From contig NC_068985.1 of assembly GCF_001194135.2 (NCBI RefSeq), positions 81,023,249-81,087,248 of the forward strand: 64,000 nucleotides of DNA, read 5' to 3'. Under the pieces are notes generated by a model that was not told where the DNA came from, searched no databases, and saw only the letters and a program-made list of their open reading frames with translations. This DNA comes from Octopus bimaculoides. Taxonomy: Eukaryota. Both the position numbers and the translations under genes were made by a program. Numbering within the stretch: the first letter of the stretch is position 1; each line of letters opens with the position of its first letter. Below, one piece after another: positions 1 to 64,000 of this stretch.

Positions 1-13240: not shown

Positions 13241-13684
13241 TTCTAACAAAATAGAATTGAAGAGTGTGACTGATTTAATAAAACAACCAAGCTATATTTA
13301 TTTTTTATCAATTCCTGTGTAATGAATAGCAAAATCAACCCCAGTGAAATCAAAATATATAGGGATATTTTGGTTTATGTCATGTATAGAGGACCATGAA
13401 TACAACAGTTTCAACATGAAACAAGTAGAATACTGGGGCCAAATATGGCCATTTTAAATGAGAAAGGGTTAAAGCATTAGAGTCAAGTTTCAGTCTGAAT
13501 TCTAGCCTTCCTCCCAACAGCCCCCCACCACCACCAAAATAAAATCTGTAAGTACTGTCCCTCCTCAGATGGTGATTTGATAAAGAGAAAAAAAAGGAGA
13601 AAAATATTTACTAGAAAACTTCTTAATATTTTTATCAAATGAAATTGAATTGCTGAATTTGAATAGAAAAATACCCTTTATGCC

Positions 13685-14098
13685 TTACTTGTTTCAGTCA
13701 CTGGACTGTAGCCATGCTGGAGCACCACCTTGAAGAATTTTTAGCTGAATAAATCGACCCCATGTTTATTTTTTTTTAAGTCTGGTACTCATTTTATTTA
13801 TCTCTTTGCCCAAACTGCTGTTATGTCCCCATAAACAATCCAGTACTGGTTGTCAAGCAGTGGTGGGGGACAAACACTGACATAAAGACACACACACACA
13901 CACACATATACATATATGTATATGGATATATATGACTGGCTTCTTTCAGTTTCCATCTACCAAATCCACTCACAAAGGCTTTGGTCAGCCAGAGGCTATA
14001 ATAGAAGATACTTGCCCAAGGTGCCACATTGTGAGATTGAACCCAGAACCAAGTGATTTAGAAGCAAGCTTCTTACCACACAGCTCTGCATGCACCTA
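13685..14098 (-). mobile_element. SINE family A, full length
   Basis: Reverse complement of 6765-7135 and 52105-52480. Confidence 0.85.
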
Positions 14099-14114
14099 TA
14101 TATGTTGTTAAGAA

Positions 14115-14430
14115 ACTTGTCGTGGTGTGTAGCCAGGGGGCTGTTGGTAGTGGTGTGCAGTCAGGAGACTAATGATGGTGGTGGGTGTGGTCTGTTGTGA
14201 AGAAGCTAATGGTTGTGGTAGTGTCTAATCAAAAGACAAATGGCAGAGGCTGTGGTCAGGAGGCTAATGGTAGTGGTGTGCTGTGACTTGTGGCAGTGGT
14301 GGTCAAAAGGTAGTAGTTTTGGTATGTGGTCAGGGCACGCATGATGATGGTGTGTGGGAAAGAGTGTAGTAATGGTGAATAGCCAGGAGACTAATAGTGT
14401 TGTGTGAGGATGAGAGATTAGTGGTGGGCA
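14115..14430. repeat. Degenerate GT-rich minisatellite (~30-bp unit, tggtgtg..gtcaggaggctaatggtag)
   Basis: Recurring ccagg/tcagg-ctaat-ggtag motif. Confidence 0.55.
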
Positions 14431-15109
14431 GTATATTGTCTTGTAACTAGTATAGTTCTGTTGTCAAGTGGGCACTGATGGTCTGCATTACCAAAAGTTG
14501 GTTCAAAAAGAGTGAAAAGTGAAGTCGTTATGCCATGAATGGCTAATTGTTTCAAAAACACAAATATTCTCTACTTTCCATGCCATATTAATATCTTCCA
14601 TTTTTTAAATGTTTGGAAGCATTTGTAAATTTTATCATTTTTCTTTTGATGTATATTGGTCAACGACCATCACAGTCCAGCTCACAAACTATGATGAGGA
14701 ATCTATGTGGTCATTCAAACCAGTTGAAATAACTAGCAATTTCCAAATCATACCCACCAGTTTTTAAAAGGAAGAAAGGCATATTGATAGCTGTAGCCTA
14801 AGATACATTATATTTGAAATGACAAGATGTCTATGGCTTGAACAACTTTGATCATAAGTATGACTGACCAAGACTGACTTAGGGTTAAATAGTAACAGCA
14901 ATGAGAAAACCACTATCAAAATGTTCAACCTGCTAGAAATAGCTGTGTAATCTCTTTGAAATGCTCTGTTAAAAATAGAAGGATATCAGATGATCTAGCT
15001 GTAGATATAAATTGTCTGTAAAATGATAGGAGGGTCATTGCTGGAATTCTTTTGAACATAGGAACACATGATCAAATCTGATTTGGGTGGTAAAAAATGA
15101 TAATAACAG

Positions 15110-15345
15110 TAATCCTTTCTACCATAGGCACAAGGCCTGAAAATTTTTTTTTTTGTGGGATGGTGGTGGGGTAAGTTGATTACAGCAACCCCAGTACTTG
15201 ACTGGTACTTAATTTATCGACCCTGAAAGGATGAAAGGCAAAGTCGACCTCTGCAGAATTTGAACTCAGAATGTAGCAAACGGGCAAAGTACCGTTAAGC
15301 ATTTCATCCAGTGTGCTAACGATCCTGCTAGCTCGCTAACTTGAT
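15110..15345 (-). mobile_element. SINE family B
   Basis: Reverse complement of the B consensus. Confidence 0.85.
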
Positions 15346-15511
15346 GATAATAATAATAATTATAATAATACCAGCATCTACCACATTTTGAGCTCTGTCA
15401 TAATAGAATAGTTTGTAAGAGAACAGTGTAGATAGAATCATGTGCCAGAGATATTAATTCTGGAGTCAGATCACTTTGATTTGATTTTAAAGAGTTTTAG
15501 ACTGCATTTTA

Positions 15512-15542
<31 letters not shown>

Positions 15543-16044
15543 AAAAATTAACCTAAAATAAAACAAGTAAACCTATAAACAAAGAAACATCTTCTAGCTG
15601 TAATCAAGATGCTTTGGTAGTTTAGTACTTTTCATAGGAAATAATGATATGCACAGAGTTATTAAGTTTGATTGATTTGAATATATATCAACAGATAATC
15701 TTTACCTTGTCTTCTTTCATTTTTTGTTTTTGTTTCCTAAATCAGCTATATTTGTTTTGTTTTGTTTTTATTTCATTTAAGAATATTGATCTCATTATTG
15801 ATTCCATGTATATACAAAAATTATGGTTAATATTGTATCTTGATCTATTGGTGAAAATTTATGTTGTATATTTCATGAGACTTGGTTGTATGACAATCTG
15901 AAACTTGGCCTACTTATCAGTATAAGTTTTATGATGGATACAAAGTGTAATTAACACTTGAGCCACTGGCTCAGTGACTGTATGATTTTATGACACTTAG
16001 TGATTGACGATGGATAAATGAGAGGTGAATAACAGCTCCAACAT

Positions 16045-16320
16045 CACATCATCATCATCGTCATCATTTAACATCTGTTTTCTATGCTGGTATTGATTGG
16101 TTCGATGGTTTGACTGGAGCTAGTAAGCTCGAGAACTGTATCAGGCTCCAGTCCATTTTGGCTTGGTTTCTGTGGCCGGAAGCCCCTCTTAATGTCAACC
16201 ACTCTACTGAGTCTGCTGGATGTCTTTTACGTGTCATCAGCATGGGTGCCTCTTATGTGTTACCAGCACCGGCCACAACCATGATTTCACTTAGCTTGAC
16301 TTGTCTTCTCAAGCATAACA
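16045..16320 (-). mobile_element. RTE 3'-UTR fragment
   Basis: Homologous to 200-560. Confidence 0.8.
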
Positions 16321-16536
16321 AATTGCCAGTAGTTCCAGTCACTAGGCTGAGATGACAGTCACAGTAATGTGTAATAGCTTTTGAACGCATCAGATTTTAT
16401 TTTTTTACTTGTTTCTGTCATTGGATTGCAGCCAAGCTGGGGTACAACTTTGAAAGAATTTTAGGTTATCAAATCACCATCAGTACTTAATCTTTTAAGT
16501 TTGATACCTTTTCTATTGCACTCTTCTTAGGAGGAC

Positions 16537-16830
16537 TGCTAAGCATCAGGATTGTTGATATTGCAGCTCTTTCTGAAACAAGATTTTCAGATGAAGATCA
16601 CCTTGTCAAAAGAGCAGCAGGTTTCACATTATTCTGAGTTGGGAAGCCGAGGGGAGAGAAAAGGGAAGGTGGTGTTGGGTTTGCAATTAGAAGTGATTTG
16701 CGAAAAGATCTAGAACAACCACAAAGGATAAATACACGTATAATGAAACTCTGGATCCCTCTTTCTTGTGGACATTTTGTAACTGTTTTTTCTATCTATG
16801 CTCCTACACTTTCAGCTAGTTCTGAAGAGG
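16537..16830 (+). mobile_element. RTE (BovB-like) AP-endonuclease fragment
   Basis: Reads 'VDIAALSETRFSDEDHLVKRAAGFTLF*VGKPRGEKREGGVGFAIRSDL...RINTRIMKLWIPLSCGHFVTVFSIYAPT'. Confidence 0.85.
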
Positions 16831-17024
16831 AAGACCAACCATTACAGTCTTTTCTGTGTTGAAGATTGTCTGGAAAGATAATCAGTTATGGCAAAGCCTA
16901 GTATTTCTAGATAAAGCAAATATGCTCTTGGTAAAGTATTTCATATTTCCCTGCACAAAATATAAGCAGTTGTTCCTAATCAAACTATTATTTATATATC
17001 TTATTATTAACTCTGTTTTAGGTA

Positions 17025-17402
17025 CAGATGTGTCTGTCCAGTAAGCAGTTTTCTTCCTAACCATATGGTTCTGGGTTCAGTCTCACTGCATGAAACTTTG
17101 AACGAGTGTCTTCTACTATAGCCTCAGGTTGACCAAAGCCATGTGACAGGATTTGGTGGATGGAAACTTTAAGAAGCCTGTCATATATATAAAGGTGGCA
17201 AGCTGGCAAAATCATTAGCGAAATGCTTAGTGCTATTTCATTTGCTGCTACATTCTCAGTTCAAATTCTGCCAAGGTTGACTTTGCCTTTCATCCTTTCA
17301 GGATCGATAAATTAAGTACCAGTGGAGCACTAGGGTCAATGCAATTGACTGGTCCCCTGCCACCAAATTTCAGGCCTTGTGCCTTAGTAGAAAGGATTAT
17401 TA
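17025..17402 (+). mobile_element. SINE A 5' half followed directly by SINE B
   Basis: Both consensus heads are recognisable. Confidence 0.8.
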
Positions 17403-18639
17403 GCTTTGTTGCATTAGTCTCTAGTCTGACTTGGTCTTTAGATTTAATTGTAGGATATTCTTGACAATAATATTTGTTAATTTTCTCCATACCTTTTTGT
17501 TTGGCTATTGTTTGCTCTGCATGAATATAGCTTCAAGGCTTCAGAATAAGAATGGAATTTTTACTGAGAGAAAATAAAAGACACACTGTGAATGAAAGGT
17601 GTGAAATGTCTCAACAAACCAGCTCAGAGGGAAGTCACTGATATGGAGGAAATATATTATACATGGGAATGGGTGTTTAAAGAAATAGAATTATAGAGAT
17701 GGTGGACTCAGGTTACAGTAATTAAAAGCAAGACAAAAGTGATAATGCAAATTGATATAGGTATGGTGGGTATGTTTTAAAGTGAATACGACACTGGTCA
17801 AGAAGGTGTAAAAAAAGCCATAGGACACTGCAGTAACAAAGAAGAGATATAAGGTAAAGAAAATGAGATTTGGGATCAAAGTTTGAAGCTAGTTTGTCAT
17901 GTCAAGTTTTGACTATCAAACAAATATCTATGAGAAACTCATTCAATAGCAATTGATAATTTGGAAATAAATTCTTTACATTTTTAAATTCTTATTTTTG
18001 GATTTAAACAAACAATCTATAATGATATTTGTGTGCATTTACAAATAAGATCCTATTAACACATTACCAAAGCCTTGACTAAAATCTTAGGTGTCATAAG
18101 TAAAAGGGTTGTTCTCATCTTTTGGTAAATGGTATGCTATTATTTCCTCATAAGGATAAAGAAATTATGTGATAATTATATATTCATGAAATTATCATTT
18201 GTGGTAAAGATTCTAGGTGTCAGAAGTAGGATGGAAAATATTTGTAGGTGTAACTTTGGAAGAAAATCTATTAGATAATTAAATATGGCATTGAAAACTT
18301 GAAATATCAAATAAAAAAAATATGAATAATAAAAAGAAAACTAAAAACCAAAAGAAGGAAGGAAAATTTTTATTTTAGAAGTCTTGATTTTGTTTCAGCT
18401 GATCTCAAATTAGTAAACCTGACTAAATAGCTGAAAATCAATTATCAACAATTATATTTTTGATAGCAGAAACTTTCCAAGCAAATATACTGTTCCTAGT
18501 TCTTTTTGTTTTTTATTCTGAATTTGTTGTACCAAATTAGATGCTATATTACTTTTTGTTCATTATTTTAATCTTAGTGACCAAAATATATGTACCTTCA
18601 CTGTGTATGTATATATATATGTGTGTGTTTGTGTATCTT

Positions 18640-19030
18640 TTATCTTTCACTTGTTTCAGTCTTTACACTGTGGCCATGCTGGAGCATTGCCTTGGAAAAG
18701 TTTTTAATCAAATTAATCGACCCCAGTACTTAGTTTTTTTTTAAAGCCTGCTACTTATTCTATTAGTCCCTTTTTGCCAAACCGCTAAGTTACAGGGACG
18801 TAAACACACTAGCATTGGTTGTCAAGTGGTGGTGGGGGATGAACACAGACACAAAGGCACATGCACACACACTCACACACATACACATGATAGGCTTCTT
18901 TTAGTTTCCCTCCATCAAATTCACTCACAAGATTTTGGTCAGCTTGAAGCTATAGTAGAAAACACTTGTCCAAGGTACCACTCAGTGGGACTGAAGCTAG
19001 AATCATGTGGTTGGGAAGCAAGCTTCTTCT
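18640..19030 (-). mobile_element. SINE family A, full length
   Basis: Reverse complement of the A consensus. Confidence 0.85.
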
Positions 19031-19499
19031 TAAATGAAAATATTATTGACAGTGACTTCAAACTTTTGGTCAGTTAAGCCATCATCACTCTGTGATGCAT
19101 TGAAGTTAATCTTGGCTATATATAGTCTCTGTTGAGTTAAAATTTTCTTGGGTATTTGGGTTTGAGTGGAATGATAATTAGGTTTAGGGTGGGTTGTGAA
19201 AGAGAAATACTTTGGAGAAAATTTGGGATTATATTATTGTTTGGAATTTATTCATGTATATAGAACTTTTTAAGCAAGTGTGTATGTGCTTGTAAAAGTA
19301 TGTACGTAAAACGTATGTATGTGTTTGCTGTATCGTTTCTTGTACTGGTTTGCTGTAGATCCTATAAATGTAGATATAATAGTTGGTGTCATGTTCATGG
19401 TTATCATTGCACTAAATATTTCTTGAGATATAGATTCTTTCAAGAGAGCAGGATGAAGATGTTCTACTATTGCAATTGTTATTATGTGTGTCATTTAGG

Positions 19500-19850
19500 T
19501 TTTACCTTTTAGACATTTTTTTTTTTTTGTAATTGGTTACAATTTTTCTCAAAGTTGTTGGTAGTGGAGTATGGCAATATTATGTTGTGTTTGTTTATTA
19601 TTTAGTAGTATTTGTGGTTGGGATAGAAGTGTTTTTGCTGTATTTTAAAAAATAATTTAACTATTGGTGTGGAGACTTGTATGTTGAAGGAGGGATTAAG
19701 CCAGATGATTTTCCTTTTTCTATTCTTATGCATTTTATTTGTTGTGGGAGGTTTGTTTTTACGTATAGCACTTTTTCCTTGTAACTTTTGTTATTGAGAA
19801 CTTTATTATATGGGGTTGCTACTTCGTTTAGATTTTTTGATGTTATTATT
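19500..19850 (-). mobile_element. Penelope-like element ORF fragment (region between RT and GIY-YIG)
   Basis: Frameshifted 'EVATPYNKVLNNKSYKEKVLY', 'KNRKRKIIWLNPSFNIQVSTPI' and 'PYSTTNNFEK', matching the PLE motif RKRKIIWFNPP. Confidence 0.75.
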
Positions 19851-19904
19851 ATTATTATCATTATCATCATCATCATCATTATTATTATTATTATTATTAT
19901 CATT

Positions 19905-20130
19905 ATCATCATCATCATCATCATCGTTTAACGTCCGCTTTCCATGCTAGCATGGGTTGGACGATTTGACTGAGGACTGGTGAAACCGGATGGCAACACC
20001 AGGCTCCAGTCTGATTTGGCAGAGTTTCTACAGCTGGATGCCCTTCCTAACGCCAACCACTCAGAGAGTGTAGTGGGTGCTTTTACGTGTCACCCGCACG
20101 AAAACGGCCACGCTCGAAATGGTGTCTTTT
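19905..20130 (-). mobile_element. Young RTE 3'-UTR fragment with (GAT)n tail
   Basis: Homologous to 200-560; CpGs retained. Confidence 0.85.
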
Positions 20131-20252
20131 ATGTGCCACCCGCACAATTATTATTATTCAGGTCACTGCTTGGAATCGAACTCAGAATCTCGGGGNNNNN
20201 NNNNNCGAAAACGGCCACGCTCGAAATGGTGTCTTTTATGTGCCACCCGCAC

Positions 20253-20328
20253 AATTATTATTATTCAGGTCACTGCTTGGAATCGAACTCAGAATCTCGG
20301 GGTTAGTAGCCCGTGCTCTTAACCACTA
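20253..20328 (-). mobile_element. Head of tRNA-derived SINE family 'F', inverted relative to the next copy
   Basis: Near-perfect reverse complement of 20342-20420. Confidence 0.85.
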
Positions 20329-20330
20329 CA

Positions 20331-20578
20331 GGCTTATGGCTTAGTGGTTAAGAGCACGGGCTACTAACCCCAGGATTCTGAGTTCGATTCCAGGCAGAAA
20401 CCTGAACAATAACAATAATAATAACATCGAAAAATACCTTAGGAATGAGAACCCAAGTTCGAAATTTCCCCAAGACACCTGATGAAAGCTGGAGGGTATA
20501 TCAGCTGAAACATTGTGTTAACAACAAACAAGATGAGGACAAATATCCATCAAATGTAAATTATGTAAATAATGTATT
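20331..20578 (+). mobile_element. tRNA-derived SINE family 'F' with a hammerhead-like 3' part
   Basis: A box tggcttagtgg, B box gagttcgattcc, tRNA-like arm gggctactaacccc; (ATGTAAAT)n-like tail. Confidence 0.8.
20474..20519 (+). ncRNA. Minimal type I hammerhead ribozyme motif (probably mutated)
   Basis: gacac-CTGATGA-a-agctg[gagggtatat]cagct-GAAA-C-A-T-T-gtgtt; stems I and II pair and the core is intact except at position 16.2. Confidence 0.6.
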
Positions 20579-21139
20579 TCCCTTTCAAATTGAATTGTTT
20601 ATTGTTTTTTTATTTACCAAATAAATAATGAAAAGGAAGTGTCCTTTATGGTATTTTGTATTTCTAAACGTATGCTTCAGAATTTGAATTGGTTACCTTT
20701 AAGACTAATGTAAATATCTTAAGAATTTGCATTGAAAATGTGTATTTTTTTTTCTAGCTGCTTTAAAGAAAAGACATTGATAATATTGTGGTTACAGTTC
20801 CCATTATTTACATTTATTGAAGGTTTGCTAAATCCCTTTATGTTATAAGAGGTTAGTCTGTCTGTACTTACTATCCTCTTTTACATACTATTTTACTTAC
20901 ATACAACGGATCATTGATCATGATTTTCACAGTATTTTTTTTAATGATTTTGTTATACTTAGGGAGCTGATATAAATATTTAGTTGAAGCTTCAAAGAAA
21001 AGCTTTGCTGTTAGTATTTTTACAGCAGTATTAATTGTGTTGCTATATGATATTGTTTTGCATTTTCTGTTCTGCAATTGTTAGTTGGCCTATTGTTTAC
21101 ATTGTAATCAATTATAGAGTGAGTACAATTTATATATAT

Positions 21140-22282
21140 ATACCATAAAAACCCATGTAATTTTCACATCTGTGTAATTTATGCAGGTGATTTTCAGGAT
21201 AACAATTGTTAAAAAAAGCTTCTACTTATGTAAAATTCACACCCAAAAGTTTTCAGAATTGCTGATATGTGATCAAATCATGATCACAGGAAAAGTTGTT
21301 GATAATTTTTATCAACAAAAACAAAGCTGATAAATATGCACGTGTTGCAAAATAAGTTCAATTACCAATAAACATCAACTTAGATGACACTTTACTCAAC
21401 CGACAGAGGAAGGTAACCGATCAAACTTATTATGTAAACAGAATTCTGATTGGTCGAAAGTGTCTTCTTGTCTCAAGCTCTGATTTTCTGCCTATTCTTG
21501 TTGGAACCTTTGATACAGAGTATCGAATTTTAATCCCTTTCACACTTATAAAATGTCAAGCAAACTTTAAAATTTGTCATTACCATTTTAGCCAGGAGAC
21601 AAAACTGATAGTTTGGTAACCCACTAAAATAAACATTAAAAATCAAAAGGAGAAAATAAACAGCTTTGCAAGTTTAACTCAGTGTTTATTGAACAAGAGA
21701 GGCGTGAAATTTAAGGTGCAACTTGTCAGAATATACTCGTCTGCAAGGAGACAAACAAGAATACCAAAAATCTACTATACCAAAGGAACTGGTAATACAT
21801 ACATTAAAAGTGCTGTATGAAGAGAACATAAGATTGCTGCATAATTCAACATGAATGTGAAATGACATCAAACATCGTATAAGGTAAATGAAGGTTTTTA
21901 AGGAAATTGCAGGGCTTCATTGCGATAGGTAGAAACTCCAAGCAATGTAAAATATGGCCCAGACCATGATTATCAGCATGAATGTCAAACTTCAAAAAGT
22001 AGCCAACCATTTAATGGTTTCAGTAAATTTATGCAGAAAAAGTAAGCGTTATACCATCTAGCATAAATAAAAGTCAACTTCATTGTATTTTTTTTTTGTA
22101 AAAACCTATTCTGACATTAAATGAGTCAACTTCCCATTTGAATGTTTACATTTGTATGTCATTTTTTCAGCAAAAAACAATTCTAAAAAAGTTCTGGAAA
22201 TAATCAACTCATATAGTTTGTGTACCTACTAAAGTTTATTTTTGTTTTTGCAAAAAATGTGTGTAAATTACATGAGTTTTTA

Positions 22283-22288
<6 letters not shown>
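21140..22288 (+). mobile_element. Decayed pogo/Tc2-like DNA transposon derivative
   Basis: Imperfect TIRs (ccataaaaacccatgtaattttcac / gtgtaaattacatgagtttttactg) in TA context; BrkDBD-like 'TLKVLYEENIR/IAA*FNMNVK' at ~21790-21870. Confidence 0.6.
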
Positions 22289-22321
<33 letters not shown>

Positions 22322-23340
22322 CAATGTCATTAAATATTTACTTATTAGTAATTAGGTATGAAAATTGCAGAGATATGGTTTTAACAATATTATTTATTAA
22401 ATTTTTGCAGTGGTTTGAAGGAAACAGTTGAGATTTTGATTTTGCTTATACTAAGTGTAATATAAAGAATTATTTTGAGTTATATCTTGGAAATTTGAAT
22501 CTGAAATATGGTTAGTGATTTTTAATCTGTGTTCATGGAAGAACAGATGTAGTCCTTTCCCTGAACATCTAAATAATAACAGCAAAAAGAAGCTGATATG
22601 GTATAATCCACTATTTGGCTTCAATGTTTGCTCCAGTATTGTCTATTCTCTCTTAGACTTTTGATGAACAAACATTTTCCTTCTAAGTTTGATAAAATTT
22701 TAAAAATTAATAGCATTATGCTGAGTTACAATTGTACTGATAATTCCTTTTCTTAGCTAGAATTAATATAAGAGAAATGTATACATAAACAAAATTTGAA
22801 CCTACAATCTATTTGCTTGCTTGCTATACCCATCTCCTAAATAGTAAATACCTTCATAAAAATTGTTATATTCTACACAAAGGTCTCAGCCTATAATGAT
22901 AAAAGTAGTTTTGTTGGTTTTAAAAATATTACTTTGAAATCCAAGTATAACTAGCAATATTTTCATTTAAACATGAAAGAAAAAAGAAGTACAACCCTCT
23001 CCAATCACATCCTGTATCTGAAGGACAATGGTATTCATAATTACAGTATTGACTTGTCTGCACCTATGGTTTCAAATATCTCTTCCCCTCTATCATATGA
23101 TCAGCACAACCATTACAACTTCTAGATTCAAATTAAGGATTGATCTCTTCAGGTTCTCATCAAATAAAGTTTATATTTATGACATTCTCACTACGAAATA
23201 AACACCATTCTTCACCATTGTAAGATCTTACCTCTCATCTTTCTACACTTATGAGAACTTCAGATCTTACGATAATTTGCCAGTTTTTTACACTACCATG
23301 TTTCATCTATTTGTTTTTCTGTCATATAGTCTTCCACAGT

Positions 23341-23722
23341 GGAGGCGCAATGGCCCAGTGGTTAGGGCAGCAGACTTGCGGTCATAGGATCGCGGTTTTG
23401 ATTCTCAGACCGGGCGTTGTGAGTGTTTATTGAGCGAAAACACCTAAAAGCTCCACGAGGCTCCTGCAGGGGATGGTGGCAAACCCTGCTGTACTCTTTC
23501 ACCACAACTTTCTCTCACTCTTACTTCCTGTTTCTGTTGTACCTATAATTCAAAGGGTCAGCATTGTCACACTGTGTCATGCTGAATATCCCCGAGAACT
23601 ATGTTAAGGGTACACGTGTCTGTGGATTGCTCAGCCACTTGCACGTTAATTTTATGAGTAGGCTGTTCCGTTGATCGGATCAACTGGAACCCTCGACGTC
23701 GTAAGCGACGGAGTGCCAACAA
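23341..23722 (+). mobile_element. tRNA-derived SINE with a distinct head and the family-D 3' module
   Basis: A box tggcccagtgg and degenerate B box; 23545-23720 matches 11160-11337. Confidence 0.85.
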
Positions 23723-24099
23723 CAACAAGTCTTCCACATTACTGTCTTTTGCCAGTAAATTCATATTATAGACACGTTTTTAGAGAATTGGACTGGTTAA
23801 TTTTAAACTGGGTCCACTCCTGTCAACAACCACACAAAGACATAGAGGTACTGTCACCTACTGAGGTAGTAGTCATGGTGATGCACATGTGACCCTAAGC
23901 AACAGTTTGTCAAGAAACCATACAAAACTCCTACATGAGATAATCCACATGATATTGTAGCATACCTCAATACTGCCTTACATACCTCTGTTTATCGCTT
24001 TATATATTTATACATATAGCAAAATGCTAGTTGAGATCACTCAGGCATCACCATGGTTATTACCATAATAGATGATAGTATCCCTGTGAGTATGTGGGC

Positions 24100-24121
24100 A
24101 TGTGTGTGTGTGTGTGTGTGC

Positions 24122-24197
<76 letters not shown>

Positions 24198-24526
24198 TAG
24201 AATCATGCTTAAACATATATGCACACAACCACTTTGACAGTGAAATTAAATCATTGTATCACTATGCTATTAACCCACACACTAACTAGAATACTTCCAG
24301 GTATTTATATATTCATGCACATATGCATGTGGACAGGCTATAATATACATTCACCTTTTCTCTTGTGTGTATTTACTATCCATTTATGAGACATATGAAT
24401 ATGAATGAGTGTGATTCATGCAAAGAAACACAATCTCTTTCCTGCCACTGTCATCTGGGTAGGTTAAAATCATTATAAACAGGGATTTTGTGTTTGTGCA
24501 TGTGTGTGTGTGTGTATGTATGTATG

Positions 24527-24564
<38 letters not shown>

Positions 24565-24745
24565 ATATGTATTATATGTATATATATGGACATGTATGTA
24601 TATGTATATACATTTATATGTATGTAAATGTATATATATGTATATGTAAATATATCTGCGTATCTATCTATCTATATATATATATATATATATAAATACA
24701 CATATTATACATACATACATACATATACATATATATATATATTTA
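24100..24745. repeat. Compound (TG)(TA)(GA) microsatellite blocks
   Basis: Direct reading. Confidence 0.9.
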
Positions 24746-26854
24746 GGCACAATATCTTTTATCTGGAGTACTTAGAAAACTTGATATGTATTATAAATTA
24801 TATGATATGGAATATTTGATAACAGTTATTAAGTTTTGTTGATAATTTTGTTCTTTGTAAATTTTAATGATTCTTTTCAAAGGACAAAAGTCCCTGCTGA
24901 CTTGCTAATGAAAGAAGGCCTTATGTTTAAAATATTTATTTGGGGAAAAAGCATTAAATGTTACCTAATGCTATTATTTGTTTTATATTACTTTTTCAGC
25001 ATCGGCATGCGATTATCAGGGAAAAAAATCTCTGATGCCAAAATAGATTTGAGTATTTAGTGAGTTTATTATTCGTTAGAATGTTTGTGTACTAAAATCA
25101 ATGCCTCAGAGATTATCAAAAGTGTTCAGTTAAGCTGCAAAATAGTGAGATTAATTAATTGATCAATTATTCATGATTGTTGGGTATGGCTGTGGTGTTG
25201 CCAGTGATAACGATGCGGGTGAGGCTTACCAAATTGTGTCTTTGTCTCTGAAATATTCTTGGATAGATTCTCTTCTTTTCTTTCCTTTTAAACAGCAGTT
25301 CCCATTATTTCTGACAAAGTTCATGATCCTAACATCTAAGTTTTTTTCTTCCTTCATTTCATTATATCATCATTAATTGTATTTATTTCGTATTGGTAGT
25401 GACTTTATTTACTTTATTATTCTAACTTTCTCTAATATCTAACTTTTCAAAGTGCTATATCTTAAATAAAATATATAAATAAATGAAAAATCACAGTACT
25501 AGTCAAAACATGATGTTATTATTATTTTAAGCATCAATGAAAAAAAAATGCATATTAGATTCGTTAGTCAATGTATCAAGTCTATCACTTGAAAAAGTAG
25601 AGGTGAAATTGGCACTCCCAAGAAGCTTGTGAGATGAGCTCACCTGCTATTAAGTTAGCACCTCTGTTGCCTGTTCTTAAAGCAAAAACGTAGGTGACCT
25701 AATGCTAACTTCACACATTTGTGAGATGTGGCAATAAACTTCTTGGAGTGGAAAAATAAAAAAATAAAAAGGAGGACATTATGGATATAGTGGCAAATTA
25801 TTTTGATATGTATTGTAATATCACACATCAAAGTCAACTTTAATCAGATATTCTTTTGCATATTTAGAATAGAAAGTTATGATTTTCATTTCTGATTTCT
25901 TTTCCAATACAAATATGCACTTAAAATATCACTTAATATTTCTGGATATTTTTGAAAATCTCTACTCAAAGACAACTCCTTTTCTCTGCTAATTGAGAAA
26001 AACAACAGCTTATTCTTTTTTCTTTTTTACATAGAGTATTTACAAGGTAAAGTGATACATATACACAAAATTTCTCTAATAAAAATATATTTCATTTAAT
26101 TTACATCATATCATGAATATCATGTGATGATGTTTTGTTGTATTAGCATAAAAAGAAAATAATAATATTAATGGGAGATCAAATAAAAATTTTCATATTA
26201 ATTTAATTTATTAGGCTAGACATGATTATAATGTACTGGTACTAGACAAAAAAAAAAAGAAAGAAAGAAAGAAAAAAAAGAAATGCAAAGGCTTTAAGAT
26301 TATTTGCCAGGACAAAGTGTTGAGTTAGACTCACCTTCTAATCCATATGGGCAGTTTTGGAAAAAGGAAGATTTAGTTGACAGACTGAACATATTTAGTT
26401 CACATTAGAATTTAATGACTTATCCATTATTACTAAGGTGTTGACAATTCTTCTCTTTAGGCAATTTTATACTTTTTAAAATGCATTTTGGGGTCTTTTG
26501 TAGGGATTTGGGAATATTTAAGATTTTCTTTTTGCCTAGTCTTAATTTGTGCTTAGTTAATTAAACATCATATACTAGTTGGGGCAAAAGTAAATTTGAA
26601 TCAGGACAAAACTATTTCATTTTCTATAATCACATGAAACACACTTTTCCCCATGCTGTCTCACTTTCTCCCTTCCACTCTCTCTCTCATTGAATTCTCT
26701 CTCTTTCTCATTCTCTAAATATAATATATATATATATATANNNNNNNNNNNNNNNNNNNNNNNNNNNNNNNNNNNNNNNNNNNNNNNNNNNNNNNNNNNN
26801 NNNNNNNNNNNNNNNNNNNNNNNNNNNNNNNNNNNNNNNNNNNNNNNNNNNNNN

Positions 26855-26912
<58 letters not shown>

Positions 26913-26921
26913 ATGTGTGGA

Positions 26922-27050
26922 GGCATATGGCTTTATGGCTAGTGTGTTGCACTCATGATTATATGATAGTGATTTAATTCCTGGGTTGAGTGTTACACTG
27001 TGTTCTTCAGCAAAACACTTTATTTCATGTTGCTCCACTCTACTCTGCTG
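26922..27050 (+). mobile_element. SINE family D head, partial
   Basis: ttcagcaaaacactttatttcatgttgctcca matches 11095-11135. Confidence 0.65.
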
Positions 27051-27464
27051 GTGACAGACAGGTGTCCTGTCCAGTGGGTGAAATATATATGAAGTCTGCT
27101 AAAAAAGTATTGGGACTGTTGTTATGGCAACAGAGTTAAAATACACAGTGCAGCTGCTTGGCACAAATTGACCTTAAACTCTGTTGCACATGTACACTAA
27201 GTTATAACATTCTTGCTCACTACCATTGTTTATATCAATGCTTGGAAGTAAATTGTGTAGTCTCAACACATTACAGAGATTCCATCAGTGGCCATCATGA
27301 CAGAAAATTGAGCAGAGAATCTGCATCAAGGTTTGCCAAAGACTTGATGATCCCTAAGCAGAGACCTATGTTAAGTTCCAGCAAGTATATGGAGTAAGGG
27401 TACGAGTGGTTCAAACGTTTTCAAGATGGCCAACAAAATGTTGACAGTGACTCATTGATATATT

Positions 27465-28867
27465 CTTTCACTTGTTTCAGTCATTTGATTACGGCCATGC
27501 TGGAGCACCACCTTAACGGGTTTTCAGTTGAAGAAATCCACCCCAGGATTTATTCTTTGTAAGCCTAGTATTTATTCTATTGGTTTCTTTTGCTGAACTG
27601 CTAAGTTACAGGGATGTAAACACACCAGGAAAACACAGACACACACACACACACACACATAAATATATATACATATACATATACAGGGGTTTGACAAAAT
27701 AATGGAAACACCTTAAAATTTTAAAGAAATTAATTTTAATATGGGATAGGACTGCCTTTGGCAGTAATTACAGCTTGAATTCTATGAGGTATTGATCGTA
27801 CAAAGTTTGAATTGTTTCCAAAGGAATTTTTGTCCATTCTTCAGCTAGAATAGTCTCCAGTTCTTGTAGTGATGATGCTGGAGGATATCGACTCCTTACT
27901 TGTTTTTCTAAAATGTACCATAAATGTTCAATCATATTGAGATCTTGGGACTGTAGTGGCTAGATAAGATGTTCAACTTCACTAGAATGTTCCTTGTGCC
28001 ATTCAGTAACAAATTTAGCTGTGTGAATTGGTGCATTATCATCCTGAAAGATTGCATTTCCCCCCAGAAGCAGTTCTGCAACCATAGGATGAATTTGATC
28101 AGATAAAATGCTTAAATTATCTTGACTATTAATTCTGCCATGAAGAGGAACCATTGGGCCGGTGGATTTCCAAGATATAGCCCCCCCCCCACACACACCA
28201 GGTCTTCACAGATCCTGCTCCATGTTTAACAGTTAGAAGAAGGCAGTCTGGGTCAAATGCTTCCTTTGGCTGTCTCCNNNNNNNNNNNNNNNNNNNNNNN
28301 NNNNNNNNNNNNNNNNNNNNNNNNNNNNNNNNNNNNNNNNNNNNNNNNNNNNNNNNNNNNNNNNNNNNNNNNNNNNNNNNNNNNNNNNNNNNNNNNNNNN
28401 NNNNNNNNNNNNNNNNNNNNNNNNNNNNNNNNNNNNNNNNNNNNNNNNNNNNNNNNNNNNNNNNNNNNNNNNNNNNNNNNNNNNNNNNNNNNNNNNNNNN
28501 NNNNNNNNNNNNNNNNNNNNNNNNNNNNNNNNNNNNNNNNNNNNNNNNNNNNNNNNNNNNNNNNNNNNNNNNNNNNNNNNNNNNNNNNNNNNNNNNNNNN
28601 NNNNNNNNNNNNNNNNNNNNNNNNNNNNNNNNNNNNNAATTTAACCTCTTTGAAAGTCTGATAGATCTGTCATTTTAATGAATTTTAATTACCTTTTTCT
28701 GATGATATCTGAAAAGAAACAGCAGTTTTAGCAAAACGTATTAAGCAATACTAATAATAAATAATAAATAAAAAAACATAAAAATAAACAAGCTTTTGAT
28801 GAGTTGATAGATATTTTAAAATTATGATGCTATGATGCTAGGTGTTTCCATTATTTTGTCCAACCCC

Positions 28868-28907
<40 letters not shown>

Positions 28908-29070
28908 GATGGGCTTCTTTCAGTTTCCATCTTCAAAATCCATTCACAAGGCTTTAGTTGGCCTGGGGCTATAATAAAAGGCACTTGTCAAAGAGGCCAC
29001 ACAGTAGGACTGAACCCAGAACCATGTTGTTGGGAAGCAACCTTCTTACTGTACAGTCATGCCTACACCT
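27465..29070 (-). mobile_element. SINE family A split by the Tc1 insertion (3' part 27465-27660, 5' part ~28905-29070)
   Basis: The two halves are contiguous in the A consensus; the Tc1 sits in the internal TA/CA repeat. Confidence 0.8.
27684..28869 (-). mobile_element. Tc1-like DNA transposon with DD36E spacing (Incomer-like); defective, with an N gap
   Basis: TIRs caggggtttgacaaaataatggaaacacct / aggtgtttccattattttgtccaacccctg (1 mismatch); TA on the left; 'FQDDNAPIHTAK...*PLQSQDLNMIEHLW'. Confidence 0.92.
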
Positions 29071-29109
29071 ATAAATACAATTTTAATACCAGAGTTGTGA
29101 CTTTAGGGC

Positions 29110-29900
29110 CTACCAGAGAACTGATGAAAACATCGCAGCTGTTTGGAAGGTCTTTTGAATCATCATGCATGTGTTGTTCGAAGATGTGAACTTTACTTAT
29201 GGTTCAGTTCAGTCTATTCTCACTTCAGATTTGGGTATGAGACATGTGTTTGCCAAGTCTTTGCCAAAACTGCTTTCAGTTGGTCAAAAGGAAGCTGAGG
29301 ATCTCCTTCATTGTGTTGAGGAAATTGAAAGTTGTTTGAAAACTGTCATAACAGGTACTGAATCATGGGTCTTTGGCTATGATACTGAAACTAAAGTCCA
29401 GTCTTCATAGTGGAAGACTCCAACCTCTCTGAGACCAAAGAAAGCATGAATGTAAAAACACTGTCGACAGTTCTCTACGGTTACAAGGGCATTGTTCACC
29501 ATGAGTATGCTCCCACTGGTCAGACAGTAAACAAGGAGTACAGCAATGCTGTCTTGCAGCATTTGCAAGATGCTGTTCATCAGAAAAGGACAGAATAGTA
29601 TGGGTCTAGCGAGTGGCAACTCCACTATGACAACACACCTGCCCATTCAGCACAGCTTGTGCAGCAGTTTCTGGCCAAGCACAACATTTTCCAGGTCTGG
29701 CAACCACCATATTCCCCAGATCTTGTCCCTTTCAACTCTTTCCTTTCCCCAAAAATCAAACCCCACTTGAAAGATAAGAAATTTCAAGATGTTGAGCATA
29801 TCCAAGAGAGGAGCTGCTTGCTATCCCCAAAAATGGGTTCTAGGAATGTTTCCATCAATGGAAACAATGCTGGATAAAGTGTGTGGCTTCAAAAGAGGGA
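29110..29900 (+). mobile_element. Mariner (DD34D) transposase pseudogene; TIRs not seen
   Basis: 'VITGTESWVFGYDTETKVQS', 'KGIVHHEYAPTGQTVNKEY', 'LHYDNTPAH' and 'PPYSPDLVPFN'. Confidence 0.9.
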
Positions 29901-31112
29901 CTGTTGGTTTCTGTTACAGTGCTGAACACCAGGCCATATCAGATATACTTTGAAGGTTTACCCATCCTAATGGAGGAGAAGGAACACACAGTTATATTGA
30001 TGATTTTCATAGACACACAATATTAAATTGAAAACCTAGCAAAGATTAAGTGGAACAGGAATTTCCAGTGTGACATAACAAAATGCAAGTTAGTTGTGGC
30101 TACTCGAAGAGGTAGAATGAAAAAACAATTATTTCAAGTTTGTTTTTTCTCTAAAGGATGTTTATACACATCTTTGGTTGTATTACCATTTCAAAATATT
30201 CTCGTTTAAAGGAATAAAAAAAAAGCCTAAAATTTCTTTGTATTTTCAATACTTGGCTTAATTTCTTTATAATATTAAAAAAAAAATTATTTTACTTAAT
30301 ATATTATTTCTTCCTTTCCTGTTTTTCATCCTTTTGTTTTAATTCACACATAACTATTCTATTCTTACAGTGCATAGCTGGTTCATATCTTCAGAGCATA
30401 TTTAGCAATTGTTAGACAGAATGAAAACTAGTTAAGTTCTTACTTTAGGCATTTTAAATACAAATTTAAATTTCAGAAATCTTTTGCTTGTGTTAAAATA
30501 GGCAATAGAGTAGTTTCCTTTTTTTGTTTTTCCCAACTTTTGAAAGTGGTGGGGAACCTAAATACTCTTTAAAAAATTATTGTTGTATTAATCTGCAGAC
30601 TTTTCAACTGACTCAGAGAGAAATCAACTAATCAGCTTGAGGCAGATAGCTGTACTAGCTAACAGATTTGACCTTTCCACTTCCACTAATTGCTGCTTCC
30701 TATTTCCAATTAACTGTGAATATGGCAGGGAACAATTTCTACTCTAAAGTAAAAAAAAAAAAAAAAAAAAAAAAGAAAATGAAAAAGAGGAGTTACTTAT
30801 AATTGGGTTTTAGCTATCAGCAGTCTCTCTTTTTTGAGCAGAAATACCTTGCTGATGTTTTTTCCTATTTACTTTGAAGAGGGTGTCCAATTTTACTTGA
30901 GGGTATATATTTTAAGTGTTTTATATTCAATATGAAGACTTTTATCATGGGTGTTCTTTGAATTACTAGTCAGAGAGCATACTGGCTATGGGATTGCTGG
31001 ATTCAGTCACTCAAATCTCATTTTACACATCGTTTCTATTATCTTAGTAGCTTTCTGATAAACAGGTGCTGAATGTGATATTAAGTTTAGGATATGTAGC
31101 AGAAGACAATGT

Positions 31113-31339
31113 GAACCATTTAACATTTATACTGACCATATGAAGCCCAGATACTTTATATGTTTTAGGTTCAAGCTTACCAGATCCAGCCTCTTGCACC
31201 TCCCTTACAATGTCAATCTAAAAATAAACAACCACATCATTGAAATCTTGAAGCTATGAGATAATGCATGATTAATTCAAAACAATGTAAATAATTAAGC
31301 ATTACACTTGGCAGAATAATCTTAATGCTAAAGGGTTAA
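31113..31339. mobile_element. piggyBac-type MITE
   Basis: Ends in atgctaaaggg-TTAA; collinear with 40837-41054. Confidence 0.7.
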
Positions 31340-31632
31340 ATTTGGTATGAGGCATGTGATTTTTTTTGTTATTATTGTGAAGGTTAGTTTGGCTGTAAAT
31401 TGATAGGATCATTCGAGCATTTTAGATTTGTAGTACTTGTTCCAGCATTTTATCTTCTGAGTTCAAATCCTACCAAGGTTCACTTTGTCATTTGTCTTTC
31501 CATGATCAATAAAGTACCAGTCAAGTTTTAGGGCTGATAATGTCAACTAACCTATCTTCTCTCAAAATTAATGGTCTTGTGCCTAAATTAGAAGCCATTA
31601 TTATTATTATTATCATTATTACTATTATTATC

Positions 31633-31886
31633 AAGGTGGCGAGCTGGCTGAATCGTTGGCACTCTGGGCAAAATTTTTAGTGGTATTTCATCTGTCTTTG
31701 TGTTCTAAGTTCAAATTCAGCCAAGTTTGACTATGCCTTTCGTCCTTTCAGGGTCGATAAATTAAGTACCATTGAAACACTGGGGGTCAACATAATCGAG
31801 TAGCCTCCTCTCTCAAATTTCAGGCCTTGTGCCTGCAGTAGAAAGGATTATTATTATTATTATTATTATTATCATTATTATTATCC

Positions 31887-31924
<38 letters not shown>

Positions 31925-32060
31925 TTATTTTTTGTTTCTTCTCTGCCTTTCATGTTTTTGGGGGTCAATAAAATAAGTATCATTTGAACATTGAAGTGGA
32001 TGTAATCAACTAACTCCCTCCTTCGAAATTTGAAGTCTTGTTCCTATAATAGAAAGGATT
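31633..32060 (+). mobile_element. SINE B with a long (ATT)n tail, followed by a partial second copy
   Basis: B consensus. Confidence 0.85.
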
Positions 32061-32921
32061 ATTTTGTTGGGTGATGGTTAAATAAGGTATGTGTTGTGTA
32101 ACTTTTTGGGATGGTAATTGAATAGGGTTTGTGTTGTGTGATGAAAGAGAGAAAGAAAGAAAGAAAGAGTCTATTGTTTAACTGAAAGTGACTAGTGGAG
32201 GTTGTCAGCTGTGTCTAGCAAGGCTTTTTTGTTTTGTGGGTGGTGGGGCATGTATAGAGTTGTGACCCAGATATAATTTAAGAAAATTTTTGTTCATATA
32301 TTCCACTTTCTATATCCTTGTACCTTCACAGTTTCTCCACTTCCTACCAGACCACAGTTCATTCCATTCCTTGAAAATCATATCTGAACAGTTTGCTTTG
32401 ATTTCCTTTTTACTGTGGACCAGCTTCTTCCAGTTAATTGTGGCCTAGTCATTGCAATGTATTGTAATTTGGTATATTTTATCTATTTTCACATCATAAT
32501 GTCAGGATATTATTGTCCCATGGATACAGCTGCTGACTCAATGAAGTCCTTAAATATACTCGGAGTTGGTAAGGACTGGGCATTTGGAAACATCGTACCA
32601 ATTATTTAATTTTGCTGATAATATAATTTACACAATCATATGAGATATTAGCCAAGGTTTTAGAGGAAGTGTTCTATCTTTTTCCTTTAGTATATTTTTG
32701 GATTCTGTTGTTTTCGTTTTGCATTTGGATTTTTAAGTTTTCCTGTTTTTTTTTTCTTTTGTTTATCATTTATATTAGTGAAGTTATTTGTATTTCATTT
32801 ACATATATATATATATATATANNNNNNNNNNNNNNNNNNNNNNNNNNNNNNNNNNNNNNNNNNNNNNNNNNNNNNNNNNNNNNNNNNNNNNNNNNNNNNN
32901 NNNNNNNNNNNNNNNNNNNNN

Positions 32922-32961
<40 letters not shown>

Positions 32962-33035
32962 TATACACACCTATATATATATATATATACAGATATACAC
33001 ACATATATATATACACACCTATATATATATACACA

Positions 33036-33076
<41 letters not shown>

Positions 33077-33148
33077 NNNNNNNNNNNNNNNNNNNNNNNN
33101 NNNNNNNNNNNNNNNNNNNNNNNNNNNNNNNNNNNNNNNNNNNNNNNN

Positions 33149-33179
<31 letters not shown>

Positions 33180-34509
33180 GAGAGAGAGAGTGAGAGAATT
33201 TTTTTACTTTGGCATATTTCTTCATTACACTTATTAATTTCCTTTTCCCTAATATTTTTCTATTCCACTGTTGTTATTTTACAGTAGTTCTCTAATTGTA
33301 TCAAGCCCTGTCTCCCCTGTGCAAGGGGCAGGTAAATTCTATCTGTATCAGCTTTGCAGTGGTTGCTTTAGAAAACTTTTAGTAAGACACATATTTTGTT
33401 TAATGTAGATTTGTTTTTAACATTCACCCTCTAACTGTTTTATGATGCTGCTTTTTAAAGTGGTCTTCAGATATTTGTTTTGAACATCAAGATTCAGAGT
33501 CTGCAAAAGAGTTTTTTAATTAAAAAAAATTGATTAAAAAAGTTCTAATCAGAAATTGATTATGATTAGGGGTTTGGAGCTGGAACACATTTTTTTTTTT
33601 ATATAAATAATATATTTCGTTTGCATTTGAAGTGTGTAAATATATTTTGTTTGCATTTGTAAATTACATTTTCATCCTTAATAAATTGAAACAAAAGCAT
33701 TTTAAAGTTTGAGAAAGTGAAACAACTAATGCTTTGAAAAGCAAACAAAATACATTTATATACTGAAAATACAAATGAAAAATATTTATATACAAAAAAA
33801 TAGTACTGCAGCTTTAAATCTTCCAGCCCTAATCAATTTCTGATTAATTTTCTTTTTATAAATTAAAAAGAAAATTAATAATAATAGCAACTTTTTTTCA
33901 GACAGAATCTCTTACATTTAAAACATAAACATTCATAAACCATTAAAAGAAAACACACAAGAAAGGTTCAATATAAAAACGTAAAAAGGAAATTAAGAAG
34001 CCTTAATTAATACTTTTTGTGTGTGTGTTTTTTCTGCTTAAGCTCTTTCATTTACTTAACTGCCAATTTGCTTTATTGAAGATATGGTTTACAACTGAGA
34101 TTGTTACTGTATTTATAATTATTATCTTATTTCTAGCATTGAGTTGAAATTTTAAAATTATGTTGCTTCTCTTCATTTATTTCCTCCATTATATTTATGT
34201 TGTATCTGATGAAATTTATTGACTCCTAAATATTGTTATGGGTTGTTCTGGTCCTAATTTAATATTCTCAGGTTTAGTTAATCCATCTCTTATAATTTAT
34301 TTTATCACACCAAAATACTGATATAAATGCCTGCTTGACATAGTTGTCAACAGGAAGTGAGGCCTTCATGTATTGTCGGTGAGCAGGTTATGGACATAAT
34401 TTTGCAGCACTTTGTTGGTTTTAAAGAAGTAATGTTTTCTTTTAGTCAGGTATTGGGGATAATTTAACTGAAAAAGCTCTCACCAAAATTTCTCTCCTAG
34501 TGCTCATGG

Positions 34510-34860
34510 GGTGGGGGTCAATAAAATAAGTATCAATTGAACACTGGAGTTGATATAATCGACAAGTACCAGTTAAGCACTGGGGTTGATGTAATCAACT
34601 TACACCCTCCCCTGAAATTGCTGGCCTTGTGTCAAAATACTAAACCATTATTATTAGAGTGATGAATTGGCAGAATCACTACAACATCTATTTACTTTGA
34701 CTCTTTATATTCTGAGTTCAAGTCCTGTTAAAATCAATTTTGCCATTCAGGGTCCATAAAATAAAGTACTAGTCAAGTCCTGGGATTGATGATATTGACT
34801 ACCCTTCTCTTCAAAATTACTGGCCTTGTACCCAATATTAAAAAGGATTATTATTATTAT
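34510..34860 (+). mobile_element. Stacked SINE B copies
   Basis: B consensus fragments. Confidence 0.75.
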
Positions 34861-34931
34861 TATTATTATCATTATTATTGTTGTCATCATCATCATCATT
34901 ATTATTATTATTATTATTATCATCATTATTA

Positions 34932-35476
34932 TTCAGTAGTCTTATTTTTATCATGTGCTTTCACTGCACTACCGAACATAGCACTGTGTGCTTTGGGTAT
35001 GTACTGTGGTTTGTTGTGGTGCTCTTATTTTCTCTGTATTGAAAGTGTTTTACATAGGATGTGTACAGTGCCTAATAGTACTGTTTTCTATATGCTATAT
35101 ATACTTGTATGTCCTGAAGTTTTTGTTATGCATTTCTCTGAATGTTTTTTTATCATATGCCTACTATAATAGGATCAGTTCTTGTTTTTATGCTCCTTAT
35201 TCGAGTTACCCCTATTTCCAAATTTTTGTATTTTGAAAGTTTCTCCATTTCTTTTAGACAAATGCTGCCAGCTTTTGGTATTGATACACCAATTAGAAAG
35301 CACTTTTTTTCCCTGGTGACCTCTGACAACTATATCCGGCTTATTAGCCTTGATTTCCCTATCTGTGTTTCGGCATATCCCAGAATATGGTTGTTTTCTC
35401 ATTTTCTGTGACCTTTTCTGGAGTGTGCTCATACCATCTGTTTTCTGTTGATAGTCCATAGTGTTGGCATAGCTTT
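34932..35476 (-). mobile_element. R4/Dong-clade non-LTR element, 5'-truncated (REL endonuclease and 3' UTR), in (TAA)n
   Basis: 'TDREIKANKPDIVVR', 'KEMEKLSKY' and 'LLGTVHILCKTLSIQ'; 3' UTR matches 48487-48586. Confidence 0.9.
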
Positions 35477-35499
35477 ATTATTATTATTATTATTATTAT

Positions 35500-35945
35500 A
35501 AATGTGACAAGTTGGCAGAATCATTAGCAAGCCAGGCAAAACACTTAGCAGCATTTTGTCCATCTTTATGTTCTGAGATCAAATTCTGCCAAGGTCAACT
35601 TTGCCTTTCATCCTTTTGGGGTTAATAAATTAAGTACCAGTGAACGACTGGGGTCGATGTAATCAACTAGTCCCCTCCCCCAAATTTCAGGCCTTGTTCC
35701 TTTAGTAGAAATGATTATTATTATTATTAAGGTGGCAAGCTGGCAGAATCATTAGCGCACTGGGCAAAATGCTTAGTGGCATCTTGTCCATCCTTATGTT
35801 ATGAGTTCAAATTCTGCCAAGGCCAATGTTGCCGTTCATCCTTTTGGGGGTCAATAAAATAAATATCTGTTGAATACTGGGGTCATTGTAATTGACTTAT
35901 CTCCAAATTGTTGGCCTTGTGCCAAAATTTGAAGTTATCATTATT
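35500..35945 (+). mobile_element. Two tandem SINE B copies
   Basis: B consensus twice, with (ATT)n between. Confidence 0.85.
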
Positions 35946-36859
35946 ATTACTATTATTATTATTTATTAGTAATAGCAGTAGTAATAGTATCTCCCCTTGA
36001 TTGATGTTAACCCAACATGTTTTTGTTTTTTTGTAATGTTTTTTCGTGCTGTAACTCATCCTTCGATATTGTCTTCCATGTCTTGGGCTCTTGTGGCCAA
36101 TAAAAGAAATTATTATTATCATTATTATTATTATTATTATTATTATTGTTAAGGGAAGTTGAGTGATAGAACTGGTAATTTTGTCTTTTAATATTCTGAT
36201 TTCAAGTTGTCTTAGCCATTATTTATTTCAATGTCAATAAAATAATATACTGCAGTTAAATAAGTATGTTCAATTAGAACTCTTGTGACAATATGATGAT
36301 ATTGTATTTGCATTCTTACTTGGCTTACTAAGCTATATTTAAAAATCTTGAATGCTGTGAGCATAAATAAACTGGAATTTTTGTTTTTGTTTAGCCCCAG
36401 ATTATTCTTGAGGAAGCAGATCTATAATCATAGTGATCTAGCCATAATATCTTTTGTAAAAAAATATATCTACTTTGTCCAGAATGCCCTCCAATTTTGA
36501 GAAGGTAAGGTTTGATTTAGGGGATTTTTCTATCAAGGTGATCAACTGCAGAGAGACCCTCTGATTAGCTTGAGTAGAATTTTTTTCTTTAGGATAGGAG
36601 GTTCTTAAACCAGTTTAAATATGTGTGAATGAGTGTTCTACTGCTTATATCAGTCAGGGTTGACCATGTTATCTGTATATGCTTTAGCAGGTCTGGGCAA
36701 AGGTTTTATGGAAAACTTCAAGTTTCTCAGGCATCATTCGACTCCTGTCTCCACTCTCCATGCCAACCAAAGTTGTTCTAGGGAAGGCCACTATCTTAGG
36801 ACCTGTACAACCTGGTGTCAGTGTTATCACTGAGTTACTTTCAGATTGCCAAGTACCAG

Positions 36860-37064
36860 AAGTAACATGAGGCATTGTCCCATCCAACATTTTAATAGTA
36901 GTATCGGTCTATTGTCCTGGAGTGATATTTTTTTTATCAGCCCGGAAAAGATAAAAGGCAAAGCTGACATTGGTGGGATTTAAATTCATAATACAGAGAA
37001 TTAGAACAAATAGTCTGCTTCATATTCTATCCAATGTTCTAACGACTTTGCCAAATTGCTGCCC
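36860..37064 (-). mobile_element. SINE B, diverged
   Basis: Reverse complement of the B consensus. Confidence 0.65.
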
Positions 37065-37066
37065 TA

Positions 37067-37275
37067 TATGAGGGGGTGCTGGAAAGTTCCTGGCTTGAAG
37101 GGTATTGCGAAGATCCGGCTGGAGACCCAACCTTCTGAATTATTTTATAGGCCTTAGAAAAACTGAAGGACTGCTGCAATAAGTGTGTGACTCTGAGAGG
37201 GGAATATGTTAGATAAAATCATAATTAACTGATCCTGTATTTTCTTTTACTCAAAACCAGGAACTTTTCAGCATA
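37067..37275 (+). mobile_element. Mariner-derived MITE, right TIR truncated
   Basis: Collinear with 53671-53890. Confidence 0.85.
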
Positions 37276-38279
37276 TGTAAGCCATGTGAATAGTAACATA
37301 TATGTATATATAGGTATATGTGTGCAATATCTATTGACTCTATTCATAGTTGTCCTCATCCACTATTTGACTGGCACTTCATTTTAATAAATTCGACAAA
37401 AAAATTATAGGCAAAGTTAATCTTGACAGGATTTGAACTCAGAAATAAAATGCCTGAAAAATTACTACAAAGTATTTTATTTGAGATCTTTATGACATTT
37501 ATCTTTAAAAAAGCTTTTATAATAATAAAAGTGTTATACTAATAACAGTAAGGGTGTTGTGGTCATCTATTGAAATATTATTTTGGTGAGTCAAATGTTT
37601 TGCTTAACTTCATTCAACAATACTGCCACACCATCTTTTATCATAACCATTCTGTACCATTTCAAATTATTGAAAATAAAAAAAAAAAACCTCTGAAAAT
37701 TTCCTAACTGGTGGTATCCCACTTTTTTGTTTCATCTGTTGATATATCTAATCTTTTTTTGGCTTGAACNNNNNNNNNNAATCAATCAGTAAGTAGAAGC
37801 ACTCTGGTTCAGCTGATGAATGCTCCACATATTCAACATGTTTGCTGATTATACACATATGAATATTTTAAAGCCATTCTCTTAATTTGCTTAACGGAAA
37901 TACTAAATAAATAAAAGTTACCTTCTTTTGGGAAAATAAAAGTGCTAGTAGTTGTATTCTTGCAATTTAATGATTTTGTTGCAGTGTCTCATGGGAGTTT
38001 ATGATTACCATTGGGCAAAGTTGTCTGAGAAAAAAAGCACCCATAAATATTCACTGCAAATTTGGTTGCTTACAGAATTTGTTTCGGAAAACATGAGTTA
38101 AGTTATTTAAGCCTTCATTTTAGTTAAAATTTTTTTTTGTTTAACAGAAGTGTCTTATATCGCAAAACTTATTTTCGCTGTATCTCCTTTATACTATGAG
38201 TGTGCTCATACACATGAAGCTTGTGAGTAGGTTTGCAGTATTTTAATTTTCACCACATTTAAATAAGAACTCTTTTTAA

Positions 38280-39030
38280 TTTAGGCACAAGACCAGCAAT
38301 TTTGACGGGAGGGGATTCATCAATACTATCACCTCCAGCACTTGACTTGCACTTTATTTCATCAGTCCCAGAACAATAAAAGGCAAAGTTAACTTTGGCA
38401 AAGTTTGTACTCAGAAAAAAAGAGCTGGAACAAATGCTGCAAAGTACTTTTTCTGAAGCTCTAACAATTCTGACAGCTTGTTACCTTTCAAAATAATGGT
38501 TTCAAATTTTGGTACAAGGCCAGCAATATCAGGGGGTGGGGAGTATGTCGACCCAGTGTTCAACTGGTACTTATTTTATTGACCCCGAAAGGATGAAAGG
38601 CAAAGTTGGCATCAGCAAAATTTGAACTCTGGACTTAAAGATGGATGGAATAGCACTAAGCATTTTTCCTGGCATGCTAATGATTCTACCAGTTCACTGC
38701 CTTAATGCTGCCTTTCAGAATAATAGTAATGGTTTCTAATATAGGCACAAGATCAAAAACATGTTAAAGGGAAAATTAGTAAATTGAATCAACCTTGGTA
38801 CTTGAATGGTACTCTCTTCATTGACACTGAAAGGATGACTAGTAATCATTTCTAACTTAGGTACAATGCAAAAAATTTTGAGAGGTGGGCATAACCCCAG
38901 TACTTAAATGATATTTCATTCCAATGACTCTGAAAAAAATGTTAGGCAAAGCTGACCTCAACAGGATTTGAACTCAAATTATAGATTGCCACAAAATTTA
39001 CTGCAAGGCATTTATGAGGCCTTTATGATT
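38280..39030 (-). mobile_element. Stack of about four SINE B copies of varying divergence
   Basis: Repeated aggcacaag..ggtactt..aggcaaagt..tttgaactc motif series. Confidence 0.75.
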
Positions 39031-40836
39031 CTGCCGTGTAATACATTTCAATGTTAGTAATAATGAAATTGCTAGAAACTCTCCCCAAATGTACTGCATC
39101 AAATGAACCTGGAATTTCTTATGTAGAGAAGACAGTTATGTTTTAATAAATGCAATTTAAGATTAAATAGTCCTAATTTATTTAGAAACAATGTTATTTC
39201 AATTGATTACTATTAAAACTCAGGGAAAGTGAATTATTTTATTTATTGTAGTGGAATCATTTAAGCTGTAAAAGTGTTTCGGCTTCATTAGAGCGAATTT
39301 CATGTGCTTTTCTAGAATGAGTCTTAATTGCTACATTTTAATTATGTCTACCTTACATAACCTTTATTTAAACATGATTTTAACCTGTTAATGACCATTA
39401 TACGTTTCCAGAAGACAAAATATTGTCAAATTTTTTTAGAGATATTTAAACTTGCTTCTGTTATAGACTAGAATACGAAGGAATATTTTTGTTGTCATCC
39501 ATGTGGTACATACATTGCACTGTAGCTTGATAGAATTCATAAGTTAAATATGTAGTGTAAAATAAATGACTCAGTTTAAATAGATAATGAATGAAGAGAT
39601 ATAGGTAAGTACACTCAGCTGATCCCAGTGGATTTCCAGTTGTGCATTTTTGCAGGTAGCAATAGTGTTTAGAAACCTTCACTGATATTATAAATTAACT
39701 CTCAATTAACACCACATGTGGTACCTTTTTGAATTTATCTTTGTTTCAGTCATGCTTTTTGTTTGTATTCACCGCCAGATGTCATAGTGGCATGTCGTTT
39801 TGATTTTGATCGTATGTTGTGTTCTTATTGACATCTCTGTATACTCTGATTGGAGATCCTTGATGTTATTCTTCTTATGGTTTTTCAGCATTCATCATCT
39901 TACACATCTGTTTTGTATGAATTCTGCTTGAAAAGTGTAATATTACACCTGAATGATATTTGGAAATTATATTCCATGCATATTATTTGTATCGTCCTTA
40001 GGCAGACCCTTGCTCTCAGATAGAATGACAGCATATTTATGCTTTGTTTCCCCTTTATGCTTATGATAAGAATAGAACACAAGTAAAAGGAATACAAAAT
40101 ATAAGCATTAGTCATTGAGGGGGCTTAAAATATTCTAACAATATATAGCTTTTAATCAAGGAATTATTTTCTTTTAATCTATTCTTTTATTGGGCAAATT
40201 CGATGAATAACTAGATAATAATTTTAATTGAAGATTGATAGTTCACATATTTATCAGATATTCTCTTAACTTATCAATAGTTTATTGATAAGTTTTAATG
40301 GTTTTTATATGCTAGAGCCTTATTTGGCAAAAATATATTACTATATATGTTGACAAAGAACTACTGTTGCAACTAAACAATATCATTGAATAGAAACAGG
40401 ATTGTATGGAAGCCTAATGAAAAAACCCATCTAATTGTTGTCACTAAGTGAATGTATTTATGTTTGTGCATTGTTCATTGTTCTATTGTTTTGCTGTGGG
40501 AATAATTTGTTTATTTGTTGAAAGAATTATCTGATTTTTCACATATTTCTTTTGAAATTTTTCTTTGCCAAAGATTTGTCATTGTGATAATACAGGAGCT
40601 TCAGCTTCTGCTTAGATGCTATTTGCATTATATTTTATTTACATAGTTGAATATGATCATAATTACTGATAGAATAAGTTGTTAGTTTCCCAACTTAGCA
40701 GTTATAAGTTAGCATTCCATCTTTGAGAGTATAAATAATGAAACCCATAAAGTAAGAAACGACCATTTAAGAGGTTAGCAGATCATAAACTGTTACTGAT
40801 ATTGCACTCCATTTATGGCTAAGACTGTAATTTTGA

Positions 40837-41054
40837 TTAAACCTTTAGCATTTAAACTGGCAATATCTGGCCAAATTATTCTACCTATTGTAGCTTGATA
40901 CGAGCTGGATCCAGCCTCTCACACCTATCCTACAAGGCCCCCCCCCCAAATTAAACTGTCACAGTGTCACATGAAATAATGCATGATTAATTCAAAACAA
41001 TGTGAATAAACAAGAATTACATTCAATAATGCAATTTGAATACTAAAGGGTTAA
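40837..41054. mobile_element. piggyBac-type MITE
   Basis: TTAA-acctttagcatt ... aatactaaaggg-TTAA. Confidence 0.75.
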
Positions 41055-41325
41055 TGTTTCATTAGGTAGCAAAGCTTTTTTTAGTTTTACTTGCATGTAT
41101 AGATTGAAATTAGATATAGTCACCTTCAAATTAACTTACTCTAGATCAGGGGTGGCCAAACCACGGTTTGCAAGCCACATATGGCTCTTTGACCTTTACT
41201 ATGTGACTTNNNNNNNNNNTACTAAAGGGTTAATGTTTCATTAGGTAGCAAAGCTTTTTTTAGTTTTACTTGCATGTATAGATTGAAATTAGATATAGTC
41301 ACCTTCAAATTAACTTACTCTAGAT

Positions 41326-43063
41326 CAGGGGTGGCCAAACCACGGTTTGCAAGCCACATATGGCTCTTTGACCTTTACTATGTGACTTGTGGAAATACGT
41401 TGGCTGAGCTCCTTTTTTCATCACAATTAATATAAAAAGCAAATAAGAAAAAATTCAATTTTTATAATTGTTTACTGGGTACGAATTAAAACCCCATTGG
41501 ATTAAAACATAAGTTTAATTTTCATGTTTGGTAAAAATATTTAAGAATTTAAATCCTAATTTTGATGCTAGATCTGAGTGAGGCATTGTTCTTTAGTGCT
41601 GAGGGAAGGAATGGTGGGAGGCAGGGGAATGAAAGAAATTTCTGGTCAGCAAGGGTTACAGAGGTATGTCAGAAGACTGTGGTCATGGGTAAGGGGATTA
41701 AAGGTTTTGGTGTGCCGGAGGAGTGAGAGTGGTCACAGGTGGCTTAATGAGTCTAGGCCCAACTGCACTCATGTCATGTACATTAATGCAGTCTAACACA
41801 AGACGTTGAACTGTGCAGGCCTAGTTGGTACACTTTGAATACAAGTTTTGTTTAAATGTGTCTGTGAAAATTTTGTGAAGGAAGATGGCCTCCTCAAATT
41901 GTAAGAAACAAAAATAAGGAGATGAAAGCAGAAACTTTAAGCCAGAGTGGCAGGAAGATTTTGCATTCACCGTTAAAGGAGGTAAACCTTTGTGCCTTAT
42001 CTGCCATGTGTCATTCAGTCATTACAAAGCCACTAACTTGAAACACCACTATGAAACAAATCACAAAAACTTCCCATATGATTATCCACCTAAATCAAAA
42101 TAAAGGTAAAACAAGTTAACTGTGTTAAAATCATCACTAAATAGCCAGTGGACTCTGTTGACAGCATTCAGTAAGGGAGTTGATACAATGACTGATGCCA
42201 GTTTTGTTATGTCATGGAATATTGCTCATGCTAAACGCCCATATTCTGATGGTGAATTTGTTAAGAAGAATATAGCTGAAGTTGTTGCAGTGTTAGATCC
42301 AAATAACACAAAACTTCAGCAATTAATAGCACAAACACCAGTTTCATGCCACACTACAGAGAAGTGTATCTCTCAGATCAGTGCTGATGTTGCAGGCAAA
42401 ATGCCAAATGATTTTAAAAATTCTCTTGCATTCAACTTAACTCTTGATAAATCAATGGACATATAAGACAACCCACAACTGACAGTATTTATTCATTATG
42501 TCTCTTCTGATGTAACTGTGAAAGAAGAGATGTTGGACTTAATGGCATTAAAAGAAACAACTTGTGGTGTTGACATTAAAAATGTACTTGGCAGGACCTT
42601 AAAAAATGCTGATGTTCCACTGAATAAACTTGTCAGTGTTGCAACAGATAGATGGAGCACCTGCAATGGTGGGAAAATGTAGGATTAATTGCACTTATGA
42701 AAAATGATCCTAGCTTTCCAGAGTTTCTCCCTGTTCATTGCATTATTCATCATGAACACCTGACAGCCAGATACTTCAAGTATGAAGATGTTATGAAATC
42801 TGTCCTTGAAATTGTCGATTTCATACACTTAAATGGGAAGACTCACTGACAGTTCAGAAATTTTATTGAAGAGCTGGAGCTTGAAGATAAACCCCCCAGT
42901 GATGTCTCCTTCTACTGCATTGTGAGGTAGAAGAGACATATTGTCAAGAAACTTCAATCACTTTCCTAATCTTAGTAGGAGAGTAAATACATTCCCAGAT
43001 ATTGAAATAAAAGACCACAAACTGGAAGAATACAAAAATAAATTACAAGGACTGCCACCCCTG
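41326..43063 (+). mobile_element. hAT (Charlie/SPIN-like) transposon with a 3' internal deletion
   Basis: Termini caggggtggc / gccacccctg; 8-bp TSD ctctagat (41318-25) / ctctggat (43064-71); transposase relic from ~41885 with BED-like 'PLCLIC..NLKHHYETNH', 'LTLDKSMDI', 'VATD/GAPAM' and 'VHCIIHHEHL'. Confidence 0.92.
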
Positions 43064-43159
43064 CTCTGGATACACAACATGATATCTTTGAAAGTGATTC
43101 TGTGACTCTGGAGATTATGAGAAGTGAGCACAACTGTTATAATCTGTTTTTTTTTTGTT

Positions 43160-43295
43160 TTTTTTTTTTGCAAAACACTGGCTGCCAGATCAGATTGGAG
43201 CCTGGTGCAGCCATCTGGTTTGCCAGTCCTCAGTCAAATCGTCCAAACCATGCTAGCATGGAAAGCGGACATTAAACGATGATGATGATAATGAT
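43160..43295 (+). mobile_element. RTE 3'-tail fragment with (GAT)n
   Basis: Reverse complement of 19910-20030. Confidence 0.8.
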
Positions 43296-43609
43296 GACTG
43301 GACTATGTTATATTCATCCAACAGTGGAGTGAATAAGAAAAGAGAATAGCTTGGTGGTACTGAAACCTTCCCCTAACTGAAAGTTGACAAGCAATTTAGT
43401 GGTTGACACAAGAAAAAGAATTGATTAGAATCAATTTTTCTTCTGGTGAGGATTAAAATTCAAATTTAGAAGAGATGGAAATTAAGATTGCTTGATCTTA
43501 ATGACTTCTTCAAGTGAAGTAAAACTATTCCAGTTAGGAATTAAAACTAAGCCACAGACATGCTGGTACCTTATTTCTTATTCTATGGCAGTTACTACAA
43601 CAGCTAAAT

Positions 43610-43810
43610 ATTTGTTTCAAATTTTGGCTCAAGGGCAGCAACTTTGGGGAAGTGATAAGTCGATTACATCAACTCCAGTGCTCAGCTGGTACCTCTTTAT
43701 CCACTCTGAAAGGATGAAAGATAAAGTCGACCTCAGCAAAATTTGAACTCAGAATGTAAAGATGTACTAAATGCTGCTAAACATTTTTGCCAGCTCATTT
43801 ATTGCCTTAG
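43610..43810 (-). mobile_element. SINE B
   Basis: Reverse complement of the B consensus. Confidence 0.75.
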
Positions 43811-44707
43811 AACAGTTAAATATTGCAAACAGCAATATCTCAAGTCAAATTTTTTTATAGCAAGAATTTTGGAATTTGGAAAATTAATAATTTTAACATC
43901 AAATAAGCACTACAATTCTATCATTATCGTAATTATCATTGTCATCCTCATCAATATTTTAATATCTATTTTCCATGCTAACATGGTTAGACAGGTTTGA
44001 TACAAGATGTATTTCCATTTGTCTTGACTTTCTCATCTGAAAAGGCCAGCATCTTGTAATCTGATTTCCCAACTTCTTCCCACGTTATCTAATTGTCTTA
44101 ACATCAAAAATGGACATTGCAATGATAAGGCTCCTTTACACCTTGATTATTTTTAAGTTTTAGAATTGCTATTCTGTAGTGAAAGAGATTCTGTTATACT
44201 TCTGAAACAAGCACTATGGCACACAAGGTATTATGATAATTTAATTAGGATTAAGAAATCTCTAAATGTTGATATGATTATTATTATTATTACTTATAAT
44301 GATGAGCATCATAAAGCACAGAGCAATAAGTTTCCAGTGAGATGAATTCATAGTGTGGATTTGATTTACAGTTGTTATCTTCAACTTTAATTCCAAGAAA
44401 CTTAACTAAGAAATTATTATTTAAATAAATAAGAAGATGCTGTTACATTCTTGTCTATTTATAACCATTTCAGGCCATTACACTGAAGTCATTGTGATGA
44501 GGTATTTATGTTTTCACTTGCTTTGGTATCCATGGCAATGCCAGCAACATCAAAATAATTAAGAGTAGAGCTTATGTTCATTAACAATAAATATCAGCAT
44601 GCATTTCTTAGAAATCGTAAAGTGCTTTTTCTATTGGATTGTATGAAACTAACGAACTTTCTATTGCTGTGTATATATTATATCTATACATTAATTACAA
44701 TAATGGA

Positions 44708-45065
44708 TGGTAGCATGGCTGCATGGTTAAAGAAGTTTGCTACACAACTGTGAGGACCTGGGTTCAATCCCATTGTGTGGCATCTAAGGCAAGTGCAATT
44801 ACCAAATGTTTGGGTTGACCACAGCCTTATGAATGAATGTTGGTACAGAGAGAGTGTATAAAAGCAGTTGGCTGGACTCTACTTGTAATTAAAAAATTCA
44901 ACCTAACTACATTTGTGTCATGTTTATTCTACCTCAGAACTGTGTTAAGGGTACATCTGCATGTAGAATACCTAGCTATTTTGCATAATAACTCAATGAG
45001 TGGGTTATTCAGTTGATCAAGCAGTTGGATTTTCTCAAGTCAAAATTGATGTGAAAGTGCCTGGG
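44708..45065 (+). mobile_element. Old SINE with an A-type head and a D-type 3' module
   Basis: gggttcaatccca..aaggcaagtg head; cagaactgtgttaagggtacat body. Confidence 0.6.
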
Positions 45066-45544
45066 GCTTAGAATAAAATGCCTGTAGGATGTATAAGGAT
45101 TTGAATTATTGTCTAATAGTGAGGGGCTCAAATTTTAGTATATTTATTGATTGATATGTTTAGGTCACAAATGTAATTGCTTGCTGAAATTTGCCCATTT
45201 GACAAAATAAGTATGTGAAAAAGCAAACTAACAAAATACTATATTGCAAAGACAAAAATCACACATGTGCCAACATGCAAAGATATATGTAGACAGCTTA
45301 GATTGAGGTGATTTTTTTTTTTTTGCTTTTCACAAAAAATGTATTGGTTCTTACATGTGTGCATGTGGATCTGAAAATACACTTCAGTTATGTACTTACA
45401 TATAAGTTCAACAGTGGGTAAATATAAATGTGTCTGTTTATGTATGTCACCACACATATTCGGGTTCATATCTATACAGGCTCATGTGCATATATCTATA
45501 TGTATATTGGTACAAATATGTTTGTGTGTGTGTGTGTGTGTGTG

Positions 45545-45858
45545 TGTGGTGGTAAGAAGCTTGCTTCCTGACTACACAGTTCTAGGTTGAGTCCCACTGA
45601 GTGACACCTTGGGCAAGTATCTTGTATATATGTATATATCTATGAGTATGTGTTTTTGTGTCTGTTTGTGTTTCACCACTGCTTGACAACCAGTGTTGGT
45701 GTGTTTACATCTTCATAACTTAACAGTTCAGCAAAAGAGACCAATAGAATAAGTACCAGGCTTTAAAAAAATGTCTTGGGTTTGATTTGTTCACCTAAAA
45801 TCCTTTAAGGCAGTCCTCCAGCATAGCTGCAGTCAAATGACTGAAACAAGTAAAAGAA
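45545..45858 (+). mobile_element. SINE family A, internally deleted
   Basis: A consensus head and tail. Confidence 0.8.
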
Positions 45859-45864
45859 TATATA

Positions 45865-46079
45865 TATATTCTTTATTTGTGAATTAAGGTTATCATTGGT
45901 TTTATATTAAGAAAAGTAGGAAAATATCATAGTGTCTTAACAATTTTTCAAGCCATGGAGGTGAATACCTTGCTCCATGTGATTGGCTTGAAAAATTGTT
46001 TAGACACTAGGATATTTTCCTACTTTTCTTAACATGAAATCAATGGTAGCATTAATTCACAAATAAAGAAATTATATAT
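45865..46079. repeat. ~215-bp near-palindromic foldback element
   Basis: Arms 45865-45955 and 45984-46079; the inner 47 bp have 2 mismatches. Confidence 0.9.
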
Positions 46080-46123
46080 CCACTAATGCAGTGTCGAGAA
46101 CTCATTTCATTGTTCGACATTTA

Positions 46124-46160
<37 letters not shown>

Positions 46161-46809
46161 NNNNNNNNNNNNNNNNNNNNNNNNNNNNNNNNNNNNNNNN
46201 NNNNNNNNNNNNNNNNNNNNNNNNNNNNNNNNNNNNNNNNNNNNNNNNNNNNNNNNNNNNNNNNNNNNNNNNNNNNNNNNNNNNNNNNNNNNTAGGAAAA
46301 TAAAAAATAATAAGGCAGAATGCTAAACATAAAGCATATTTTAATATAGATGTGTATAAGGAGGATTAAAAAGGATTTCTAACCGGCTTTCATTGCATGA
46401 CAAATTTTCAAGAAGAGGGAGAATGAAAATGTTTTTTACAAAAGAATAAAAAATAATATATGAAAAAATAAATATACCAATACATTATATTGTCTTTGAG
46501 CTTATAAAGTTCAATGGTAATCCTTGTAGATAATTGTTAGAAAGGATGCATGAAATTAAAAGTTGTGTTGTTTAAAAAAAAGGAGCAGGAAGTGTGGTGT
46601 CAAAACAGGAAGTGTGTGTAAGGGAAGACAAATCTGTGGGTTTTATACTCTTTAGCTGGAGTTCTGAACTCTTTGTCAACAAGAAGTTTATGTCTGTTCT
46701 TAGAGAAACAAGAAGTATATTTATATATTAAGTGTTTGGAATATCTCTATAAAAAGATTCTCTTGTTTTTATTTTCCTATTATTTCTCCACGTGTGGTTA
46801 ACACAACCC

Positions 46810-46962
<153 letters not shown>

Positions 46963-47074
46963 TAGCAGCTAAGCCTTGTTTCACCCAGCTAGTTTGGATG
47001 ATGTGGCTGTAAAACCTGCTCTGTGTAAGCATTCGACTTGTTTGGGCATGCTTATGTTAAAAAACAATTCTAGA

Positions 47075-47250
47075 ATTATTTTTTGTCAAAAAAACTAAAA
47101 ATAACTGATCAATGGAATATTGAGGTTATCCCTATTGTCATTGGAGCATTGGTTTCATTACCACCCAATCTGAAAAAACATCTGACAACCCACAGTCGAC
47201 ACAATATCTTCAATCAACAACCTCACGATATTGTATACTGTGCGACGTCT
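47075..47250 (+). mobile_element. Degraded R4/Dong-type REL C-terminal fragment
   Basis: 'DQWNIEVIPIVIGALVSLPPNLKKHL'; followed by (AAT)n. Confidence 0.75.
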
Positions 47251-47269
47251 ATAATAATAATGATAATAA

Positions 47270-47490
47270 TTATCCTTTCCCCTATAGGCACAAGGCATTA
47301 AATTTGGGCAGGGGGGGGGGTAATTGATTACATCAACCCCAGTACAGAACTGCTACTATTTTATTGACTTGAAAATGATGAAAGGTAAAGTTGACCTTGA
47401 TGGAATTTATACTCAGAACGTAAAAAGAGACAAAATACCAATGAGTATTTTGTCCAGCATGCTATTGATTCTGCCAGCTTGCCACCTTAA
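47270..47490 (-). mobile_element. SINE B
   Basis: Reverse complement of the B consensus. Confidence 0.8.
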
Positions 47491-47589
47491 TAATAATGCT
47501 GATGATGATAATAATAATGATGATGATAATAATAATAATAATAATGATAATAATAATAATAATAATAATAATGATAATAATAATAATAT

Positions 47590-48586
47590 AAATGCAAAAG
47601 AAATAGACAGAGAAAAATCCCAGCAATGGTTGAGATGCTCAGGACTCAAAGCAGAGACTGAAAGATTTTTAATTGCTGCACAAGACCAAAGCCTCCCCAC
47701 CAGAAATTACCAAAAACATATAATGAAAAGAAACATAACAAGTAACTGTAGAATATGTGGAGCTGGACNNNNNNNNNNNNNNNNNNNNNNNNNNNNNNNN
47801 NNNNNNNNNNNNNNNNNNNNNNNNNNNNNNNNNNNNNNNNNNNNNNNNNNNNNNNNNNNNNNNNNNNNNNNNNNNNNNNNNNNNNNNNNNNNNNNNNNNN
47901 NNNNNNNNNNNNNNNNNNNNNNNNNNNNNNNNNNNNNNNNNNNNNNNNNNNNNNNNNNNNNNNNNNNNNNNNNNNNNNNNNNNNNNNNNNNNNNNNNNNN
48001 NNNNNNNNNNNNNNNNNNNNNNNNNNNNNNNNNNNNNNNNNNNNNNNNNNNNNNNNNNNNNNNNNNNNNNNNNNNNNNNNNNNNNNNNNNNNNNNNNNNN
48101 NNNNNNNNNNNNNNNNNNNNNNNNNNNNNNNNNNNNNNNNNNNNNNNNNNNNNNNNNNNNNNNNNNNNNNNNNNNNNNNNNNNNNNNNNNNNNNNNNNNN
48201 NNNNNNNNNNNNNNNNNNNNNNNNNNNNNNNNNNNNNNATGACAACGTTTCCCTAAAAGAAATGGAGAAACTTTCAAAATACAAAGACTTGGAAATAGAG
48301 GTAACTCGAATGTGTAATCTAAAAACAGAAACAATTCCTACCATAGTAGGTGCCTTAGGTATAATAAAAAAATATTCAGACAAATACATAACAAAAACAC
48401 CAGGACTTACAAATATATATAACATACAGAAAATTGCACTACTGGGCACTGCACACATCCTATGCAAAACACTTTCAATACAGTAACCATAAGAGCATCA
48501 CAGCAAACCACAGCACATACCTAAGGCACACAGAGCTGCGCTTGGTAGTGAAGTGAAAGCACGATATAAAAATAAAACTACTGAAC
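47590..48586 (+). mobile_element. R4/Dong-clade non-LTR element, 5'-truncated, in (TAA)n; N gap inside
   Basis: 'WLRCSGLKAETERFLIAAQDQSLPTRNY..CRICG' and 'IVGALGII..IQKIALLGTAHILCKTLSIQ*'. Confidence 0.92.
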
Positions 48587-48609
48587 AATAATAATAATAA
48601 TAATAATAA

Positions 48610-48806
48610 TCATACTTCCTAATATAGGCACAAACCTGAAATTTTTGGAGAGGGGATAAGCCGTTTATTTTGACCCCCAGTGCTCAAATGGCACTTCATT
48701 TATCAATAATGAAAGGCAAAGTCAACCTTGGTGGGATGTGAAGACAGATGAAATGCTGCTAAGCATTTTGACTGGCATGCTAATGATTCTGCCAGCTCAC
48801 CACCTT
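48610..48806 (-). mobile_element. SINE B
   Basis: Reverse complement begins aaggtggtgagctggcagaatcattagc. Confidence 0.8.
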
Positions 48807-48821
48807 ACAAAAGTGTGAGAT

Positions 48822-48939
48822 GCTTACAGCACCTAAGTTTTCCAAGTGGTCACTCATCTAAGTACCAACTAGGCTCAATGTTGCTTAACGTTGGTGACTG
48901 GACAAGAACTGGTACATTCAATCTGGTATAGCCATAAGC
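48822..48939 (-). rRNA. 5S rRNA pseudogene, full length (118 nt), with CpG-type decay
   Basis: Reverse complement gcttatggctataccagattgaatgtaccagttcttgtccagtcaccaacgttaagcaacattgagcctagttggtacttagatgagtgaccacttggaaaacttaggtgctgtaagc is collinear with the metazoan 5S consensus; terminal helix GCTTA/TAAGC; TTTT ~10 nt downstream. Confidence 0.88.
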
Positions 48940-48951
48940 AAAGAATAAGCA

Positions 48952-49005
48952 TTCCCATGCTGGGAATAAAACCCGGGCCACTTGGGTGAAAGCTAGGAAT
49001 CATAA
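48952..49005 (-). tRNA. tRNA-Glu(TTC) pseudogene, missing ~19 nt at the 5' end
   Basis: Reverse complement ttatgattcctagctTTCacccaagtggcccgggttttattcccagcatgggaa matches the anticodon arm, T arm and 3' acceptor strand of metazoan tRNA-Glu. Confidence 0.82.
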
Positions 49006-49066
49006 TAATAATAGTAATAATAATAATAATAGTAATAATGATAATAATAATAATAATAATAATAAT

Positions 49067-49346
49067 CCCTACAAGAAGTGCAAAAAATCATGTTAACTGG
49101 AACGACTCATGTACTGAGAAGAGCATTATCGCTGTGAAAACAACATCCATTCATGAATTTTTAAAAATTTTTATTTAAAAAAAAATTTTTTTATTTATTA
49201 ATTTTTTTTTTTAAATACATACTTTACCTGTGAATTTGCGTGTGTAAACTGGGAATGCATACAATGAGTTTCTCTGCCCTAGGTGTACGAAAAACACTCG
49301 GCGAGAAATGGAAGAAAATTTGAAGAAAGACGAAAAAAAATCAACA
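49067..49346 (+). mobile_element. Short 5'-truncated R4/Dong element of a second family, in (TAA)n
   Basis: 'QEVQKIMLTGTTHVLRRALSL*' plus a distinct 3' UTR; (AAT)n on both sides. Confidence 0.75.
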
Positions 49347-50019
49347 TAATAATAATAATAATAATAATGATAATAATAATAATAATAATAATAATAGTAA
49401 TAATCCTTTCTGTCAAAGGCACAAGGTCTGAAAATTCTAGGTTTTTATGCAGATCTGTGTGATCTGCATAAAATAAGAATCATTTCTAATTTAGGCTCAA
49501 TGGCAGCAATTTTGAGAGGAGAGGATTAGTTGGTGCCATCCACTTTCATGCTTGACTGGAACTTTATACCAATGATAGCTGAGAGATGAAAGATGTCTTG
49601 GTAGAATTTGAAGTCAGAACATAAAGAAGCAGAAGAAAGACATTACACATCCAGTGGAGCACACTAGCTTCATTCATCTCTGGTCTTTACATTTCCTCTG
49701 CATTCAGGTCCATGCTTCACTACCATGTAGGTTTGCTGTTCGTACACATGCATCATACAATCTTCCTTTCACTCCTTATAGTACTGACTCTCCTGGAATT
49801 GACTAAAAAGCATGTAGACATATTTCTAACTGATAACCCAAGGACTTACAAACATTTACAATATACAAATGCTAGTACTTCTAGTCACTGCACATGTATT
49901 ACGTATTTTCAATACAACAGAAAATACAAGACCAAAACAAAATGTTGCACATACTCAAGGTTGCATTATGTTGTATTTGATAATGCCATGAAAACATGAG
50001 ATTAAAAATAAAGTTACAA

Positions 50020-50058
<39 letters not shown>

Positions 50059-50067
50059 TGATGATGA

Positions 50068-50602
50068 TGCAGTGGCTCCCATGGCTCCTGATCTTAACTG
50101 ATTGAAAGTGTTATCATGTACATGTTTTGTCTTGGTGTAAAAGATGGGCTACAGCAAATATTCTGTTCAGTACCACAAATTTGCTTGTCAGTTGTTTGAC
50201 TGTAACCAGTCGAGTATGTCCCTTAGTGGCTGACAATATGTGTATCTCTGATCATGCACAGAAGTAGGGGGAGCATCATAGCCATGTATTGAGAGGAATT
50301 CTTTGGGGTTTAGATAATTCATCTCTGGAAACATGGGTGTTTCATTCAACAGCCTTAAACTACCCTTATTCAGGGATCTTTTGAGTGGGATGGGCTACTC
50401 AATCTGAAGAAAATTCTAACTGGGCCCCACCTGCAAGGTCATATGCTGTTTATCTTGATATGAGATCACCATGTCATGCCCATATAGTTGTGATGCATGT
50501 GTCTCGCTTACTCTTATTAGACAGGTACTCATGATGGGTATACTGGGCTTTGTATATTTAATCCCAGTGTCACTTTGGTGGCATACACTGCTCTCTCACT
50601 CA
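50068..50602. mobile_element. Family 'C' repeat, copy 2
   Basis: Collinear with 12645-13197. Confidence 0.85.
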
Positions 50603-52104
50603 ATGATGATAATAATAATAACAATAATAATAATAACTCTCATAGGCATAGAGTCACAAATGTGGGGAAAGGTATAGTCAATTAGACCAATCCCACTAAT
50701 TAAGTGGTACTATTCATCATGAAAGCTTAAAAGACAAAATTCATGGTTAGTGAGATTTGAACTTAAAGCACAGAGGAACATAACTAAATTCTACAAGGCA
50801 TTTATTTGGGTACTCTGCTGATTCTGTCAGTCTACTTGACAATGTATCGCTTTGGCATTATTGTCACATATATTGACTCCCATTTATAAGACTGGTATTC
50901 ATATTATCTATTCTAGAAAGATTAAAACCAAAGTTCATCTTGGTAGGATTTAAACTCAGAATGCAAAGGAATTGATCTAAATACTCTGCAAAATCCTAGT
51001 TTACTGACTGTTCCCTGTCATTGTTAAAACATAAAAGTCAATGAAGATAAATTAATACATTTTAATACTTTTAGAATAGATGTTTAGAAATTCTGATTTA
51101 GAGGCAGAATCAGTCTAGTTGATATAAATAATCCAGAATATTTTAGATGTTGATTTTAATCAATGAATTATTATTCAGATTTTCCTCATCAGAAAATATC
51201 AATGAATCAAGTGTTTTTACCCTCTTTGTTTTGGTTTCTTTTTTTAAAAGTTATGTTTGGATTAAAGGGTTAATATGTTGTGAAGCATCCCTTTTGTTGA
51301 TCTGTGCTCTGATATGCTGTTGATGAAAATCTATCATCAGGCTATAAAGAAAAATTGCTTTACTGCAGTTGGTTTTCATTATCTTATTGTTGTTGATGAT
51401 CTTTGATGAGAAAATCAGACTCAGCTTCAACTTGATTTACTTGTGTATGATTCAGTAAATGCAGATAATCTTTTGATAAGCTGTTGGTTTTTAAAACAGC
51501 CAAATATGTAGCTCAGTCTGCAATAAATATATAAAGAAAAAAAAGCAAAAACAGAATTCAGAAATAGGATTTTTATGGAATGGGGTATTTGTTATTTAAT
51601 CAGCCTCATCAACAGCTGTAAGACTGTGGAGCAGTGACTGAGATACTAGATGGACAAACGAAATGCATTATTGTATTTGGTCACATCTCTTTATATTCCT
51701 AATGTAAATTAGTTTTCTATTTTTTTGTTTTGTTTTAAGGAGTGATAAAGTAAACATCACGATTACATCAAATATGATCCTCTTGTGTACAAATTTTGGT
51801 CTCATGCTTACTTAAGAAATCGATATTATCAACTGTTGTTGGGAAGTGATTTGGCATAAATTGAAGAATGCTTAGAGAATGTCTTACAAACATTTTAGCT
51901 TTGTCTTATTTTATTCCAGTTTGCTTGGTGTGATTCTACATTTCATTCCATCAAGTCAATAAAGGAAATAACTGTATTTTGCTGGGATCAATCTCATTGC
52001 AAATATTTCTTATTAAAAATTTAGACTAAAAATATGGCATGGCTTGTGAGGGATATAATAGATTGGCCTTGACATTACTTCAGTAATGAAATATGAAGTA
52101 AGTT

Positions 52105-52480
52105 AGACTAGGTGTAGGCATGGCTGTGTGGTAAGAAGCTTACTTCCCAACCACATGGTTCTGGGTTCAGTCTCACTACATGACACCTTGGGCAAGTGTC
52201 TTTTACTTTGGCCTTGGGCTGACCAAAGCCTTGTGAGTGGATTTGGTAGATGGAAGCCCATTGTGTATATATGCGTGTGTGTGTATATATGCATGTGCTT
52301 CAGCACTGCTTGACAACTGGTGTTGATGTGTTCACACTCCCGTAGCTTAGTGGTTTAGCAAAAAGAGATGGATAGAATAAGTACCAGGCTTAACAAAATT
52401 AAATGTTAGGGTCAGTTCAGTCAACTAAAAATTCTTCAAGGTGGTGTTCCAGTCTAATGACTGAAACAAGTAAAAGATAA
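52105..52480 (+). mobile_element. SINE family A, full length
   Basis: Complete head, body and tail. Confidence 0.88.
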
Positions 52481-53670
52481 AAAAAAAAAGCTAAAGGATA
52501 AATTACCAACAGTCAGTTAATAAAAAAACAAAAAAAAAACAAAAACGAATGTTTATGTAAAGGCTGGTTTAAAGAAGATACTGATTTGACATATATAATC
52601 AACAATTGCTGTCTATAGTTTATTGCCAGCATCTGCAACTCAAGTTTAGAAACACAGTATATAAATGTGATATGTCATATGTACAATAAAAATTACAGTT
52701 GCTTTCATATATCTCAGAAATTGAAGAGTACTCTTCATAAAGCTGCCACTGATTCAAAATTTTAGTGAAATCATTATGTCTTTTAAGATTAAACTTTACC
52801 TAAAAATGGAACATTTGGCAAGAAAGTTCTTTTTCTTTTTTAATTTGAAAAAGTACTTCTGTAATAATTATCGACTTGGAATTTTATAATTAATAAAATT
52901 TCAAAAGTATAAATCAAACAAGACTTCTCTTATTTGAATAAAATAAAAGTAGTGTTTATCTTCAAAACCATAAAATGATAGAATTATTTTATAGTAGTTG
53001 AATTAATAGTACCAATATATGTTTCATTTAATAGCTGGCTTCAAAACACATCGCCAAATCAGCATTGCATTATCTAGATAGCATATGTTTCTTGTGACGC
53101 TCTTTGATTTAGCTTCTCTAACCATTTGTGCCAAGCCCTTATGTAGACAAAACATCCAAATGATGGTAATTAATTTAGGTGACTCCACTTATTAAAACTT
53201 TTCTGTATTTCTTGTTCATGTTTTACTGTCTTGAAAATTATGTCTAGTGTTGTTTCTATTAGACTATTTATAGAAATTGTGTAAATTCTACTGCCTGTAA
53301 TTTTGCTGCTGTAGATTTCTGACTATTAGTTTTACTAAAGTTGTCTTTCCTTCTTCATGCACAAATTTAATCTGAACTGCTGATCACAATCTTAAAAGCA
53401 TATGCTGATAGCTGAAGCACTTTTGAATACACTTCTGATGTAGTTTTTAGAAGTAGCTAGTAAACATCGTTTCTATCCATGTAAATGGTTTAGTTAGAAA
53501 CCAGTGACCAGAAGTAGGCCTCTCAAAATTCTATACCAGTTTGGTTGTCAGCAACAAAGTGTGGAAAAAGATGATACAATAGCCTTCTATCAGTTCCTGC
53601 TTGGTGATGGGCTTTTGCTGGAAAGCCATTTCCATCTGTACTTTATTTCAAACATTAATATTGCATAAAA

Positions 53671-53890
53671 TACAAGGAGGTGTTGAAAAGTTCTTGGCTT
53701 TAAGAGTATTGCAAAAGGTATAGTTGGAGGCCTAACCTTCTGAGTTCTTTTACAGGGCTTAGAAAACTGAAGGACTACTGCAATATGTGTGTGAATCTGA
53801 GAGGGGAATATATTGGATAAAATTGTAATTAACTGATCCTCCTCTATTTTCTTTTACCCAAGGCCAGGAACTTTTGAGTACCTCCTTGTA
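53671..53890 (+). mobile_element. Mariner-derived MITE with TA TSD
   Basis: TA-caaggaggtgttgaaaagttcttggc ... gccaggaacttttgagtacctccttg-TA; internal 'EKLKDYCNMCVNLRGEYIG*' is a mariner C-terminus. Confidence 0.9.
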
Positions 53891-56014
53891 CAGTGCAGTT
53901 GTATTACATAAGATACAAAGCAATTGGAAATGGTTATCAAGAGATGGTGCAAATGACAGCTGCAATTTCAATTCTGCTTAAGGTACTCAAGAACTGGACA
54001 GTGGTATTGGCCTAGCATCCTATTACAAGTGATTTACCTTTGATGGTTACAAAAACTGATCTGAGTATCTATTTACATTAAATGTGCTCTATTCACTCTT
54101 ATTACTAACTGATGTAATATCCAATAACTGTACCTTTGCGAAACTTGAAATGTCAATCTTGTTGTTAGTAAGCATATATATATTTTACCACTGCTAAACT
54201 GTATTGTTTGAGAATTTAGTGCTTTCAATTATTGTTATTTATTGATTTCATTTTACACTGAAACATTCTTTCCTTTGTATTGTGTTATTTCAATAATTTC
54301 TGACTATCATATTTATTTCTCAGTGTCATTTCCTTTCTTTATTTTCAACCATGCATACACATATATATTTCAATTTTGTTAGCAGTTTACTGACCAACAG
54401 CACTGTTTTTAACTCTAATATAAAGACAACAAATTCAATCTAAATAACAATTCTCTAATAAAATATATTTCTCTTTACTTGATCATATTATTGAGTTCAT
54501 TTGTATTATGTTTTGTCAGATTGAGTTAACATTTCCATCTAAATTTCATTGTTTATTGTGTGTAATAAGTATGAACTTAGTCATTGTCAGACTCCCCACT
54601 GTTTTTTTCTCTCTCTCTTTTTTTTAATGTTTATTCTCTATTTTCATCTCTTGTGCTCTCTCTGTCTCCAGTCTCTCTTTCTCTTCACTTTTTCCACCTT
54701 AGTGACTACTTCATAACCAAATTCATTTTCCTTCTGTCAGTCACGAAAACAACATGCTTGGTTGATTCTGTTCTAACAAACAGTAACCTTCCATGAAAAT
54801 ATGTACTTCTTTTGATCATTCATATCATGTTTTATGAGAGTAAATCTGGTATCTTTTGAAATTTTATCTGTTTGAAGCTGTATGTGTATTCAATACAAGC
54901 TTTTATAAAAAAACAAGCACACACACACAAACACGCACACACACACATGCACACAGCACTGTACAACTTGAATTATACTTCTGAAAATTTTTATTTTTTA
55001 TTGCATTTCTTACCAATTGGTCTTTTACTTGAATGAAAATATAGCAGATAGTTCATTAAATGATTGTTATATTCTTTTCCTTATTAATTAATAATTGACA
55101 ACTATTTTAATAGAGGTAGAGGGGAGTGCAACATTCAGGAAGCATCTCTTCATGGACACATCTCTCAAACATATGCTGTTGTTGTTTAGCCTCCAGCCAG
55201 CCCTGATTAAGCTAGAATATGGTCAATAATGTTGTTCCAGTCATGGCTATCCTGTCAAATTTATTTTCATATATGTCTATCCTTAATTGATGGAGGGTGT
55301 AAGCTGTGAAAGGCTCTCTGGTTCGTTCCCTAAAATATGTTAATGTCATTAATCTCATCCTGAAGCAACTTTTCTGTCAACATGATATGCAGCTGTTTGT
55401 CTTTAAGTTTTGAATTTTACTATTATCATTTGTATATTTTTCAGTCAACCAAGGTAACAGGGAACACTTATATTTTATAGATAGAAACAATATATGAAAA
55501 AGCTGCAGTTGCAAATTCAGTTAACTTTCACCTTGATTTAAGTCATACATCACTCTATGTGAATTAGATCACTATAGTCAACATAAATGTCAAGCTATTT
55601 CACATTTACTTCCATAACATATAGTGTGTTGTGGTTGGATGTCATGGTTGCTGGGATAAATATTTACAGTTTTTCTAAGCTTTATGATGATAACTGATGT
55701 AAAGGTGAACTTCCTACTGGAAAAAAAAACAAAAAACAGCTTAACAAAAAGAAGAAAAAACAAAAGATACAGCTTCACAATAGATTAGTTTGCAACAGGA
55801 AAAGGTTGTCTGATGTTAACACACTCCAACCATCAGCTATCACATCAATTGTGGAAAATAAATATTTGAATGTGCTGGAAGATATACTTTTAGTATTTAT
55901 CTCCTTTCAAAAATGTCACATAACTGTATTGAAGTGCTGAGGTGTTTCTTGTGTACAATGTAAGAGAAGACAAAAGTGCATTTGCAAGTGTTATTATTAT
56001 TGATGAATATAAGG

Positions 56015-56545
56015 CTGTGAGCTGCCAGAATCATTAGCAGACCGGGTGAAATGCTTAGCAGTATTTTGTCTGTCTTCACTTTCTGAGTTCAAATTCCACT
56101 GAGGTTAACTTTGCCTTTCATCCTTTCAGGGTCGATTAATTAAGTACCACTGAAACACTGGGGTCGATGTAATCAACTAGTCCCCTTCCACTAAATTTCA
56201 GGCCTTGTGTCTATAGTAGAAAGGATTATTATTGAAGAATATGAGAGGAAATTCTCATGACGAAGGAATAGAGTAAAGAATGAATATATATAACCTGTCT
56301 AATTATAAGATAAACATATGAATTAATTTGTGAAATTTATTCTTAATTTCTTGAAATTGTTTAAGGTGGTAAAAATGTTTAGTGGCATTTTGTCCATCTT
56401 TACATTCTGAGTTCAAATTCCACTGAGGTCGACTTTGCTTTTCATCTTTTCAGATTGATAAAATAAGTACCAGTTGAACACTGGGGTTGATGTAATTGAT
56501 TTACCCACTTCCCCAAACTTGTTGGCCTTGTGCCAAAATTTGAAA
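56015..56545 (+). mobile_element. Two SINE B copies (56015-56232 and 56360-56545)
   Basis: B consensus. Confidence 0.85.
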
Positions 56546-57624
56546 TTAATTTCTTGAAATTATCTCCTTTCTTCTTTGAGAGTTGCTGGCACTGTTCGGA
56601 GATATGGTGTTTGCTCAGCTATTTGTGGTACTGAGCTGGAAAACATTTACTTTGCTATTTCCAGAGTTCTGGCTAGTGGTTTTTGGAAACTGGGGTTTGT
56701 TGCTCATATTTGCTGTTACTATTGCTCTTCATTGTTTTCATTTTCCTTATTTTTACCAAGTTTTTCTAGTTCTTCAGTGCATTCAATTTTAAGGTGTGTT
56801 TTGCTTTGACAAATATACTAACTAAACTTCCTACCTTATATCATTAAATGCATGGCCTTTTGTCTTGGTGCATTCCATTAAGCACAGCTCTGGTATTGCT
56901 CTGTGGCATTCAGCAATCACTGGTCTATTTTGATGGGCTCCTCATGACAGGTCATCTTTTTTTAAACTAACTTTGACCACTTTGCCATACTGTGACACAA
57001 AAGTCACTGCTAGCCATTGGTCTTTGTCATAAGTTTGATAACAAAATTTGCTTAGCAGGTGCAAAACCAGTTTTTCCGGAGTATGTTCAAAGTATTTTCA
57101 CTGCTTCCCCACCAAATTTTACAAGGTGCAAGCACACATCCTGTACCCACTGTTCCTGAGCCTATTTTCTATATTACATCCAGTGTCTTTTATTGTCATT
57201 CTTGTGTTTCTTCGTTCCTTGTGCTGGGACATAAATATATAGTCAGAGTTTTATCTGAAGGTTTCAGTTTATATTTTGGTTGCATTTTCAGTTTTAAAGG
57301 GACAGCAAATTGTGCTGTAGTTATTTTTCTTTCCTTTTGCAATTGGAATAATTTCTTTTAGAGGGCTTGATTTACTACATGACATAAGGGGAAATTTGGA
57401 CCACATCTGTCTTTCTGGAGATAGAGACATTTCAGTTATCTCTTCATTTTATTTGTGACAGGCCCAAAAGTTCTGTTTGTTAACTTCATACTGAATGAAG
57501 GTTTGCCTTCACAGAACTGCTAAAGGAACATCCCACGGTGTTCAGAATTGTAAAAGAATTGCTACTGTTGTTGCTGTGGTCACTGTCTCTATATTCCAAA
57601 TTACTTGTTTGAGTATTTACCTTT

Positions 57625-58020
57625 TATCGTTAATCTGTTTCAGTCATTAGAGTGTGGCCATGCAGAAGCACCATCTTAGATATCTTTTAGTTGGATGAAT
57701 CTACTCCAGTACTTTCTTTCTCAATCCTGGTACTTATTCTATCATCTCTTTTTGTCTAACTACTAAGTTATAAGGTTGTAAATGAACCAACACCATTTGT
57801 CAAGTGTTGAGGACACACACACACACACACACCGACCTACCTACATATATATATATATATATATGATGGGCTTCATTCAGTTTCTGTCTACCAGATCTAC
57901 TCCTAAGGCTTTGGTTGGCCCAAGACTATAGTACAAACACTTGCCCAAAGTGCTATGCAGTGGGAAAGAACCTGGAACAATGTGGTTGGGAAGCAAGCCT
58001 CATAGCACACAGCCACACCT
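57625..58020 (-). mobile_element. SINE family A
   Basis: Reverse complement of the A consensus. Confidence 0.8.
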
Positions 58021-58328
58021 TCACATAGACAGCCATGCCTTCTATTTAATATTCACTAAAATCTTTGTTGTTTTCTTTTTCTACTTATATGTGTATTGAT
58101 ATGTATATATACATCTAGAAGCATTTAAATGTGTAAGTATCTAAATGTTGATGTGATCTACTTGTTTCTCCCATCAAATTACTGGCACAAGACCAGTAAT
58201 TTGGTGGGAGCGGCAAGTTGATTACATCAACACCCCTTTCACTGCATTTGACTGGCACTTTATTTTATTGATACTATGAGAATGAAAGACAAAATTGACC
58301 TGCGCAGCATTTGAAATAATAATAATAA

Positions 58329-58546
58329 TAAAACATTCAAACAAATACATAACAAAACCTCCAGGACTTACAAGTATATACAGCATACAAAAAATAGCAC
58401 TACTAGGCACTACACACATCCTACATAAAACACTTTTAATACAGTGAAAATAAGAGCACAACAAAAAACCACAGCACATACCCAAAGTACACAGAGCTGA
58501 ACTCAGCAGTGCGGTGAAAGCATATGATAAAAATAAGACTACTGAA
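58329..58546 (+). mobile_element. R4/Dong 3' end (same family as 47590-48586), in (TAA)n
   Basis: 'KYITKPPGLTSIYSIQKIALLGTTHILHKTL' and the shared 3' UTR. Confidence 0.88.
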
Positions 58547-59194
58547 TAATAATAATAATGATGATGATGATGATGATGATATAACAACAACGATAATAAT
58601 AAAGGTATTTAAAAACAAGTTGTTTCTAATTGCAGATCTTCCTGAAAAAGGTGCGCTTGAAGATCAGGTAAGTTATGTTTAATATTTGAATTGATAGAGT
58701 TGATAGAATGTTAGAAAAGACATCTGGGGCAGTGGATTAGCAGAACTGCTGGAGCATCAAATGGAATGACTTGTAGTATTTGTTCCAGCTCTTTGCTTCT
58801 TGAGCAATGAGCGATAGACTTAATCCATTGCTCAGCTTAGCTCCATTAGTTGGTTCTTGAGTAGATTTTGTGGAGGATTCTGTCGGAAGCATTTAATCCA
58901 GATCTCCAGTTTGTGGATACCTTTCTTCATCTCACCCACTCAACAGACTTGGATACCATGGAATGGATCAAGAAAAAGAGTCGGAAAATAAATGTCGTAC
59001 AATATTTAGCTGTCCCTTTATTTTTGAATTAATATCCTGCTGGATTTGACTTTTCATTTCACCCTTGTGAGATCAATAAAGTAAGTACCACTTTTATGTA
59101 TGGGTCAATTTAGTTGATTACGTACCTTTACATTGCATATTGGAAGCCTTGTACCATTACATTGCATATTGGTACCCTTGTACATGCACTTTTC

Positions 59195-59445
59195 TGAAGG
59201 TGCATGGCTCATTGGTTAGAACTTTGAGCTTATGATTGTACAGTTGTGAGTTTGATTCCTGAACTGGGCTGTGTGTTGTGTTCTTGAGCAAGACATTTTA
59301 TTTCACATTGCTCCAGTTCACTCAGCTGTAGAAATAAGTTGCGATGTCACTGGTGCCAAGCTGTTTCAGCCTTTGCCTTTCCCTTGGATAACATCAGTGG
59401 CATGGAGAGGGGAGGCTGGTATGCATGGGTGACTGCTGGTCTTAC
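59195..59445 (+). mobile_element. SINE with a D-type head and a different body
   Basis: ttcttgagcaagacattttatttcacattgctccagttcactcagctg matches 11090-11140. Confidence 0.7.
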
Positions 59446-62400
59446 ATAAAACAACCCCAAGTTGTGAGTTTGCTGGTGAGACAACTTTCTGCCCAGACTT
59501 GTACCCTCTTAGGTCCACCCATGGTCATTCATGACTGATGGAGTAGAGTTCTAGCCTTGTACCATTGAATAAAAACAATATTTGATTAGAGTTCATACCA
59601 ATAATATACTGAGATTGATTCAAAGAACTATGACATACCACATAGAAGTCAAACTTTTGCTTCTGGACGGATTCAGTATTTGATTAGAATAAATTATTGT
59701 AGTACAGCAAGGAAATTGTTTTCAGCAAGCAAATGCAGAAAAACTTCCTGGTTCATATCATGTCACCAATCTTCCTCCTCTGCTCCTCCCTCTCCTCCTC
59801 TTAGTCATTGTCGTTTAGCATCCATTTTCCATAACAACAAAGCTGTTGGTTACTTGATAGCTATTTCCATAGTCCCTGTATGTGTCCTTCCCACCTAATC
59901 ATTCTCCAGATCAAGTAACAATGTAGGTTGTCACCAAGATAAAGCCATCACAAAGAATTAGTTTGATACAGCAATGATAAATGAATCGATAATTATACTT
60001 TGAAATATTTACACTATGGAAATAAATAATGCAAATAGATTTCAAATAATGTTTTATTTTACATTTGTTTCAATTGATTTCTATCAATTCCTTAGGGTTT
60101 GTGTTACTGTGTTGTTTTTGAATGCAAATATTTCCAAGTTTCTACAAAAATGCTTGAGATGTATTTTACATTACTAACAAGTAGGCTACACTAATAATAT
60201 CTTTCATAGTTTACATGATACATCGATTCTAAGAAATGAGGGAATGACAAAGAATGTTTATTTGTCTGTAGAGGAAAGTAAGTGAACTGCCTGGTGCTAC
60301 ATGAAAAAAAAAACCTGTTATAATTGATGAAAATAAAGTATTATAATTAATAAATACATTGGCTGTAACTTTAAGATACTAAGCTAATGAATACATAGTT
60401 ATGAGTTCAAAACTACAGCCAGAAGTATTATGTTGTGCCTTAGTATAAAGTGCAATACCTATGTATAGTTGTAAGCAAACTATAGTTCACCAACCGAATC
60501 CAGTCTGCAGTTTAATTTCATCCATTCTTCTATCTTCATTGAATACGTGGCCTTACATACAAATATTCTTTGTTTTCCCTCTATCTTTGGTTATAGAGCA
60601 ATAAGATTTAGAACAGAAAAATAGACCAAAAGTCTCAGTCACAAATGGTTTTGTGAGAAATCTCCCACCTCCAAAAAAAAATGTGAGATTCCTTTCATTG
60701 GTAAAAAAAGGAGTTTCACCTGGCACAAAATTTTAACAGTAAAGAATGGAGAAAAAAGGACTAACAATATCTTGCATAGTTTACATGATACATTGATTCT
60801 AAGAAAAGGAAATGACAAAAAAAATGTTTATTTGTCAATTGAGGAAGATAAGTAAACTGTCTGCTACCACATCATATCTCTCTCTACACTTACCCCCCAC
60901 CCCCACCATTCACCTCAGCTGAAAATGATTTAATTCCCTCAATGCAACCAGCAATACTCTTCAGTTTTCAATGGTTTTATTTGGTCATCAAAGATGCAAA
61001 CTCTGGTAATCATTTCTGAAGCACAAAACAAAGTTTGATAGTAAGTAAATGGAAGTTGATATAGATGTACATTCTTGTAATAAAGAGCATTAAAGTAATT
61101 GAAAGACCAAACGATTTCCATAACTTTGTATAACCATGGTTTCCATTTTTAGGCACTTGGCCTGAAAGGCACAAAAACGTTTCCAAACTTATGTCTTCCC
61201 AAAAGACTTTAATGAACTCTGCCATAGAAAAATACATGATTCTGCTTCCTTCAGCTTGCCCAATTGTCATGCTTCATGGTTTAGTTGTTATTCGGTTATT
61301 AGTTGGAAAGGCATCCAATTATAAAAGCATATACTCTAAAACCAATTTGACCCATATAAGCTTGGAAAAATGGATGTAAGTAATATCCTCCCCTCCACAA
61401 TATATCTCTTATAACTTAACCCGAGTTCTGTTTATTACAACACAAAAAACAATTTTCCCATTTGCTAAGTTGATAGATTGTCAAATTTTTTCATAATATG
61501 ATGAACACACTTGTACCTTGTTGCCCCACCCTTTGTAATTGTCTTATTTTCATTAAATTGATCCTTACTACATCTTTCTTTATCTACTGGAATGCAGAAG
61601 CTGATAGTTAATGTACAATATCTGTGGAACTTCAGTCAACAGCTAATGAGGAGAACTCTCACTTTTTGTTCTCATTCCTCCCTCTATAACTCACATTTCT
61701 TCATCTTAACATTCTGCATCTCTCGTCTGTCCACAACCTGGACATACTACATTTTCAAAACCCAATTCAATGTGACCTTTCTACCTTCTCCAGGCTCACT
61801 TATAAGAGGTTGAATTGAATCACATCCCATCCACTGCTAACTTCATCCTGTTATACTTGTTCTGCTGTACTACCAAATATTACACTCTCTACAGAGACAC
61901 TTCTATTGTCATAGAACACCTACTTTTGCTTTCTTCTCACTATCCACCCTTACTTCTCTAGAATGTTCTTCACTCACTACTCCCCACTATCGCTCTTGCT
62001 TTCTTTTTCCACACCCTCTTCACATTGTTAGTATACTCTAGGGTGTCTGACAAGTTGTAAACCTCTTGGTGTATTGTTATCAAATGAATAAAAACATATG
62101 ATGAATAATTTTCCGCTCTTTACAGCTCTTTCTTACATAACTTTTAATAGAAGAATGAAAACATTACATCATCATAAAAGACTGTAATCATCAGATGAGA
62201 AGTAATTTTACAAAATAAAAGAATATCCAGGAATATAGCATTGATATGTCTGTCAAGGTCAGCTCTGAATGGGAGAATGAGCACTTATGTTGACAGTTTA
62301 GGTTAAGAATGTATTTCTTTAAAGTGTGTAATTTGATATCAAAGGTTAGTGATTCAGGTCAGAAGGAGTCTGCTAGACTAGATCATGGGTAAACTGGAGT

Positions 62401-62544
62401 GGGTTGTAGGAGAAAATTTATTATGGTAAACTCTGGGTTGTGGTAAATAAGGAGGGGGTCATAAAACAATTAAGGATAAGAGATTGATTTTTTTATCCTC
62501 TCTTTTTCCCTTATCTGAAACTGCCTCCTCACAGGAGTCTGAGG

Positions 62545-63171
62545 CCCACAAGTACATGACGTTAGACATGAGTTGTGTTGTGTTCACTGAAAAAAACCAG
62601 GGTGATCTTTGATGAACCTGACAGTTGGGAAAATGGTGTCTATTTTGGAGATGAGAATCAACAACATTGACAACATCAACAACAGGGTGGAAGGGTCATG
62701 TTGTGGGATGGTATCATTGAGGACAGACTTGTAGGCCCAGTCAGGGTGTCTGAACAGCTTAAAGTGACCATAGTCGCCTACTGCAATCTCCTGAAGGAGA
62801 TCTTGGATCCCTGGCTAGATGACATACTGTTGTCACTTTTAAGGAATCTTGTATTCATGCATGACAACACTCCCTCCCACTCTGCCAAGACTACCCAAAC
62901 ATTCCTAGGGTCTTACAGCATACAAGGTGAAAGGTTGATGGTGTGGCTGTTAGCATCTCTGGATCTCAACCCTTTCGAAAATCTTTGGTCCATCATTAAA
63001 TGACTTGTTTATACCGATGGACGCCAATTTTTGTTGAAAGATGTCTTACGGGTGACCATCAAAGTTGCAACAGAGGCAGTCCAACCTGCTACGATTAAGG
63101 AATTGATAGATTCTATGACTAATAAGCTTTTTAAAATTATCTGTCGAAATGGCCCTCATGTGGCTAAATAA
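62545..63171 (+). mobile_element. Tc1-like transposase pseudogene with DD37E spacing (TRT-like)
   Basis: 'FDEPDSW', 'QQQGGRVMLWDGII..LVGPVRV', 'FMHDNTPSHSAK..GERLMVW..DLNPFENLWSIIK..GRQF'; 37 residues between the second D and E. Confidence 0.9.
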
Positions 63172-64000
63172 TTCTTTATGTCAATAGATGTTATAATATT
63201 ATGGTTTTCTGTTAAATATATACTCAATATATGCTTAATATGTATCATTACCCTTCATTTTCTGAAAAAAAAAATGTCTAGATGGGCTATTTTCATTCAA
63301 AAGCTATTAGCGTGGTTCACCCCAAAACTGAAGAATCTGAAATAAAAAAGGACATTACACAGAATAACGAAAACATAACAATGCTGTTGCCATTGTGTGA
63401 AAACCAGTTGGGAAAGTTTTATCCAAATTGATTCACAGAAAACTGAGAAATCCTAAATTTCACTCCTAAGCTATTGGTGTGGTTGTGTGTGTGTATGTAT
63501 ATATATATACATGCATATGTATATGTGTGTATATATACATATGTATATGTGTGTGTATATATATATATATATAAAAAATATTAGTCAAATAATAAAAAGA
63601 CTGGGTTAACAACTCAACATATCACACACCCTCAATGAACATAAGAAATACAGCATAATCCATCAAACATAAGGAATAAGAAGAGATAACGCAAGAAAAA
63701 TAATGCAAGAAGAAAGAATAAATAAATAAAAATATAGCATATAGTATAAAATTTTTATACACGAATATATTGCTTCAACCGATAACATGGAACTGAAAAA
63801 AATTGAGTTAAAGATATAAGGCAATACGCGTGAATATCATTTCATAGAAGTTAAAAAAGTTAAAATTAATACGAATAAAAATTAATACGGAAGGAGTAAA
63901 AATTTCAAATATATAATATAATAAAATATGATATAAGTCGATATAGTAAAATAAAATGTCATGAAGAAATGAGGTACCATAAAGTAGTCTATCAGTTGAA

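Follow-up and report, generated by a model that had tools for sequence, protein, structure and literature searches.

How a fragment of tRNA-Glu came to lie 12 nt upstream of a complete 5S rRNA copy, in the same orientation, is the question raised by the minus strand of this 64-kb stretch of Octopus bimaculoides DNA, which is hereafter called the window. The first-pass annotation of the locus considered two independent landings 12 bp apart unlikely, and proposed either the relic of a dicistronic tRNA-Glu/5S transcription unit or a tRNA-5S hybrid retroposon. That annotation ended at 48808 and overlooked the next module, which is a complete SINE with an (ATT)n tail. When the SINE is included, tRNA, 5S and SINE form one block in one microsatellite, which upholds the argument against independent landings. 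We propose, with a probability of about 60%, that the block 49001-48587 (minus strand) is a one-off tripartite chimeric retrocopy, formed by template jumping between three RNAs.

Architecture of the locus

Between 49066 and 48587, direct reading of the minus strand gives, in this order and with exact boundaries, an (ATT)n tract, the tRNA piece, a spacer, the 5S copy, a trailer, the SINE and an (ATT)8 tract. The tRNA, 5S and SINE modules are co-oriented and spaced 12 and 14 nt, and the microsatellite is absent from both gaps. The whole tRNA-5S-SINE block is enclosed by one microsatellite.

The (ATT)n tract at 49002-49066 (minus strand; (AAT)n on the plus strand), which was read directly and is among the trinucleotide repeat families of the window, is at once the tail of a neighbouring 280-bp element and the half of the target microsatellite that lies upstream. 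This neighbour (49067-49345, minus strand), which the first-pass annotation took for R4, is non-coding, ends in ...cttgtaggg(ATT)n and belongs to the context, outside the chimera. At the opposite side, the (ATT)8 at 48587-48610 (minus strand, direct reading) is the tail of the SINE and forms, downstream, the other half of the target microsatellite; on the plus strand it also serves as (AAT)n tail to a LINE 3' end. With (ATT)n on both flanks, a target-site duplication is indistinguishable from the repeat. The microsatellite is a recurrent landing site, adjoined by at least three other elements in both orientations.

The LINE 3' end (48243-48586, plus strand), also outside the chimera, consists of a C-terminal ORF, which was recognized by ORF translation and extends to 48486, and a 3' UTR; three copies are present in the window, with 84% identity. 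Pfam returned no match for three stretches overlapping the LINE element, nor for a fourth query outside it. An attribution of the insertion to Dong/R4 was dropped, the (TAA)n-tailed LINE end (48243-48610) being on the strand opposite to the SINE; because of this opposite strand, the LINE is not established as the partner of the SINE. Elsewhere in the window, a reverse transcriptase ORF (1824-2483) presented homology-search matches of 48-70% identity, almost all of them from ENA. The window also contains 12 N gaps, the nearest of which (47769-48238) is about 350 bp from the block. One ORF of the window is an N-gap artefact, and a '99% inverted repeat' (5424-5580 and 46136-46292) was discarded, both of its arms being N runs.

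The tRNA-Glu fragment and the spacer

The tRNA piece occupies 48952-49001 on the minus strand and, from 49001 to 48952, reads GATTCCTAG-CTTTCAC-CCAAG-TGGC-CCGGG-TTTTATT-CCCAG-CATGGGA-A (50 nt, direct reading). It includes an anticodon arm (CCTAG/CTTTCAC/CCAAG) whose loop, CTTTCAC, carries the anticodon TTC, followed by a variable loop, a T arm (CCGGG/TTTTATT/CCCAG), the 3' strand of the acceptor (CATGGGA) and the discriminator A, with no CCA after it. The piece spans tRNA positions from about 24 to 73, and positions 1 to about 23, which comprise the acceptor 5' strand, the D arm and the A box, are missing.

The window was scanned by Hamming distance with a metazoan tRNA-Glu-UUC query, namely its 3' 50-mer. 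The best match falls exactly at the tRNA piece, with 8 mismatches for the human type and 10 for the fly type, while in 100 shuffles of the window the 50-mer never had fewer than 21. ARAGORN did not call the piece, nor did the Rfam tRNA model, even from a 59-nt slice. Judged by its sequence, the identification of this segment as the 3' part of tRNA-Glu(UUC), the 3' two-thirds of the molecule in the earlier description, is confirmed. Compared with an idealised parent, the piece differs at 6 of the 50 positions. Its 5' edge adjoins the (ATT)n at 49066-49002, in agreement with the former observation that the tRNA 5' end had been lost at a trinucleotide tract, and the GATT of this edge overlaps the ATT repeat, as a microhomology.

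The 12 nt that follow (48940-48951, minus strand, direct reading) are tgcttattcttt, a sequence that is unique in the window. The longest T-run in this spacer is a T3 located directly before 5S position 1; the spacer had been described as free of T4, and so it reads at 48951-48940. This spacer may derive from the 3' trailer of a pre-tRNA-Glu with oligo-U at its end, and the trailer of the source gene would then read TGCTTATTCTTTT. Since the tRNA piece has a trailer and is without CCA, a primary transcript or a gene would have been copied, not the mature tRNA. The tRNA piece cannot be a functional leader gene, as its 5' third with the A box is missing, which says nothing about its parent.

The 5S rRNA copy

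The 5S copy is at 48821-48939 (minus strand) and is the sole Rfam match above the gathering score in the whole 64-kb window. It covers positions 1-120 of the 120 in model RF00001 from 48939 to 48821, and scores 62.4 bits, the gathering score being 38, whereas the real 5S genes fetched for comparison reached 98-117 bits. The Rfam alignment contains many non-canonical and broken pairs. On the basis of this low score and of these broken pairs, the copy is considered a decayed pseudogene, complete in length, as the first reading of the locus had it. The nearest real 5S gene fetched differs from it at 33 of 119 positions; 28 of these 33 differences are transitions and 12 are of the CpG-to-TpG/CpA type, and a single CpG is left in the copy (the CpG o/e of the window is 0.21). 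The impression that many of the changes reflect CpG decay is thereby substantiated.

The reference set comprised 40 real 5S genes, none of them from a cephalopod, which were reached by a helix-I scan and by way of spurious ORFs that had been annotated across 5S rDNA, and it includes the tandem 182-bp arrays of the mollusc Lottia gigantea. The 5S-peptide searches returned 67 antisense-frame and 174 sense-frame 'proteins', the named ones being from Lottia, rotifers and insects and most of the others from ENA or JGI contigs, and the signature of the window copy was in none of these hits. Among the 5S loci fetched via the ORFs, four (L001-L004) carry animal-type 5S and another (L030) is GC-rich; a tRNA gene was found in none of the loci fetched by this route. 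A scan of metagenome contigs for 5S with the same helix I gave 25 loci, which all differ from the window copy by 9 or more changes other than transitions and in which no tRNA gene was called. One further candidate, P0135, had been taken as a match to the spacer ('MLSLC' against 'MLILC') and was rejected as a coincidence, as it lies in an rDNA intergenic spacer.

Downstream of the 5S copy, positions 48807-48820 (minus strand, direct reading) hold the trailer tctcacacTTTTgt, which is unique in the window and includes a T4 at 48812-48809 and 1-2 nt at the joint with the SINE. The T4 resembles a Pol III terminator and lies 9 nt past the 5S end, close to the distance of about 10 nt first reported. 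The putative 5S trailer of the source transcript would read (A)TCTCACACTTTT. Wherever the flanks of real 5S genes were read, a T-run almost always begins 0-3 nt past the gene. The trailer of the 5S copy, with 9 nt before its T4, exceeds in length that of every one of these genes; it is odd and counts against a chimeric retrocopy.

The SINE module and its microsatellite

The third module is a full-length tRNA-derived SINE copy at 48611-48806 (minus strand), with the head AAGGTGGTGAGCTGGCAGAATC, which was delimited by blastn and family alignment. It aligns from column 1 of the family at 48806 (AAGGTGGCGAGCTGGCAGAATC...), and presents a tRNA-like head, a body and the (ATT)n tail, with two internal deletions. 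This SINE is the most abundant of the window, with more than 15 copies in 64 kb by blastn. Divergence from a consensus built on nine other copies in the window is 24% for the copy studied and 15-23% for the nine. Its head begins 1-2 nt past the TTTT, the preceding sequence being ...cacTTTTgt.

The usual 5' junction of this family consists of (ATT)n followed by AAGGTGG. Among 12 further heads of the family in the window, 8 directly follow an (ATT)3 or longer tract, and two more are preceded by degenerate ATT repeats. These ATT repeats upstream of the heads indicate that the family inserts in (AAT)n/(ATT)n microsatellites or beside them. At the copy studied, some 195 nt separate the head from the (ATT)n upstream of it, which adjoins the truncated 5' edge of the tRNA piece. 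As the (ATT)n is displaced to the tRNA edge and none is found between the modules, it is probable that tRNA, 5S and SINE joined the microsatellite as one cDNA. The (ATT)n at that edge is what is expected if the SINE cDNA was extended at its 5' end before integration.

The divergence of the modules ranges from 12 to 28%, mostly by transitions. They show a similar decay, measured against references too rough for relative dating, and all three are old.

Proposed origin by template jumping

According to the mechanism that we propose, a putative LINE reverse transcriptase serving (ATT)n-tailed SINEs would nick an (AAT)n microsatellite, which may be the (AAT)n tail of the plus-strand LINE 3' end. 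The 3' OH of the (AAT)n would pair with the (AUU)n tail of the SINE RNA, and target-primed reverse transcription would copy the SINE to its 5' end. The enzyme would then make a first jump, landing on the 3' end of a 5S transcript that was still unprocessed, with UUUU closing its trailer, and would copy it to the first base of 5S. The second jump would lead to the 3' end of an unprocessed pre-tRNA-Glu, which would lack CCA and carry a 12-nt trailer with UUU at its end. The cDNA would stop near tRNA position 24, and its end (...GGAATC on the plus strand) would be joined to the (AAT)n via AAT/ATT microhomology. An insert of this kind would be dead on arrival, and its later decay would be mostly by CpG transitions.

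At both internal joints, a T-run precedes the start of the next RNA: TTT and then 5S position 1 at the first, and TTTT and then the SINE head, after 1-2 nt, at the second. We infer that these joints were RNA ends. About 4% of the positions in the window hold a TTT and about 1.6% a TTTT, and two coincidences of a T-run with an RNA start at these frequencies make an adjacency that arose at the DNA level unlikely. In addition, it is the 3'-most module, the SINE, that bears the (ATT)8 tail, as other copies do, which suits target-primed reverse transcription. No second copy of the tRNA-5S or of the 5S-SINE junction was found in the 64-kb window.

The reverse transcriptase of a non-LTR retroelement is reportedly capable of template jumping and non-templated extension. 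R2 enzymes perform end-to-end jumping with few added nucleotides, and added nucleotides similar to those of R2 would fit the extra g or gt at the 5S-SINE joint.

Besides the odd position of the T4, other features count against the chimeric retrocopy. Both captured RNAs would be rare precursors, whose mature forms are far more abundant; the spacer ends in T3, not T4; and the combination of a full-length 3' partner with a truncated 5' partner is the reverse of what is seen in classical L1 chimeras. The template-jump reading needs neither a dicistronic gene nor a hybrid SINE family, and this simpler explanation is the most likely. A weaker reading of the same joints is that the reverse transcriptase may prefer to jump to nascent Pol III transcripts ending in oligo-U.

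Comparison with known chimeric retrocopies

Chimeric retrocopies of two or three parts, which arose by one or two template jumps, have been described in Magnaporthe, human and mouse, and in one human tripartite case, located in a microsatellite, the target-site duplication was likewise unreadable (PMC2104539). Chimeras of L1 with 5S rRNA and with tRNA are also known (bioRxiv 10.1101/2025.02.02.635956). The template-switch chimeras known so include U6/L1, 5S/L1 and tRNA/L1 in mammals, MINE and WEIRD/Mg-SINE/MGL in Magnaporthe, and B2/U6/L1 in mouse. The block described here resembles them in the fusion of different co-oriented RNAs and in the 3'-most position of the retroelement with the tail recognised by the enzyme (PMC2104539, bioRxiv 10.1101/2025.02.02.635956). 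It also shares with them a full-length small RNA upstream of the retroelement, and a tripartite structure, which in those systems corresponds to two jumps (PMC2104539).

On the other hand, the 3' partner is here a full-length SINE, as after an end-to-end jump, and not the 5'-truncated LINE of LINE chimeras, and the truncated partner is the 5'-most one. The captured RNAs would be precursors with 3' trailers, and the target is an (AAT)n microsatellite in which no target-site duplication is readable. The putative enzyme also differs from that of the L1 and MGL systems, as it would belong to a LINE with an (ATT)n tail. The 5S and tRNA segments of human L1 chimeras are for the most part truncated and in antisense, whereas those of the block are in sense (bioRxiv 10.1101/2025.02.02.635956).

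A second group for comparison is that of the 5S-headed SINEs, such as SINE3, AmnSINE1 and HaSE3, which, like the block, combine a 5S with a tRNA-derived SINE located downstream of it and ending in a LINE-type tail; the origin of HaSE3 was explained by a switch from the RNA of a tRNA-derived SINE to 5S rRNA (PMC3272025). Those SINEs are multicopy and terminator-free, and in them the 5S replaces the tRNA head. In the window, by contrast, there is one copy, the SINE head is kept, a T4 stands between the modules and a tRNA-Glu piece lies upstream.

Alternative origins

The same structure could also have arisen in two steps. A tRNA-Glu/5S retrocopy, primed on pre-5S and involving one jump, would have been inserted first, and the SINE would have entered later, at the boundary between the trailer and the microsatellite. 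We regard this course as unlikely. The microsatellite was hit repeatedly by other elements in both orientations, and the SINEs of the window commonly enter older (ATT)n tails, as this history would demand. However, no ATT repeat is found between the 5S trailer and the SINE head, and the second insertion would have had to occur at the very first repeat unit; moreover, the 5S RNA does not have an (AUU)n tail for recognition by the enzyme.

The dicistronic origin supposes a cephalopod tRNA-Glu/5S Pol III unit whose transcript was captured by one jump from the SINE RNA, or was retroposed alone, in such a way that the tRNA-Glu/12-nt/5S module would be the retrocopy of a genuine dicistronic transcript. 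It has the advantages of requiring one jump, not two, and a single precursor RNA, and the spacer between tRNA and 5S is without T4. Units of this type exist in Yarrowia, including some with tRNA-Glu(CTC) (PMC2566860). As in these units, the tRNA at this locus is directly upstream of a co-oriented 5S, with no T4 between them and a terminator past the 5S, and tRNA-Glu is among the leader tRNAs of the yeast (PMC2566860). The spacing, however, is 12 nt, against 4-5 (once 7) nt in Yarrowia, where a gap of 17 nt separates the two tRNAs of a single tricistronic gene (PMC2566860). The two systems thus differ in the distance between tRNA and 5S (12 nt against 4-7) and in the tRNA itself, which is Glu(TTC) here and Glu(CTC) there. 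The yeast units are intact, multicopy and transcribed, unlike the single decayed copy found here, which lacks the 5' third of its tRNA and lies inside a retroposon insertion.

Further evidence against a dicistronic parent comes from the spacer and from the comparative searches. The TTT is placed directly before 5S position 1, as in a terminated pre-tRNA. A scan of metagenome contigs for a tRNA-Glu 3' end followed by 1-30 nt and a 5S start gave no hits. Likewise, tRNA genes called by ARAGORN were absent from the loci of the 40 real non-cephalopod 5S genes, including those of Lottia. Both searches covered sequences from outside the cephalopods and give weak evidence. We consider such a parent quite improbable. 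Of the interpretation first given to the locus, then, the linkage stands as real and would be RNA-mediated; the dicistronic relic is disfavoured, though not refuted, by the 12-nt spacer ending in T3 and by the adjoining SINE.

About as doubtful is an explanation at the DNA level, by which an old cluster of small-RNA genes was invaded by SINEs, or independent insertions or an assembly misjoin brought the modules together. The number of N gaps and the short distance to the nearest one speak for a misjoin, to which SINE and microsatellite repeats are prone. The tRNA-5S and 5S-SINE joints, however, are in non-repetitive sequence, and the boundaries match RNA ends. The upstream promoter region of 5S and the 5' half of the tRNA are both absent, and the (ATT)n on both flanks fits an insertion.

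A hybrid retroposon family headed by tRNA-Glu and 5S, in the manner of SINE3 or AmnSINE1, seems hardly credible in spite of composites of 5S with tRNA-derived SINEs such as HaSE3 (PMC3272025) and of the one '5S' SINE family in the repeat annotation of O. vulgaris (PMC13282606), because the T4 between 5S and the SINE body would end a Pol III transcript started upstream before the required tail, and the composite would not be propagated, while the SINE module has not lost its tRNA-like head, which is complete, the 5S is present in full, trailer included, and not as a promoter-only fragment, and no second copy of the junction occurs among the more than 15 ordinary SINE copies of the 64-kb window.

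Biological meaning

A dicistronic parent, if there was one, would imply a tRNA-driven and possibly TFIIIA-independent production of 5S rRNA in an animal, which is so far found only in the yeast Yarrowia. The locus would be notable for the expression of animal 5S rRNA only if intact tRNA-Glu/5S units occur elsewhere in cephalopod genomes.

As a tripartite chimeric retrocopy, which is our preferred reading, the block is an ordinary dead pseudogene, a functionless by-product of retrotransposition. Its value would be modest, as a clean case from nature in which a microsatellite-targeting LINE/SINE system jumped templates twice, in an organism other than a mammal or a fungus. Both captured RNAs would retain their 3' trailers, a hint that the enzyme jumped among Pol III transcripts that were still nascent, inside the nucleus. 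The block would also display the step proposed as the first in the birth of 5S-headed SINEs, namely the fusion of a 5S upstream of a tRNA-derived SINE. A preference of the reverse transcriptase for nascent Pol III transcripts ending in oligo-U, if true, would explain how SINEs headed by 5S and by tRNA are born.

Retroposon ends around the proposed chimera

The proposed minus-strand chimera (49001-48587), which joins a piece of tRNA-Glu and a full 5S copy to a SINE, belongs to a larger pile-up. The region 48587-50660 (-) consists of stacked retroposon ends, and every one of them terminates in an (ATT)n or (ATC)n repeat (48587-48610, 49002-49066, 49346-49400, ~50025-50060 and ~50605-50640). Between two of the (ATT)n tracts lies a 280-bp non-coding element on the minus strand (49067-49345), which ends in ...gcacttcttgtaggg(ATT)n and which the earlier note took for R4. 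The chimera's SINE copy (48611-48806, -) lacks 14 nt in the tRNA-like T-arm region, when compared with the other copies of the window, and has a second gap of 9 nt farther along.

On the SINE's microsatellite also sits the end of a LINE (48243-48610, +), composed of a C-terminal ORF that finishes in ...IPTIVGALGIIKKYSDKYITKTPGLTNIYNIQKIALLGTAHILCKTLSIQ and a stop, a 3′ UTR and an (AAT)n tail; the two elements are arranged tail to tail, with one microsatellite common to both. A Pfam search with this LINE end returned no match. Three copies of the LINE 3′ end, with 84% identity, occur within the window (48243-48610, 34898-35157 and 58322-58580). Other mobile-element remains are a reverse-transcriptase ORF at 1824-2483 (-), which matches Pfam RVT_1 (E 5.5e-13), and, at 62671-63000 (+), a mariner-like fragment whose weak DDE_3 match falls under the Pfam cut-off.

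The scaffold is a draft with gaps, and the window contains 12 N runs (e.g. 47769-48238, 5238-5557 and 46161-46292). Two apparent features are artefacts that such runs produce: the long "ORFs" at 47324-48486 and a 99% inverted repeat (5424-5580 and 46136-46292).

5S genes in comparison loci

Real 5S rRNA genes from other organisms were used for comparison. In Lottia gigantea KB203083.1 (locus L031, 5407-7279) and in locus L032, they form very tight tandem arrays. The period of the Lottia array is 182 bp, a 119-nt gene plus a 63-nt spacer, with TATATAAT directly upstream of the gene and a T5 starting 3 nt downstream. Several of the "hypothetical proteins" annotated in Lottia, among them LOTGIDRAFT_78529, 76989 and 73590, are spurious ORFs that run antisense to these 5S genes. 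In a third locus, the Logan contig SRR27489469_230148, the 5S gene is contained in an rDNA intergenic spacer, with the 28S 3′ end on one side and the 18S 5′ end on the other, and lies on the strand opposite to both. The source of this contig is GC-rich, and no cephalopod marker was seen in the contig.

Decay and insertion history

The window has a G+C content of ~34% and a CpG observed/expected ratio of 0.21; this strong depletion of CpG agrees with the way in which the 5S and tRNA copies (48939-48821 and 49001-48952, -) have decayed, mainly by transitions. Elements of both orientations are present in the pile-up and, therefore, the tri-nucleotide repeat of 48587-50660 is a landing pad that has been used repeatedly.
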